A stretch of 64,000 nucleotides of DNA from Dehalococcoidia bacterium (GTDB lineage Bacteria; Chloroflexota; Dehalococcoidia; Bin125), in contig CAXXRD010000002.1 in assembly GCA_963663895.2 (NCBI GenBank), forward strand, positions 192,001-256,000, in the 5' to 3' direction. The first letter of the stretch is position 1. Every line of letters begins with the position of its first letter. This document shows, in pieces, positions 1 through 64,000 of the stretch. The notes beneath the pieces were generated by a model. The model had not been told where the DNA came from. It ran no database searches and saw only the letters and a program-made list of their open reading frames with translations. Made by a program: the position numbers and the translations under genes.

Positions 1-87
1 GAGAAGGAAGACGATACGCCGCCGGTCCAGCCCACGGGGATGAGCGGCGCGCCTCCGATGCCCGCGAGCGCGATGGGCGGCTACTAA
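1..87 (+). CDS. 3' end of a gene truncated by the window, probably chaperonin GroEL
   Basis: Frame 1 reads EKEDDTPPVQPTGMSGAPPMPASAMGGY*, a Pro/Gly/Met-rich tail typical of GroEL C-termini; a strong terminator follows. Confidence 0.5.
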   Translation, partial: EKEDDTPPVQPTGMSGAPPMPASAMGGY

Positions 88-125
88 GGACCTGCCTTCC
101 GATATTTAGGACGACCCGCTCCTCC

Positions 126-164
126 ACGACACAGCCTCCCCGACGGGAGACTGTGTCGTTCTTT
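126..164 (+). terminator. Rho-independent terminator
   Basis: ACGACACAG-cCTCCC-cgac-GGGAGa-CTGTGTCGT hairpin followed by TCTTT; lies between convergent genes. Confidence 0.7.
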
Positions 165-322
165 CCAGGAATAGCAGCCGAGCAGTGGGTGAGGCCGGGT
201 CTTACCTGCCGAACTGGGCGTCACCCGGCCAGCCAAACGCTCCGGAACCTCGCAAACGCACTCGCACAGGAACCCGCTGCGGCGTTCGGCGTCACGGCGG
301 TCGGCCAGCGCGGCGCACCGTC

Positions 323-1447
323 TCACCGCGGGATGAGGTGAGCGGCCGTCGCCTTGAAGACCGCAGAAACCGCACTTCCCACCCGCAAACCCAGCGCTTC
401 GACTGAGGCCGGTGTGACCGTCGCGACGGCGGTCGTGTCCTCGCTGTGGCCCAAGTGGAGCTGGATTCGTAGCACGGGACCCACAAGATTGATCGCGTCG
501 ATGTGCGCCGGCAAGCAGTTGCGGGCACTGCCGGGGACGGCCGCTGCGGGAGGGAACAGCGTAATCGCCTCGGGGCGCACGCAGACCAAGGCAGCCGCAG
601 GCGGAGACGCGCTCGCCACATCCACCAGCTGGCCAGCGACGCGATACGTCGCGATGCCGGCGCCGGAGCGTTCCAAGCTCGCGGCCCAGACGTTCTCGAT
701 TCCCACGAAAGCGGCGACTTCCGCGTCGGCAGGAGCGCCGAAAACCTCAGCAGGCGAGCCCCGCTGGCGCAGGCGCCCGTCGATCAAGACGACGATGCCG
801 TCGCCGAGGCGGCGAGCTTCGTCCCGGTCGTGGGTCACGAGGACGGTTGTCGGGCGGCTCTCCGCCAAGACGGAGGCGAAGTCCTCGATCAGATCCGATC
901 GCGTGGGGGCGTCAAGGGCGGCAAAGGGCTCGTCGAGGAGCAGCACTTCTGGATCGAGTGCGAAAGCCCGCGCGAGACTGACACGCTGCGCCTCGCCACC
1001 GGAAACGTCGTGGGCGTGCCGATCGGCAAGGTGCCCCACCCCGAAGCGATCCAGCCAATGCCGTGCCCGTGTGCGCCGCTGCGCGCGCGGCAGCCGCCGC
1101 AGCCGCAACCCCAACTCCACATTGGCGCGCACGCTCATGCTGAGCAGCAGCGGCTCCTGAAAAGCCGCGGCCATGCGACGCCGGGTCGCAATAGGGTCGC
1201 GCTGCATGGGCGCCCCATCAAGGAGCAGCTCGCCGCGCTCGGGCCGGATCAGCAATTGCAGCATGCGCAGCAGCGTGCTCTTGCCCGCGCCATTGGGTCC
1301 GATGAGCGCGATGGTGCGCCCCTCGGGCACATCCAACTCGGGGATATCGAGCACCACGCGGCCGTCGCGGACAACACAGCAGCCGCGAAGCTGGATCTTG
1401 CTGTCCGCAACCGACGGAAGGCTAGGCGGGGCGGCGTTGCTGGGCAC
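323..1447 (-). CDS. tupC: Tungstate/molybdate ABC transporter ATP-binding subunit
   Basis: Walker A GPNGAGKST, signature VSGGEAQR, Walker B LLLDEP, C-terminal TOBE-like region; operon with tupAB. Confidence 0.85.
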   Translation of the reverse strand: MPSNAAPPSLPSVADSKIQLRGCCVVRDGRVVLDIPELDVPEGRTIALIGPNGAGKSTLLRMLQLLIRPERGELLLDGAPMQRDPIATRRRMAAAFQEPLLLSMSVRANVELGLRLRRLPRAQRRTRARHWLDRFGVGHLADRHAHDVSGGEAQRVSLARAFALDPEVLLLDEPFAALDAPTRSDLIEDFASVLAESRPTTVLVTHDRDEARRLGDGIVVLIDGRLRQRGSPAEVFGAPADAEVAAFVGIENVWAASLERSGAGIATYRVAGQLVDVASASPPAAALVCVRPEAITLFPPAAAVPGSARNCLPAHIDAINLVGPVLRIQLHLGHSEDTTAVATVTPASVEALGLRVGSAVSAVFKATAAHLIPR

Positions 1448-2117
1448 TAGTGAAGACCAGATTCACGAGGTAGGCGAGCACCAGCAGCATCACGCCGAGG
1501 GCGATCGCGACCTCGAAACGGCCACGGCTCGTTTCAAGCACCGTCGCGGTGGTGAGCACGCGTGTCTCTCCGGCAATGTTGCCGCCGACCATGATGGAGG
1601 CGCCTACCTCGGAGATGACCGCGCCGAAGCCAGCCATGAGCGCAGCGAGCAACCCTAGGCGCGCCTCACGCACGATCAACCAAAGGAGCTGCAGGCGATT
1701 GGCGCCGAGCGCGATCATCTGGTCGAGGAGCTTGGGGTCGATGGCCTGGATGGCAGCCAGCGAGATGCCGATCACGAGCGGCACAGCGATGACGAACTGG
1801 GCAATGACGATCGCCCAGGGGGTGTAGATGAGGCCGAGGCCGCCGAAGGGACCGCTGCGCCACAGCATGATCGCGACGAAGAGACCCACAACAACCGGCG
1901 GCATGCCCATGCCCGTATTCACAAGGGCGACGAGCGGACGGCGCCCCGGGAAGCGCTTGAGCGCGAGCGCCGCGCCGATCGGGACTCCGAGTACCAGCGA
2001 CACCACCGTGGCGAGGCTCGAGACGGCGAGGGTCCGCAGGGTGATCTCGATGATCTCAGCGTCGCCGCGAATCCAGAGGTTAAAGGCCTCTTTGATGCCG
2101 TCCCAGAGCAAGTCCAC
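1422..2117 (-). CDS. tupB: Tungstate ABC transporter permease
   Basis: GMPPVVVGL, ISEVGASIMVGGNI and TRVLTT motifs; hydrophobic. Confidence 0.9.
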   Translation of the reverse strand: MDLLWDGIKEAFNLWIRGDAEIIEITLRTLAVSSLATVVSLVLGVPIGAALALKRFPGRRPLVALVNTGMGMPPVVVGLFVAIMLWRSGPFGGLGLIYTPWAIVIAQFVIAVPLVIGISLAAIQAIDPKLLDQMIALGANRLQLLWLIVREARLGLLAALMAGFGAVISEVGASIMVGGNIAGETRVLTTATVLETSRGRFEVAIALGVMLLVLAYLVNLVFTSAQQRRPA

Positions 2118-2128
2118 GGGCGTGCCCC

Positions 2129-3043
2129 TCAGCCATCAGCAGCTTGCGCGGCAAAGCGCTCAATCACTTCGGCTTCCTGGAGGCCGGCAGCGGCATGGAA
2201 GAGCGGGCGGCCGAACTCATCGCGGCGGAAGTCGTTGATGATCGCTTGCGCTTCCTCGCTGAGCATGAACTCGATCCAGGCGACGGCGGCAAGGGCGTTG
2301 ACGCCGAGCTTAGCAGGGCTCACCTGGAGAACGCTGTAGAGATTGAGAAGGGCGGGATCGCCCTCGACTAGGGGGATCAGATCGACATCATCGGAGAGTG
2401 CGAGGAAGGTACCTCGGTCCGTCAGCACGTAGGCGAGCTTTTGGTCGGCGATGATGAGCGTCGCGCCCATGCCCTGGCCACTCTCCGCGTACCACGAGTC
2501 CCCGGGAACGATCCCGACCTCTGCCCAGATCGCCCGCTCACGCTTGTGCGTCCCGCTGTCATCGCCACGAGAGATGAAGCGCGCCTCGGTAGCGGCGATC
2601 GCGGTGAAGGCCATAGCGGCGTCGGTGCCGCCCGCAATGTTGGCGGGATCGGTCCGCGGGCCGACGATTACAAAATCGTTGTAGGCGACGAGGTGTCGGT
2701 TATAGGCATGGCCCGCATCGACCAGAGCGCGCTCCGCGTCGGGCGCGTGCACGAACAGGGCGTCGGCGTTGCCTTCTTCGGCCAAGCGCAGCGCGGCGCC
2801 GGTGCCGACCGCGATCGGCTTCACGTTGACGTCCACGCCGGCCTCGAAGACCGGGATGAGCGCCTCAAGGAGGCCGCTGTCTTGGACGCTGGTGGTCGTA
2901 GCGAGGATCAAGTCGCCACGAGGGGCGGGCGGGGCCGGGCGGCAGGCCAACACGAGGAGGGTGAGCGCAACGAGGCCCGCTAGAGTGAGGCGGACCCACA
3001 ATCGCGATCGATATGCTGATATAAGCATAACGGGCGGAATCAT
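2129..3043 (-). CDS. tupA: Tungstate-binding lipoprotein (start 3043 or 3028; the longer ORF upstream is spurious)
   Basis: ATTTSVQDSGLL, VGTGAAL, FVHAP, SRGDDSGTH and GQGMG motifs; lipobox VLAC. Confidence 0.9.
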   Translation of the reverse strand: MIPPVMLISAYRSRLWVRLTLAGLVALTLLVLACRPAPPAPRGDLILATTTSVQDSGLLEALIPVFEAGVDVNVKPIAVGTGAALRLAEEGNADALFVHAPDAERALVDAGHAYNRHLVAYNDFVIVGPRTDPANIAGGTDAAMAFTAIAATEARFISRGDDSGTHKRERAIWAEVGIVPGDSWYAESGQGMGATLIIADQKLAYVLTDRGTFLALSDDVDLIPLVEGDPALLNLYSVLQVSPAKLGVNALAAVAWIEFMLSEEAQAIINDFRRDEFGRPLFHAAAGLQEAEVIERFAAQAADG

Positions 3044-3102
3044 GCCACGTTGCGGCAACCACAGCAAGCCGTGGCGGCGGTCGCATTCGCTAGGCTGCAA
3101 GC

Positions 3103-4251
3103 ATGCACCATCGTTGGGACGTGATCGTGGCAGGTGGTGGCCCAGCAGGAAGCACCGCCGCCCGCCAACTGGCCAGGGCGGTGGCCCGCACCCTCTTGCT
3201 GGAAAAGGCGCGGCACCCCCGATACAAGGCTTGCGGCGGCGGCGTGCCGGCGCGCGCGGTCGCTTTGCTCGATCGTTCGATCGCGCCAGTGACTGAAGAC
3301 GTGGTGCAGGGAATCGAAGTGAGCCACCTCGGCGAGCGGCGCTTCGTAAAACGCTCAACGGATCCCTTAGCTTACATGGTGATGCGCGACCGCTTCGACG
3401 CACTGCTGCTGGAGTGGGCGGGGGAGGCGGGCGCCGAGGTGCGCGAGGGAGAGGCGGTGCAAGATGTCGAGACCGGCTCAGGGGGCGTTCGCGTATCCAC
3501 GGATCGCGATGTCCACGAAGCGACGGTCGTACTCGGCGCAGACGGAGCAGCAGGGCGGGTGGCGCGCGCGTCCGGATTAGGGAGTGGACTCGCGAAGAGC
3601 GCGGCCTGGGAGTTGGAGGTCGCCGCCCCCGAAACGGCTCTGCGCCGCTGGAACGGGCTGGTGAACGTCGATGTAGGCTACCGGCCTTGGGGCTACGGCT
3701 GGGTGTTCCCAAAAGCAGAGCGGCTGTCCATCGGACTGGTGCTGGCACCGGGGCGCGGGCGCCGGATTCGCGAGCAAGCGCAGCGCTACATAGCAGCGTT
3801 GGGGCTGGCCGGAGCGGAAGTGCAAGAGGCGCGCGGACATCCGATCCGCTACCGGCGCCGCAGGGAGCGCGTCGCGGCCGGCCCGGTGTTGCTGCTGGGC
3901 GATGCAGCGGGCCTCGCCGACGAGTTCACCGCAGAGGGGATCTCGTACGCAATCGAGTCGGCAAGGCTGGCGGCAACAGCGGCGCTGGCGGCGCTCGGCG
4001 GCGCTGGTGAGGCGGCCGAAAGGTATACACGGGCGATCGATCGCATGATTCAGCCAGAGCTGAACGCGGCACGGGCGATCTCGCGCATGTACTACTGGTG
4101 CGTCACCACGTGGCCTTGGCTGGCGCTGGGTACGAGCAAACGGGTGGCGTATCTCTGGCACGCCCTCTTCCGGGTCATGCAAGGCCGGTCGACATACCAG
4201 GCGGAATTGCAGCGGATCCCGGGTCTCGCCCTGTCGGCGCGGATGCTATGA
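3103..4251 (+). CDS. Geranylgeranyl reductase family flavoprotein
   Basis: GGGPAGS FAD motif, RYKACGGG, ADGA, GYGWVFPK, LLGDAAG..EGISYA. Confidence 0.85.
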   Translation: MHHRWDVIVAGGGPAGSTAARQLARAVARTLLLEKARHPRYKACGGGVPARAVALLDRSIAPVTEDVVQGIEVSHLGERRFVKRSTDPLAYMVMRDRFDALLLEWAGEAGAEVREGEAVQDVETGSGGVRVSTDRDVHEATVVLGADGAAGRVARASGLGSGLAKSAAWELEVAAPETALRRWNGLVNVDVGYRPWGYGWVFPKAERLSIGLVLAPGRGRRIREQAQRYIAALGLAGAEVQEARGHPIRYRRRRERVAAGPVLLLGDAAGLADEFTAEGISYAIESARLAATAALAALGGAGEAAERYTRAIDRMIQPELNAARAISRMYYWCVTTWPWLALGTSKRVAYLWHALFRVMQGRSTYQAELQRIPGLALSARML

Positions 4252-4997
4252 ACCGCCGTACAGCGAAGAAACCGGCCCGAGGAAAGACGTCCAGCCAGCG
4301 TCGCCCGGGCAGCCGGAAACGCCGAGCCACGTGCTTGCTCGCGCCCTCGGAGATCATCGAGCGCCTTGATGCCGAGGCACCGATCCCCCCCTGGCGCGCG
4401 CACGGTGACCCGGTGGCGGAGCTGGTGCTGACACTCCTCTCGCAGAACACGTCGGACACGAACTCGGGGCGGGCCTACCAATCGCTCGTGGCGCGCTTCC
4501 CCGATTGGGATGCCGTGTTGGCGGCGCCGGTCGGGGAGATCGAAGCGGCCATTCGCATTGGGGGGCTGGCGAAGACGAAGGCGCCGCGGCTGAAAGCGCT
4601 GCTGGCGGAGCTGCGCGAGCGATGGGGGGACGAGTGGGATGCCTCCCAACTGAAAACCTTGCCCCTGCCGGAGGCCAAAGCGTGGCTCACGAGCCTGCCG
4701 GGCGTAGGACCCAAGACGGCGGCGTGCGTGTTGCTCTTCGCGTTGAAGCGGCCCGCCCTGCCGGTCGACACGCATGTGCATCGCGTATGCCAGCGCCTCG
4801 GCCTCATCAATGAAAAAACGGGCGCCGCCGCCGCACACGAGCTGCTCGAATCACAGGTGAGCCGGGAGCAAGTGTACCCGTTCCACGTCGCATTGATCCG
4901 GCACGGGCGCCGCGTATGCAAGGCGGGGCGCCCTCTTTGCGAGCAATGTGTCCTATCCGACCGATGTCCCAGTGCAGGGTTGGAAAGGGCAGGCTAG
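4248..4997 (+). CDS. nth: Endonuclease III (HhH-GPD DNA glycosylase with 4Fe-4S cluster)
   Basis: LSQNTSD, LPGVGPKTA, VDTHV, CKAGRPLCEQCVLSDRC. Confidence 0.85.
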   Translation: MNRRTAKKPARGKTSSQRRPGSRKRRATCLLAPSEIIERLDAEAPIPPWRAHGDPVAELVLTLLSQNTSDTNSGRAYQSLVARFPDWDAVLAAPVGEIEAAIRIGGLAKTKAPRLKALLAELRERWGDEWDASQLKTLPLPEAKAWLTSLPGVGPKTAACVLLFALKRPALPVDTHVHRVCQRLGLINEKTGAAAAHELLESQVSREQVYPFHVALIRHGRRVCKAGRPLCEQCVLSDRCPSAGLERAG

Positions 4998-5030
4998 GGT
5001 AGCTCGACACGCAAACAGCGGAGGCGCCGC

Positions 5031-6071
5031 GTGATCCGCGCTGGCATCATTAACGTTACCGGTTACGTGGGAGGCGAGTTGGCCCGGCTGTTGCTCGGCC
5101 ATCCAGAGGTGCGCGTGACGTCGGTGACGGGGCGGTCCGAGGCGGGCCGGCGGCTGCCGGACGTGTTTCCGCACCTGTGGTCGCTGGATTTGGCGATCAC
5201 CGAGCAGCTTCGGGACGATGTCGACGTGGTGCTCTCAGCGCTACCGCACGCCGCAGCGGCCCAGGCGCTGGCACCGTATATCCGAGCCGGCACGCCGGTG
5301 ATCGACTGCAGCGCTGATTTTCGGCTGCACGACCCCGACACCTACGAACGCTGGTACGGCGAACACCCGGCGAGCGATCTGTTGGCGCAGGCGACGTATG
5401 GTCTGCCGGAGTTGCACCGCGACGCAATCCGGGAATCGCGGCTGGTCGCTGTCCCGGGCTGCTACCCAACCGCAGCGATCCTGGCGCTGGCGCCGCTGCT
5501 GGCAGGAGCGTTGGTAGAAGACGCCCTCGTCGTCGACGCGAAATCCGGCCTGTCTGGCGCGGGGCGGGCCTTGAAGCAGAGCAGCCACTTCGCCGAAGTG
5601 GACGGCGCTCTCAGCGCCTACGGCTTGGACGGTCACCGGCATCAACCCGAGATCGCGCAAGAGCTCGGCGCTCTGCAAGCAAACGGCAGGGCGCCGCAGG
5701 TCACCTTCGTCCCGCATCTGATCCCGATGACGCGCGGAATCCTGGCGACCGCCTACGCCCGCGCGCGGGCGGGCGCACTGCCGGCGGAGCGCCAGCTCGC
5801 ACGGACGGAGCTCGCCCAGCACTACCAGGCGTTCTACGAAGGACACCCGTTCGTGCATGTGACCGCGAGCGGGCCCAGCACGAAACACACGCTCGGCAGC
5901 AATGCTTGCCTCCTGTATCCGAATGTCGACGCGGTAACCGGCCAAGTGGTCGCGATCGCGGCGCTGGACAACCTCGGCAAGGGCGCAGCGGGCGCGGCCG
6001 TGCAGTGCCTCAATCTGATGTGCGGCTTCGACGAGAGCGCGGGCCTGTCGGTCGCCGCGATCTATCCGTAG
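5031..6071 (+). CDS. argC: N-acetyl-gamma-glutamyl-phosphate reductase
   Basis: TGYVG, SADFRL, YGLPEL, PGCYPT, SGAGR, DNLGKGAAG. Confidence 0.95.
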   Translation: MIRAGIINVTGYVGGELARLLLGHPEVRVTSVTGRSEAGRRLPDVFPHLWSLDLAITEQLRDDVDVVLSALPHAAAAQALAPYIRAGTPVIDCSADFRLHDPDTYERWYGEHPASDLLAQATYGLPELHRDAIRESRLVAVPGCYPTAAILALAPLLAGALVEDALVVDAKSGLSGAGRALKQSSHFAEVDGALSAYGLDGHRHQPEIAQELGALQANGRAPQVTFVPHLIPMTRGILATAYARARAGALPAERQLARTELAQHYQAFYEGHPFVHVTASGPSTKHTLGSNACLLYPNVDAVTGQVVAIAALDNLGKGAAGAAVQCLNLMCGFDESAGLSVAAIYP

Positions 6072-6078
6072 CACCTCA

Positions 6079-7302
6079 GTGAACGACGACGCGCAACCGG
6101 ACGCCGCGGTCGACTCTAGCCCCGGCGCGTTGACGCGGGCGCGCGGCTTCAAAGCCGGCGCCACCACGGCCGGGATCAAGGAATCCCATCTGCCCGATAT
6201 GGGCCTCCTGGTATCCGAAACGGTCGCGGCGGCGGCGGCGGTCTTCACTTCGAACGCACTGTGGGCGGCGCCGCTCATCGTCGACGCGGAGCATGTCGCG
6301 GACGGCCGCATCCAAACCGTCCTCGTGAATTCCGGCAACGCAAATGCGGCGACGGGGGAGCGCGGGTTGGCCGACGCGCGGCGCATGGCCGAGATCGCCG
6401 CGGCGCGCGCGGGATGCGGACCGGACGAGGTATTCGTTCTCAGTACAGGCGTGATCGGACAGTACTTGCCCATGGATCTGATCGAGGCGGGGGCGAGCGC
6501 GATCACGCCGACGGCCGGGGGCGGGGCGGCGTTCGCGCGGGCGATCATGACAACGGACACGTTCCCCAAGGAAACCAGCCAACAGTTCGAGGCGAATGGG
6601 CGCTCTTACACCATCGGCGGCTGCGCCAAGGGCGCGGGCATGATCCACCCGAACATGGCGACGATGCTGGCCTTCCTCACGACCGACGCGCCGCTAGAGG
6701 TGCCCGTTCTCCGAGCGCAGCTGCGGGAGGCGTGCGACCGCACGTTCAACATGATCAGCGTCGACGGGGACACGTCCACGAACGACACGGTGCTGCTGCT
6801 GGCGAACGGGGCCGGCAGTGGGCCGCCGATCGCGGATGCCGCCGCAGTGAGCGCCTTTGCCGCGGCGCTGGAGACGGTCTGCCGAAAGCTCGCGATCGAC
6901 ATCGCGCGCGACGGCGAAGGCGCGACAAAGCTGATCGCGATGGAGGTGGGAAGCGCGGCAAGCGTCGAGGAAGCACGGGCCGTGGCGCGGAGCGTGGTGC
7001 GCTCACCACTCCTCAAGGCGGCGCTGAGCAAGGGGGACCCGAACTGGGGCCGGGTCCTGATGGCGGCAGGAAACGCGGGGGTGCGGATCGATCCGAGCCG
7101 CTGCCGCCTTTCGATCGGCGAGAGGACGCTGTTCGCGCGGGGGGAACCGACCGGCGTGCCGGAGGCGGAGGCCGCCAAGGCAGTGACGGGCGCGGTGGTG
7201 CACATCCGGCTTGAGCTGGGCCGGGGCGAGGCCTCCGCAACCGCCTGGGGCTGCGACCTCACCGAAGAGTACGTGCGCTTCAACGCAGACTACGTTACGT
7301 AG
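6079..7302 (+). CDS. argJ: Ornithine acetyltransferase / N-acetylglutamate synthase
   Basis: NSGNANA, IMTTDT, KGAGMIHPNMATML, DGDTSTNDT, DGEGATK, DPNWGR. Confidence 0.95.
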   Translation: MNDDAQPDAAVDSSPGALTRARGFKAGATTAGIKESHLPDMGLLVSETVAAAAAVFTSNALWAAPLIVDAEHVADGRIQTVLVNSGNANAATGERGLADARRMAEIAAARAGCGPDEVFVLSTGVIGQYLPMDLIEAGASAITPTAGGGAAFARAIMTTDTFPKETSQQFEANGRSYTIGGCAKGAGMIHPNMATMLAFLTTDAPLEVPVLRAQLREACDRTFNMISVDGDTSTNDTVLLLANGAGSGPPIADAAAVSAFAAALETVCRKLAIDIARDGEGATKLIAMEVGSAASVEEARAVARSVVRSPLLKAALSKGDPNWGRVLMAAGNAGVRIDPSRCRLSIGERTLFARGEPTGVPEAEAAKAVTGAVVHIRLELGRGEASATAWGCDLTEEYVRFNADYVT

Positions 7303-7341
7303 GCGTTTTCCGCAACCAGCGAGCACCGTACGCTGAACCCC

Positions 7342-8116
7342 ATGAACGCTGCACAAACCCCGGGCGCGATCGTGGTCAAGTTGGGCGGGAGCACGCTCGG
7401 AGCCCACGACACGTCGCTGGCCGATATCGCGGCGCTCGCCCAGCAGGGCCGACGGGTAGTCGTGGTACACGGGGGCGGCGCGCTGACGACGGAATGGCTG
7501 GAGCGGTTGGGCGTGGAGACCGAGTTCTCCAACGGACTGCGCAAGACGACACCCGCCGCGCTGGATACGACGATCGCAGTTCTTGCGGGCGTCGTGAACA
7601 AACGACTTGTGGAGCAATTGACGTCGCTGAGCACGCAGGCGCTCGGTATCTCGGGAGCCGACGCCGGGATCGTGCGGTCTCCGCTGAGCGAGCGCGGGAT
7701 TGGGCTTCGTGGGAGAGAGGCCCGTCTGCAACGCCGTGCCGCTTGCGGCCTTGCTGGATGCCGGCTTCCTGCCGATCATGGCCCCCATCGGGCTCTCCAC
7801 CAGCGGTCAGCTCATCAATATCAACGCGGATGCCGTAGCCGGCGCGGTTAGCGTGGCGCTGGAGGCGGAGGCACTCGTGATGCTGACCGACACGGATGGG
7901 GTGCTGGACGGCGAACAACGGCCGATCGCCACGATCGACGCCGAGCAGGCTGAGGCCCTCCAGGCAGCCCGCGTCGTCGTGGGAGGGATGCTGCCCAAGC
8001 TGGCCGCAGGCCAAGCGGCGGTGGCGGCGGGGGCGGCGGCCCGGATCGTCGACGGACGGGCCGCGGGAGCGGTGCCGGCCGCACTGCGAGGCGAGACGGG
8101 CACGCTCGTTTTGTAA
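7342..8116 (+). CDS. argB: Acetylglutamate kinase with one frameshift near 7700 (probably a sequencing error)
   Basis: VKLGGS and VHGGG in ORF 7342; NINADAVA and GGMLPKL in ORF 7700-8116. Confidence 0.88.
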
Positions 8117-8209
8117 TCGCAGCGCGGCGCGCCGGATCTTTCTTGCTGCGAAGGGGAACGCTGGATATCGTGACAGCGCCGGAGCGCTGACACGGACGAG
8201 AGAGAAGCC

Positions 8210-9430
8210 ATGCCAACCATCGCCGAGCGTGAGGCTGCGGTTTGCTTCAACACGGGCAAGCGTTTCCCCGTGACGATCGTGCGGGGCGAGGGCTCCCGTG
8301 TGTGGGATGACCAGGGGAAGCCCTACCTCGACTTCGTGGCGGGGATTGCGGTACTGGCGCTCGGACACGGACATCCGGCCGTCGTTGAGACACTGAAGAG
8401 CCAAGCCGCACAGCTCATCCAGGTTTCGAACTATTTCTACTCGGTGCCGCAGATCGAGCTGGCGGAGCTTCTCACGCAGGTGAGCGGCCTGAGTCGCGTG
8501 TTCTTCTGTAACAGCGGCGCCGAAGCCAATGAAGGCTGCATCAAGCTGGCGCGCAAGTGGGGGCAGACGGAGAAGAACGGCGCGTTCGAAATCGTGGCGA
8601 TGGAGCAGAGCTTCCACGGGCGCACGCTCGCGACCGTGACCGCCACCGGTACGCCCCGCTATAGCGAGCCGTTCCAGCCGCTGCCGGACGGCTTCCGGCA
8701 CGTTCCCTTCAACGACATGGCCGCACTGGAAGCTGTGGTCGGCGACCGGACGTGCGCGGTCATGCTGGAACCTGTGCAGGGCGAGGGAGGCGTCAACGTC
8801 CCGGACCCCGATTATCTGCCCGCGGTGCGCGCGCTGTGCGACGAGCGCAACGTCGCCCTGATCATGGACGAGGTGCAAACCGGGTTCGGACGCACGGGAC
8901 GGCTGTTCGGGTTCCAGCATAGCGGCGTCGCGCCGGATATCATGGCGATCGCCAAAGGGCTGGGCAGCGGGGTGCCGATCGGCGCGTTCTTGGCCAATGA
9001 CAGATTTTCCGTGTTCCAGCCGGGCGACCACGGAACGACGTTCGGCGGGCAGCCGCTGATGACGGCGGTGGCGTTAAGCGTCGTGTGGACGATCATCAAG
9101 GAAGATCTGGCCGCCCAGGCGGAGGCGAAGGGCGAGCGCGTGCGGGCGAAGCTACGGGCACTGGAGGACCGGCACCCGCAGATCGTCGACGTGCGAGGAC
9201 AGGGATTACTGATCGGGATCGAGTTCGACGGCGAGATCGCCGGAGCGGTGGTCAGCGCCTGCCGGGAGCAGGGGTTGCTGTGCAGCAATCTGAAGCCGAC
9301 CGTGATCCGCTGGGTGCCGCCGCTGACAGTGACCGAGGCGGAGCTTGATGAAGCAGCCGCGATCTTCGACGCGGCTCTCAGCGCCGTCGAAACGGCGGAG
9401 CACGCGCGACCGCTTTCGGGAACGCGATGA
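8210..9430 (+). CDS. argD: Acetylornithine aminotransferase
   Basis: NSGAEANE, FHGRT, EPVQGEGG, DEVQTGFGRTG, AKGLG, HGTTFGG. Confidence 0.93.
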   Translation: MPTIAEREAAVCFNTGKRFPVTIVRGEGSRVWDDQGKPYLDFVAGIAVLALGHGHPAVVETLKSQAAQLIQVSNYFYSVPQIELAELLTQVSGLSRVFFCNSGAEANEGCIKLARKWGQTEKNGAFEIVAMEQSFHGRTLATVTATGTPRYSEPFQPLPDGFRHVPFNDMAALEAVVGDRTCAVMLEPVQGEGGVNVPDPDYLPAVRALCDERNVALIMDEVQTGFGRTGRLFGFQHSGVAPDIMAIAKGLGSGVPIGAFLANDRFSVFQPGDHGTTFGGQPLMTAVALSVVWTIIKEDLAAQAEAKGERVRAKLRALEDRHPQIVDVRGQGLLIGIEFDGEIAGAVVSACREQGLLCSNLKPTVIRWVPPLTVTEAELDEAAAIFDAALSAVETAEHARPLSGTR

Positions 9431-10695
9431 GCGACACATCCTACGAGGGCGCCGGCAAGAAAGTGGTGCTGGCCTATAGCGGCGGCCTAGACACGTCGAC
9501 CGTGACACGCTGGCTCGTGGAGCGAGGCTGGGAGGTCGTATGCCTGACGGCCGACGTCGGCTTTCTCGACGCAGACCCAGATCTCGAGAAGCGCGCGCTG
9601 GCAGCGGGTGCGACGCGGCTGGTGGTGGCAGATGCGCAGGCGACGTTCGCGCGCTACTTCGTGCTGCCCGCGCTGGCGGCCGGTGCGATTTACGAGGACC
9701 GCTATCCCCTGGCGACCGCGCTGGCGCGCCCGCTCATTGCGAAACTGCTGGTGGACACGGCCCGCGCGGAGGGCGCGCAAGCGGTCGCGCACGGCTGCAC
9801 CGGCAAGGGCAACGACCAAGTGCGCTTCGACGTGTCGGTAGCGGCGCTGGCACCCGATCTGACGATCTTGGCACCCGTTCGCGATTGGGAGCTGACGACC
9901 CGTCCTGCGGAGATCGCATATGCCGAGGAGCACGGGATCCCGATCCGTGAAACGACCGCGAGCCCCTACTCCACCGACGAGAATCTGTGGGGCCGATCGA
10001 TCGAAGCAGGCGTACTGGAGGATCCGTGGGTCGAGCCGCCTGCGGACGTCTACCAGTGGACACGGTCCGTCGCGGAGGCGCCGGACGAGCCCGCGTTCGT
10101 CGAGGTGCAGTTCGAGCAGGGAGTACCGGTCGCGATCGACGGCGTGGCGATGGAGCCCGTGCCGCTGATCGAGCGCATGCACGCGCTGGCCGGGCAGCAC
10201 GGCATCGGCCGGATCGACATGGTCGAGAATCGGCTGGTGGGGATTAAGTCCCGCGAAATCTACGAGGCGCCCGCCGCCGTGGCGCTGCGCGAGGCGCATC
10301 AGGCACTGGAGGCGCTCACCCTCTCGAAACCGCAACAGCGGCTGAAACGTCGGCTGGCGCAAGACTATGCCGACTTAATCTACGACGGGCTGTGGTTCAC
10401 GGCGCACCACCAGGACCTCGCAGCATACGTGCGCTCCACTCAGCGGCATGTGAGCGGCACCGTGCGACTGCGGCTCCACAAAGGCACCGTGACGGCCGTG
10501 GGACGCCGCAGCCCGCGCAGTCTGTACCAGCTTTCGTTGGCGACTTATGATGCAGCCGATCAGTTCGACCAAAGCGCGGCGCATGGCTTCATTCAAATCT
10601 GGGGGCTTCCCGTCCGCGTGCAGGCCGACAGTCAGCTATTGCAACAGCCCGGGAGCCCGCTGCAGATCGCGGCGGGCGATGATGCCGAGTCATGA
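9427..10695 (+). CDS. argG: Argininosuccinate synthase
   Basis: LAYSGGLDTS, HGCTGKGNDQVRF, ENRLVGIKSREIYE. Confidence 0.97.
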   Translation: MSDTSYEGAGKKVVLAYSGGLDTSTVTRWLVERGWEVVCLTADVGFLDADPDLEKRALAAGATRLVVADAQATFARYFVLPALAAGAIYEDRYPLATALARPLIAKLLVDTARAEGAQAVAHGCTGKGNDQVRFDVSVAALAPDLTILAPVRDWELTTRPAEIAYAEEHGIPIRETTASPYSTDENLWGRSIEAGVLEDPWVEPPADVYQWTRSVAEAPDEPAFVEVQFEQGVPVAIDGVAMEPVPLIERMHALAGQHGIGRIDMVENRLVGIKSREIYEAPAAVALREAHQALEALTLSKPQQRLKRRLAQDYADLIYDGLWFTAHHQDLAAYVRSTQRHVSGTVRLRLHKGTVTAVGRRSPRSLYQLSLATYDAADQFDQSAAHGFIQIWGLPVRVQADSQLLQQPGSPLQIAAGDDAES

Positions 10696-11039
10696 CGACA
10701 GACGCCAACACGCATCCGGACGCCCTCACGATCACCTACGTGGAGCGGTCGCTGGGTTTCGGCGGCGACGACGCGGCGACGTTCTTAGTCGACCGCCCCG
10801 GCCACCCCAAGGCCGAGTACGATCTGCGCTTGGCGATGGACGCGCTCGAGCTGTTCCAAGCGAAGACGGGTGAGCTGGACGCCGATCAGAGGCAACGCCT
10901 ACTGCAAGCGCTCGCCACGCGCATCTACCCGCGACTTTTCTCCGGCGAGCAACGTCTCGTGGCGATCGCCGTCGTCCGCGCGCGTGACATCGCTCCCTCT
11001 GAGGTGGATGACATCCTGGCAGACGCGGGACTCAGCTAG
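10692..11039 (+). CDS. Hypothetical protein inside the arg operon
   Basis: ATGA overlap with the argG stop; 115 aa with a protein-like composition. Confidence 0.7.
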   Translation: MTTDANTHPDALTITYVERSLGFGGDDAATFLVDRPGHPKAEYDLRLAMDALELFQAKTGELDADQRQRLLQALATRIYPRLFSGEQRLVAIAVVRARDIAPSEVDDILADAGLS

Positions 11040-11128
11040 GTCAACTAAGGTGGAGGGGCGTGCGACCGTCTCCCAGAAGCCTATCGCTGCTGATCCGGTC
11101 CGCAAGCGCGACGGGCAGGGCATTCTCC

Positions 11129-12556
11129 GTGGCACAGTTAGACGACACCAGCAACGCAGCTCAGCAGGGGCGCACATGGGGCAGTCGCTTCGCGCGCCAG
11201 CCGGCGGAGGCCGTCAGGGCATTCACCGCGTCGATTGAGACGGATGTAGCGCTCTACCGGCAGGACATCGCAGGATCACGTGCGCACGTACGGATGCTGG
11301 CGGCGCAGGAAATCATCCCCCGCTCCCAGTGCGACGCGCTCTTGCAAGGGCTGGACCAAGTGGAGCAGGAGATCGCAGCGGGCGCGCTGGAGCTGAGCAA
11401 CGAGCGCGAGGATATCCACACGCACGTCGAGGCGCGGCTCGCGGAGATCATCGGCGAAGAGGCAGCGGGGTGGTTGCATACCGGCCGCTCGCGCAACGAC
11501 CAGGTCGCACTCGACACACGCCTGTACACGCGCGACGCAATCGATGACGCGAACGAGGGCATCCTTGCGCTGCAGACGGCATTGGTGGAGTTGGCCGAGC
11601 GCAACTTCAACATCTACTTGCCGGGCTATACTCACCTGCAGCGGGCGCAGCCGCTGCTGCTCGCCCATCACCTGCTGGCCTATTTCGAGATGCTGGATCG
11701 CGACGCCGCGCGCTTCCGCGACGCGCGGACACGCGTCGACGTGCTGCCCTTGGGCAGCGCGGCCCTGGCGGGCGCGGCGCACCCCATCGATCGGGAGGCG
11801 GTCGCAAAGGATCTCGGGTTCAGTGCGGTCTCCGCGAACAGCGTGGACGCGGTCGCGGACCGCGATTACATCGCGGAATATCTTGCGGCGGCGGCGATGA
11901 CGCTCGTGCACCTATCGAGATTGAGCGAGGAGCTCGTGCTTTGGAGCAGCGCCGAGTTCGGGTTCCTCGCCTTGGACGACGCCCATACGACCGGATCCTC
12001 GATCATGCCGCAAAAGAAGAATCCGGACATCGCCGAGTTAGCGCGGGCAAAGAGCGGCCGGGTGATGGGGCACCTGGTGGCGCTGTTGACGACGCTCAAG
12101 GGACTGCCTCTGGCGTACAACCGCGACTTGCAGGACGACAAGCAGGGATTATTCGACACGGCGGCAACCCTGTCCGGCACCCTGTACGTTCTCGCGACGG
12201 CCCTGGACGGCGTGCGCTTCGATAGCGCGCGCACGCAGGCGGCGGTCGACGGGGATCCTTTCATCCTCGCCACGGACTACGCCGACTACTTGGTGCGGAA
12301 AGGGCTGCCATTTCGCAAGGCACACGCGGTCGTTGGAGACCTGGTACGGCGGTGCGAGGCGGAGGGCAAGGGCCTGGCCCATCTGACGCTCGCCGAACTG
12401 CAAGCGTCCCATTCGTCGTTCGACGCGGACGCCGTCGGGATGACCGCTCAGCAGGCGCTGGCCGCGCGCGACGTTCCGGGCGGGACGGCGCCCGCGCGCG
12501 TTCGACAAGCCTTGGCGGATGCGAGGAAGCGCCTGAACGCTGGGGCGGAAGGATGA
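11129..12556 (+). CDS. argH: Argininosuccinate lyase (start uncertain)
   Basis: WGSRF, HTGRSRNDQV, GYTHLQRAQP, GSSIMPQKKNPD, YNRDLQ. Confidence 0.96.
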   Translation: MAQLDDTSNAAQQGRTWGSRFARQPAEAVRAFTASIETDVALYRQDIAGSRAHVRMLAAQEIIPRSQCDALLQGLDQVEQEIAAGALELSNEREDIHTHVEARLAEIIGEEAAGWLHTGRSRNDQVALDTRLYTRDAIDDANEGILALQTALVELAERNFNIYLPGYTHLQRAQPLLLAHHLLAYFEMLDRDAARFRDARTRVDVLPLGSAALAGAAHPIDREAVAKDLGFSAVSANSVDAVADRDYIAEYLAAAAMTLVHLSRLSEELVLWSSAEFGFLALDDAHTTGSSIMPQKKNPDIAELARAKSGRVMGHLVALLTTLKGLPLAYNRDLQDDKQGLFDTAATLSGTLYVLATALDGVRFDSARTQAAVDGDPFILATDYADYLVRKGLPFRKAHAVVGDLVRRCEAEGKGLAHLTLAELQASHSSFDADAVGMTAQQALAARDVPGGTAPARVRQALADARKRLNAGAEG

Positions 12557-13233
12557 CTCGCCCGGTTCGGATCGCGCCGTCGATCCTTGCGGCCGACTTC
12601 GCACACCTCGGGGATCAGGTGCGTGCAGCCGAGGCAGCCGGTGCGGATATGATCCACGTGGACGTGATGGACGGACGTTTCGTGCCGCCGATCACGATCG
12701 GACCGTTGGTGGTGGAGTCCCTGCGGGCGGTGACAGCGTTACCGCTCGACGTGCATCTCATGATCGTCGAGCCGGAGCGGCAGATCGACACCTTCGCGGC
12801 GGCGGGCGCGCACACCATCACCGTGCACGTCGAGACGTGCCCGCATCTGCACCGAACGGTGCACCAGATCAAGAAGGGCGGCGTCCGGGCAGGCGTGACG
12901 CTGAACCCGGCGACGAGCGTCGAGACGTTGCGTGCCGTGCTGCCGGAAGTCGATCAGGTGCTGGTGATGAGCGTGAACCCGGGATGGGGCGGGCAGCCGT
13001 TTATTCCGGCCTCGATCGAGAAGCTCAAGGCGATTCGGGGGATGCTGGACACGATCGGAAGCCAGGCAGTGCTGGAGGTCGATGGCGGGATCCAGGAGGA
13101 GACGGCCGGGCCGGCGGTGGCAGCGGGCGCAGATCTGCTGGTGGCCGGGTCGGCGATCTTCAACGATCGCGAGTCGGTAGAAGCGGCCATGACGCGGCTG
13201 CGCGCATCGATCGAGAAGGAGAAACCGGCTTAG
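12553..13233 (+). CDS. rpe: Ribulose-phosphate 3-epimerase
   Basis: IAPSIL, HVDVMDG, DVHLM, MSVNPG, EVDGG. Confidence 0.96.
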   Translation: MTRPVRIAPSILAADFAHLGDQVRAAEAAGADMIHVDVMDGRFVPPITIGPLVVESLRAVTALPLDVHLMIVEPERQIDTFAAAGAHTITVHVETCPHLHRTVHQIKKGGVRAGVTLNPATSVETLRAVLPEVDQVLVMSVNPGWGGQPFIPASIEKLKAIRGMLDTIGSQAVLEVDGGIQEETAGPAVAAGADLLVAGSAIFNDRESVEAAMTRLRASIEKEKPA

Positions 13234-13262
13234 ACGGGGCAGCGTCGGCGAAGCGAGCGACG

Positions 13263-13478
13263 CTACTTGCTCATCTGCTTGAGGACCGTGCGCAAGCAGC
13301 TGGTGCAGACGTTCTTCCTGACCATCTTGCCGTTCTCGACGAAACGGAGGCGCTGCACGTTCGGTTTGAACATGCGGGAGGTGCGCGGTGCTTTGCGCCG
13401 CCAACGACCGGAATGCTTGTGGCGGATGTTCCGCCCGAAGGATGGTCGCTTGTCACAAACTTCGCAGACAGACGCCAT
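13263..13478 (-). CDS. rpmB: 50S ribosomal protein L28 (Zn-ribbon type)
   Basis: MASVCEVCDK..FGRNIRH..RMFKPNVQ..VCTSCLR; divergent from the DAK2 gene, a conserved context. Confidence 0.92.
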   Translation of the reverse strand: MASVCEVCDKRPSFGRNIRHKHSGRWRRKAPRTSRMFKPNVQRLRFVENGKMVRKNVCTSCLRTVLKQMSK

Positions 13479-13537
13479 GGGGACGCTCCCAACTCGGTGA
13501 AGGTGCGCCGTCGAACAGGCGTTAGAATGCTAGCAAT

Positions 13538-15166
13538 ATGTCGGGGGAGCTGGAAGCAGCGGCGCACGGCCTCAGTGGCCGGTTGCTCATCCAGGCGGCG
13601 ATCAGCGCTGCGGCTTGGGTGGAGCGCAACGCAGCCGCACTGGACGCGATCAACGTCTTCCCAGTTCCGGATGGCGACACGGGAACGAATCTCAGCCTAA
13701 CGCTGCGGGCGGCCGCCAGCGGAGTCGCGGAAGAGTCCGGCAGCAGTGACGCCCCCTCCCTCACGGAGGTGGCAGCGGCCTTGGCGCGGGCGGCGTTGCT
13801 GGGGGCGCGAGGCAACTCCGGCGTGATCTTGTCGCAGTGGCTGCGGGGGCTGGCGGAGGCAGTCGAAGGGGCCGACACCGTTGACGGCTCCGCGCTGGGC
13901 AGAGCGCTGGGAGCCGCAGCCGTTTCAGCGGCGGGTGCGATCAGTAATCCGCGCGAGGGCACGATGGTGACGGTAGCGGAAGCGGTGGGGGAGGCAGTCG
14001 CAACCGTCGAGGCCGGGGCCAAACCGCAGGCCGTGATCGAGAAGGCGTTCGCGGCGGCCCGCGTCGCCGTCGCCAAGACGCCGGAGCAAATGCCCTTACT
14101 GGCGGATGCGGGTGTCGTCGATGCCGGCGGCGAGGGGCTCGCACTCGTGCTCCAGGGGATGCTGCAAGGGATCACCGGCGAGCCACTGCCGACGGCGCCG
14201 ATCGACGCCGGGCGCATCGACGAAGCCTGGCTGTCGCGGGCCGAAGCCACGACTTCCGAGGGACGCTACGGCTTCTGCACTGAGTTCAACGTGATCGGGA
14301 ACGGGCTGGAGGGAGAGCGTCTCAAGAAAGCGCTAAGCGAGGTGGGGGACTCGGTCGTCGTCGCCGGGAGCGCGGAGCTTCTGCACGCGCACGTCCACAC
14401 ACTGGAGCCCGAAGCAGCGTTCGCGGCGGGCGAAACGTATGGACAGGTGTCGGACCGCAAGGCCGACGACATGCACGAGCAACACACGCAGGTGCGTAGC
14501 GGAACCGGGAGTGCAGCCGCCGTGGCAGTGGTAGCGGTGGCGGCGGGGGACGGATTCGCCGCGCTGTTCCAAGAACTCGGCGCGACCGTCGTCGACGGAG
14601 GACACACCTTTAACCCGGACGCCGCGTCGTTGCTGGAGGCGGCGCGGACGACGGGGGCGCGGGACGTTATCGTGCTGCCGGGTCACCGCAACGTGATCCC
14701 CGCTGCGGAACAGGCCGCGGCCCTGAGCGAGAGCGCACGCATGCACGTGGTCCCAACGACGAGCATGCCGGCGAGCGTCGCTGCACTCTTGGCCTGGGGC
14801 GAAGGGGCCAGACCCGAGGAGACCGTCGCGGAGATGACGAATGCTCATCAGCAGATCGTCACCGGAGCCGTCGCGCACGCGGCCCGTACAGTGCGGGCGC
14901 CGGTGCCTCTCCGCGAAGGCCAGCCGTTCGCTTTGATCGAGGGTAAACCGATTGCGGGAGGGGATTCGACCGAGCACGCACTCATGATGTGCGTCGAGGA
15001 GCTGCGAGCGCGCCAACCGCAGAGCAGCCTGCTCACACTTTACGTCGGCGACGAGCCGAGCGCGGAAACGGCGGCGGCGGTACGGGCGGGGGCAGGAGCC
15101 GGATTGGATGTCGAGGTAGTGGTCGGAGGCCAGCCGCACTATCCGTTCATCGTGTCGCTGGAGTAG
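13538..15166 (+). CDS. DAK2-domain fatty acid kinase subunit (FakA/YloV-like)
   Basis: NVFPVPDGDTGTN, GARGNSGVILSQ, VVDAGG, YGFCTEF, HVHT, GGQPHYPFIVSLE. Confidence 0.92.
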   Translation: MSGELEAAAHGLSGRLLIQAAISAAAWVERNAAALDAINVFPVPDGDTGTNLSLTLRAAASGVAEESGSSDAPSLTEVAAALARAALLGARGNSGVILSQWLRGLAEAVEGADTVDGSALGRALGAAAVSAAGAISNPREGTMVTVAEAVGEAVATVEAGAKPQAVIEKAFAAARVAVAKTPEQMPLLADAGVVDAGGEGLALVLQGMLQGITGEPLPTAPIDAGRIDEAWLSRAEATTSEGRYGFCTEFNVIGNGLEGERLKKALSEVGDSVVVAGSAELLHAHVHTLEPEAAFAAGETYGQVSDRKADDMHEQHTQVRSGTGSAAAVAVVAVAAGDGFAALFQELGATVVDGGHTFNPDAASLLEAARTTGARDVIVLPGHRNVIPAAEQAAALSESARMHVVPTTSMPASVAALLAWGEGARPEETVAEMTNAHQQIVTGAVAHAARTVRAPVPLREGQPFALIEGKPIAGGDSTEHALMMCVEELRARQPQSSLLTLYVGDEPSAETAAAVRAGAGAGLDVEVVVGGQPHYPFIVSLE

Positions 15167-15208
15167 GCTCAAGGCGGCGGCTGGTGTTGATACTCTCGGA
15201 AGATCGAT

Positions 15209-16048
15209 ATGACCATCCGCATCGTCACCGACTCCACCGCAGACTTGGACAGCACCGAGATCGCGCAGTACGGCATCACCGTCGTGCCGCTTATGATCCA
15301 TTTTGGATCGGAGAGCCACCGCGCCGGGGTCGATATCCAGACCGATGAATTCTATGGGCGCCTGCGCGACAGCGAGATATTACCGCGTACGTCGCAGCCA
15401 TCACCGGCTGCCTTTCAAAACGCCTACGAGAGCCTGCGTGACGCGGCGGGGATCGTTTCGGTGCACATCAGCGGGAAGCTCTCCGGGACGCTGAACTCGG
15501 CGCGGGCAGGGGCGGAGCTGCTAGAAAGCGCGCCGCCGATCGAACTGGTGGATACGAACTCGGCGTCGATGGGGTTGGGCTTCGCGGTGCTGGCGGCGGC
15601 GCGCGCCGCCGCCGGGGGCGCCGATCTGGCCGCCGTGGCCGCGGCGGCGCGGGAGGCAGCAGGGCGGACGCGGCTGCTGATGCTCCTCGACACGTTGGAG
15701 TACCTGCAAAAGGGCGGTCGTATCGGCAAAGCCCGCGCCTTCCTCGGCACGGTGCTGAGGACGAAGCCGCTGCTGGAGCTGCGTGACGGCGTGATCGAGC
15801 CCCTCGAGCGCCCGCGCACGCGCCAACGAGCGACGGAGCGGCTGTTCGATCTGATCGTGCGCACGCCGGAAGCAGCGGAGATCGTCGTGCTGCACGGATC
15901 GGCACCGGAGGAAGCGGAGGCGCTGGCCCAACGGGTGCGGGAGACGTTGCCGGGCGTATCCGTACGGATTGGGCATTGCAGCCCCGTGCTCGGGGTACAT
16001 ACGGGGCCCGGTGCGCTCGGGGCGGCCATTCTGCGGAGCGGAGCGTGA
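15209..16048 (+). CDS. DegV family fatty-acid binding protein (FakB-like)
   Basis: IVTDST, TSQPSP, ISGKLSGT, LQKGGRIG, HTGPG. Confidence 0.93.
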   Translation: MTIRIVTDSTADLDSTEIAQYGITVVPLMIHFGSESHRAGVDIQTDEFYGRLRDSEILPRTSQPSPAAFQNAYESLRDAAGIVSVHISGKLSGTLNSARAGAELLESAPPIELVDTNSASMGLGFAVLAAARAAAGGADLAAVAAAAREAAGRTRLLMLLDTLEYLQKGGRIGKARAFLGTVLRTKPLLELRDGVIEPLERPRTRQRATERLFDLIVRTPEAAEIVVLHGSAPEEAEALAQRVRETLPGVSVRIGHCSPVLGVHTGPGALGAAILRSGA

Positions 16049-18540
16049 GCGGACGAGGCCAAGCGCGGGTCTCCCCATCGCAACGCACACCGTCGCGGGA
16101 CGGAGCCGGTGACAAGCTCCTCAAGGTCCTCGCGCTCGAGCGCGCACGGCACTTCGACGACGGAGCAGTGTCGGGCGGCCTCGACCGTTTCTTACGCAAC
16201 GCGATCGCGGGGGCCAAGCCGGGGCAGCCGCTCCTCCAGGCGATCGCCGCCCTCCCCAAGAGCGGATACGCGTCGCTCAGCCAGCGCCAGCGATCGGAGT
16301 GGAACAAGCAAGTCCACGTCCTGCTCAACCCGGGGAGGTCCGGCCCGACGCCGACGGTGAAGCGGGCTCGCGGCGCGACGACCAAGCCCGCGCCGGCGCG
16401 GCCGGCGCGGCCCGCGCCGACGAGCACCGTCGACGCACCCGTCGGCAGCCTGGGACGCGTGCGCGGCACCACCGTACGAAGACTGCAGCGCTTGGGAGTG
16501 GAGACGGTCGAGGACTTGCTCTGGTACTTCCCGCGTCGGCACGTGGATTTCACCAAGATGAAACCGATCGCGGAATTGGTGATGGGAGAAGAGGCGACGA
16601 TCGTCGGGACGGTCCAACGCAGTCGCATCGCCTTCATGGGCAAGCGGATGCGCGCGACCGAAGCGACGATCGCGGACGCCAGCGGCAAGATCCGGGCCGT
16701 GTGGTTCAACCAAACGTACCTCGCCAAACAACTCCGGCAGGGGGAGCGAATAGGACTCGCGGGCAGAGTCAGCGCGTACCGAAAGCGGCTTCAGTTGGAC
16801 AACCCAGAGTGGGAACTCCTGAGCGACGACCCCGCTAAGGATGGGACGCACGTCGGCCGCCTGGTACCGATCTACGGCCTGACCCAGGGGCTCTCCGGAC
16901 GCACCGTGCGCAAGCTGGCGCGCGTCGCAGTGGAGCGAGCGCTGCCGCTCGTATCGGAGTCCCTGCCGCCGGAGGTGTTGGAGGAAACGCAGTATCCGCC
17001 CCTGCAACAAGCGATTCGCGGGCTTCACTTCCCAGAGACGCTGAGCGAGCGCGACATCGCCCGGGAGCGGTTAGCCTTCGAGGAGCTGCTGGCGATTCAG
17101 CTGGCCGTTCTGCAGCGAAAGCGCGCAGCGCGGGCTCGACGCGACGCCCCCCCCGTCGAGCTGACCGGGGAGTTCGTGCAGCGGTTCGTCGATGCGCTGC
17201 CGTTCCAGCTCACCCGCGCGCAGATGCGCACCCTGACGGAGATTCGAGCGGACGTTGCCCGGACGGAGCCGATGGCGCGGCTGCTGCAGGGCGACGTCGG
17301 GGCGGGCAAGACGGTGATCGCGGCAGCGGCCGTCTTGGGAGCGATCGCGGCCGGGTACCAAGGTGCCGTCATGGCACCGACCGAGATCTTGGCCGAGCAG
17401 CATTACCGCACCTTCCAGCGCCTCTTTGGGGGAGAGCGTACAGGGTCGGTATTCCACAACTACACGGTCGTACCGGCGTTAGGCCGGCCGGTCCGAATGG
17501 CGCTCCTGACGGGAAGTGTGAGTGCGGCGCGGAAGCGCGAGGTGCAACAGGCACTGGGCGCCGGCGAGTTGGACCTCGTCATCGGCACCCACGCGCTCAT
17601 TCAGCGGAAGGTAGGGATGGACCGCCTCGGACTGGCGGTGGTCGACGAACAGCATCGCTTCGGGGTCTTACAGCGCGATGCCTTGCGCAGCAAGGGACGC
17701 AGTCCGCACTTGCTGGTCATGACCGCGACGCCGATCCCACGGACGCTGGCGCTGACGATCTACGGGGATCTGGACGCGTCGCGTTTGGACGAGCTGCCGC
17801 CCGGACGTCAGCCGGTGGAGACGCGCTATGTGGAGCCGAGCGGCACGGCAGCGGTATACGCGCGCGTACGGGAAGAGATCGCGGCAGGGCATCAAGTCTT
17901 CGTGATCTGTCCGCTGATCGAGGAATCAGAGCTAGTAGAGACGAAAGCAGCCGTGCAGGAGTTTGAGCGGCTGCGCACGACCGTATTCCCCGATCTGGCG
18001 CCCCGGATGCGACTGCTTCACGGCCGGATGAGCGGCTCCGAAAAGGAGTCCGTGATGGCCGACTTGTTGGCAAAGCGGGCCGATATCCTGGTATCGACGT
18101 CCGTCGTAGAGGTAGGCGTCGATGTGCCGGACGCGACGGTGGTCGTGATCGAAGGAGCGGAGCGCTTCGGACTGTCGCAGCTGCACCAGATGCGGGGGCG
18201 GGTGGGGCGGAGCGCGCACCAGTCGTACTGCTACCTCCTTTCGGATAGCGAGGGGGACGGCACGCGGCGGCTGACGCTCATGGAGCAGACGACGGATGGC
18301 TTCAAGCTGGCGGAGGCCGACCTGGAGATGCGTGGTCCAGGTGAGTACTTCGGCACGCGGCAGTCGGGGCTGCCGGATCTGCGCGTCGCGAAGCTCACCG
18401 ATCGCGCACTGCTCTTCAGCGCGCGGAACTACGCGGAGCGAATTCTGGAGCGGGATCCGCACCTGCGCGCGCCGGAGCATCGGGTCCTCGCAGCGCGCGC
18501 GGGGCAACTGCACGTGGAGGGCGCGCAAGCGGTCCATTAG
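16045..18540 (+). CDS. recG: ATP-dependent DNA helicase RecG
   Basis: RLLQGDVGAGKT, DEQHRFG, TATPIPRTL, EVGVDVP, QLHQMRGRVGR. Confidence 0.96.
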   Translation: MSGRGQARVSPSQRTPSRDGAGDKLLKVLALERARHFDDGAVSGGLDRFLRNAIAGAKPGQPLLQAIAALPKSGYASLSQRQRSEWNKQVHVLLNPGRSGPTPTVKRARGATTKPAPARPARPAPTSTVDAPVGSLGRVRGTTVRRLQRLGVETVEDLLWYFPRRHVDFTKMKPIAELVMGEEATIVGTVQRSRIAFMGKRMRATEATIADASGKIRAVWFNQTYLAKQLRQGERIGLAGRVSAYRKRLQLDNPEWELLSDDPAKDGTHVGRLVPIYGLTQGLSGRTVRKLARVAVERALPLVSESLPPEVLEETQYPPLQQAIRGLHFPETLSERDIARERLAFEELLAIQLAVLQRKRAARARRDAPPVELTGEFVQRFVDALPFQLTRAQMRTLTEIRADVARTEPMARLLQGDVGAGKTVIAAAAVLGAIAAGYQGAVMAPTEILAEQHYRTFQRLFGGERTGSVFHNYTVVPALGRPVRMALLTGSVSAARKREVQQALGAGELDLVIGTHALIQRKVGMDRLGLAVVDEQHRFGVLQRDALRSKGRSPHLLVMTATPIPRTLALTIYGDLDASRLDELPPGRQPVETRYVEPSGTAAVYARVREEIAAGHQVFVICPLIEESELVETKAAVQEFERLRTTVFPDLAPRMRLLHGRMSGSEKESVMADLLAKRADILVSTSVVEVGVDVPDATVVVIEGAERFGLSQLHQMRGRVGRSAHQSYCYLLSDSEGDGTRRLTLMEQTTDGFKLAEADLEMRGPGEYFGTRQSGLPDLRVAKLTDRALLFSARNYAERILERDPHLRAPEHRVLAARAGQLHVEGAQAVH

Positions 18541-18610
18541 CTGGAACGCAGCGGCCTCGTGCGATGCTGCGCCGCGAAGCTAAGACCGAGCGAACCTATA
18601 CTGGAGGTTC

Positions 18611-20296
18611 ATGACCCAAACAGTGCGCGATCAGATCCGTAGCGCGCTGGCGGCAGCGCTGGCCGCAGCCCAAGATGCGGGTGCATTGCCGCGCATCCCT
18701 ACGACAGAGATGAGCGTGGAGCGGCCGTCCCGCCCGGAGCACGGCGACTACGCCAGTAGCGTGGCGCTGCGAATGGCGGGGATCGTCGGGCGCAAGCCGC
18801 TGGACGTGGCGGAAGCGATCGCAAGCCGGATCGAGTGCGGCGCGATGATCGAAACGGTGGACGTCGCCGCGCCCGGCTTCATCAATCTGCGGTTAACGAC
18901 GGCCTGGAAGGCGGCGCAAGTCGACGCGGTGCTCGCCGCCGGCGACCGTTGGGGCACGCTGGATCGCGGCGCCGGCAAACGGCTGCAGGTGGAGTTCGTA
19001 TCGGCGAACCCGACGGGGCCGTTGCAGGTCGGCAACGGACGCGGGGCGGTGCTGGGCGACACGCTGGCCGCCGTCCTCGCCGCCGCCGGCTACGACGTGC
19101 AGCGCGAGTACTACGTGAACGATGCCGGAGCGCAGATCCACGCCTTCGCGGAGACGCTCTACGCCCGCTACCAGCAGGAACTCGGGCGAGAGGCGTCGCT
19201 GCCGGAGGGAGGCTACGCAGGCGGCTACATGGTGGATCTGGCGCGAGAGATCGTGGCGGAGCAGGGAGCCGCGTGGCTGCGCCCTGAAGGGGAGGGGCCG
19301 CCGGACGCGCTGACCGAGCGCGGCTTAGCGCTGATGATCGAGCGCATCGGAGCCGATCTGGCAGTGTTGGGCGTCCGCTTCGACGAGTGGTTCAGTGAGA
19401 AGTCCCTGTACGAGTCGAACGGGAGCGAGAGCACATATGAGTCGGCGATGGCCCTGCTCAAGGAGAGCGGCGTCGTGCGAGAGCACGAGGGCGCCATCTG
19501 GTTCGCCTCCAAGCAACTCGGGGAAGACAAGGATAACGTGCTCGTGCGACGGAGTGGCGAGCCGACTTACCTGGCATCGGATATCGCCTACCACTACGAC
19601 AAGTTCGTCCGCCGCGGCTTCGATCGCGTGATCAACGTCTGGGGTGCGGACCACCAAGGGCACGTGTCGCGCGTGAAGGCGGCGGCGGAGGTGGTGGGCG
19701 CGCCACGGGACGGGTTGACGATCGTGCTCTACCAGCTCGTGCATTTGCAGCGCGGCGACGAGCGCGTGCGCATGTCGAAGCGGACGGGCGAGATCGTGAC
19801 GCTGCGGGAACTCATTGAGGATGTCGGCAAAGACGTGGCGCGCTTTTTTCTGCTGCAACGCTCGGCCGATGCGCAGATGGACTTCGATCTGGACCGGGCG
19901 ACGAGCCAGGACCCGAAGCAGAATCCGGTCCACTACGTGCAGTACGCGCACGCGCGCGCGGCCAGCATCTTGCGCACGGCCAACGAGGCAGGGTTGCAGC
20001 CCACAGGCGGTCGCACAGCGCTGCTGACGGAGCCGGAGGAGCTGACACTCGTGGCGGAGATGCTGCGGCTGCCCGAGCTGATCGAGAGCATGGCGGAATC
20101 ACTCGAGCCGCACCATCTCACGACGTATGCGCTGGAGCTGGCGCAAGCCTTCACGCAGTACTACGGGGCCTGCCGGGTGGTGAACGTGGACCACTCCGAC
20201 CTGTCACGAGCGCGACTGAAGCTGACCCTGGCGGCGAAGCTAGTGCTGGCACGCACGCTCGGATTGATCGGAGTTGATGCGCCGGAGACGATGTAG
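18611..20296 (+). CDS. argS: Arginine--tRNA ligase
   Basis: EFVSANPTGP, EYYVNDAG, GADHQG, MSKRTG, YVQYAHAR, APETM. Confidence 0.95.
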   Translation: MTQTVRDQIRSALAAALAAAQDAGALPRIPTTEMSVERPSRPEHGDYASSVALRMAGIVGRKPLDVAEAIASRIECGAMIETVDVAAPGFINLRLTTAWKAAQVDAVLAAGDRWGTLDRGAGKRLQVEFVSANPTGPLQVGNGRGAVLGDTLAAVLAAAGYDVQREYYVNDAGAQIHAFAETLYARYQQELGREASLPEGGYAGGYMVDLAREIVAEQGAAWLRPEGEGPPDALTERGLALMIERIGADLAVLGVRFDEWFSEKSLYESNGSESTYESAMALLKESGVVREHEGAIWFASKQLGEDKDNVLVRRSGEPTYLASDIAYHYDKFVRRGFDRVINVWGADHQGHVSRVKAAAEVVGAPRDGLTIVLYQLVHLQRGDERVRMSKRTGEIVTLRELIEDVGKDVARFFLLQRSADAQMDFDLDRATSQDPKQNPVHYVQYAHARAASILRTANEAGLQPTGGRTALLTEPEELTLVAEMLRLPELIESMAESLEPHHLTTYALELAQAFTQYYGACRVVNVDHSDLSRARLKLTLAAKLVLARTLGLIGVDAPETM

Positions 20297-20323
20297 CCGA
20301 GGCTATCCGGCGGGAGCGGAGCG

Positions 20324-21361
20324 ATGAGCAAACCGAGCGAGTCATTGGCGCAGGAGCGCGTTTTCGCGGGGATCCGCGCGACGGGGCGGCAGCACATCGG
20401 CAACTACTTCGGGGCGATCAAGAACTTCGTCGCACTGCAAGACCGTTACCAGTGCATCTACTCGATCGTCGACTTGCACTCGCTCACCACGCTGACCGAG
20501 ATCGATCAGCTGTCCAACAGCGTTTTCGAGACGGCGCTGGACCTGATGGCTGCAGGGCTCGATCCCAATCGTTGCGTTCTCTACGTACAGAGTCACGTGC
20601 CAGAGGTGTCCGAGCTGCACTTGCTGTTAAGCATGATGGTGCCCAATGGCTGGCTCTTGCGGGTGCCGACCTTTAAGGAGAAAGCGCGCGCGCAGCCCGA
20701 CAATGTCAACTACGGGCTTGTGGGGTACCCCGTCCTCCAGACGGCGGACATCATTCTGTACAAGGCAAGCCGGGTCCCGGTGGGCCAGGATCAGCTGCCG
20801 CACTTGGAGCTGGCGCGTGAGATCGTCCGGCGCTTCAACCATCACTTCGGCGACATGTTCCCCGAGCCGGAGCCCGTGCTGACGGAAGCACCGCTGCTGC
20901 TGGGAGCGGACCGCCGCAAGATGAGCAAATCCTACGGCAATCAGATCGACTTAGCCGCGTCCGAGGCGGAGTCGCTGGAGCGGGTGCGGCAGTTCATCAC
21001 AGACCCACAGCGCGAGCGCAAGAGCGACCCCGGACGTCCAGAGGTCTGCAATGTGTACAGCCTGCACGCCCTCTTCAACGCGGACGAGCGGCCGGAGGTC
21101 TACCGCAAGTGCACGCAAGCGGAGTGGGGCTGCGTCGATTGCAAACTCCAGCTGGGCAACGCGATCAACGACTCGCTGGGGCCGCTGCGCACGCGGCGGG
21201 CGGAGCTCGCGACACGCCCGGATGAGGTCTGGGAGGCCTTAGCCGAGGGAGCAGAACGGGCGCGGGTCATCGCGCGTTCGGTGCTGGCGGAAGCGCAGGA
21301 ACGGATGGGGCTGCCGCCTGCTCGGAGCCGGATCGCGAAGGATGCGACGGCGCCTTCCTAA
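20324..21361 (+). CDS. trpS: Tryptophan--tRNA ligase
   Basis: HIGN, YPVLQTADI, VPVGQDQ, KMSKS; Cys cluster C..C..WGCVDCK. Confidence 0.95.
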   Translation: MSKPSESLAQERVFAGIRATGRQHIGNYFGAIKNFVALQDRYQCIYSIVDLHSLTTLTEIDQLSNSVFETALDLMAAGLDPNRCVLYVQSHVPEVSELHLLLSMMVPNGWLLRVPTFKEKARAQPDNVNYGLVGYPVLQTADIILYKASRVPVGQDQLPHLELAREIVRRFNHHFGDMFPEPEPVLTEAPLLLGADRRKMSKSYGNQIDLAASEAESLERVRQFITDPQRERKSDPGRPEVCNVYSLHALFNADERPEVYRKCTQAEWGCVDCKLQLGNAINDSLGPLRTRRAELATRPDEVWEALAEGAERARVIARSVLAEAQERMGLPPARSRIAKDATAPS

Positions 21362-22218
21362 TGCCGGGATCTCCGGACACAGCGACGCTCGCCGGCCGCG
21401 AGCTGCGGCTCCCGCGCGGGGAGTCCGGGCGCAGCGCCCTGGACGTGGCTCGGCGGTGCTCGGCGGTGGCGGGAGAGATGCTGCGGCAGTTCTTCGAGGA
21501 GCGCACGGTCACCGTGTCCTGGAAGGGCGACCGCAACCCGGTGACGCAGGCCGACACCGCCACCGAACGCGCGATTGTGGCGCTGCTGCACGAGGAGTTC
21601 CCAGCACATGCCGTGCTTGCGGAGGAGGGCGGCGGCAGGATCCAAGCAGGTTGGCTGTGGCTGATCGACCCGCTCGACGGCACGCGCAACTTCGCGAGCG
21701 GCGTGCCGCACTTCGCGTTCAATCTGGCGCTCTGCCACGACGGCGCGCCCGTGATCGGCCTCACACTGGACCCGATGCTGGAGGAGGAATTCGTGGCGGT
21801 GCGGGGGCACGGCGCGACGCTTAACGGCGATCCCATCCGGGCGAGCAGCGTCACCGGGCTGCACGAAGCCGTCGTCGGTGCGGGCCTGGGCTACGACGTC
21901 GGGCGGGCGGCGGAGCTGCTCGCCGGGCTGCAGGGGCTGTGGGGTTCGGTGCAGGCGTTGCGGATATGCGGGAGCGCGGCGCTCGATCTCGCCTACACCG
22001 CTGCGGGGCGATTCGACCTGTTCTTACATGCCGACGTCTATCCCTGGGACATTGCGCCGGGGATCGTGCTGATCGAGGAGGCGGGCGGACTCATCACGAC
22101 GGGAGCGCTATGCAGTGACCCGGCGGAGGGCGTCACGATCGAGAGCCACAACGTGGTCGCAGGAGGCCAAGCCGTACTCGCCGACCTCGCGGCGCGCCGT
22201 GCTACCACTCCGGCGTAA
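21361..22218 (+). CDS. Inositol monophosphatase family protein
   Basis: LAEE, WLIDPLDGTRNF, GSAALDL, PWDIAPG. Confidence 0.92.
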   Translation: MPGSPDTATLAGRELRLPRGESGRSALDVARRCSAVAGEMLRQFFEERTVTVSWKGDRNPVTQADTATERAIVALLHEEFPAHAVLAEEGGGRIQAGWLWLIDPLDGTRNFASGVPHFAFNLALCHDGAPVIGLTLDPMLEEEFVAVRGHGATLNGDPIRASSVTGLHEAVVGAGLGYDVGRAAELLAGLQGLWGSVQALRICGSAALDLAYTAAGRFDLFLHADVYPWDIAPGIVLIEEAGGLITTGALCSDPAEGVTIESHNVVAGGQAVLADLAARRATTPA

Positions 22219-23088
22219 TCGAGCCCAACCAACCGATCGTCATGGCGATCACAACGAACCCCATCCACCAGCGCTGGATGATCAAGCGTTTCTCCGTGAC
22301 GCGGAGCAGCAGCGCGGCCATGACAAGTAGTGATCCCGTGAGGGCGAGCGCAGCAGGCGGCACCAGCCACTCCGCGCGCAAGTTTTCCACGTTGGCCGAC
22401 GCGACCGTCACGATCAGGAAAGCCGCCGTCGCCGCCCAAGCGAGAGGGACGGCGACATCGATAGTGGCCAGATGGAGAAGGTCTCGCCAGCTATCGACAT
22501 CGTCGCGCTCGTAGTCCGGCAGCTTGTAGGCCAGATAGAAGGCGAGACCGGGCCGTCCCGCCCACGGGCACCGACCACCAGAGGACGCCATCGAATCGCT
22601 GCAGGGCGTCGAAGACCCAGAGGGGGAGAAGCGCGAAGGCGAGGCTGAACGGGACCCAGGAGAAGGCGCTGCGCTTCAGCGAGACGGAATAGACCAAAGC
22701 CGCGAGAAACCCCACCGCGAAGAGGAGAAAGGGACGCCAGCCCAAGGAACCGGCAACGGCCAGTGCCACGAGCCCGAGCGCTGCGGCGAGACGCAGCGCC
22801 GCACCCGATCCGATGAGGTCGGAGGCAACCGGCCGCCATAGATGCACCTGGCGGTCGTGCGGGAAGTCCAAGACATCGTTGTAGATCGCGGAGGCGGCCA
22901 TCAGCGCCGCCAAGGCGACGCCGAGGCGCAGTGTCACATGCCAGTTGGGCGTACCCGCTTCCGCGATGAAGGCAAAGCCGATGACCGTGGGCCGTCGCGG
23001 CAATCATCGCGACGGGGCGCACAAGGCGTAGCCAAGCCCAACTCCGCCGGCGCCGCCAGGGGATTCGCGGCTCGGATGTGCGAGGCAT
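22202..23088 (-). CDS. UbiA family prenyltransferase, frameshifted (probably sequencing errors)
   Basis: NDVLDFPHDRQVHLWRPVAS (first Asp-rich UbiA motif), YSVSLKR, and LPDYERD in a second frame; TM helices. Confidence 0.75.
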
Positions 23089-23170
23089 GAATCGTGTTAC
23101 CCTTCTGTTGGCGAGTTCCCATTGTAGGCACGTACGGCGTGACAAACCGCCGACCGCGGGAGGAGCAACC

Positions 23171-24035
23171 ATGGCGATCATCAACTTCGTTCGGGATTAC
23201 GAGCGCGTCGCGAAGTTCCAGCTGGGCCGCTACGTGGGGCCTCAAAGGCCCCGGAGTCGTGTTCGTCGTCCCCATCATCCAAAGCATGATGAAGGTGGAC
23301 ATGCGGGAGATCTTCTTCGACGTCCCCCCGGCAGACCAACATCACCAAAGACAACGCCAACGTGGACGTGGACTTCGTTGTCTACATGCGGGTGGTCGAC
23401 CCGGAAAAGACCGTGTTGGAGGTCGTCAATTTCGTGGGCGCGGCTCGGCAGCTCGCGATGACGACGCTGCGCGCGGTGATCGGTGACATGAACTTGGACG
23501 ATGTCCTCTCACGGCGAGAAGAGATCAACCAGGGGATGCAGACGAAGCTCGATGAAGTGACAAACCGCTGGGGCGTGAAGGTGACGGCGGTCGAGATCCG
23601 GGAGATCCAACCGCCACCAGCGATCCAAGAGGCGATGACCCGCCAGATGTCCGGCCGAGCGGACGCGACGGGCGCAAATCACGGAATCGGAAGGGCAGCG
23701 GGGACGCCGAGATCAACGTGGCGGAAGGGAACAAGCGAGCGGCGATCCTTCGAGCCGAGGGGGAGAAGCAAGCGGCGATCCTGGAGGCGGAAGGCCACCG
23801 GCAGGCCCAGATCTTGGAGGCGGAAGGGTTCGCCAACGCGCTGCAGCAGATCTACGAGACCGCGCGGGGCGTCGATGCGAATACGATGGGGCTCCAGTAC
23901 CTCGACATGATGCGCGAGCTGGCAACCAAGGAGAACAGTACCTGGATCGTGCCGCTCGACTTCACGCGCATCGCCGCTTCCGTACAGGAGCAGTTGGGAG
24001 CAGCAGGCGGCGATGGAGGCAGCGACCGGAACTAG
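23171..24035 (+). CDS. SPFH/band 7 (stomatin-like) protein, frameshifted
   Basis: AGGAG RBS before ATG 23171; ITKDNA, TTLRAVIG, WGVKVTAVEIREI and AEG repeats spread across frames. Confidence 0.85.
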
Positions 24036-24060
24036 CTCACCGCGCACGCCTCCCGCAGCG

Positions 24061-25285
24061 CTACTTCGCGCCACCCGGGTGCGCGGCCACGAAGCGCTGG
24101 ACCCGCTCCAGCGCTTCTTCGATCTCGGTGAAGGCGGTCGCATAGCAGGCGCGGACATGACCCGCGCCGCCCGCGCCGAAGGCCGATCCGGGCACCACCG
24201 CGACACGCTCCTCGTGCAGCAGACGCTCGGCAAAGGTCTCGTCGTCGAGGCCAGTGACTTGCACGTTGGGGAACGCGTAGAAGGCGCCTCTGGGCTCGAC
24301 GCAAGGGGAGGCCCATCGCGGCGAACCCTTGCCACATCAGCCGGCGGCGGCGGTCGTACTCGCTCGCGCATGGCGACGACGTGCTCCTCGCCACTCTCCA
24401 ACGCTTCAACGGCAGCGTATTGCGCAGGCGTGGGCGCCGACATCATGACGTACTGATTGCACCTTCACAATCGCATCCAACAGAGCGTAGGGCGCAGCCA
24501 CGTAGCCCACGCGCCAACCCGTCATCGCATAGTCCTTGGAAAAGCGCCCAACGTGATCGTGCGCTCGCGCATGCCCGGTAGGGAGGCGATTGCGACGTGC
24601 TTGCCGCCGTAGACGAGACGATCGTAAATCTCGTCCGAGATCACGAGCAGGTCGTGGCGGACAGCGACGGCAGCGATGCCCGCAAGCTGCTCGGCCGAGA
24701 GGACGGCCCCAGTCGGATTGGCGGGGAAGCCGAGTAAGATCGCCTTGGTCCGCTTCGTCACAAGTGCCTCCACGGCTTCCGGACCCAAGGCGAACGCGTT
24801 CGCTGCATCCGTGCGAACGTGCACGGGCACGCCGCCGGCGAACTGCACGGTGGGGGTGTAAGCGACGTAGGACGGATCCGGGACGAATCACTTCGTCGTC
24901 GGGATCAACGATGGCGCGCACGGCAGCGTCGAGCCCTTCAGAGACACCGGCCGTGATGAGAAGCTCGCCGTCTGGGTCGAAGTCGAGGCCGTAGAGGCGA
25001 TGCAGGTGGGCGGCCAAGCGCTGGCGCAGCGCGTGCAGGCCGAAGTTGGACGTGTAATGCGTGTTCCCATTCTCGATGGATCGCATCGCGGCGTCGCGGA
25101 TAGTCCCAAGGCGTGATGAAGTCGGGCTCCCCGACGCCCAGCGAGATCACATCATCCATGGAGGCGACAACGTCAAAGAAGCGGCGAATGCCGGAGGGGA
25201 GAGAACCGCGCGAACACGCCGGGCGATCCGGGAGGCCTGACCGTCCATCAGTGTTTAACGCCGCGCGACACGGAAGAAGCGCATC
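24061..25285 (-). CDS. Class I/II PLP aminotransferase (AlaT/YugH-like), multiple frameshifts, start approximate
   Basis: SGIRRFF, SLGVGEPDF, HYTSNFG, PANPTG, SDEIY, FSKDYAMTGWRVG and VVPGSAFG in different frames. Confidence 0.85.
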
Positions 25286-25767
25286 AGGGCATGACCAACT
25301 GGCGATCGACCTCCTCGGTAGAGCCGGAGGAGGACGTCGTTCTCTTTGTAGCGCCGCATGATGACGTGCGTCACGGTGCTCTGGATGCCGTGCATGGTGG
25401 CGAGCTTCTCACCGACGAAGTCCGAGACTTCGTGGATTAGACTGGCCGCGCGGACGATGACGGCGAGGTCGTACGATCCGGAAGTGAGGTAGCAGGAGAT
25501 CACATTATCGAAACCGGAGACGCGCGCCGCCACGGCCCCATAACCCACGTTCTCCTCCGGCTGCACTTTGACTTCAACGAGGGCGTGTACTTGCGGCCGG
25601 CCGGCGGCTTCCCAGTTAATGCGGGCGCCGTAGCCCACGACCACGTGGCGCGCTTCCGCTTCCGCGACGAGGGCGCGTATTTCGTCTTCATGCCGGTCCG
25701 TTTCATTCGCGATCTCAGCCGGAGTGAGGCGGCCGTCTCGCTCGAGTGCACGGAGGATCTCTTCCAT
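25255..25767 (-). CDS. Lrp/AsnC family transcriptional regulator (AlaR/YugG-like)
   Basis: N-terminal HTH, YLTSGSYDL, IQSTVTHVIMRRYK; directly upstream of the aminotransferase. Confidence 0.85.
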   Translation of the reverse strand: MEEILRALERDGRLTPAEIANETDRHEDEIRALVAEAEARHVVVGYGARINWEAAGRPQVHALVEVKVQPEENVGYGAVAARVSGFDNVISCYLTSGSYDLAVIVRAASLIHEVSDFVGEKLATMHGIQSTVTHVIMRRYKENDVLLRLYRGGRSPVGHALMRFFRVARR

Positions 25768-25891
25768 GGCAGCCTCACATTCTGCATTGCGCGGCGCAGG
25801 GCGTGCTGTCGCGATCGATCGTAGGCGCGGCTCCACGCAGGGTCCAACAGCAGCGCACGGGCACGTTCAGCATACGTGAGCACAGCCAGCG

Positions 25892-27373
25892 CTAGAGCAT
25901 CGGCAGGCGAGTGTGCCAGTCCGTCGCTCGCTCGTACGCCGCGGCACCGCGGAAGAGCGTGACTTCGTCCCAACTATCCGCGACGAACTGGAGCCCCACG
26001 GGCAGGCCGCCGCGGCCAAAGCCGCAGGGCTGTGAGATCGCGGGGAGGCCAGCGATGCTGGCTGGAAAGCGTGAAGATGTCATTGAGGTACATCTCGTAG
26101 GGATCGCTGACCGCACCGATCTGGAAGGCGACCGTGGGAGCGGTCCGGAGCCACGATGAGGCTGGTAGCGGCTGAAGAGATCGCGCAACTCGCGCCGGAT
26201 CAGCCGGTGCGCACTTTCTGCGCTTGCAGATAGTAGGCATCGTAATAGCCAGCGGAGAGAGCGTAGGTTCCCAGCAGGATCCGGCGCTTCACCTCATCAC
26301 CGAAGCCGTGCTGGCGAGTCCTTCTCCATGTCATCCCACATGGAATCGTCACCGCGGTAGGCATAGCCGTACTTGACGCCGTCGTAGCGCGCCAGATTCG
26401 CGGAGGCCTCCGAGGGAGCGATGATGTAGTAAACGGGCAAGGCTGCCTTCGCTAGGGGCAGGGACGTGTCGCGATCGACGATGGCCCCCTGCTCCTCCAG
26501 GACCGCGATTGCCGCCTCGACCGCTTCCGCCACCTCGGGCTCCATGCGATCAGCGTCCCTGAAGAACTCCCGCGGAGCAGCGATGCGCAGCCCCTTTACC
26601 CCCCGATCGAGCTCCGAGGCGAAGTCCGGAGCCGGATAGGCAGCGGAAGTGGAGTCGCACGGGTCATGCCCGGCGATCGCTTGTAACAGCGTCGCCGCGT
26701 CCTCGACGGAGTGCGCGCGAAGGGGCCGATCTGGTCGAGGGAGTTGGCGAACGCAATCAAGCCATAGCGGCTTACGCGGCCGTAGGTTGGCTTCATTCCA
26801 ACGACGCCACAGAAAGCCGCCGGCTGCCGGATGGATCCGCCAGTGTCGGAGCCGAGGGAGGCCGGCACCATCCCCGCAGCGACCGCGGCGGCCGAGCCGC
26901 CGGAGGAGCCGCCCGGGACACAGTCGAGGTTCCAAGGGTTGCGCGTGGGGAAGAAAGCCGAGTGCTCGGTGGAGGATCCCATGGCGAATTCGTCCATATT
27001 GGTCTTGCCGACCACGACCGCGCCCTGCCTCTTTGAGCTTGCGGGTGACGAATGCATCATCAACGGGTTCGTAATGCTCAAGCATCTTGGAGCCGCACGT
27101 GGTGCGGACTCCCGCGGTAGTGATGACATCCTTGAGCGCGAGCGGCACGCCTGTGAGAGGACCGGCCGTTTCATTAGCGATCCGGGCGTCGGCGGCCGCG
27201 GCGGCGGCCAGCGCTTCCTCTTCCGTGACCGTCACGAAGGCCCGGACATGCGCATCCACGCTCCGGACGCGCGCCAGAGCCGCGCGGGTCAGTTGCTGCG
27301 AAGTAGTATCGCCGTCGCGAAGGGCGCGTGCCGCCGCGGCCAGGCTCCAGCCGGGGCCATGCGAGTCCATCAT
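25892..27373 (-). CDS. gatA: Glu/Asp-tRNA amidotransferase subunit A, multiple frameshifts
   Basis: [59 protein letters not shown]. Confidence 0.92.
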
Positions 27374-27655
27374 TCCAATACCGCCCGGATCCGGAAGAGA
27401 CCTTCTTCCACGGCGGGAGCGTTGTGGAGCACGGCATCGCGGCTATAGGAAGGCGTCGGTTGATCGGGAGCGGTGACGTTGAGCAAGTCGGCGCCGTTGG
27501 CGGTGGGAGGAACACCCGTCGTCTCGATCTCCTGCAGGACGCGAATGTGCCGAGTACGCTCGATAGTTCGCTTTGGAACCGAGCCCACGTCTTCGTCCGT
27601 CATGCCTATGCGAGCAAGGAGAGCATGTGCCGGACTTCAGCGGCGTGAGATCCAT
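27370..27655 (-). CDS. gatC: Glu/Asp-tRNA amidotransferase subunit C, frameshifted
   Basis: [40 protein letters not shown]; overlaps the gatA start. Confidence 0.85.
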
Positions 27656-27753
27656 GCCGTCGGTCCTCTCGACATCACCATATGGCGCATGGCGACCGCA
27701 GTCAGAGTCGATGCTACGCTACTTCCCGAATCGTGCGGGGGCCGACGGAAGGC

Positions 27754-28599
27754 ATGACTACGCCGAGCGAAGCCCGGCCTGCCCGCGCCTGCGGCGCCCC
27801 CGAGCCTGATCACGCCGGGCAGCACGATGCGCGCCGATTCGCGACGGAACACGACGACAAAGTAGAGCTCGGCGTCCCCAGCCTGGTGTGGGGGCCGGGC
27901 CAGACACGGCGTATCTCCCTGATTGCGGGCCGGATCCCGCTGGCGCAGCGCCGGATCCTCGATATCGGCTGTGGGGTAGGGGAATACGTGCGGCATCTGC
28001 GCGCGTTGCCGGCCAGCGTGGTCGGGATCGATGTCGACGTGCAGCGCGTGCACGCGGGCGCGCACGGCGGCGATGGCGTGCCAGACCTCCTCGTGGGCGC
28101 GGCCGAAGCGCTGCCGTTCGCCGCGGGCACCTTCGACGTCGTGCTCCTCAACGAGGTGATCGAGCACGTGCAGGACGATCGCGCCACGCTGGAGGAAGCG
28201 CTACGCATCCTGCCCCCCGGCGGGCATATCGTGATCTACGCACCCAACCGGCTGTTCCCGTTCGAAACGCACGGCGTGTACTGGCGGGGAGCCTACCGGT
28301 TCGGCAACTACCCGCTGATCAACTACTTGCCCACTGCCCTGCGGGATCAACTGGTGCCACATGCGCGCGCTTACACCCGCGGCGACATTACGCAGCTGCT
28401 ACGCGGACTGGATGCCCGCGTGTTGGTGCACACAGCGGTCTATCCCAGCTTCGACAGGATTCGCTCGCGAAACAACGCGCTGGGCAGGCTGCTGCAGACC
28501 GTCTTCCACCAAGCGGAGGAGACGCCACTGCGCTGGCTGGGGTTGAGCCATCTCGTGATCCTGGAGAAGCCGGACGACGCTGGCGGGGCGGCCGTGTGA
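27754..28599 (+). CDS. Class I SAM-dependent methyltransferase
   Basis: ILDIGCGVG, LPFAAGTFDVV, EVIEHV, PGG. Confidence 0.88.
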   Translation: MTTPSEARPARACGAPEPDHAGQHDARRFATEHDDKVELGVPSLVWGPGQTRRISLIAGRIPLAQRRILDIGCGVGEYVRHLRALPASVVGIDVDVQRVHAGAHGGDGVPDLLVGAAEALPFAAGTFDVVLLNEVIEHVQDDRATLEEALRILPPGGHIVIYAPNRLFPFETHGVYWRGAYRFGNYPLINYLPTALRDQLVPHARAYTRGDITQLLRGLDARVLVHTAVYPSFDRIRSRNNALGRLLQTVFHQAEETPLRWLGLSHLVILEKPDDAGGAAV

Positions 28600-31493
28600 A
28601 GCAGGTCCAACAATCGATCCGCGCACGGCGACTGCGACAGCGGCACCTGCTCTTGCAGCGGCGCCGGCGCGAGCGGGAGCGCTCAAAAAGGAAGCGCACG
28701 GTTCCGCTTTGGTGGTGGGGGCCGATCGGGATCCTCGCCATCGGCATCATCGTGGCGGGGAGCGCCGCGGGCGCGGCATACGGTGTCTACCTCTCGTATG
28801 CGGATGATCTGGTGGAGCCGGACGCGATCTTAGTGACCGAGTCCGTGCTGGGCACGAGCAAGGTGTTCGACCACGGCGGCCCCGACGAGGGGAAGCTGTT
28901 GTTCGAGTTCGCGGACCCGCTATCGGGCCTGCGGAATCCAGTGCGCATCGACGAGATCTCGTCCCAGCTAATCAACGCGACGGTGAGCACGGAGGATGCA
29001 TCGTTCTTCGAAAACCGCGGGGTCAACTTCCGCGGCCTGCTACGCGCCGGCGTCGAGAATCTGGGGTTGAACGAAGCGGAGTTCTTGGAGGGATCGGGGG
29101 GGTCATCGATCACGCAGCAACTGGTGAAGAACGTCCTGATCCCGGTCGAGGAGCGGACCGAGCGCAGCGTGAGCCGCAAAATCAAAGAGACGATCCTCGC
29201 CGTCGAGCTCACCAATCAATTCTCCAAGGCGCAGATCCTGGAGTGGTACCTCAACACGATCTTCTACGGGAACCTGGCCTACGGGGTTGGGGCGGCGAGC
29301 CTGCGCTACTTCGACAAGCCTCCCTCCGCGCTCACACTGTCGGAGGCGGCGCTGCTGGCGGGGCTGCCACAGGCTCCCGCGACATATGACCCGTTCACCA
29401 GTCTGCGCCTGGCCAAGGCGCGACAGGCGGAGGTCCTAGACCTCATGGTCCAGCACGGCTACATCTCGCAACTGCAAGCCGAGCTCGCGAAGAACGAGCC
29501 GCTGCAATTCGCGAACCAAGAGTTCGACATCGTCGCCCCCCACTTCGTCTTCTACGTGCGTGATCGCATCGAGGCCCTCTGCCAGCGCGGGCGCATCAGC
29601 TTCACGGCCGAGATCTACGAGTGCTCGGACCTGCTGACCCACGGCGGTCTGCGGATCACCACGACGCTTGACCCGGAGATGCAGGCGATCGGCGAGGAGA
29701 TTTTGCGCCGGGACCTGGCTTCGTTCGAGGAGCAAACGGGCGCGCGCAACGCGGCGCTCGTCGCGATCCACCCCAAGACAGGCGAGATCTTGGCGATGGT
29801 GGGGAGCCGTGATTTCTTCCGCGAGGACATTGAGGGGCAGGTGAATCTGGCGACCAGCCTGAACTCGCCCGGGTCCGCCTTCAAGCCCATCACGTACGTG
29901 GCCGGATTCATCCAGGATCCCGAACGCTGGAACCCTGCAACGATCCTGTGGGACGTTCCCCTCGCTTACGAGGAAGTCGATGGCACGATTTTCTCGCCGG
30001 TGAACTTCGACGGGATCGATCGGGGGCCGGTCTCGGTCCGAAGCGCGCTGGCCAACTCGATGAACATCCCGGCGTTCCGGGCCGCGGACACGATCGGCGT
30101 GACTCACGTACTGGACATTGCGCACCGGATGGGGATCACGTCGATGCGCGATCCGAGCCAGTTCGGGCCATCGATCACGCTGGGCGGCGGCGACGTCTCC
30201 CTTCTCGACCTGGCCTACGCCTACAGCGTGCTGGCCAACAACGGCGTGATGCGCGGGCAGCGGACAGCCTCCGATCTCCCGATCGGCCATCGTGAGCTGG
30301 ACCCGATCGCGATTCTGGAGATCAGCGATTCGCGCGGACGGCTGCTCTTCCAGCAGGACAGTCCGGCGCGGCGCCAGGTGATCCCGGCGCCGCAGGCCTA
30401 TCAGATCACCGACATCCTCGCGGATAACCCGGCTCGCTCGATCCTCTACGGACTGAACAGCACGCTCGTGCTCGACCGTCCCGCGGCGGCGAAGACAGGC
30501 ACCGCGGGCGATCCGCACCGGAACGACGTGCGCCGCGACTTCTGGACGGTGGGCTACACACCGGATCTGGTAGCGGGAGTATGGGTAGGCAACGCCGACA
30601 ACAGCCCGATGACGGGCGGAACCTCGTCGCGAACGGCGGGGCTCATCTGGCACGATTTCATGCGAGCCGCGCATGCGGGCACGCCACCATCGGAGTTCGC
30701 GGTGCCGGAGGGACTCACGACGGCGCAGGTGTACGTGCCACAGCTGACGCTGCTCAGCGGCGAGCGCCAAGGGGCGCCACCGCAGGACCCGTGCGCGCAC
30801 AAGACGACTGATCTGTTCATCCAAGGCGTCGTGCCGGAGATCGAGAACCAGATCTGCTTTGCGGCGGCGATCGATCGCACCACATTGCTGCTGGCAGACG
30901 AGACAACGGCCAACACGCAGATCGAGGAGGGCTTTTTCTTGATCCCGCCAGTGGAGGAGGGGCTCGCGGCGCCGGATGCGGCGATCTTGAACTGGCTGCG
31001 GAGCAACCAGGTCGTTTACGTCCGGCACGAGTCCGAGGGCGAGATCGGAAGCATCGCCGTGATCCACTCGCCGATCAACGGCGCGGTCCTCGACGGCGAC
31101 TTCGTGGTCGTGCAAGGCCGCGCCGGGGGAGACGCGGTAACGGGCTGGTCGCTCGCCTATGCGCCGGGCCCGGCTCCGCAGGACGAGGAATTCACGCCCA
31201 TCGTCGGCCTGGCGGGTCAAGGCATCAGCGGCCAACTGGAGCGTTGGGATATCCGTGGGCTGGAGCCGGGGGTTTACGTGCTGCGACTGATCGCGGAGAA
31301 CGACCTCTTCGGCGAGACGGTCGCCGATGTGCATGTGCGAATCACGGGCAACGCCGGGAGGGAAGGCGACGAGGAAGACACACCGCCCGCCGCCGAACCG
31401 GAAAGCGGGGACGATCCGAACGGCAACGCACCAGAAACAAGCGGTACTTCGGAATCCGCCGATCCCGAAGACGATTCAGCCGAACCTCCCTAA
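28596..31493 (+). CDS. Class A penicillin-binding protein (transglycosylase + transpeptidase) with a C-terminal Ig-like region
   Basis: TM anchor; EDASF, GGSSITQQLVKN, RKIKE, YLNTIFYG; SAFK, SMN, KTGT. Confidence 0.92.
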   Translation: MKQVQQSIRARRLRQRHLLLQRRRRERERSKRKRTVPLWWWGPIGILAIGIIVAGSAAGAAYGVYLSYADDLVEPDAILVTESVLGTSKVFDHGGPDEGKLLFEFADPLSGLRNPVRIDEISSQLINATVSTEDASFFENRGVNFRGLLRAGVENLGLNEAEFLEGSGGSSITQQLVKNVLIPVEERTERSVSRKIKETILAVELTNQFSKAQILEWYLNTIFYGNLAYGVGAASLRYFDKPPSALTLSEAALLAGLPQAPATYDPFTSLRLAKARQAEVLDLMVQHGYISQLQAELAKNEPLQFANQEFDIVAPHFVFYVRDRIEALCQRGRISFTAEIYECSDLLTHGGLRITTTLDPEMQAIGEEILRRDLASFEEQTGARNAALVAIHPKTGEILAMVGSRDFFREDIEGQVNLATSLNSPGSAFKPITYVAGFIQDPERWNPATILWDVPLAYEEVDGTIFSPVNFDGIDRGPVSVRSALANSMNIPAFRAADTIGVTHVLDIAHRMGITSMRDPSQFGPSITLGGGDVSLLDLAYAYSVLANNGVMRGQRTASDLPIGHRELDPIAILEISDSRGRLLFQQDSPARRQVIPAPQAYQITDILADNPARSILYGLNSTLVLDRPAAAKTGTAGDPHRNDVRRDFWTVGYTPDLVAGVWVGNADNSPMTGGTSSRTAGLIWHDFMRAAHAGTPPSEFAVPEGLTTAQVYVPQLTLLSGERQGAPPQDPCAHKTTDLFIQGVVPEIENQICFAAAIDRTTLLLADETTANTQIEEGFFLIPPVEEGLAAPDAAILNWLRSNQVVYVRHESEGEIGSIAVIHSPINGAVLDGDFVVVQGRAGGDAVTGWSLAYAPGPAPQDEEFTPIVGLAGQGISGQLERWDIRGLEPGVYVLRLIAENDLFGETVADVHVRITGNAGREGDEEDTPPAAEPESGDDPNGNAPETSGTSESADPEDDSAEPP

Positions 31494-31507
31494 GAGCGAG
31501 GCCCGTG

Positions 31508-32725
31508 TCAAGGCCGCAACGCCTGCAGCTCCGCAACCGACTCGACCTCCCGGACGCTCGCTACGAAATCGCCGAGTGAATCGGAGCGCGCGCGCAACTC
31601 GCGCAGTAGCGGCCCGATCGGGCTACTGCTCTCAGGACGATCGCCGTAGATACCCTTGAACGCGAAAAAGGCTTGGTTGAGCCGGCGGAAAAAGCGACCG
31701 TGCCGGGCCGCCAGCTCTCGCCGCACCTCCTCCATCAGCGCCTCCGCTTCCGCGATCCGGCCATCCGCCAAGAGCCCGTCGACGTCACGACGCAGCTGAT
31801 TGAGCACAGCATCGCTCTCCGAACGATCCGGCCGCTCAGCCAGCGCATCAAGCCGGGGAGAAGCGGCGAAGACGAGCGCCGCGATCTCGTCGCCAACGAT
31901 GTCGGCGACCGTCTCGTTGATCGTCCGCAGGTCGTCACTAGCGAAAAAGGAGGCACCGAGCGGATAGAAGTAGAGATAGTGGTGCACCCATTCGTGCGCG
32001 GCGATAGTGACGGCCGCCGTGTAAGAGCCGCTGTCGAGGACGATCGCCGGGTAGGTCGCGATGCCGCCAATACGGTCGACAAAGGCGGAGAAGCGTCCAT
32101 CGGCCTCTATCGACGCTTCGATCCGATGAACTTGCTCGTCGCCGAGGTCGGGCGAGAGCAAGGGCGTTGTCAGCAACCGGATCTCGTCGCGCGGCGAGAC
32201 GGCCAGTACGCGAGGGGGACGGGAAAGCTCAACCGCAACGGGCGGCCACAGGATCTCTTGGCCTCCAAACCAGGGCAGCGGACGAGAGAAACCGGCGGCG
32301 CGGAAGGCGGCGGCGATGCGGCGCTCCAAAATCCGCTCGGCGCGATTCTCAAGGGCACGGCGCTGCGCTCGAAGGTCCGCGAGGGGGCTGGCATCGGCAT
32401 CAGGAGCCCGCTCCAGTGCCCTAATCTCGTCACCGAGAGCGAAATACCGTTCCAAAATGCGGTCAGCGTCCGCCCCCCGGTCCGCCTGCCCCCGGATGAG
32501 AGCACCGACCTCGCCGAAGAGGCCGTCGAGGAGATGCGCTATCTCGAAACGCCCGAGGCTGAAGTGCTCGCCGCTTGTCGCATCGGCGACGAGGTCATTC
32601 GGCGATCGGGGCGACTGGCGGGTCAGGCCAAGGATCAGGACGGCGATCGCCGCCGCCGCTGCGATGGCAAGAGCGGCGAGCGGGAGCCAGCGCGCCGCGC
32701 GACCACGTGCCCTGGGAGCATCCAT
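31508..32725 (-). CDS. Membrane-anchored protein with an HExxH..E motif (putative zinc peptidase)
   Basis: N-terminal TM helix; AAHEWVHHY followed by INETVAD. Confidence 0.65.
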   Translation of the reverse strand: MDAPRARGRAARWLPLAALAIAAAAAIAVLILGLTRQSPRSPNDLVADATSGEHFSLGRFEIAHLLDGLFGEVGALIRGQADRGADADRILERYFALGDEIRALERAPDADASPLADLRAQRRALENRAERILERRIAAAFRAAGFSRPLPWFGGQEILWPPVAVELSRPPRVLAVSPRDEIRLLTTPLLSPDLGDEQVHRIEASIEADGRFSAFVDRIGGIATYPAIVLDSGSYTAAVTIAAHEWVHHYLYFYPLGASFFASDDLRTINETVADIVGDEIAALVFAASPRLDALAERPDRSESDAVLNQLRRDVDGLLADGRIAEAEALMEEVRRELAARHGRFFRRLNQAFFAFKGIYGDRPESSSPIGPLLRELRARSDSLGDFVASVREVESVAELQALRP

Positions 32726-32783
32726 TCCGCTGCGATCATACGGGTCCGCATGACCGCAAGGCCTATGATAGGAGCGGCCGCTG

Positions 32784-33269
32784 ATGACAAGCGCGGATGA
32801 CTCGCAAGCCTGGATGCCCGCTCGACGCGAAGCCCGGTTCGTGGCGTTCGCGGTGGACGCGCTCTTCCTCGCCGTGCTGTTGCTCCTTTTTCTCGCCTTG
32901 GGGGGGCTCGCGGTTCTGCTGCAAAGCGCATGGCTGGCGGTCGATCCGCCCCTGCATGCGTGGATCATCGGATTCGGAGTGGCGGGCTTGTGGCTGATCG
33001 CGCCGCCCCTGTACGCGGCCGTCGGGGCGCTCCGCGGCGGCACCCTGGGTGCGCGCCTGCTGCGACTCTCGATCACGAACGAAGAGGGCGGGGCCATTCA
33101 CAAGGATCGGGCGGTGGCGCGAGCCCTGTTGCTCTACCCCTCGACGTGGGCGCTGGGCTTGGGGCAGGCCGCGGCGTTCGCGGACCCGCTGGGGCGCGGA
33201 CTCCACGATCGATTGGCCGGAACTATCGTCGTCGAGCAGGGCGCCGGCGAGCCAGCGGGCGAGAGATGA
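32784..33269 (+). CDS. RDD family membrane protein
   Basis: RFVAFAVD, TLGARLLRL, RGLHDRLAGTIVV. Confidence 0.85.
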   Translation: MTSADDSQAWMPARREARFVAFAVDALFLAVLLLLFLALGGLAVLLQSAWLAVDPPLHAWIIGFGVAGLWLIAPPLYAAVGALRGGTLGARLLRLSITNEEGGAIHKDRAVARALLLYPSTWALGLGQAAAFADPLGRGLHDRLAGTIVVEQGAGEPAGER

Positions 33270-34384
33270 CGGGCCGGGATTCCAATGGTCCTGCGGACGG
33301 AAGCGGCGCCGTGCCGCCGTTGTTCGATCCGCCTCGCCGCGAGTCCGCCGGCTCCAGGGCGCCCGCCCACGGGGGCGCGACGCGAGGCAAGGCGCCGGTC
33401 GAGGATCCACTCCCGCCGCTGCCGCCGCCGTTCGACGAGCCGCCGATCCAGCCGCCCGGCCACGAGCCCTCGATCCCGGAAACGCTCCCGGCCGAACCGA
33501 TGCGGCCATCGGAATGGTTCACGGCCCCGCTGGAGGAAGCCGGGCCGGACTGGTGGCGCGCCGTCTTGCGCTGGGGGGCGATTCTCTTGCTCGCCTTCTT
33601 CGCGATCGTGCTGATCCTGGCGTGGTCCGCGATCCAGATGACGGGCGAGGAGACCGGGCAGCGGATTATCCAGCGCAGCCTGTTGCCCATCACGGAGATC
33701 GACGACGTGCTCGACAGGGAGTACGCGGCCTTGGTGACCGAGGCGCGGCGCAATCCAGACCCGGCGACGACCATGTTCGTGCCGAGCTACCCGATCAGGA
33801 TCCCCATCACGGCGCAAGCGCTCGCGACGATGTCGCAGGGGGAGTTGCGCGCCTTCCTCCTCGGGGAGTCGACGAAGCGGATGTACGAGCAGGGGGTGAG
33901 CGCTTTCCAGCGCGAGACGACGAGCTTCAGCGGCGGTTTGCTGGGAGCGCGCGGGGTGCTGCGACTGACGGTGGGGCAGATCACGCGCGACAGCCATCAG
34001 ATCGCCCAGATCCTCGGCGGACTGCTGCTGGCCGCGACTGCGGTGCTGGTGGGCGCAGTGGTGCTGCTGAGCGATGGCTTCCGACGGATCCGCAACGTGG
34101 GCTTCGCGATCGCGATCGGTACGGCTCCGATGACGCTGGCGGTCGTGGGCGCGCGGTTCGCGCTGCGAAGCGCCGGGGATGACGCGGCCGATCCCTTCAA
34201 CGCGGCGTTGTTCGCGATCGCCGGCGACGTGATGTGGATCCCGATCCGCAATTTCATCATCTTCGCCCTGCTGGGGCTGTTGGTTTTCGGGCTGGGGATC
34301 GTGCTGGACCTGTGGCGAGATCGCATTGAGCGAACCGGCTGGCAACCGGCGCAAAGGGAAGGGCGGCAGAGGAGCTCGCCCTAG
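33266..34384 (+). CDS. Hypothetical membrane protein with a Pro-rich N-terminus
   Basis: ATGA overlap with the RDD gene; about 4 TM segments. Confidence 0.7.
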   Translation: MTGRDSNGPADGSGAVPPLFDPPRRESAGSRAPAHGGATRGKAPVEDPLPPLPPPFDEPPIQPPGHEPSIPETLPAEPMRPSEWFTAPLEEAGPDWWRAVLRWGAILLLAFFAIVLILAWSAIQMTGEETGQRIIQRSLLPITEIDDVLDREYAALVTEARRNPDPATTMFVPSYPIRIPITAQALATMSQGELRAFLLGESTKRMYEQGVSAFQRETTSFSGGLLGARGVLRLTVGQITRDSHQIAQILGGLLLAATAVLVGAVVLLSDGFRRIRNVGFAIAIGTAPMTLAVVGARFALRSAGDDAADPFNAALFAIAGDVMWIPIRNFIIFALLGLLVFGLGIVLDLWRDRIERTGWQPAQREGRQRSSP

Positions 34385-36441
34385 CAGGACCCGTCGAAGC
34401 GTTCGACGTCAACCTGGCAGTCGTAGAACGTGCCGCCGCCGCCCACGTCGGTGAGGAGGGGCGAGGTGACGTTGTTGACGGTGCCACGCCCGTCGGACCG
34501 CTTATCCCAATAGCCCCAATAGGTCGCGACCGCACCGGGCTGCACCCTGGTCGAGAGCCGGAGCGGGATCACGAACTCGCCCCGATCGTTGAAAACCCGC
34601 ACGCGGTCGCCATCGGCGAGGCCCTTGCGAGCGGCGTCGTCCGGATGCATTTCCAAAGTGCGCGCCGTGGCCTCCTGGCGTTGCATGACCGGCAGGTGCG
34701 TGTAGTTGGCGTTGACGGTGTCCTTGTGCTTGCGGGAGAGGAAGTTGAAGGGGAAGGGGCCATCCCGTCGCAGAGTCTCGTGCGGCGGCGTGAAGCCGGG
34801 GAGCGGGTCGAGCCCGAGCGCGATCAGACGCGCGGCGTAGAACTCCCACTTGCCGGACGGCGTTTCGAAGCCGCCTTCGGCGAAGGGCAGGAGATCGAGC
34901 TCGTCGGCCGTGTTGACGAAAGGCTGCTGGTACAGCTCGTCCTTGGAGACGGCGTCGGTGAGCACGTCGTCGACGAATTCGGTCGGCGAGAGGTAGAGCG
35001 CGGGCTCTTGGACGCCGAGCGCGCGGGCGAGGTCCTGGAAGACCTCCTGGCTGGTGCGCGACTCGCCGAGCGGGGCGATGGCGGCGCGGCTGTAGCTCGC
35101 GTGGTCGTGGCCGGCCGAGAGGACAAGGTCGTCATGCTCCAGCGTGGAGGTGGCGGGCATGACGATGTCGGCATAGTCGGCCGCGTCGGTCAGGAAAAGG
35201 TCGTGCACGGCGATGAAGAGGTCGTCACGCTGCAGGGCGCGGCGGACGGTGTTCTGGTCGGGCAGGGCGATCGTATTGAAGTTGTAGAAGTAGAGAACCT
35301 CAATCGGCGGGTCGAAGTTGGGGTCGAGCAGGTGCTCGGCCAGCCGCATCATGTTGACGACGCGCGTGCCGGGCGGGATCAGGTCGGTGCGGGCGGCGCG
35401 GTCCACATCCTGGGCGTCGGCCATGCCGCGGCCCCAGGACCAGTAGCCGCCCCCCACGTCACGCCAGGCGCCCGTGAGAGCGGGCAGGCAGGAGATGGCG
35501 CGGACGGCGGCGTAGCCGGCGCCGGTGCGTTGCACGCCGAAGCCGATGCGCAGCGCGGCCGGCCGGCGCGCCGCATATTCCCGGGCGAGCCGCTGGATCG
35601 TCGAGACGGGCAGGTCGCAGGTGCGCGCCAGATCGTCGAGCGAGAGGGCGCGCAGCCGTTCGAGGAGCTGATCGTAGCCGACGGTATAGCGGCGGACGTA
35701 ATCGTGATCGGCCAAGCCCTCCTCGGCGATCACCTTCATCATGCCCATCGCCAAGGCGGCGTCGGTGCCGGGCCGGATGGGGATGTGCTCGTCGCTGCTG
35801 CGTGCCGTGCGCGAGAGATAGGGATCGATGGTGATGACCTTGGCGCCGCGCTTCTTGGCCTCCAGGACGTGGCGCCAGACGTGCATGCCGGTGTTGAGGG
35901 GGTTGGCCCCCCAGAAGATGATCAGGTTGCTGTGCTCCAGTCCCTCCGGCGGGAAGCCGCCGATCAGGTCGGGGAAGTGCTCGATTGCGCCGAGGTAGGC
36001 GCCGTCGCAGATCGAGCGGTAGAGGATCGAGGTGCCCAGCACGTTGGCGAACCGCCGGTCCATGCCCCAGCCCTGGTAGATCCCGAGCGTGCCGGAATAG
36101 GAGTAGGGCAGGATCGACTCGGGCCCGTGCCGGTCGATCGCTGCACGCATCTGGCCGGCCGTGACCGCGATCGCCTCTTCCCACGAGATGCGCTCGAAGC
36201 GGGCGCCGGGGCCCTTCGGCCCGACCCGCTTGACGGGGTGGAGCAGGCGCTCGTCGGAGTAGACGCGATCGAGGAAGCGGTTCACTTTGCCGCAGAGCGC
36301 GCCGCGCGTGTAGGGATGGTCGCGGTGGCCGGCGATCTGCACGGCGCGCCCATCCTCGACGGTGACGTCCATCAGGCAAGCGTCCGGGCAGTTGTGGGGA
36401 CAGCCGACGTGGACGACCTGCGGAGCAGCCGATGGAGCCAT
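34381..36441 (-). CDS. Molybdopterin (bis-MGD) oxidoreductase
   Basis: CPHNCPDAC..LCGK Fe-S motif, WGANP, RPGTDAAL, ADIVMPA, TPSGK, HPDDA. Confidence 0.92.
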   Translation of the reverse strand: MAPSAAPQVVHVGCPHNCPDACLMDVTVEDGRAVQIAGHRDHPYTRGALCGKVNRFLDRVYSDERLLHPVKRVGPKGPGARFERISWEEAIAVTAGQMRAAIDRHGPESILPYSYSGTLGIYQGWGMDRRFANVLGTSILYRSICDGAYLGAIEHFPDLIGGFPPEGLEHSNLIIFWGANPLNTGMHVWRHVLEAKKRGAKVITIDPYLSRTARSSDEHIPIRPGTDAALAMGMMKVIAEEGLADHDYVRRYTVGYDQLLERLRALSLDDLARTCDLPVSTIQRLAREYAARRPAALRIGFGVQRTGAGYAAVRAISCLPALTGAWRDVGGGYWSWGRGMADAQDVDRAARTDLIPPGTRVVNMMRLAEHLLDPNFDPPIEVLYFYNFNTIALPDQNTVRRALQRDDLFIAVHDLFLTDAADYADIVMPATSTLEHDDLVLSAGHDHASYSRAAIAPLGESRTSQEVFQDLARALGVQEPALYLSPTEFVDDVLTDAVSKDELYQQPFVNTADELDLLPFAEGGFETPSGKWEFYAARLIALGLDPLPGFTPPHETLRRDGPFPFNFLSRKHKDTVNANYTHLPVMQRQEATARTLEMHPDDAARKGLADGDRVRVFNDRGEFVIPLRLSTRVQPGAVATYWGYWDKRSDGRGTVNNVTSPLLTDVGGGGTFYDCQVDVERFDGSC

Positions 36442-36512
36442 AACGCCTCCAGCAACAGTGTAGAGCAGCGCCGGTTGCGGCGGGCGGCGGGAGAGGGTTC
36501 AATGCCTGCACA

Positions 36513-36587
36513 GCGGGAGTAGCTCAGCGGTAGAGCATCTGCTTCCCAAGCAGAGGGTCGCGGGTTCGACCCCCGTCTCCCGCTCCA
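36513..36587 (+). tRNA. tRNA-Gly (CCC)
   Basis: GCGGGAG/CTCCCGC acceptor stem, AGCTCAGCGGTAGAGC D-arm, TCTGC-TTCCCAA-GCAGA anticodon arm, GTTCGA T-loop, encoded CCA. Confidence 0.97.
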
Positions 36588-36812
36588 ATGCCTCCTATGG
36601 ATATAGAGAGAGCGGACGGCCGTCGGGGCCGCCCGGGCATCGGGATCGGTGACCCTCTGCTTTCCCAGCACGCCGATGAAGCCCATACCACGCGACCCGA
36701 TCCACGCCCCGTCTGCCTCGTGCCCAGGCTTACCATCCTTAGCAACGGCGCGATCGCTAGCAAAGGTAGCGTTTGCTAAGGGTTGCTAGCGGATCGGAGC
36801 CGCGCGGCGCCC

Positions 36813-37238
36813 TTACCAGGTAAGACTGTCCTCTGCCTCCTCCGGACGGCAGCGCGCGGCGATCGCGGCTACGTATTCCTCCGACGGCTCGGCCAGGGTA
36901 ACCGGCGGGTCGAGGGCGATCTCGGCAACGAACGCCGTGAAGGCCGCGCGCTGGGCGGCCGCCAGGGCGTGGAGGGCGGGCGTGAGCGGGTCGGCGCCGA
37001 ACACCGTCGCGACGACTTCCCCCTCGATCGCCAGCGCCCGGAGCAGGTGATGGGCGGCGCGGATGCCGTCGCGCAGGAGATCCTCCAGGGGTGGCAGCTG
37101 GGGCTCGCCCGTGTCGCCTGTGTCCCCGGGGACCGCCATGCCCCGCAGCTCCTCCGCGACCACGCGTACCTCCCGGTCGAGATACGGGTCGAGGGGCTCG
37201 TCCGGACCACTAAGATCGCGCATTGCAGCGGATCGCAC
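36813..37238 (-). CDS. Hypothetical protein or fragment
   Basis: 141 aa ORF with a protein-like composition; no motif recognised. Confidence 0.4.
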   Translation of the reverse strand: MRSAAMRDLSGPDEPLDPYLDREVRVVAEELRGMAVPGDTGDTGEPQLPPLEDLLRDGIRAAHHLLRALAIEGEVVATVFGADPLTPALHALAAAQRAAFTAFVAEIALDPPVTLAEPSEEYVAAIAARCRPEEAEDSLTW

Positions 37239-37564
37239 CGGACAGCGCCAGCTGGATCATCACCGACGCCGACGGGACCGAGATCACACCGGACGTATCG
37301 GGATGCGTCCCCGGCAGCCCCCGATCGCGCATCGCACCCTGATGCAGGACGACGACACGGCAGATGATGAGGAAGCGTGCGACGAGGAGTGACAGACGCT
37401 CCGCGCAACCGACAGCGAGGCCGCTGCGCTTGGTTGACAGACGGAGCACGGCCCCAGCCGTACCCAACCGGGAAGTGTCAGTTTCTCGACGATCCGAGAA
37501 GCCGCCTCGTCACTGCGGGCGATACTCTTCTGTAAGATGGTCGCGCGGCGGCGTGGAGCGCGGG

Positions 37565-37807
37565 ATGAGCGGGGACGACGGTCTGCGAAGGAAGATCCTC
37601 AGTGGGCAATCGGATGCCAACGTCCGCTTTGAAGAGCTCCGTTCGTACCTGTTGCAGTTAGACTTCACCGAGCGCGTCCGCGGAAGCCACCATATCTTCC
37701 GGAGAGAGGACGTCCGCGAGCTGATCAACCTGCAGCGCGACGGGAGCCAGGCGAAGCCCTACCAGGTACGGCAGGTCCGCCAGGCAATCCTGAGAAACCA
37801 CCTGTGA
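37565..37807 (+). CDS. hicA: HicA family toxin (mRNA interferase)
   Basis: RGSHHIF and INLQ..AKPYQVRQV; directly upstream of hicB. Confidence 0.88.
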   Translation: MSGDDGLRRKILSGQSDANVRFEELRSYLLQLDFTERVRGSHHIFRREDVRELINLQRDGSQAKPYQVRQVRQAILRNHL

Positions 37808-37817
37808 GGACAGCCGG

Positions 37818-38030
37818 ATGCACAAGTACGAGATCATCATCTACTGGAGCAACGAGGACGACACGTTCGTCGCGGAGGTGCCCGAGCTTCCCGGTTGCAG
37901 CGCCCACGGCGATACCAAGGCGGCCGCCCTGCAAAGCGTCGAGCAGGCGATCGGCCTCTGGATCGATACGGCACGGGAGTTCGGCGACCCTGTTCCGGAC
38001 CCTAGGGGTGAACGCCTGATGCTGGCGTAG
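37818..38030 (+). CDS. hicB: HicB family antitoxin (short form)
   Basis: YEIIIYWS.ED..FVAEVPELPGCSAHGDT..WIDTAREFGDPVP. Confidence 0.9.
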   Translation: MHKYEIIIYWSNEDDTFVAEVPELPGCSAHGDTKAAALQSVEQAIGLWIDTAREFGDPVPDPRGERLMLA

Positions 38031-38108
38031 AGGCACAGGATCGGTGTCACCCCAGCCGACATCGAAGATGTCGCGCTGGGGTGGCTCGCGGCCCTCGGCT
38101 GGCCGATC

Positions 38109-38290
38109 GACGCACGGCTCGCGACGCTCACGCTCCGCGGCGTCGACATCGGCGACTTCTCCAGCCGTCAGACCAACTACACGGGCGTCCCCGAAGACGG
38201 CTTGCCGGTCACGACGGTCGTTGCGGAAGCGGTGCAGAACGGCGCGACGGTTGCGATCGATCCGCACGACACCGATGAGGAGACGGCGCG
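38109..38290 (+). pseudogene. Fragment resembling a cadherin-like beta-sandwich domain
   Basis: DARLATLTLRGVDIGDFSSRQTNYTGV..TTVVAEAVQNGATVAIDPHDTDE; no proper start. Confidence 0.5.
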
Positions 38291-38336
38291 GCGTCCAACA
38301 CGAACACAGCGACATCCCGGTGTCCCCGCCCGGCCG

Positions 38337-39930
38337 TCACTCCCCCGGCGGCTTGGGCATGCTGTAGCCGACACGCAGATGATTGACGATGTACACGGGG
38401 TTCTTGGCATCGTCGCCCAGCTTCCGCCGGAGCTGCTTGACGACCGTGCGCACCAGGCCGTTCCTGCCGGGGTGGCCGGGGCCCCAGACGCGGCCCAGAA
38501 GTTCGGCGTGCGTCAGCACCGCGCCGGGGTTGCTGGCGAGCTCATAGAGCACGCGGTACTCGAGGTCGGTCAGCTCCAGCGGGCGGCCCGCCAGCGTCGC
38601 TCGCCGTTCGTGGAAGTTGATCGTCAGGTCGTGCAACGCGTACGGGCCGGCCGGCTGAGGGGAGTTGCCGCCCGCCCAGCGGCGCAGGACCGTGCGAATC
38701 CTCGCGACCAGCTCCGTGGGGGGAAAACGGCTTCACGATGTAGTCTTCCGCCCCCATCTCCAGGGCCCGCGCCACGCGCCGGTCGCCTCCATACGCGGAG
38801 AGGAAGATGACCGGCAGTTCCTTCAGCGCCGGGACGGCCTCCATGAGCTCGATGCCATCGGTCTCGGGCAGCATGAGGTCGAGCAGCACGAGCTGCGGAT
38901 GGTGCTCGTCGATGAGACGCTCCACGGCTTCCGGGTCGCCCGTCAGGAACGGCTCGAAGTGGGCCTGTGTCAGCGCATCGCGGACGTGGCGGAGCGTCTG
39001 CGGGTCGTCATCCACGACGAGCACACGAACCCGGCGCCTGCCCGCCTCGTCGTGTTGCGGCGCACGCTTCGGCATGACCGGCTCGCCGGGGATCGCGTTC
39101 GGTTCGGCGATCGGCAGGGTGAAACTGAAGCGGGCTCCTTTTCCTAGTCCCTCGCTCTGCGCCCAGATGCGGCCCCCGTGCGCCTCTACGATGCCCCGAG
39201 AGATGGCCAGTCCCAGTCCCGAATCACTCTGCCCCTCGGGACGCGCCAGCTCCCGCCGCGAGAACTTGCGGAACAGATGCGGCAGCTGCTCCTCCGCGAT
39301 CCCCGCCCCGGTATCGCTGACGGAGAACTCCAGCTGGACGCCCCGCAACTCGACGCGCAGGCGGATCAGCGAGCCGTCCGGGCTGGCGCGCTCGGCATTG
39401 GTCAGGAGATTGACCAGGACTTGCGCGATGCGTCGCCGGTCCGCCATCACCGGCGGCAGGTCCGGGGGCATGTCGATCTCGATGTTGTCCGTACCGCCTC
39501 CGCTGATGAACGACCCGCGGGCACGGTCGATCAGGTCGCGCACCTCGGCCGGCTCGGGCGAGACGGAGAGGGCGCCCACCTCGATCCAGGCCACGTCCAG
39601 CAGGTCCGTGATCAGCGCCTGCATGTGGTTGGCCTGTTCGTCGATGAGCCGGTGAAACTGGACCAGCTCCGCCGAGCCCAGCGCCAGATCCGAAGCGAGC
39701 AGGATCGCGGCCGAGCCCTTGATCGACGTGAGCGGCGCGCGCAGTTCGTGACTGACCATCGCCAGGAATTCCGCCCGCATCCGTTCCAGGTCCTCGAACG
39801 CGGCCACATCCTGCATGGTCACGACCACGGATTCGACCTCGCCCTCGGGGGAACGGATGGCCGTGGCGTTGACGATCACCGTCACGCTGCGCCCGTCGGG
39901 CGCCCTTGAGTGGACCCCGGTTGACCATGC
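38337..39930 (-). pseudogene. Hybrid sensor kinase-receiver-winged helix protein, 5' truncated and frameshifted at a G7 run near 38718
   Basis: [36 protein letters not shown] receiver, wHTH in ORF 38337-38636. Confidence 0.8.
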
Positions 39931-40299
39931 GCCCAGGTGATGATGACACCGGGATGCGGGAGTGCTCCGGCGTCTCGTCCAGCTCCCCGGCGCTGCTGTT
40001 CGGCGGGAACCTTCTCCCGGGACGATGCGTATAGAGACTGACAGGCCCCCTGGAGTATGGAAGCGATGAGAGAGGGGGCGATGGAGATGATGGATGGATA
40101 GGAGCATGGCCTGCCTGAACAGGCGGGGTGGGCGGCGGTGATCGCCTTGGCCCTGTGCGTGACGACCGCCGCCCTGCTAGCGGCGTGCGGCAACGAGCGG
40201 AAGGCTCGGACCTAGCGGACCTGAGAGGCCGGCAGACAGTACGACGTTCGAGTTGAACGTTACCCATGGGTCTGAAGTCGAGGCACCCCGGAGGTCCGC

Positions 40300-41988
40300 T
40301 CAGGACTCGATCAGCCCATCCTGGGGCTGCGTCCAGGGCAGCTGATAGAGGGGCGCGAATTGCGGGGCGCGCGGGATGGGCATGTCGCCGAACGGCACGT
40401 CGATGACCACCGGTTCGTCGTGCGCCAGCGCCGCCGGCAGAAGGGTCGCCAGCTCCATCGGATCCGCCGCCCGCATGCCGACCGCGCCGAACGACTCGGC
40501 GAACCTGACGAAGTCCGGGTTGTGCAGGTCGGTTCCGTAGGCGCCGCCGAACGCCATCTCCAGATCGCGCGCGACGTTGCCGTAGGAGTCGTTCCTGAAG
40601 ACGACGGTCGTCACGTTGATGCCGTGCTGCACGGCGGTGGAGAGTTCGGACGCATTGAACAGGAACCCCCCGTCGCCAACCATGCAGACCACGGGGCGAT
40701 CGGGCTGGGCCACCTTGACGCCCAAGGCCGTCGGGAACGCGTAGCCGACGTTGAACTGATACCCGGAGTCGATGTACGTCTTGGGATGGTTCACTTTGTA
40801 GTGCGTGCGGGCGTAATAGCCGAATTGCGTGACATCCCACACGATGAATGCGTCCTCCGGGATGTTGCCCTGGATCGCCTCCAGCACCGGGTACTGCGGC
40901 TCCTTCAGCCTGATGTCGTAGTAAGAGATCAGGTTCCGGGCCGCCTCAACGCCCTCGGCGGGCGACGGGCGATCGCCCGCTCCGGCCTCGTGGAGCCAGG
41001 GGAGCATCGCTTTGATCGTCGCTTTCGCGTCGCCATGTAAGGGGATGGTGTTGGACTGAATCCGCATCAGCTCGCTGTCGTCGACGTTGATGTTCACCAG
41101 CGTGGCGGCGTTGCCCGCCGGGTTGCCGAGCGAGAAGCGCGCGCCGATCCCGATCACGACGTCGGCCGCCTGCATCACCTCGAACAGCTGGTTCATCTCC
41201 TGCCGCTCGCCCCGCGGGCTGAAGCAGGAGCCGTAGGAGAGCGGATGGCTGTCCGGGATCGTCCCCTTGCCGCCGCTGGACGTGACCACCGGGATGTTCG
41301 TCGCCTCGGCCAGCTTGACGAGGGCGTCCTCCGCATCTGATCGCGCCACCCCGCCGCCAGCGTAGATCAAAGGCAAGCGCGCCGCGGCGATCACACGGGC
41401 CGCCTCCCGCAGCTGGTCCGGGCTCGGCACAATCGGCGCGACGGGCGCCGGATCCCACAGCTCGACCTCTTCCCGCTCGACGCCCACCTCTGGCGGCACC
41501 TCGATCAACACCGGGCGCGGACGCCCACTGCGCATCTGTCTGAAGGCTTCGGTCACGGCCGCGGGAATCTCCCGTGGCCGCATCGCCGCGCGCCGCCACT
41601 TGGTCACCGCGCGCACCGTGTCGGCCTGATCCAGCACCTCGTGCACCGCCCCGGCGTTCTTCCCGATGGCGGCGCGAGGGATCTGGCCGGCGATGACGAG
41701 TACGGGTGAAGAGCGGGCGTATGCCGTGGCCAGGCCGGAGGCGGCGTTGTACAGGCCCACGCCGGGCACCACCAGCGCGACGCCCGGCTTCCCGGAGGCG
41801 CGGGCATAGCCATCGGCCATGTAGGTCGCGGCCTGCTCGTGGCGGGTTGCGATCAGGCGAATCCCCGGCTCGTCGCGCAGCCCCGCGACGAGCCCGTATA
41901 TCTGAATGCCCGGGATCCCGAAGACGACCTCGACGCCCTCCTTGACGAGGGATCGGGCCAGGGCTTCGCCGCCGCTGCACTTGGCCAC
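40300..41988 (-). CDS. Thiamine diphosphate-dependent enzyme (acetolactate synthase-like family)
   Basis: FGIPG, RHEQAA.YMADGYAR, GDGGFLF..RNDSYG. Confidence 0.9.
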   Translation of the reverse strand: MAKCSGGEALARSLVKEGVEVVFGIPGIQIYGLVAGLRDEPGIRLIATRHEQAATYMADGYARASGKPGVALVVPGVGLYNAASGLATAYARSSPVLVIAGQIPRAAIGKNAGAVHEVLDQADTVRAVTKWRRAAMRPREIPAAVTEAFRQMRSGRPRPVLIEVPPEVGVEREEVELWDPAPVAPIVPSPDQLREAARVIAAARLPLIYAGGGVARSDAEDALVKLAEATNIPVVTSSGGKGTIPDSHPLSYGSCFSPRGERQEMNQLFEVMQAADVVIGIGARFSLGNPAGNAATLVNINVDDSELMRIQSNTIPLHGDAKATIKAMLPWLHEAGAGDRPSPAEGVEAARNLISYYDIRLKEPQYPVLEAIQGNIPEDAFIVWDVTQFGYYARTHYKVNHPKTYIDSGYQFNVGYAFPTALGVKVAQPDRPVVCMVGDGGFLFNASELSTAVQHGINVTTVVFRNDSYGNVARDLEMAFGGAYGTDLHNPDFVRFAESFGAVGMRAADPMELATLLPAALAHDEPVVIDVPFGDMPIPRAPQFAPLYQLPWTQPQDGLIES

Positions 41989-42219
41989 GGATCACCTGCC
42001 TCCACCGGGATCGGGCTCCGCAAGGAGGAACCACCGCCTGCGAAAGTCAGACGTCCTCGGCTTCTCTAGGCATTCACAATACGTGTTCTGGCGATTACTC
42101 ACCCTAGAGCCTATCTACATTCAGCACGAGAACGCTCCATGGACAGCGCCAAGTACGCAATAGCACGTTCGCTGTCATCACCTGCCTCTCTGCGTGTCAC
42201 CTACTGTAGGAGTGGCAGA

Positions 42220-42290
42220 AGCTCTGTGGACGAATGAAACGCCGCTTGCCTGGCAGGCGTGAGATCCCGGTTCGAATCCTGGCAGAGCCA
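42220..42290 (+). pseudogene. Degenerate full-length tRNA gene (anticodon position GGC)
   Basis: Canonical cloverleaf spacing and TTCGAAT T-loop, but one mismatch in each of the four stems. Confidence 0.6.
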
Positions 42291-42486
42291 CCGCGGCTGT
42301 AGTGCCTTGACGCGGGTCGCCTCGGGGCGAGCGCCTACTCGGTGGACACGCGGTGGGCCGACACGGACTGTCCTGCGCACTTTCAGGCGGCCGGTGGCTC
42401 TAGAGACGCCGAGCCGCTCGGTACCGCGAGTCGGCGAGGGTTCGGGTCCTCGTCAGGGGTGACCGGCGACCGAGCAGCCACGCGTA

Positions 42487-42704
42487 TCAGGCCGCCGGTG
42501 ATGCCGGCGCGGCATCGGAGGACTCAGGAAGGAGCGCCCTCACGGCGGGAACGCGATCGTTCGGGATCCCCATCACCGTTTGCGACTTCTGCTTGAGGGT
42601 AGCCTCGATCTCCGCCGCCAACGCGTCGTCCGACAGCCCTTCGTCGTGCGCAATGACGTGGCGCACGCGCTCTTCATCCCCGCCGGCGGGAACCTGTTTG
42701 TCGT
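42487..42704 (-). pseudogene. Frameshifted small acidic protein, possibly antitoxin-like
   Basis: RFPP/DEERVRHVIAHDEG..AAEIEA..QTVMGIPNDRVPAVRALL; resembles from memory a family of small proteins found next to TA genes. Confidence 0.45.
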
Positions 42705-42783
42705 GAGAGGTGGCCCCGATGTCGTGAGAGCCATGACTGAGTGCTAGGGTGTGGAGAAGGAGCGTTGACGCGGAGCGAGATTG

Positions 42784-43948
42784 ATGCCAATGCCCTGGCC
42801 TACACGAAGGGCTACGAGTCGGCCCGGGCGCTCGATCCGGAGAGGGCGCGGAAATACGTCGCGCATACGGTCATCGGCGACCCCGAAGCCGACGCGTTGC
42901 TGGAGGAGCTTGCCCCTCTCGGACAGGAGGAGTTGGGCAGGCTGATCCAGATCGGGATGGACGGCGACGAGCGCGCGCTGCGGGACGTGCCGGCCGTCCT
43001 GCGAGAGTTCTTCGCGTCCTGCGCGGCTCCGCCCGACTGGCTCGACCTCCCGGGCACATGCCCGGCATCCGCATGTACCACCGCAATTCGAGGCTGGTGC
43101 TGGGGGCGATGGTGGCTGGCACCCTGGTGGAGGGATTCGCCACGAACATCGCCAAGTCGTTCTTCATCACGGGCAAGGTGCGGGATCAGGGCATTCGGCG
43201 GCTGAAACAGAACAACCGCCACATGGTGGAGATCTTCCTCCCCGGCGGCCTGGAACGAGACGGCGATGGCTGGAAGCTGTCCGTTCGCATCCGGCTGGTC
43301 CATGCAATGGTCAGGCGCCTGCTGGACACCTCAGAGGACTGGAACCACGAGGCCTGGGGCACCCCGGTCAGCGCCGCCCACACGGGCTTCGCGATCACCG
43401 CTTTCTCAGCGAGGTCCCTGAAACACCTGCAGAGCCTGGGAGCCCAGTTCACCGACGAAGAGCGCGCGAGCTTCATGCAGGTCTGGCGCTACTCCGGTCA
43501 TCTCATGGGCATCCCCGAGACGATCCTGTTCCGCGACGAAGCAGATGCCCTCGAGACATTCAAGGTTGGCCTTGCGTGCGAGCCGGAGGCCGAGCTGGAG
43601 TCGATCTCCCTTGCCAACGCGCTGGTCAACTCCTCTCCACTGATTGCGGGGGTGACCGACCCGGCCGCGCGCCGCAAGCTGGCCCACTACGTGTACCGCG
43701 TCTCGCGCGCGCTCATCGGACCCTCGATCGCCGACCAGCTCATGTTTCCTCGCTACCCGACGGCCGGGGTGCTCTGGTGGTTCCGCATGCAGAACCGGTA
43801 CGACGACTGCATGAACAGGCTCTTCAAGAGTCGCGCCCGGAAGAACAACCAGCTGAGCGCCATGCTCGATGTCGCGATGGTCGACGAAGCGGGGATCAAC
43901 TACAGGCTGCCGGACCACGTCTATGCAGAAGAGTCATCCCGGTGGTGA
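42784..43948 (+). CDS. Oxygenase MpaB/DUF2236 (rubber oxygenase catalytic-like) family; frameshift near 43055
   Basis: GDPEAD, PPDWLD, VRIRLVHAMVRR, WGTPVS, WRYSGHLMGIPE. Confidence 0.8.
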
Positions 43949-44110
43949 TCCGGCGCGGTCATCGCGTTCGGGTCGCTGCGGATGCGCCGTCCTTCGCAGG
44001 ATCCGGGAGTCATGCCTGAGTGGGCGCACTTCAACACGGATCGGCATGAGTCCAGCCTTGCCCCTCGTTTACACCACCGTAAGGAGAGCGGTCACAAGAC
44101 ACAGGAGTGC

Positions 44111-44539
44111 ACGACGACGCTGAACATCTACCTCACATTCGACGACAACTGCCGCGAGGTCTTCGCGTTCTACCGTTCCGTCTTCGGCGGGGAATTTCCA
44201 GCACTACAAACCTTCGGCGACGGTCCGCCCGACATGGGCGTCCCGGACGACGCCAAGCACCGCATCATGCACGTCTCGCTGCCGGTTGGCGACAGCGTCC
44301 TGATGGGCAGCGATGCCAACCCCGCCTTCGGTCCCGGCCCCGGCGCCGGCACCAACTTCTCCATCAGCTACACCCCCACCAGCCGTGCCGACGCCGATAT
44401 AAAGTTTGCTGCGCTCGCTGCGGGCGGCAAGGTCTCGATGCCCATGGCCGACATGTTCTGGGGCAGCTATTTCGGCTCCTGCACGGATCAGTTCGGCATC
44501 GGCTGGCAGATCAACTGGGCACTGCCGCCATCCGACTGA
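44111..44539 (+). CDS. VOC family protein (PhnB-like); near-cognate ACG at the expected start
   Basis: YLTFDDNCREVFAFYRSVFGG, IMHVSL, LMGSD, MFWGSYFG..DQFGIGWQI. Confidence 0.8.
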   Translation, partial: TTTLNIYLTFDDNCREVFAFYRSVFGGEFPALQTFGDGPPDMGVPDDAKHRIMHVSLPVGDSVLMGSDANPAFGPGPGAGTNFSISYTPTSRADADIKFAALAAGGKVSMPMADMFWGSYFGSCTDQFGIGWQINWALPPSD

Positions 44540-44608
44540 CCAGGCGTCTCACGCCGGCGCCCGATTCCCCCCTTCCCGCCAGGCGTGCGGCTCCGGTCCA
44601 TCGGGCCC

Positions 44609-44794
44609 AAGCAGTTGCTGCGGCCGTTGGGGCGGGCGGCGGGGATCTCCCGGGTCCATGCCCATCGTTTCCGGCACACCTTCGCGACCTAGGCCATCGC
44701 CCATGACGCGCGCGAACTCGATGTCCAGCACCTGCTCGGCCACAGCACCCCGGACATGGTGCGCCGCTACAGCGCCACCGACGGCAGTGTCTAG
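44609..44794 (+). pseudogene. Tyrosine recombinase (integrase) C-terminal remnant
   Basis: RVHAHRFRHTFAT*AIAHDARELDVQHLLGHSTPDMVRRY, with an in-frame TAG at 44690. Confidence 0.85.
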
Positions 44795-45045
44795 GCAGCC
44801 TTCTCCCACAGCGATGGGGTGCTGGTGGAGGCGCACTGAACGGTGAGTCGTGGGAGACGGGTGTCCCCCAAGGCGATGAAGCGGTCAATGCAACAGACGA
44901 GCGGCGCCGTGGCGGATGCGACCCGCCCATGCATTCAAGCGGCCGTGATCTCGACCGTGAGGCTGCGGCCCACCGCGCCGAGCGCCTTACGTTCATCGTG
45001 CGCGAGGCGCGCAGGCACGGCGCCTGAGGACAACGGGGCTCCCGA

Positions 45046-46185
45046 CTACTCCCCGGCCCCGAGCAACCCCGCAGCGGCAGCCTCGTAGCCCAGCGGCGAC
45101 ACCGCCACGTGCTTCGTGAGGGCGTGCACGTCGCGCCAGGCGCGGGCCAGCGGCGATGATGCGTCGAGGGCGGCCGACCCCCCAGCCTCGAAGAGGAGCG
45201 TCGTGGCGCGGGCAGCGCTGTTGGCGGCGTGGATGGAGGCGAGAGACACGCGGGAGGCCTCCTCGCGCCCCAGGGCATCTCCCGCCGCGACGGTGTCCCA
45301 GCTCGACCGGGCGACCTCGAAGAACCAGGCGCGGGCGGCGCTCACAAGCGCCTCCGCCTCGCTGAGGCGAACGCGCACGCCCTGGCGGTCGCCCAGGGGC
45401 TCGCCCGTGTACAGCGTGCGGCGTGAGCCGGCGAGCGCGAGGAACTCGTCGATGGCGTGCCGCCCGATACCGAGCGCGACGGCCGCGAACGAAACCGCCG
45501 CGTGATGGTTGAAGGGGTAGTGGTAGAGCGGGCCGCGCTCGAAGGGCCAGTCGTCGAAGACGCCGAAGGTGCGGCGCAGGGGCACGAGGCTGCTCTCGAC
45601 GCGGAAGTCGTGGCTGCCCGTGCCCCGCATCCCGACGGGATCCCAGTTCTCGATGATCTCGACCTCGCTCGCGGGGAAGGCCATGGCGCGGATGACGGGG
45701 CCATCGCTGCCGTCCGCGGGACGTTCGCCCTCAAGGATGCAGTTGGCGGTGAAGAAGGTGGCGTGGTGGGCGCCGCTGGCGAAGTTCCAGTGCCCGCCGG
45801 CGAGGTAGTCGCTGTCGACGGGCCGGGCGGTACCGCCCGGCTTCCCCGAGCCCGCGATAAGCGCCTCCTTCGGCCCGAAGATCTCCGCCTTCGTGGCGGG
45901 CTCGAGGGCGCCCGCGAAGAGCCCGCCGCCCGTACCGATGGTGACGGCCCAGCCGAAGGAGCCGTCGATGCGGGAGGCGGCCTCGAACACCTCGACGGCA
46001 GTCGGCATGGGCATCTCAGGAGCGTCGATGGAGCGCGGCAACCACAGCCGGTATAGCCCTGCCTCGATGATGCGCTCGTTGACGGCAGGGGTCGTGCGCG
46101 CCTCGCGCTCGGAGCGCTCGGCCTCGGCGGCGACGAGCGGGGCCATGTCCCGGAGGGCGTCGAGGTAGGGTGCGGCGGCGTTCAC
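45046..46185 (-). CDS. Acyl-CoA dehydrogenase-like flavin-dependent monooxygenase (HsaA-like)
   Basis: GHWNFASGAHHA, WDPVGMRGTGSHD, RAWRDVH. Confidence 0.85.
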   Translation of the reverse strand: MNAAAPYLDALRDMAPLVAAEAERSEREARTTPAVNERIIEAGLYRLWLPRSIDAPEMPMPTAVEVFEAASRIDGSFGWAVTIGTGGGLFAGALEPATKAEIFGPKEALIAGSGKPGGTARPVDSDYLAGGHWNFASGAHHATFFTANCILEGERPADGSDGPVIRAMAFPASEVEIIENWDPVGMRGTGSHDFRVESSLVPLRRTFGVFDDWPFERGPLYHYPFNHHAAVSFAAVALGIGRHAIDEFLALAGSRRTLYTGEPLGDRQGVRVRLSEAEALVSAARAWFFEVARSSWDTVAAGDALGREEASRVSLASIHAANSAARATTLLFEAGGSAALDASSPLARAWRDVHALTKHVAVSPLGYEAAAAGLLGAGE

Positions 46186-46720
46186 AGGGGCAGGGTATCA
46201 GCGGCGGGCGTATCGTTCGGGGCTTATATCGCTGTGTACCCAGGGAAGAGAACCAGGCGTGCCTACTTCTGCTTGTGGCATGCGGCAGGTCCGCAGACGG
46301 CGACTCTCCGCCGGCAACGCCGGACGGACCAGTCGAGCCTGCCAAGCCGGATCCACCCCCATCCACCCCAGCACCGCCGACCGCGCCGCACGACACCCGG
46401 CCCGATAACGAAGATGACACCGATCCGCCGGTGGCGTGCACGGCGCAGGCCCCCAGCCACCCGCTGCCGCCCATACGCTACAACCGGCTCGATATCGAGG
46501 GGGGTGCCGGCGCGCCCGGCTTGGGCATCTCCCGAGGGAATGACCCCAGTAAAGGCAATTTTGACAGCCCAGGTCTCTGTTTCGACAGTCACCAGTCGCC
46601 TCATGTACGGTGCTTGACCCCTTTGTGATAAACCGAGTGGAGACAGCTGCCACGAGTCGACGAAGGCCAGGAACCAGCGTTGGATATCCAAAGCGGTAAG
46701 GCCACGTTACAAATCAAACT

Positions 46721-47251
46721 CTAGCTGCCAATAAAGCGGCGCCATGACAGATGTTTGCGGACCGCAGCGAGATAGGCGCCTTTGAATGGTGCGCTAGCGC
46801 TCAAGTCGATGTCCGCGATATTCATCTGTTCGTCCTGCTCAATGGGCTCCATCTCCCATGCACGACGCATTGCATCACCAGCTGTGTGCCTAGTTTCTCT
46901 GATCAATGCATCATATTTCTCAGCGACGTTCAGAGACTCGGTGTGTAGCCATGCAGCATGAAAAGCTAATCGCTCTTGCACCGCACGAATCTCAGTCGAG
47001 ATACGGATACGCTCGTCCTCGGGCATGCTCACTCGACGGCGGCGGATGACGAAGGGGAATTCTTCGTAGGCGACGACTGCAGCCAGCGCATCGGCGAATC
47101 GCTCCCGCCTGCGTGCCTTTGTCTCCCTACGTACGGTAAGCCAGCCACCAACGATCTGCCCGCTGAGCGCCAGTACACCAGGCAGCGCTGCCGCAACGAG
47201 GGCTGCGACGGCAATCGGCCATTCCAGTACTGCCATGCTAGCTAAGGTCAA
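46721..47251 (-). CDS. Small membrane protein, putative CBASS effector
   Basis: N-terminal hydrophobic segment, then a basic stretch and a helical soluble domain; 4-nt overlap with the E2 stop. Confidence 0.75.
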   Translation of the reverse strand: MTLASMAVLEWPIAVAALVAAALPGVLALSGQIVGGWLTVRRETKARRRERFADALAAVVAYEEFPFVIRRRRVSMPEDERIRISTEIRAVQERLAFHAAWLHTESLNVAEKYDALIRETRHTAGDAMRRAWEMEPIEQDEQMNIADIDLSASAPFKGAYLAAVRKHLSWRRFIGS

Positions 47252-47745
47252 GTTGCGAGGTCCTTCCGAGCGAGGACACCGTGAGGGGCTTCAGGCCCGA
47301 GCCATTTGGCCTTACCGTATTTTGCAATGTCTTCTCGGTAAAATCCTTCGCGAATTAGGTGGGTTCGGACGTGGCCGAGGAGCGCAAGGAGCCCGTCTTC
47401 CTCTTGCCAGCGAGACTCACGCGGATCCCCCGGATACCACATGCAGAGCCTGATACGGCCTTTCCCTTCGACAAGGTATCGGTGTGGCGATTCCGTGGGA
47501 CCATCGACAACTACCCGAACCTCTTGGCCTCCGTCCGACCCTCCGAGCATGCCTATGCTGGGCAGGCTCAGTGGTACGAGGATGTCAACCTTACGTGGTT
47601 CAAATCGGTCTGGCTTGATGGTCACAAGATACCGAGTACCGATCGGCTCCCCAGGGACGCTGATCCGACGCTCTAGTTCAGGGTAGATGTCGAAGACACC
47701 ACGCTCGAACCATGGCTCAGCAAGCACCGAGCCTGTCGCCTCCAT
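47248..47745 (-). CDS. Prokaryotic E2 ubiquitin-conjugating-like protein (start 47745, 47727 or 47760)
   Basis: SPHRY..RLCMWYP..RW (E2 His..LC..W pattern) and C-terminal WLGPEAPHG. Confidence 0.75.
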   Translation of the reverse strand: MEATGSVLAEPWFERGVFDIYPELERRISVPGEPIGTRYLVTIKPDRFEPRKVDILVPLSLPSIGMLGGSDGGQEVRVVVDGPTESPHRYLVEGKGRIRLCMWYPGDPRESRWQEEDGLLALLGHVRTHLIREGFYREDIAKYGKAKWLGPEAPHGVLARKDLAT

Positions 47746-48751
47746 ACGCGCGGGTGTCACGCTGACGTTCCCTGTCTTTGCTCAGCGCTGGGAATCCGGC
47801 GACCGTGAATAGCTTGCCGCCGCTCTCCAGGGATGTCCGCATTTCTGAGTCAGACACCGGGCATGCTTCAACTCGCGAGGGGAACAGTTGGGAGAGTGAG
47901 GTACGCACAGCGCATTCGTCTTCCGCATTGGCAAGGGCTTCACGCACCAACCGACCAGCCCGGGTCCAGCGCTTCACCGCTATCGAGCGCTTGAGCAGAG
48001 TCTTGATCGGGGGTGACACGCCAGCTGGATCGAGAGTCTCGTGCGCCTCAAGATCATCCGCTCCATACTCAAACAGTTCCGCGAGTGCAATCCCCAGGGA
48101 CTTGCCAGCCTCGACGCTCCCCAATGCAAGCGCTTCTATGTTGAACGAACAGATGGCTTTCTCCGAATACTCCACGTTCTCGCCCTTGGCCAACCGGATG
48201 ATCCGTGCCCGGTTCTGTCGGAGCGTTCTCGGCTCCGCAGTCAGCAGCCTCGTGTGGCATTCGGGATGGGAAGCATCCCAACCAGCCTTCTCAATGTTGG
48301 GGATCCACAGACCAGGCTGAGGATCCTTTCGTGTGAGAGCAACGATCAGGTCGACTTGAGGATCGGTGCCGTCCGACAAGGGCTCCCCGTAGGTGACGCG
48401 GATCGCTCGTTTTGTCACACGGAATGCGATGTCTGGATGCTCCGGCTTCAATTGCTCCCGGAGGAAGGCTCGCACGTCATTGATCACCTCGGAGGGCCCT
48501 TCACCCTCGCCGTCGGGGCCCAGACTCAAATAGGCGCGCCTGTCGAGGACGATTCCGCAGTCGGCATCGGTGTCGAAATTGGCTGTGCGGTGCGCGAGCG
48601 AACCGGACCAGTACGTCCGCAGACACCCGGAATATCTGGCCGAAGCCGTCAGCACCTCGTCGCGCCGTTTTCGAGCCGTCATGATGACGTCGTCCCCGGG
48701 GTGCAGCTTTTTGAGCACGTCCTCTAGAATCTCGTTCACATAATTCGTCAC
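47717..48751 (-). CDS. cGAS/DncV-like nucleotidyltransferase (CD-NTase)
   Basis: Pol-beta fold SGSLAHRT..DADC with a third Asp in VDLIVA; IP..W..SHP, IRLAK, SFNIE, DPAG; C-terminus RAYGG-DRLGAC. Confidence 0.85.
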   Translation of the reverse strand: MTNYVNEILEDVLKKLHPGDDVIMTARKRRDEVLTASARYSGCLRTYWSGSLAHRTANFDTDADCGIVLDRRAYLSLGPDGEGEGPSEVINDVRAFLREQLKPEHPDIAFRVTKRAIRVTYGEPLSDGTDPQVDLIVALTRKDPQPGLWIPNIEKAGWDASHPECHTRLLTAEPRTLRQNRARIIRLAKGENVEYSEKAICSFNIEALALGSVEAGKSLGIALAELFEYGADDLEAHETLDPAGVSPPIKTLLKRSIAVKRWTRAGRLVREALANAEDECAVRTSLSQLFPSRVEACPVSDSEMRTSLESGGKLFTVAGFPALSKDRERQRDTRAYGGDRLGAC

Positions 48752-48801
48752 GTTGCGATCCGCCGCCGCCGCGCGGTCAAACGGTCAGACCGCTACCACC
48801 T

Positions 48802-48830
48802 AGCCTATGTGCGCTTATCTCGAATGTCAA
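48802..48830 (-). promoter_or_regulatory. sigma70-type promoter of the CD-NTase operon
   Basis: Minus strand TTGACA-N17-TAGGCT, about 50 nt upstream of the start. Confidence 0.7.
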
Positions 48831-48868
48831 TATCACCTACGTATGAATGATGTTATTTTTACAAACTG

Positions 48869-49243
48869 TTGACGAAATTGACCTACCAGGCACTGTGTGG
48901 GATATTGGACTCTAAGAATCAGGAGTTGAACCTTCTGAAGATCGACGCTATCTATCGGCACGTTGGCGGTGAGATCCAGCGCGCGCGAAAGCGCCGCGGG
49001 ATGACCCAGAGTGCCTTAGCTACCCGTGCCGACCTCACCCGAACCTCAGTATGCAACATTGAATCTGGCCGGCAACGCCTGACCATCCATGCCCTGCTCA
49101 AGATGGCAGCTGCGCTCGACGTATCCCCTGCCGATCTGCTCCCAGATCCCCAGACTCCGCCTTTGCCCGACCTGCACATGTTGATGGAACGGGGAGCGAG
49201 CCGGGAGGAAGCGGATAGGCTGACACGCATTCTCTCTTCTTAG
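48869..49243 (+). CDS. XRE-family HTH regulator (CapH-like); true start probably near 48926-48935
   Basis: RARKRRGMTQSALA..LTRTSVCNIESGRQ..AAALDVSPADLL. Confidence 0.85.
   Translation: MTKLTYQALCGILDSKNQELNLLKIDAIYRHVGGEIQRARKRRGMTQSALATRADLTRTSVCNIESGRQRLTIHALLKMAAALDVSPADLLPDPQTPPLPDLHMLMERGASREEADRLTRILSS
48878..48906 (+). promoter_or_regulatory. Candidate divergent promoter for the HTH-peptidase pair
   Basis: TTGACC-N17-GATATT with an extended TGn; AGGAG at 48921. Confidence 0.45.
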
Positions 49244-49252
49244 GAGCGAGCC

Positions 49253-49771
49253 ATGACGAGATTTATCTCCGAGGAGAAAATTAGACGTGAAGTGGAGACC
49301 CTTTTCGAACAGGTCGGCATTGAAGGACCTCCCGTTCCCGTAGAGGAGGTTGCGCGTTCACTAAACGCGCGTGTGATTCTCGAACCTTTCAAGACGGATC
49401 TGTCGGGCGTTCTCCATCTAGTGGAGGAGGGCCCCGTCATAGGTGTCAACTCGGCGCAGAGTCGAGCGCGCCAGCGATTTACCATCGCGCACGAGTTGGG
49501 GCACCTGAGATTGCACGGTGAGGAAACGTTCGTTGATCGGGCTTTCACTTTCCGGCGCGATCAGAAAGCAGCAGCAGGCACCGCGCGACAGGAAATCCAG
49601 GCCAATATTTTCGCAGCAGAATTGCTAATGCCGAAACGCTGGCTCGTCGAAGACATTGAGAATCAAGACATCGATATAGCGGATGATCAAGCGCTGCGGG
49701 ATCTAACGCAGCGCTATGACGTGAGCCATGCTGCGCTGGCATTTCGCCTTGCTAATCTACAGCTAGGGTAG
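49253..49771 (+). CDS. ImmA/IrrE family metallopeptidase (CapP-like)
   Basis: RQRFTIAHELGH, EIQANIFAAELLMP, VSHAALAFRL; AGGAG RBS. Confidence 0.9.
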   Translation: MTRFISEEKIRREVETLFEQVGIEGPPVPVEEVARSLNARVILEPFKTDLSGVLHLVEEGPVIGVNSAQSRARQRFTIAHELGHLRLHGEETFVDRAFTFRRDQKAAAGTARQEIQANIFAAELLMPKRWLVEDIENQDIDIADDQALRDLTQRYDVSHAALAFRLANLQLG

Positions 49772-49904
49772 AGGTCGAGGTCGACCACGTTCTCGTCGTG
49801 CATGTGGTCCTAGCCGTGCCCCTCACTCCGAGCGGGTCGCTCGGGATCGAGTAGGACCTGAGCCAGACGCACGCCTATCGATCCTGATCATTGGCCGTAC
49901 GCTA

Positions 49905-50480
49905 CTAGCTCTCGCATCCAACGCCATCCTGGTCCCGTCCGTCGAACCGATGCGGGTCGTTTCCGACGACCAGGAAGCGGCGATGGGGGATGTCACCATA
50001 GTCAAGGTCCGGCCGAAAGGGCGGGATGCACACATCGGGATACGACGGATCACAGCGGATACTGGACTCCGACGCCAGCGCGGGTGCCGCTACTGGCGCG
50101 GGTTCTGATGCCGCCTCACTATTGGCCGCCCCACAGCCAGCAAGCCACGCGGTGATGGTGACCTGCTCCGTCACGGTCAGAGTGAGAACCCACGCCTGCT
50201 TCACATCGCGGTCCTACCGCGCATAGGCGCACTGCTCGCCGCCGTGTCGATAATCATGGCCGCAATGCCGGTCAACTGGTCCGGCGTGTGACTCCCCTTG
50301 CTGGCGTTGAACGATTGCACCGTCAGGTTCAGGTCCACCCGATCACTGGAGAAGAGAGCCTTCATCGTTGCGGACCAGTCGCAGCCCCCCGACACGTGCG
50401 GATCCCGGAGCGCCACGTGGTGATCGTGCGTGATAGCCCGCGAATTCACGGCATCGTACGTTTCGTCCAAGTCGGTGCGG
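49905..50480 (-). pseudogene. Remnant of a DUF1524/HNH-type nuclease gene with a C-terminal Excalibur-like Ca-binding domain
   Basis: DHHVAL..SFNASKG, then CDPSYPDVCIP..DPHRFDGRDQDGVGCE; frames broken. Confidence 0.6.
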
Positions 50481-50636
50481 TCAGGCGTCCTTCACCCCCA
50501 GGTGGTGTCCCAGGAGGGAGGCTTGGCATAAGGAGTATTGTTGGCTGAAACTAAGGCACCCTGCGGGTGGCCTGGTTTAGGGCTAATTGTTGGGTCTAGA
50601 TCGAGAGCGATCGCAACAGGTGTGCATAATACGCGG

Positions 50637-51521
50637 ATGGATTCCATGACCGACCGAGTCCCCACCCGTGAAGAGCTATGCCTGCCGACCCTCCGGGTTC
50701 TTCAGCAGCGAGGCGGGTCGGCCTCCATTCGGGAGATCTCCGATGACATGGCGGTCCTCCTGGAGCTTCCGGATGCCGTGCGCGAGGTGGCTCACGGCGA
50801 TGGTCCGCAATCGGAGTTCGACTACCAGGCGGCCTGGGCACGGACCTTCCTGAAACACATGGACGCGGCCACGAACAGCAGCCGGGGCGTGTGGTCGATA
50901 ACCGAGCACGGAAGAGATCTCACCGCAGAGGCCGACACGGCAGAGGCCGTCGTTCAGGGCAGGATTCTTGAGCACATCCGAAGCTACCAGAAGTCCTTCA
51001 CCCGTCGGGCCAAGAACGCGCCCGCGGCTGATTCACTCGGCAGCACGGAAGACGACGCGGACACCGAATGGACAAACGAATTGCTCGGTGCGTTGAGGGA
51101 GATGCCCCCAGACGCCTTCGAGCGCCTCTGCCAACGGCTTCTCAGGGAAAAAGGATTCACCAAAGTGGAGGTCACCGGTCGCCCAGGCGACGGCGGAATT
51201 GACGGCATTGGCGTCCTGAGGGTCAATCTCATCTCGTTCCAGATCGTCTTCCAGTGCAAGCGCTATGCGGATTTGGTCGGCTCCAGGGCGATTCGTGACT
51301 TCCGGGGATCGATGGTAGGCCGCGCCGACAAAGGCCTCTTCATGACAACGGGCCGGTTCAGTCCGAGCGCGCAGCAGGAAGCCGTTCGCGATGGGGCTCC
51401 AGCCATCGACTTGATCGACGGAAATGAGCTGTGCGGTCTCCTAAAAGAGCTTGATCTCGGCGTACGGACCGAGACGGCCGAGAGAGTGATCGTTGAGGCG
51501 AGCTTTTTCGAGTCGATCTAG
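50637..51521 (+). CDS. mrr: Mrr type IV restriction endonuclease
   Basis: Mrr N-terminal wHTH (AWARTFL..RGVWSIT), FERLC..GDGGIDG..QCKRY, KGLFMTTGRFS, IDLIDG. Confidence 0.9.
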   Translation: MDSMTDRVPTREELCLPTLRVLQQRGGSASIREISDDMAVLLELPDAVREVAHGDGPQSEFDYQAAWARTFLKHMDAATNSSRGVWSITEHGRDLTAEADTAEAVVQGRILEHIRSYQKSFTRRAKNAPAADSLGSTEDDADTEWTNELLGALREMPPDAFERLCQRLLREKGFTKVEVTGRPGDGGIDGIGVLRVNLISFQIVFQCKRYADLVGSRAIRDFRGSMVGRADKGLFMTTGRFSPSAQQEAVRDGAPAIDLIDGNELCGLLKELDLGVRTETAERVIVEASFFESI

Positions 51522-51714
51522 GGTGGTTTCTTGGGTCAGGAGCCGCCGCCCAGGCCCGGCAGAAGCGCTCCCATTCCTCCAGCGATAGCTTGTCGTTCTG
51601 CAGCCGCCGGGCGGGCGCTGGATAAAGAACACCGTGCACGGCCACGCTCACCACCGCGGCGTACGCCGGCACGCTCGTCTAGGCAAAGGCAGCAAGGACC
51701 AGACCACGCTTGGG

Positions 51715-52425
51715 CTACAGACGTGGTCCTTGCGCGCCAGCCTCAGTCTCCCCCGTAAGTTCCCGCCCTCGCAGGAATCCGGCGCCGAGGATCACGGTCC
51801 ACGCCACCCATGGGAAGTAGCAAAGCCTGGCCAGCGTGATCATGTCGGGTTCGGGAACGTTGTGACCGATGATCAGCGCCACGAGGCAGACCAGGGAGAT
51901 CGCCGCCACCGCCAGCGCGGCCATCTTGCGGCGTCCCGATGGGAGGAGCGCCCAGAGACCCAGGTTGAACACCAGGAACCCGGATGCGACCGCCATACTC
52001 GACAGGATCGCGACGCCCGTATCCACGTGATAGACGGCGATGGCCCGATCCACGTCCCGTGCCGAGTCGAGGTCCGTCCCGGCGAGAACGTGGGCAAGCC
52101 CCGACGCGAGGATCCAGCCGAACACACCGACGGTCATGCAGAGGATGCCTAGGCGCGACAGCGCAGCAGCCATGCTGTCGCCGCCGATCGCGCGACTGAT
52201 ACCGGAGAACCCGTAGAGCATCAGGATCAGGCCGAGCGGCACCATGAGCGCCACAGTGTGGGCGATGGCGGCGTTCGATGCCAGCGCCCGAATGGTCGCC
52301 TCGGCGTCGCCGTACTCAGCCCGGTCGAAGACCAGCGCGCCCGGCTCCAGCAGGAAGAACGTCAGCGCCAGAACGGGGCCCGTGATCAGCCCCCAAGCCT
52401 CCAGCCTGTGCACACGCGATCCCAT
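51715..52425 (-). CDS. Hypothetical multi-pass membrane protein
   Basis: About 6 TM helices; no motif recognised. Confidence 0.7.
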   Translation of the reverse strand: MGSRVHRLEAWGLITGPVLALTFFLLEPGALVFDRAEYGDAEATIRALASNAAIAHTVALMVPLGLILMLYGFSGISRAIGGDSMAAALSRLGILCMTVGVFGWILASGLAHVLAGTDLDSARDVDRAIAVYHVDTGVAILSSMAVASGFLVFNLGLWALLPSGRRKMAALAVAAISLVCLVALIIGHNVPEPDMITLARLCYFPWVAWTVILGAGFLRGRELTGETEAGAQGPRL

Positions 52426-52755
52426 GCTCCGCTCCCTTCGGCAGGACGGCACGATTCGCTACATCGTCTGGACGGTCCGGACCGGCAGCACCGGCGCGGC
52501 CGAACATGAGCATGATATAAGGACCGGTGTCGCGCACGACCATCCACTGGCGTGCGGCTCCGATAAGGTGACACGGAGAGAGTCGTCTCTCGCGCGGCGA
52601 TCGTCCGAACGAGCCACTGCCGTCCATATCCGGCGATAAAGAGAGCGTGCTGCGCGGTGGTGTTCCTGTGCGCAGGGAGCCATCGGGTATGATCGGCTTG
52701 CGGGTCGGAGGAGGCGATCATCCAGCGCACCCACGCCAAGTGAGAGGGAGTACCA

Positions 52756-53505
52756 GTGGATGGCCGAGTCATACATGCGTTGAGTGCGCTGCTCGTGGCG
52801 GCCGCGCTCCTGCCGGCGCTGGCCGCATGTGGGGGAACGGACACAGTGGTGATCGCCACGGTCGGCAATTACCACCCCTTTGACTTCATCAATGAGGAAG
52901 GTGAAATCGACGGCCTGGAGCGGGAATTGGGAGACGAGCTGTGCCGCCGCGCCGATCTGAAGTGTGCGTGGGTCCTGAATGATTGGGAAACGCTGATCCC
53001 CGACCTGATGGCGGAGGAGTTCGATGCCATCCTCGCCGGCATGAGCATCACTGCCGAACGGGAGGAACGGATCGACTTCACAGAGGCGTACTATCCCCCA
53101 ACTCCCTCGGTGTACGTGGCGCAGGCCGGTGCGGGGGACGCAGCCGCCCAAGGCACGATCGGCGCGACGGCCAACACCATCTACTCGGACTATTTCACAG
53201 CATTAGACAGGCCGTTCGTGTCGCTGGATGGCTCGATCGACGCCGTTGACGCCGTGCTCAAGGGAGAGGTAGATGCGGTCCTCGTGGACCACGGCTATGC
53301 CGTAGAGAGACTGGCGGAGTACGAGGGCCAACTGGCCATCGTGGGGCCGTCGGTGACGCTGGACCAGGGTCTCGGCATCGGCGTCCGTAAAGGCAGCGCG
53401 CTCAAGGACGCCTTCGACGCCGCCCTGGCGTCGATGAAGGCGGACGGCACTCTGAACGCGATCCTCCGCACGTGGATAGGGGAGGATGCGGCGACGTTCC
53501 AATAG
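52756..53505 (+). CDS. Polar amino acid ABC transporter substrate-binding lipoprotein (orphan)
   Basis: LAAC lipobox, YHPF, MSITAER..IDFT, GIGVRK, DGTL. Confidence 0.88.
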   Translation: MDGRVIHALSALLVAAALLPALAACGGTDTVVIATVGNYHPFDFINEEGEIDGLERELGDELCRRADLKCAWVLNDWETLIPDLMAEEFDAILAGMSITAEREERIDFTEAYYPPTPSVYVAQAGAGDAAAQGTIGATANTIYSDYFTALDRPFVSLDGSIDAVDAVLKGEVDAVLVDHGYAVERLAEYEGQLAIVGPSVTLDQGLGIGVRKGSALKDAFDAALASMKADGTLNAILRTWIGEDAATFQ

Positions 53506-53739
53506 CAACACGGATTCAAGGAGACTGCGAGGAAAGGAGGAATTCTAGAACCCATCGAGCGAGTGGTTGCCAAGCCGCCCGTAGAAATCCTTACCAGCCC
53601 GGATGCAGCGCGGCCTACGGCAGCGCCCAGGTGGCAGCGCGCCACGCCGCCCTCTCGCCAGGGGATGGCATGTTTGCACATCCGTCATAGACCACACGGC
53701 AGGTCCCCTCCTCCACTCCCTTGCCCTGCTCCATTGTGG

Positions 53740-53785
53740 TTCCCAAGCCGAGGGTCGCGGGTTCAATCACCGTCTCCCGCTCCAA
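53740..53785 (+). repeat. attR: copy of the tRNA-Gly 3' half
   Basis: TTCCCAAGCCGAGGGTCGCGGGTTCAATCACCGTCTCCCGCTCCAA; 42/46 identical to 36543-36588. Confidence 0.9.
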
Positions 53786-53791
53786 CGCCTG

Positions 53792-53968
53792 CGAGCCAGG
53801 CAGTGATGGTGGCCTGCTCCGCAGCGGTTAGGGTGAGAGGTCCCATCCTTGTTTCACGGCGCGGTGCTGATGCTCATAGCGTACTGCGCCGCCGCCGTGT
53901 CGATAATCCGGGCCGCGATGCCGGTTAACCGATCCGGCGTGCGACTCCCCTGGCTGGCGTTGAACGAT
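53792..53968 (-). pseudogene. Second diverged remnant of the HNH/DUF1524-like gene at 50141-50315
   Basis: SFNASQGSRTPDRLTGIAARIIDTAA vs SFNASKGSHTPDQLTGIAAMIIDTAA. Confidence 0.75.
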
Positions 53969-53983
53969 CGAGATGTGCCGCTG

Positions 53984-54289
53984 TTACTCTCCCAGGCTGT
54001 ATCCGGCTCCATCAAGACGCCGTTGAGCTTCAGTCAACTCCTCGCCGGTGAACAAGGCGCTCCACGGATCCCGGAGCGCGAGTGCTTCGACTGAGAGAGC
54101 GAGACGCTCCTCTTCCCACAATCGAACAAATCCGTCCGACAGCTTATCGCCGCTCAGCAAATGCTTGGCTGCGGAGAGGCCGCCCCGGTCCACCACCATC
54201 CTCAGAAAGTAATTCGGATAGTAGTCAAACTCTTTGGCTTCTTCGTAAATCCTCAGCATCTCTTGCTGAAATCTGTCCTCCAGGCTCAT
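53984..54289 (-). CDS. Small helical hypothetical protein, possibly defence-associated
   Basis: GAGGAG RBS; FLRMV..GGLSAAKHLL..SDGFVRLW..RLALSVEALAL..W..LFT..EAQRRL. Confidence 0.7.
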   Translation of the reverse strand: MSLEDRFQQEMLRIYEEAKEFDYYPNYFLRMVVDRGGLSAAKHLLSGDKLSDGFVRLWEEERLALSVEALALRDPWSALFTGEELTEAQRRLDGAGYSLGE

Positions 54290-54376
54290 TCCACTCCTCA
54301 TCTCTCATCTCGGTTCGGTGCGCCCAGAGCTCAGTGAACGGCCTTCCAGAAATTGATCGCACAATAGGATACTGGC

Positions 54377-55282
54377 TCACCCTCTCGAGTGGCCCCTCCG
54401 CCGGATGAGCAGCCATCCGCCGACGGCCACGACCCCCAAGACGACCCCCGCCGCGACCACCCCTGCCACCACGGCACCGCTAATCCCGCCTGACGGGACG
54501 TCGCTCTGCGACAAGGCGGTGGCTTGCGGCTCCGGTGTCGGCGCCGCCGGTTCTCGCACCGGCGGCGGACTGACCGGTTCGGATTCCTCCGGCGACGCTC
54601 CAGATTCAACCGCGGGAGCAGGCTGGGGAAGGGAGGGTGCTGGCTCTTCCAGGGTCGCTTCGGCCACCAAGAGCACGTCGCCGGGCCGAATGATCGACTC
54701 CAGCGTGAGCTCCGGGTTCAGCGCCAGCAGCTCGGCCGCCGAGAGCCCGTAGCGGTCCGCAATGCCGTAGAGAGTGTCGCCCGGCTCCACCGTGTGCGTC
54801 GCCTCGGGCGCGGGCCGGACGGCCGCGGGCTCTTCCTCGGTCCCTTCGGCCACCATGAGCACGTCTCCGGGCTGAATGATCGACTCCAGCGTGAGCTCCG
54901 GGTTCAGCGCCAGCAGCTCGGCCGCCGAGAGCCCGTAGCGGTTCGCGATGCCGTAGAGAGTGTCGCCCGGCTCGACTGTGTGTTTCCCGTCGGGCGCGGG
55001 CTGGACCAGAGTGACGGGCGCTTGTGACTCGGTCTGCGGCTCTGGTGTCGTGCTGGTTTCCGGCAGGGGTAGCGGTTCCAAGGACGAGCCGCTGTCGCAG
55101 GCACGAATGGGATCGTTCCGGTGATAGAACCCGGCTTCGATCCCGTAGTCCGCGCAGTCCGTGCGGCAGGTATGACACCCGTTGCTGTCCGTAGTACCGG
55201 GATGCGCCTCTGCCGGCAGCGCGTTGAGCAAGCCGCAGGCGAGCAGCAGCACCAGAGCCAGGAGTAGCCCGACGCGAATCAC
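54377..55282 (-). CDS. Surface protein with signal peptide, His/Cys-rich YHYH-like motif, two LysM domains and a C-terminal TM anchor
   Basis: HPGTTDSNGCHTC..C..YHR; two copies of HTVEPGDTLYGIA.RYGLS..LLALNP. Confidence 0.88.
   Translation of the reverse strand: MIRVGLLLALVLLLACGLLNALPAEAHPGTTDSNGCHTCRTDCADYGIEAGFYHRNDPIRACDSGSSLEPLPLPETSTTPEPQTESQAPVTLVQPAPDGKHTVEPGDTLYGIANRYGLSAAELLALNPELTLESIIQPGDVLMVAEGTEEEPAAVRPAPEATHTVEPGDTLYGIADRYGLSAAELLALNPELTLESIIRPGDVLLVAEATLEEPAPSLPQPAPAVESGASPEESEPVSPPPVREPAAPTPEPQATALSQSDVPSGGISGAVVAGVVAAGVVLGVVAVGGWLLIRRRGHSRG
54659..54982. repeat. Intragenic LysM duplication (54659-54796 and 54845-54982, period 186 nt)
   Basis: Near-identical DNA copies. Confidence 0.85.
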
Positions 55283-55562
55283 GGCGGCCTTGCCTCCAGC
55301 GTGAGCGAATCGGCACGAGGAGGCGACTGCCTGCGGTCACTCGGTGCCCTCGTGGACTCACCGCTGGCGATGCTACTACTACGGAAGAGTGTGCCCGGAA
55401 GGGACGCCGAGATCGGCCCCGCCAGATCGGTGGTTCTCAGGTTCAGTTGGGGCAGGTTCGCCGGCCGAACCCGCAGGCCGTCGCGCGTCCGCTTCTGTCA
55501 TCCCCCTGCCTACGAGCGGGCCACAAGCGCGCCTTGGCCGCGCAGATCGCGGCGGCGGCGAC

Positions 55563-56357
55563 TCAGTGCAGGAACTCCACCGCCCGCTTCGCGACACGTT
55601 CGAGCTGTTCGAGCTGAGGAACGTGCGCCGCGCCCGCGACGATCGCGGTCGTCGCATGGGGAATCGCGCGTTCGAACTCCTCCGCGTAGACGGGCGGCAC
55701 AAGGCCGTCGCGCTCGCCGAAGAGCGCCAGCGTCGGTGCGGCGATCCGGTGCGCCCGCCGGCGCAGGCCCCGATCGGCGAGGGGCCAGACGAACTTCCCC
55801 GTGCACGCCAACACCCACATGCGCTGGATCAAGGCTTCGTTGCCAGCGTCCTCGTCTTGCGGGACCGCCGCGAAATCCTGGGCGAGCGGCCCGGCGGAGT
55901 CGGCGAAGAGGCGCTTCGGCAGCTCCTCCTCTGAGAGCACCATGTAGTTCGGGATGGGAGCGTCGTCGCGCCACAGGCCCAGCGGTGCGATCAGGACGAG
56001 CTTCGCAACCCGCTCGGGCGCCGTCGCCGCGACCTCGGCTGCGACCATGCCCCCGAACGAGTGTCCCACCAGCCGCGGCGCCGGCAGCGCGAGCGCGTCG
56101 AGCAGCTCGTAGTGATAGAGCACCAAGTCCCACAAGTCGTGCAGCGCCTGAATGCCGTCGGGTGCGCCCGGCGTGGTGCCCGGATGCTCGGGAGCGTAAA
56201 CCGTGAACGACTGGGCCAACCGCTCCAAGAACGGATCCCAGGTCAGACCGTAGGCGCCGTGCAAGAAGACGAGCGGATCGCCCGAGCCGCCGACGAACAC
56301 CCGTGTCTGGATCCGGCCCTGCCGCAGCGACAGCGTGCGCTCCTCGGAGGCCGCCAT
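55563..56357 (-). CDS. Alpha/beta hydrolase
   Basis: FLHGA, GHSFGG nucleophile elbow, GERDGLVP, GAAH; TGATG coupling to the LLM gene. Confidence 0.9.
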   Translation of the reverse strand: MAASEERTLSLRQGRIQTRVFVGGSGDPLVFLHGAYGLTWDPFLERLAQSFTVYAPEHPGTTPGAPDGIQALHDLWDLVLYHYELLDALALPAPRLVGHSFGGMVAAEVAATAPERVAKLVLIAPLGLWRDDAPIPNYMVLSEEELPKRLFADSAGPLAQDFAAVPQDEDAGNEALIQRMWVLACTGKFVWPLADRGLRRRAHRIAAPTLALFGERDGLVPPVYAEEFERAIPHATTAIVAGAAHVPQLEQLERVAKRAVEFLH

Positions 56358-57607
56358 CAGGAGGTCCCGTTCCCGTTCGGGGGCAGCGGGCGCTTGCCGC
56401 GGATGCGCTCCGGCCACCAGTGGTTCGTCCACTCGTCGTCCCAGATATCGCGCACGTGGGGCAACACCTCGCGCGTGAACAGGTCGATGTTCTTCTTGGT
56501 GAGCTCGGGGGGCATCGATCCGATGTGCAGCAGCACCATCAGGTTGCCCACTCGCAGCTTCCGGATCGCCTCCTCAAGCTGTTGACGGACCGATTCGGGA
56601 CCGCCCGCGATCACGAACTGGTTCTCGACGAAGTCGCCATACCCCCACTCGGGCAGCTGCTCGCGCAGGTCGGCCCAGATGTTGCCCTGGGTTCGGACCG
56701 AGTTCGCCAGGCTGCGGTAGTCCTGGAAGCCGGGAGGGTTCGCGAACTCCGGCGCGATGTGCAAGGACTTGTCGTAGAAGTAGCGGATGTGCGGGTAGTA
56801 CTCGCGCTCCGCGTCGGCGTCGGTCTCGCCGACCGCGACCAGCTGCAGGAAGCCGGCGCGGTAGGGGTTGGGGTCGTGGCCGCCGTCCTCGACGAACCGC
56901 CAATACCCGTCCATCACCTGCTTGCCCAGGTTGTTGCCGAAGTACGAGAGGAAGCAGTAGCAGTGGCCGTGCTTGGCGGCAAAGTCCCACGTCGAGAGGC
57001 TGCCGCTGCCCGGCACCCAGATCGGCGGATGGGGCTGCTGGATCGGGCGCGGCCACGGGTTGACCATCGGCAGCTGCGTGTACTTGCCGTTGAACGGGAA
57101 GATCTCCTCGGCCTGCCAGGCCCGCAGGATCAAGTCGTGCGCCTCGTAGTAGCGCTCCCGCTGCTCGACCGGCGGGATGCCGTAGCAGACCCCGTCCATG
57201 GCCGAGCCGAGTGGCATGCCCGCGATCAGGCGCCCCCCCGACATGCAGTCGAGCATGGCGTACTCCTCCGCGACGCGGATCGGCGGGTTGGTCATCGGGA
57301 GCGTCGCCCCCATCTGCACAATGCCGACGTCGCTGCCGTTCGTGGCGCGCGCCAGCACCGAGCCCATGAGGTTGGGGCCGGGCATGAAGCCGTAGGCGTT
57401 CTGATGGTGCTCGTTGACGCAGATGCCGTCGATGCCTGCCTTGGCGGCGTAGATCAGCTCGTCCAGGGTCCAGTTGTAATACCGGCCCACGGTCTCCGCG
57501 TCGGCCAGCTCGCTCCAGGGCGGATCGACCCAGACCGAGTGGTACCGCTTCTCGAAGTCGTCCGGTAGATCACGGTGCGGCATGAGGTGGAACATCGAAA
57601 TCTTCAT
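56357..57607 (-). CDS. LLM (luciferase-like) flavin-dependent oxidoreductase
   Basis: NEHHQ, RVAEEYAMLD..SGGRL, PRPIQQPHPPIW. Confidence 0.92.
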   Translation of the reverse strand: MKISMFHLMPHRDLPDDFEKRYHSVWVDPPWSELADAETVGRYYNWTLDELIYAAKAGIDGICVNEHHQNAYGFMPGPNLMGSVLARATNGSDVGIVQMGATLPMTNPPIRVAEEYAMLDCMSGGRLIAGMPLGSAMDGVCYGIPPVEQRERYYEAHDLILRAWQAEEIFPFNGKYTQLPMVNPWPRPIQQPHPPIWVPGSGSLSTWDFAAKHGHCYCFLSYFGNNLGKQVMDGYWRFVEDGGHDPNPYRAGFLQLVAVGETDADAEREYYPHIRYFYDKSLHIAPEFANPPGFQDYRSLANSVRTQGNIWADLREQLPEWGYGDFVENQFVIAGGPESVRQQLEEAIRKLRVGNLMVLLHIGSMPPELTKKNIDLFTREVLPHVRDIWDDEWTNHWWPERIRGKRPLPPNGNGTS

Positions 57608-57923
57608 GGCGTCCCTCTCCTCGTGATGCGTGCGTGCGAGGGCGATCGTCGCAGCCGCCGGCCCAAGCGACGCCAGCATATCCGTTCCCGGCGGCCCGCA
57701 GATCCACCGGCTTCCAGAAGGCGCGGCCACGGTCCGCGTCCTGCGATCGCCCCGGCGATGCACTCTTCAGCGCCAGCGCCAGCGCCGGGGCGTTCCTCAT
57801 CGCGGTTTGACCTCCCCCCCCCCCCCGCACGTGGAGCGTTCTCCGCCCGGTGCGCAAGGCGTCCCCTTGGACTCGGGCCATGGGGATCGCCGGCCTGAGG
57901 GCTTTACGAGAGAGATCGCACGG

Positions 57924-58526
57924 CTAGAACGGAGTCAAGAGCGTCTTCGAACTCGGTTCCGGCGCACGATCGAGGGCATGGAACAGCTCCGTGATCGTAC
58001 GCACGACCACGACGCCCTCGCGGGCCCGGCGTGATGTGAAGCCCTGCGCGACCAGATGATCGAGCAGGTCCAACAGAGGTTCCCAATAGCCGTCCCCGTC
58101 GATGACGATGATCGGCTTGTCGTGGAGCCCGATCTGCCTCCAAGTCAAGACCTCGAAGAATTCATCGAGGGTGCCGAAGCCGCCGGGAAGCACGACGAAC
58201 CCGTCGGATCGCTCGAACATCTCCTGCTTGCGCCGGTGCATGGTGTCGGTGACGAGGATCTCCGACCGATCACCGAAGCAGCTCGATTCGGTGGGGAGCA
58301 GCTCGCTGGTCACGAAATGCCTGGGGAGGACGCCGACCACCCTGCCGCCGCCGGCCAGCACCGCGTCGGCCAACGCTGCCATCAGGCCGATGCCGCCACC
58401 GCCATAGACCAGCGTAATGTCGCGCTGCGCCAAGGCCCCGCCTAAACGGCGGGCGGTCTCGGCGTGGCGCTTGTCGCGACCCTTTTGCGAGCCGCAATAG
58501 ACGCAGAGTGCAGTAATGGTCGCGAT
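57924..58526 (-). CDS. LOG family nucleotide phosphoribohydrolase; ATC at the expected start position
   Basis: CVYCGS, VYGGGGIGLM, MHRRK, LPGGFGTLDE; AAAGGAGG RBS upstream of 58526. Confidence 0.88.
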   Translation of the reverse strand: MATITALCVYCGSQKGRDKRHAETARRLGGALAQRDITLVYGGGGIGLMAALADAVLAGGGRVVGVLPRHFVTSELLPTESSCFGDRSEILVTDTMHRRKQEMFERSDGFVVLPGGFGTLDEFFEVLTWRQIGLHDKPIIVIDGDGYWEPLLDLLDHLVAQGFTSRRAREGVVVVRTITELFHALDRAPEPSSKTLLTPF

Positions 58527-58715
58527 AGCGCGGCCTCCTTTCAGGCATCCCTGTGCGCGTCCCCCGCCGTGCTGCGATGGCAGCGCGCGCCGCGGCTCCG
58601 GCTTCGGCGCAAAGCCAGAGGCCGGGGATGGTGGCGGGGCGGGCAGGAGCGGCTAGACCGCGATGCCCCGTTTCACGAGGGAGCGGCTCGAACCCAGCAC
58701 GGCTCCTCCCACGCC

Positions 58716-59132
58716 TTAGATGGCGTCCGGTTCGCGCCAGAGCTTGAGCGCCATCTCGACCGCGAGGATCGGCATCCCAATATCGATGACCACCCAGAGG
58801 AAGGCGACGGGACCGAACTCGCCGCCCCAGCTATCCGCGAACCAGTTGCTCAGGAACCCAAGGAGCAGGGCGACGGCGAAGTAGAAACGGCCGTTCGCAA
58901 CAAGCCAGTCCCTGGTGGCGGCACCCTCGGCGAGGGCTCGCTTGCCCGCGAAGGTGACGAGCACCAGGAGGATGGCGGCGATCGCCATGAACCAGTTGAG
59001 CACCTCCCACACGTCATGGGCGCCCTCGGCATCTCCTTGGCCCGCGTAGAGGGGAGCGATAACGAAATAGGCCCCGACCGCCACCCCCACCAGCAGCAGA
59101 TAGACGGCGACGAGGCGGTGCAGTCCTGCCAT
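58716..59132 (-). CDS. Hypothetical 4-TM membrane protein
   Basis: AGGAGGAG RBS; four hydrophobic segments. Confidence 0.7.
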   Translation of the reverse strand: MAGLHRLVAVYLLLVGVAVGAYFVIAPLYAGQGDAEGAHDVWEVLNWFMAIAAILLVLVTFAGKRALAEGAATRDWLVANGRFYFAVALLLGFLSNWFADSWGGEFGPVAFLWVVIDIGMPILAVEMALKLWREPDAI

Positions 59133-59350
59133 GCGGTCTCCTCCTTGCCCGAGAGGCGAAACGCTCGCCTCTCATCAGAAGCGCCGACCGAGAACGGCGA
59201 ACAGGATGAATGAAATACGACGGCGGTTCAATGGAGATGAACCGAGCGTCGGAATCGGCGGTTTCTGGAGGGTGATCGGGGGCAGGGGCTTGGCTTCCCC
59301 TCGAGCCGGCTCGCGTTCGCCGACGTCGCGCCGGGAGCCTCAGTCCCTGC

Positions 59351-60010
59351 CTACCGCGCTTGTTGCTCCAGCACTCCAACGGAGCAGCCGACGCCGGTGC
59401 CGCCGATGCCACAGTAACCGTGGGGATTCTTCGCCAGGTACTGCTGGTGGTAGTGCTCCCCGTAGTAGAACTCGGGCGCATTCAGAATCTCGGTCGTGAC
59501 CGGGCCGTAGCCGGCGGCGGTCAGCGCCTCCTGATAGTCGGCGCGGCTCTGCTCGGCGGCCGCGCGCTGCGCCGCGCTGTAGACGTAGATGCCGGAGCGG
59601 TACTGCGTCCCGACGTCGTTGCCCTGCCGCATGCCCTGCGTCGGGTCGTGCCCCTCCCAGAAGGTGCGAAGCAGCTCGGCGTAGCTGATCTCCGCGGGGT
59701 CGAAGAGGACGCGCACGACCTCGTTGTGGCCGGTGCGAGAGCTACAAACCTCCTCGTAGGTGGGATTCGGGGTGAGCCCCCCGGCGTACCCGACAGCGGT
59801 GGTGTAAACGCCAGGGAGCTGCCAGAACAGGCGCTCCGCACCCCAGAAGCAGCCCATCCCGAAGAGCGCGCGCTCCATGCCCTCCGGGAACGGCTCAGCG
59901 AGCGGACGGCCGTGGACATCGTGCTGCGCCGGGACGGGCATACGCTCGGCGCGGCCCGGCAGAGCCTCGGTCGCCGTCGGCAGTTCGAGCTTCTTGGAGA
60001 ACCAGGACAT
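59351..60010 (-). CDS. msrA: Peptide methionine sulfoxide reductase A
   Basis: [41 protein letters not shown]. Confidence 0.96.
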
Positions 60011-60579
60011 CGTCGCGCCTCTCGCTATACGCGTGCGGTGCCAATCGCGACCCGTGAGCGCTTCCACGCCGGGCAGCCCGCTTCCGCCCTTCCATGCTAC
60101 GCGTTCCGTCGCAAACCGCGCATTACATGAAAGCCTGCCGATGCAGCGCGACCGGACCATCCCGGTGCGGAGGAGCTGGCGACAGGCGAGTGTCCTGCGA
60201 ATGTTCCGCCGGGGGCCGTGACCCAGGTGATCCGGGGAGCGAGCGTGCACGGACTGCGCGGAACGCTTCCTGTAGCGCTCCCGGTGCGACTTTCAGCAGG
60301 TCGACGACAAGGGAGTCGTCACACAGCGCCCAACGGAGTTCGTCCTTCGACCGACCGAGATCCACCTTGTGTCCTCCTCGCGAGCGTCATCAACGCCCCT
60401 CATGCCAACGAACGCGAAGAACAACCCACTTCGCCCGTGGACCGGGAATGAACATCTCAACAGCATTGGAGCGCGAACTTTGGGGAATTATGTACCCGTT
60501 GACCCACCTTTGAACCGTCGCGCCTCTCGCTATGTGTGGGCTGCGGCACGATCGACCGGCAGGTCCATCCCGATCGGCA

Positions 60580-61806
60580 TTATGCGATCACCCCGTCAAT
60601 CATCATCTGCGCGATCCGTTCGTCGTCGTAGCCCAGTCGCTCCTTCAGCACCTCGCTCGTGTGCTCGCCCAGCTCCGGCGCCGGCCGCTCAATGGTGGTC
60701 GGATGATTGCGAAACGCGACCGGGTGACTCGGCAACAGCTTCCGGCCCAGCGTCGGGTGCTCGTACTCCGTCAGGTAGCCGTTTGCGATCACCGCCGGGT
60801 CGTTGGGCAGGTCACGGATGTGCTGCACCGGGTCGAAGATCAGGTCGGGCTCGGTCGACAGCCGCTCCAGCCAGACCGACCGCGGCTCCTCCTCGAACCG
60901 CTTCTGCAGCTCGACGATCAACGCGCGCCGCTCCGCGAAGCGTCCCTCCGCGATGGCAAAGCGCGGATCGTCCAGCAGCCCCGGCAGATCCAGTGCCCGG
61001 CAGACCGAGGGAAAGTCCCGCTCGATGTTCACGCAGGCGATGAAGATCCACTCCCCATCCCCGCAGCGGTACTGGTTGAACAGCGGATTGGCCGCATCGT
61101 GGCGGTCGAAGCGCGGCCACTCCGCTATTCCCTGCAGCATGCTCGCCGCCACCGCCCAGTACGAGAGCCAGATCGACCCCATCATGTGCGATACCTCCAC
61201 CTTCTCCCCAATCCCCGTGCGATCCCGCGCCGCCAGCGCCGCCACCACCCCGTAGGCCAGCATGTTCGCCCCCATAGAATCCGCCAGCGCCAGGCTGTGC
61301 CAGTTCGGCCCGTCCTGCGGACCCCCGTGCGTCCACATCAACCCCGACCGCGCCTGCCCCACCGGATCCAGCGCTGGCCGCCCCGCGTCCGGCCCCGCGA
61401 ACCCGTGCCCGGACGCCGATGCATAGATCAGCTTGGGGTGAATCTCCTTCAGCCGCTCGTAGCCGACGCCGAGCCGATCGAGCGCTCCCGGCCGAAAGTT
61501 CTCCAGCACGACATCCGCGTCGCGCACGAGCTCCAGCAGCACCGCTTTCCCCGCTTCCGTGGACAGGTCCAGCGCCATGCCTCGCTTGTTGCGGTTCATC
61601 GCCTCGAACATCAACGACCGCCCGTCCTCCAGGGTCATGTCGAACCCCGCGTTCGATAGGAGATTCCGGCCGCTGTCCGGCCGCCGTGGATTCTCGATCT
61701 TCACCACGTCCGCCCCCAGGTCGCCCAGCATCGCGCCCGCCAGCGGACCCAGCATCCACAGCGTCAGCTCAATCACCTTCACACCGGCCAGCGGTCCCTC
61801 GCTCAT
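60580..61806 (-). CDS. Family III CoA-transferase (CaiB/BaiF)
   Basis: PLAGVKVIE, LGDLGADVVKIE, NRNKR, ENFRPG, APELGEHT. Confidence 0.92.
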   Translation of the reverse strand: MSEGPLAGVKVIELTLWMLGPLAGAMLGDLGADVVKIENPRRPDSGRNLLSNAGFDMTLEDGRSLMFEAMNRNKRGMALDLSTEAGKAVLLELVRDADVVLENFRPGALDRLGVGYERLKEIHPKLIYASASGHGFAGPDAGRPALDPVGQARSGLMWTHGGPQDGPNWHSLALADSMGANMLAYGVVAALAARDRTGIGEKVEVSHMMGSIWLSYWAVAASMLQGIAEWPRFDRHDAANPLFNQYRCGDGEWIFIACVNIERDFPSVCRALDLPGLLDDPRFAIAEGRFAERRALIVELQKRFEEEPRSVWLERLSTEPDLIFDPVQHIRDLPNDPAVIANGYLTEYEHPTLGRKLLPSHPVAFRNHPTTIERPAPELGEHTSEVLKERLGYDDERIAQMMIDGVIA

Positions 61807-61898
61807 CGAACCCTCCCGATCCGTCCGACGCCCGATCCACCCAGAAAACCGTCGCCGATTCTAGGGGCCGCCCCGGCCGCGACGATAGACTGCCCGCC

Positions 61899-64000
61899 AT
61901 GCTCCGCCCCTACACCGTCCTGGATCTGTGCGACCACCGCGGCGAGCTCGCCAGCATGATTCTGGGCGACCTCGGCGCCGATGTGATCAAGATCGAGCCC
62001 CGCCAGGGCTCCGACAGCCGTCGTGTCGGTCCTTTCCTGGAAGACGCACCCGCCGCCGAGCGCTCCCTCACCTACCTCGCTTACAACCGCAACAAGCGCT
62101 CCGTCACCCTCGACCTCGACGCCCCAGCCGACCGCGCCCGTTTCCTCCAACTCGTCCGCCGCGCCGACTTCCTCTTCGAGTCCGACACCGCCAGCGCCAC
62201 GGGCCCCACGACATCCATGAATCAGCGCGGCCTCGGCTTCGATACGCTCCGCGCCGTCAACCCGCGACTCGTCTACGTCGCTATCTCCGCCTTCGGGCTG
62301 GACGGGCCCTACGCACCGCACGCCGCCAGCGACCTCACCATCGCCGCCATGGGCGGGCCCGTCTCCTTGCAAGGCGATCCCGACCGCGCTCCCATCCGTC
62401 TCTCCGTCCCCCAAGTCTGGCGCCACGCTGCCGCCGAGGCGGCGGTCGGCGCGCTCACCGCCCACGCCCGCATGCTGCGCAGCGGGCAGGCCCAGTTCGT
62501 CGACCTCTCCGCTCAATGCGCCATGGTCTGGACCATGCTCAACGCCATGGTCGCCTCCGCCATCCAAGGCTTCGACTTCGAGCGCCGCGGATCCCTCCTC
62601 CAGCTCGGCGTGCTTACCTACCCGCTCGTCCACGAGTGCGCCGACGGTCACGTCGTCGCCCGCCCCGACGGCTCCGTCATGATCGGCGTTGTCGCCTCGC
62701 TCGTGGCGGAGGGCATCGTCCCCGTGCAGTGGATCGAAGAGGACTGGGCCACCTACGACAAGCGCGTACTAGACGGGGACCCCGTCCGCTACACCAGGAC
62801 CGCCGTGCTAAAGGCCCTGCGACGCTTCATGCGACGCCATACCAAGGCCGATCTCTTCGACCTCAGCCTGCGGGAGGGCGTCACCTTCGCCCCCGTCAAC
62901 ACCGTCGCCGACGCCGTCGACTTCCCCCAACTACGGGCGCGCGACTACTGGCTCGATGCCCCCTTGCCCAACGGACGAACCGCTCCCGTCCCCGGCCCCT
63001 TCGTCCGACCCTCCAAGACGCCTACCTCCGTCCGCCGCTGGGCCCCTTCCCTCGGTCAGCACAACGACGAAGTCCTTTCAGAAATGGCGGTGGTTAACGA
63101 CAGCCCCCCACCTGCACCCGATACGCCGCCCACCCCCCTCCCCACAAAGCCCTTCAGTGGACTAAAGGTTGTCGACCTCTCCTGGATCGGCGTCGGTCCC
63201 ATCACCGCCAAGCACCTCGCCGACCACGGCGCCACCGTCGTCCACGTTGAAACCGCAGACCCCCCAGACCGTCTCCGCCTCGGCGGCCCCTTCAAGGACG
63301 ACCGGCCCGGCCTCAACCGGTCCCAGTTCTTCGGCGACTTCAACACCTCCAAACTCGGCCTCGCCCTCGATCTCAAGAACCCAACCGCGCTCGGCGTCGC
63401 CAAACGTCTGATCGCTTGGGCCGACGTGTACCTCGAGAGCTTCACGCCCGGCACCGTCGACGACCTTGGCCTCGGCTACCCAGTCGCCCATGAGCTCAAC
63501 CCCTCCGTCCTCATGGTGAGCACTTGCCTCATGGGCCAAACCGGTCCCGCCGCCCGCTACGCCGGCTACGGCTTCCACGCCGGCGCCGTCGCGGGCTTCT
63601 ACGAGGTCGCCGGCTGGCCCGACCGTCCTCCCAACGGTCCATGGATCGCCTACACGGACACTATCGCCCCGCGCCTCCTCGTCACGACCATCATGGCTGC
63701 TCTCGACCATCGACGCCGAACCGGCGAAGGCCAGCACATCGACGCCGCCCAGCTGGAGATGGGCCTTCACTTCCTCACTCCCGAGCTCCTCGACTTCCAC
63801 GTCAACGGCCGCGTCGCCACACGCAACGGCAACCGCGCCCCCGACATGGCGCCGCACGGCGTTTACCCATGCGCAGGGGACGACCAGTGGTGCGCCATCG
63901 CCGTCGCCAACGACGCCCGCTGGCACGCCCTCCGCACCGCCCTCGGCGACCCCCCCTGGGCCGCCGATGCCTTGTACGAAACCCTTGCGGGCCGCCTCGC
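61899..64000 (+). CDS. Fused two-domain family III CoA-transferase (runs off the window)
   Basis: Domain 1 LGDLGADVIKIEP..NRNKRS..PSLGQHN; in-frame domain 2 from 63147, PFSGLKVVDLSW..LADHGA. Confidence 0.88.
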   Translation, partial: MLRPYTVLDLCDHRGELASMILGDLGADVIKIEPRQGSDSRRVGPFLEDAPAAERSLTYLAYNRNKRSVTLDLDAPADRARFLQLVRRADFLFESDTASATGPTTSMNQRGLGFDTLRAVNPRLVYVAISAFGLDGPYAPHAASDLTIAAMGGPVSLQGDPDRAPIRLSVPQVWRHAAAEAAVGALTAHARMLRSGQAQFVDLSAQCAMVWTMLNAMVASAIQGFDFERRGSLLQLGVLTYPLVHECADGHVVARPDGSVMIGVVASLVAEGIVPVQWIEEDWATYDKRVLDGDPVRYTRTAVLKALRRFMRRHTKADLFDLSLREGVTFAPVNTVADAVDFPQLRARDYWLDAPLPNGRTAPVPGPFVRPSKTPTSVRRWAPSLGQHNDEVLSEMAVVNDSPPPAPDTPPTPLPTKPFSGLKVVDLSWIGVGPITAKHLADHGATVVHVETADPPDRLRLGGPFKDDRPGLNRSQFFGDFNTSKLGLALDLKNPTALGVAKRLIAWADVYLESFTPGTVDDLGLGYPVAHELNPSVLMVSTCLMGQTGPAARYAGYGFHAGAVAGFYEVAGWPDRPPNGPWIAYTDTIAPRLLVTTIMAALDHRRRTGEGQHIDAAQLEMGLHFLTPELLDFHVNGRVATRNGNRAPDMAPHGVYPCAGDDQWCAIAVANDARWHALRTALGDPPWAADALYETLAGRL

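Follow-up and report, generated by a model that had tools for sequence, protein, structure and literature searches.

Does the small membrane protein encoded last in a cyclase-containing operon of a Dehalococcoidia genome represent a new class of CBASS effector, and how would such a protein act? The operon lies in a 64,000-nucleotide stretch of DNA (the whole stretch analysed here, hereafter the window), and the original prediction, made from the sequence alone, had named the last gene a candidate for a new effector class consisting of an N-terminal membrane segment and an unfamiliar helical domain. In this study, profile and defence-model searches, structure prediction and a survey of relatives and their gene neighbourhoods were combined to analyze this protein, focusing on its classification, topology, fold, conservation and genomic context.

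Organization of the operon and its surroundings

The genes of the operon and the divergent pair beside it are as follows.

46721..47251, minus strand: 1TM CBASS effector gene (open reading frame list, PADLOC 1TM models, 652 homologous clusters)
47248..47760, minus strand: E2-only ubiquitin-conjugating-like protein, 170 aa (PADLOC PDLC00867, E 1.1e-21; PDLC00874; PDLC00869)
47717..48751, minus strand: CD-NTase-type oligonucleotide cyclase, 344 aa (PADLOC PDLC00777, E 1e-103)
48869..49243, plus strand: CapH-like HTH regulator, transcribed away from the operon (Pfam HTH_3, E 4.2e-13; PADLOC capH PDLC04142, E 5.2e-11)
49253..49771, plus strand: CapP-like M78 (IrrE-type) metallopeptidase (Pfam Peptidase_M78, E 4.2e-25; PADLOC capP PDLC04141, E 7.6e-33)

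The open reading frame first described was recovered with unchanged coordinates (46721-47251, minus strand); it encodes 176 aa from a TTG start or 171 aa from an in-frame ATG at codon 6. The TTG start overlaps the stop codon of the E2 gene as TTGA and has GGAAGGA 9 nt upstream of it; the window's own database entry for the protein (P0001) takes the ATG start, with 171 aa and 100% identity, and the hydrophobic segment is retained with either start. Both motifs singled out earlier are present, RRETKARRRER at residues 41-51 and YEEFPFVIRRR at residues 62-72, and the conserved arginines R70-R72 correspond to window positions 47036-47044.

The three minus-strand genes follow one another in the order cyclase (344 aa), E2 (170 aa) and effector (176 aa, last), so that cyclase and E2 stand directly upstream of the effector; the cyclase and E2 frames overlap by 44 nt as listed (47717-47760). 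The cyclase also gave a match to NCBIfam CBASS_cyclase_b (8.8e-17) that falls short of the cut-off set for the model, and the PADLOC matches of the 170-aa protein were to E2 models only. The system is an E2-only (type II short) CBASS, a class defined in the introduction of a 2026 mLife paper, with a cyclase and a stand-alone E2 and with neither an E1 domain nor a JAB peptidase; 616 E2-only systems are counted in that introduction and in the preprint of Yan et al. The last gene is the non-enzymatic member of the operon and its product the presumptive membrane effector, as had been proposed. An acyl-CoA dehydrogenase gene flanks the operon on one side and the CapH/CapP pair on the other, and a second effector candidate is absent from the three genes and their flanks.

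The CapH/CapP arrangement matches that described for CBASS promoters in the literature accounts available to us. Within the 117-bp spacer between the cyclase and capH, the sole result of a search for an operator was a weak inverted repeat of 16 nt with 75% complementarity, and a search for a promoter gave one promoter-like site, at chance level. G+C content drops from ~0.69 to 0.55-0.61 over about 46.5-50 kb of the window, which suggests an acquired island. A Mrr-type type IV restriction endonuclease gene (50538-51521, plus strand; Mrr_N and Mrr_cat domains; PADLOC mREase_IV, E 2.8e-26) lies ~0.8 kb past CapP, and together with the low-G+C CBASS stretch it looks like a small defence island. 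This gene, a 245-aa membrane-protein reading frame and a solute-binding protein gene are flanked by a 79-nt direct repeat (50237-50315 and 53890-53968, 90% identical, spaced 3653 nt). Both copies are inside short minus-strand reading frames, whose peptides resemble each other and match nothing in Pfam; the copies may be leftovers of a duplicated gene or insertion ends.

Assignment to the 1TM effector class

The protein was searched against the PADLOC models under that resource's general cut-offs (E 1e-5, coverage 30%). It matched the 'Effector, 1TM' model PDLC00666 with E 6.7e-28, residues 7-147 aligning to positions 13-149 of the 174-position profile, and the second 'Effector, 1TM' model PDLC00665 with E 2.5e-18; none of the PADLOC effector models other than 1TM matched the reading frame. 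Each of the 77 relatives in our alignment likewise matched both 1TM models (E<=1e-5), so the whole family is the catalogued 1TM class. According to their Methods, the PADLOC CBASS models were made by clustering proteins of the loci listed in Millman et al. 2020, whose scheme, as papers citing it describe it, contains a '1TM' effector class beside 2TM and 4TM. The window protein is a member of the CBASS 1TM class, with nothing separating the two: it matches the family HMM, has one predicted TM helix, and its gene shares an operon with that of a CD-NTase cyclase. The protein thus clearly matches an effector already on record, though of a family without a Cap number, which is the outcome that the original prediction had named as removing its novelty; the proposal of a new effector class is not supported.

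Other resources say little about the family. At E<=1 the sole Pfam row was a sub-threshold PsaM match on the TM segment, and no SAVED, STING, TIR, patatin or nuclease signature was present, in agreement with the first reading. NCBIfam and PHROGs gave no credible match, and the copies of Pfam and NCBIfam that were searched hold no model of the family. The published descriptions accessible to us treat '1TM' as a category by TM count and operon position only, and the 'effector' label of the class appears to rest on operon position. Our literature search found no study of the structure, fold, ligand or killing activity of the 1TM family, although subscription papers and supplements may hold more. 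Elsewhere '1TM' stands only as an element of Rst_2TM_1TM_TIR, the designation of a separate system.

Membrane topology and predicted fold

The protein is divided into two predicted parts.

47138..47215, minus strand: single TM helix spanning about residues 13-38 in an N-out, C-in orientation (Kyte-Doolittle peak, positive-inside rule, AlphaFold2)
46748..47137, minus strand: cytoplasmic four-helix bundle, residues 39-168, presumed signal-sensing (AlphaFold2, structural matches, conservation)

Kyte-Doolittle scores were above 1.6 in all 19-residue windows that begin at residues 1-18 and reached their maximum, 2.19, at residue 13. An N-terminal hydrophobic segment by the same measure (KD19>1.6) was present in 75 of the 77 relatives, and this crude count gave one segment in 54 proteins, two in 19, three in 2 and none in 2. 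In 76/77 sequences the 15 residues that follow the TM segment contain more lysine and arginine than the stretch before it (means 4.6 vs 0.3), which under the positive-inside rule predicts an outside N-terminus and a cytoplasmic bundle; the outside part of the window protein would amount to only ~12 residues.

AlphaFold2 run with the alignment of relatives (A1) gave a mean pLDDT of 94.1 and a pTM of 0.82, the five models ranging from 93.2 to 94.2, with helices at residues 13-63, 65-70, 77-105, 107-133 and 151-168 and no strands. The helix 13-63 runs unbroken from the membrane into the soluble domain, so that one TM helix, not two, is predicted; of the one or two N-terminal membrane helices first suggested, the hydrophobic stretch was confirmed and the second TM helix was not. 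The helical domain expected after the basic segment was recovered, the model being all-helical beyond the TM part, and DSSP assigned only helices to this pLDDT-94 model, in keeping with the earlier statement that a beta-barrel is lacking. SAVED, STING and NUDIX domains all contain beta-sheets. In the model the TM helix continues straight into helix 1 of an up-down four-helix bundle, and judging from the helix order the conserved arginines and aromatics (Y62-R72, R81, R83, W132 and, with them, D140) are predicted to lie mostly at the membrane-distal end.

Foldseek searches with the effector model returned no match at E<=1e-3 either in the PDB or among the BFVD viral structures, where a SLATT protein reached an E of only 1.3. 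VIA-align, which searched 48,161 chains, placed four-helix-bundle sensor domains at the head of its ranking, the best being the HK9 sensor 3va9 (Z 10.4, rmsd 3.2 Å over 115 residues); PcaY (Z 9.6), TorS (9.3), MCP2201 (9.3), Tar (8.8) and Tsr (8.2) were among the others. For helical bundles a Z below ~13 may reflect a common arrangement only, and with values of 8-10.4 we therefore claim a four-helix-bundle fold and not homology. A PDB sequence search with the family profile gave marginal matches only, Spo0A (E 0.003) and keratin (E 0.009) being the best; these were rejected as chance helical, arginine-rich likeness and are not among the 50 best VIA-align matches. Prediction of a two-copy complex gave an ipSAE of 0.01 in both runs (mark 0.42), a result that speaks neither for nor against oligomerisation.

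Among known structures the protein looks most like the domains through which histidine kinases and chemoreceptors receive their signals, and this raises the alternative that it is not the killer at all. It would then be anchored in the membrane as a sensor or regulator, informing the cyclase and E2 of an envelope event during infection, and something else would kill. The absence of experimental support for the effector label in our literature search is compatible with this. However, the bundle is predicted to be cytoplasmic rather than external, the extracellular N-terminus is very short, neither the three-gene operon nor its flanks (acyl-CoA dehydrogenase, CapH/CapP) offer another effector candidate, and CBASS, as the literature accounts present it, needs a nucleotide-responsive effector. 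We regard a purely sensory role as unlikely and retain the membrane effector as the preferred reading.

Family size and sequence conservation

When 1.84 billion representatives were searched exhaustively with phmmer, 652 clusters reached E<=1e-3; of these, 266 passed a limit of 1e-10 and 17 one of 1e-30, a family size that, going by sequence similarity, is far above chance. Within the 77-sequence alignment of relatives (A1) R71 and W132 are invariant, and A55, Y62, E64, R72, R81, Q92, L116, G125 and D140 are conserved in at least 90% of the sequences. Eight columns are basic in at least 80%, all of them arginine (R47, R49, R70, R71, R72, R81, R83 and R121), and seven are aromatic at the same level (F52, Y62, F65, F67, Y113, W132 and Y160).

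Six longer relatives (P0091, P0145, P0146, P0128, P0083 and P0129; 288-382 aa) keep the first TM helix and the bundle and carry, after a low-complexity linker, one to about four extra C-terminal TM helices. Retention of the bundle while the extra helices vary fits a conserved sensor module joined to a variable membrane module. Pfam detected no enzymatic domain in 13 longer relatives, the one sub-threshold match being Cation_ATPase_C on the extra TM helices, and a word-based search for longer or fused forms found none, which is weak evidence. Thus no fusion to an enzyme marks the bundle as a portable sensor, a point that counts against the explanation preferred here.

An ESM Atlas feature search returned one neighbouring cluster (score 0.95) in which 55% of the members carry PF27072 KilB, and KilB of pIJ101 has a similar layout, an N-terminal hydrophobic segment followed by an alanine-rich helical region. 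On these grounds the protein might belong with the KilB-like plasmid-spread or 'kil' membrane proteins that Actinomycetota have, its place beside CBASS genes being a matter of chance. The profile comparison does not support the lead, since hhalign of A1 with the single pIJ101 KilB sequence gave a probability of 0.2% and E 0.32 over 18 columns, and chance placement is at odds with the tight linkage to cyclase and E2 in 45/54 loci described below. This origin appears extremely improbable, and the KilB candidate was rejected in favour of the 1TM family.

Genomic context of relatives

A scan of contigs with the single effector protein as query found no relatives. A profile search with a 17-sequence alignment (A2), taking one genome per species, yielded 54 loci, for which cyclase and E2 were sought by tblastn with the window's proteins and then by PADLOC on selected reading frames. 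The hosts are Chloroflexota (mainly Dehalococcoidia), many Actinomycetota, one member of the Dormibacterota and one Saccharimonadales MAG; the genome of the window has a single copy of the family.

The order cyclase-E2-effector on one strand was found at 45 of the 54 loci; a cyclase gene adjoins the effector gene at 46 and an E2 gene lies upstream of it at 48. Homologs of the effector are thus not mostly found without cyclases, the outcome that the original prediction had named as telling against it. At one Dehalococcoidia contig (L047, 1662-3181) the effector gene comes first and is followed by a different cyclase (PDLC00802, E 8.7e-38); no E2 was seen on this 3.6-kb contig, so that the effector family is not strictly tied to E2-type systems. 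Two loci are cut by contig ends (L009, L042), the former still with an E2, and two others (L051, L053), where an E2 is accompanied by no more than a partial effector match, look decayed. Neither cyclase nor E2 was found among the tested reading frames at the four loci L028, L029, L049 and L052. At L028 (4206-6822) a 278-aa homolog with a C-terminal extension adjoins an opposite-strand PDC-S01 candidate defence gene (E 6e-161).

Pairwise identities over 40 loci with long matches were correlated between cyclase and effector (r 0.85), cyclase and E2 (0.75) and E2 and effector (0.65), and for each of the three gene pairs 0/2000 permutations of the identity matrices reached the observed r. These sequence identities show that the three genes have been inherited as one module, r being a measure that does not separate co-adaptation from shared descent. 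A capP-like match (tblastn with the window's protein) was obtained at only 2/54 loci (L018, L045), so the CapH/CapP pair is not a fixed part of the module. On the 991-kb linear plasmid pRWAY01 of Rhodococcus sp. WAY2 (L057, 897617-899546) three consecutive CDS have a window-like arrangement with the effector homolog last; RefSeq labels all three 'hypothetical protein', and the match is established for the effector only.

The substrate of the E2 protein

The effector had also been suggested as a conjugation target of the E2. In this alternative the effector is an E2 substrate or membrane anchor, and a covalent link to the cyclase or the E2 switches it on or places the cyclase at the membrane. 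Such a role would fit the position of the effector gene directly after E2 in 48/54 loci, the TTGA translational coupling in the window and the lack of a recognisable nucleotide-binding domain in Pfam and NCBIfam. A conserved acceptor is missing, however: no column of A1 has lysine in more than 19/77 sequences or cysteine in more than 14/77, and the locus with a different cyclase has the effector on a short contig where no E2 was seen.

The cyclase offers a candidate substrate of the kind already described. The window cyclase ends in ...TRAYGGDRLGAC, with the motif region TRAYGG+DRLGAC, and [RQS][AS][YFW]G plus a short tail stands at the C-terminus of 42 of the 45 linked cyclases; in the remaining three (L011, L045, L050) the reading-frame extension ran beyond the match. 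According to the mLife 2026 introduction and the preprint of Yan et al., the E2 that has been studied processes the C-terminus of the cyclase, which becomes joined first to the E2's own cysteine and later to lysines, giving poly-cGAS, and this Serratia E2-CBASS makes 3',2'-cGAMP, which is sensed by a 2TM-SAVED effector. The glycine motif and tail of the linked cyclases resemble the tail processed in the Serratia system, whose E2 thus acts on the cyclase itself while its effector is a nucleotide sensor; comparison of the window cyclase and E2 with solved structures, the Serratia proteins included, gave no close sequence match. The tail motif and the absence of a conserved effector lysine point to the cyclase, rather than the effector, as the E2 substrate. 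Conjugation to the effector is accordingly not favoured, and we consider a substrate or anchor role decidedly unlikely beside that of a nucleotide-responsive 1TM effector.

Comparison with known systems

Papers citing the original descriptions present Cap13 as TM-STING, Cap14 as TM-SAVED, Cap16 as TM-NUDIX and Cap15 as a TM segment with a beta-barrel. Cap15 is alike in having an N-terminal membrane segment and a small cytoplasmic C-terminal domain and in being encoded in a CBASS operon; in the accounts we could draw on it is reported to bind cyclic dinucleotides, to oligomerise and to disrupt the inner membrane, and it serves as the working model for the window effector, which differs in being an all-alpha four-helix bundle with no strands and one TM helix. 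Cap13, Cap14 (described as a 2TM-SAVED channel activated by 2',3'-cGAMP) and Cap16 are likewise membrane-anchored CBASS effectors and are reported to be nucleotide-gated, whereas the window effector has no STING, SAVED or NUDIX domain (Pfam at E<=1; none in NCBIfam), is all-alpha and, at 176 aa, is much smaller. It also differs from SLATT proteins, which have two TM helices, in its single TM helix and in the absence of a Pfam SLATT match at E<=1.

The bundles of chemoreceptors and kinases (Tar, Tsr, PcaY, TorS, NarX, HK9) share the up-down four helices, the first of which continues a TM helix (Z 8-10.4), but they have only 5-11% identity to the effector, no Pfam match links them to it, and they are extracellular between two TM helices, whereas the effector's bundle is predicted to be cytoplasmic. 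Csx28 of type VI-B CRISPR, described as a membrane pore that slows metabolism on infection, is another small defence-associated membrane protein; the likeness is one of functional analogy only, because Csx28 is activated by Cas13b and not by a cyclase, and neither a sequence nor a fold match to the effector was seen.

Proposed mechanism and significance

Taking family identity and mechanism jointly, the best explanation, and one that we think reasonably probable, is that the protein is the 1TM effector of an E2-only CBASS anti-phage operon. Upon infection, the cyclase, primed by the E2 at its own C-terminal tail, would produce a cyclic oligonucleotide. This would bind at the end of the bundle that is far from the membrane and rich in arginines and aromatics (Y62, E64, R70-R72, R81, R83, W132 and D140), and the continuous helix would relay the resulting change to the TM segment. 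The TM helices would then associate and breach or depolarise the membrane, and the infection would be aborted. Other CBASS TM effectors are described, in the sources available to us, as binding nucleotides, oligomerising and disrupting the inner membrane. What the analysis establishes for the window protein is its family, its operon, its topology and its predicted fold; analogy with Cap14-16 leads us to add that its bundle may bind a ligand, that it may oligomerise and that it may damage the membrane.

A new kind of nucleotide-binding domain in this effector is plausible. A broader reading, held tentatively and, with its parts taken together, somewhat short of probable in our view, is that the tethered bundle may be a fifth type of receptor for the cyclic oligonucleotides of CBASS, with no relationship to SAVED, STING, the Cap15 beta-barrel and NUDIX. 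The protein would then work as an inside-out chemoreceptor, in which a ligand bound to a distal arginine/aromatic tip acts through one helix on a single TM segment, from which a lethal pore is assembled, and effectors of this kind would be the ones usually employed by E2-only CBASS systems in Actinomycetota and Chloroflexota.

As a gene call the finding is ordinary, adding a further copy to a CBASS effector family already recognised by standard defence-finding tools. The confident all-helical model and the conserved arginine and aromatic residues nevertheless suggest specific mutants and a soluble fragment (roughly residues 40-176), with which it could be tested whether a further receptor fold exists in CBASS in addition to the four already described.
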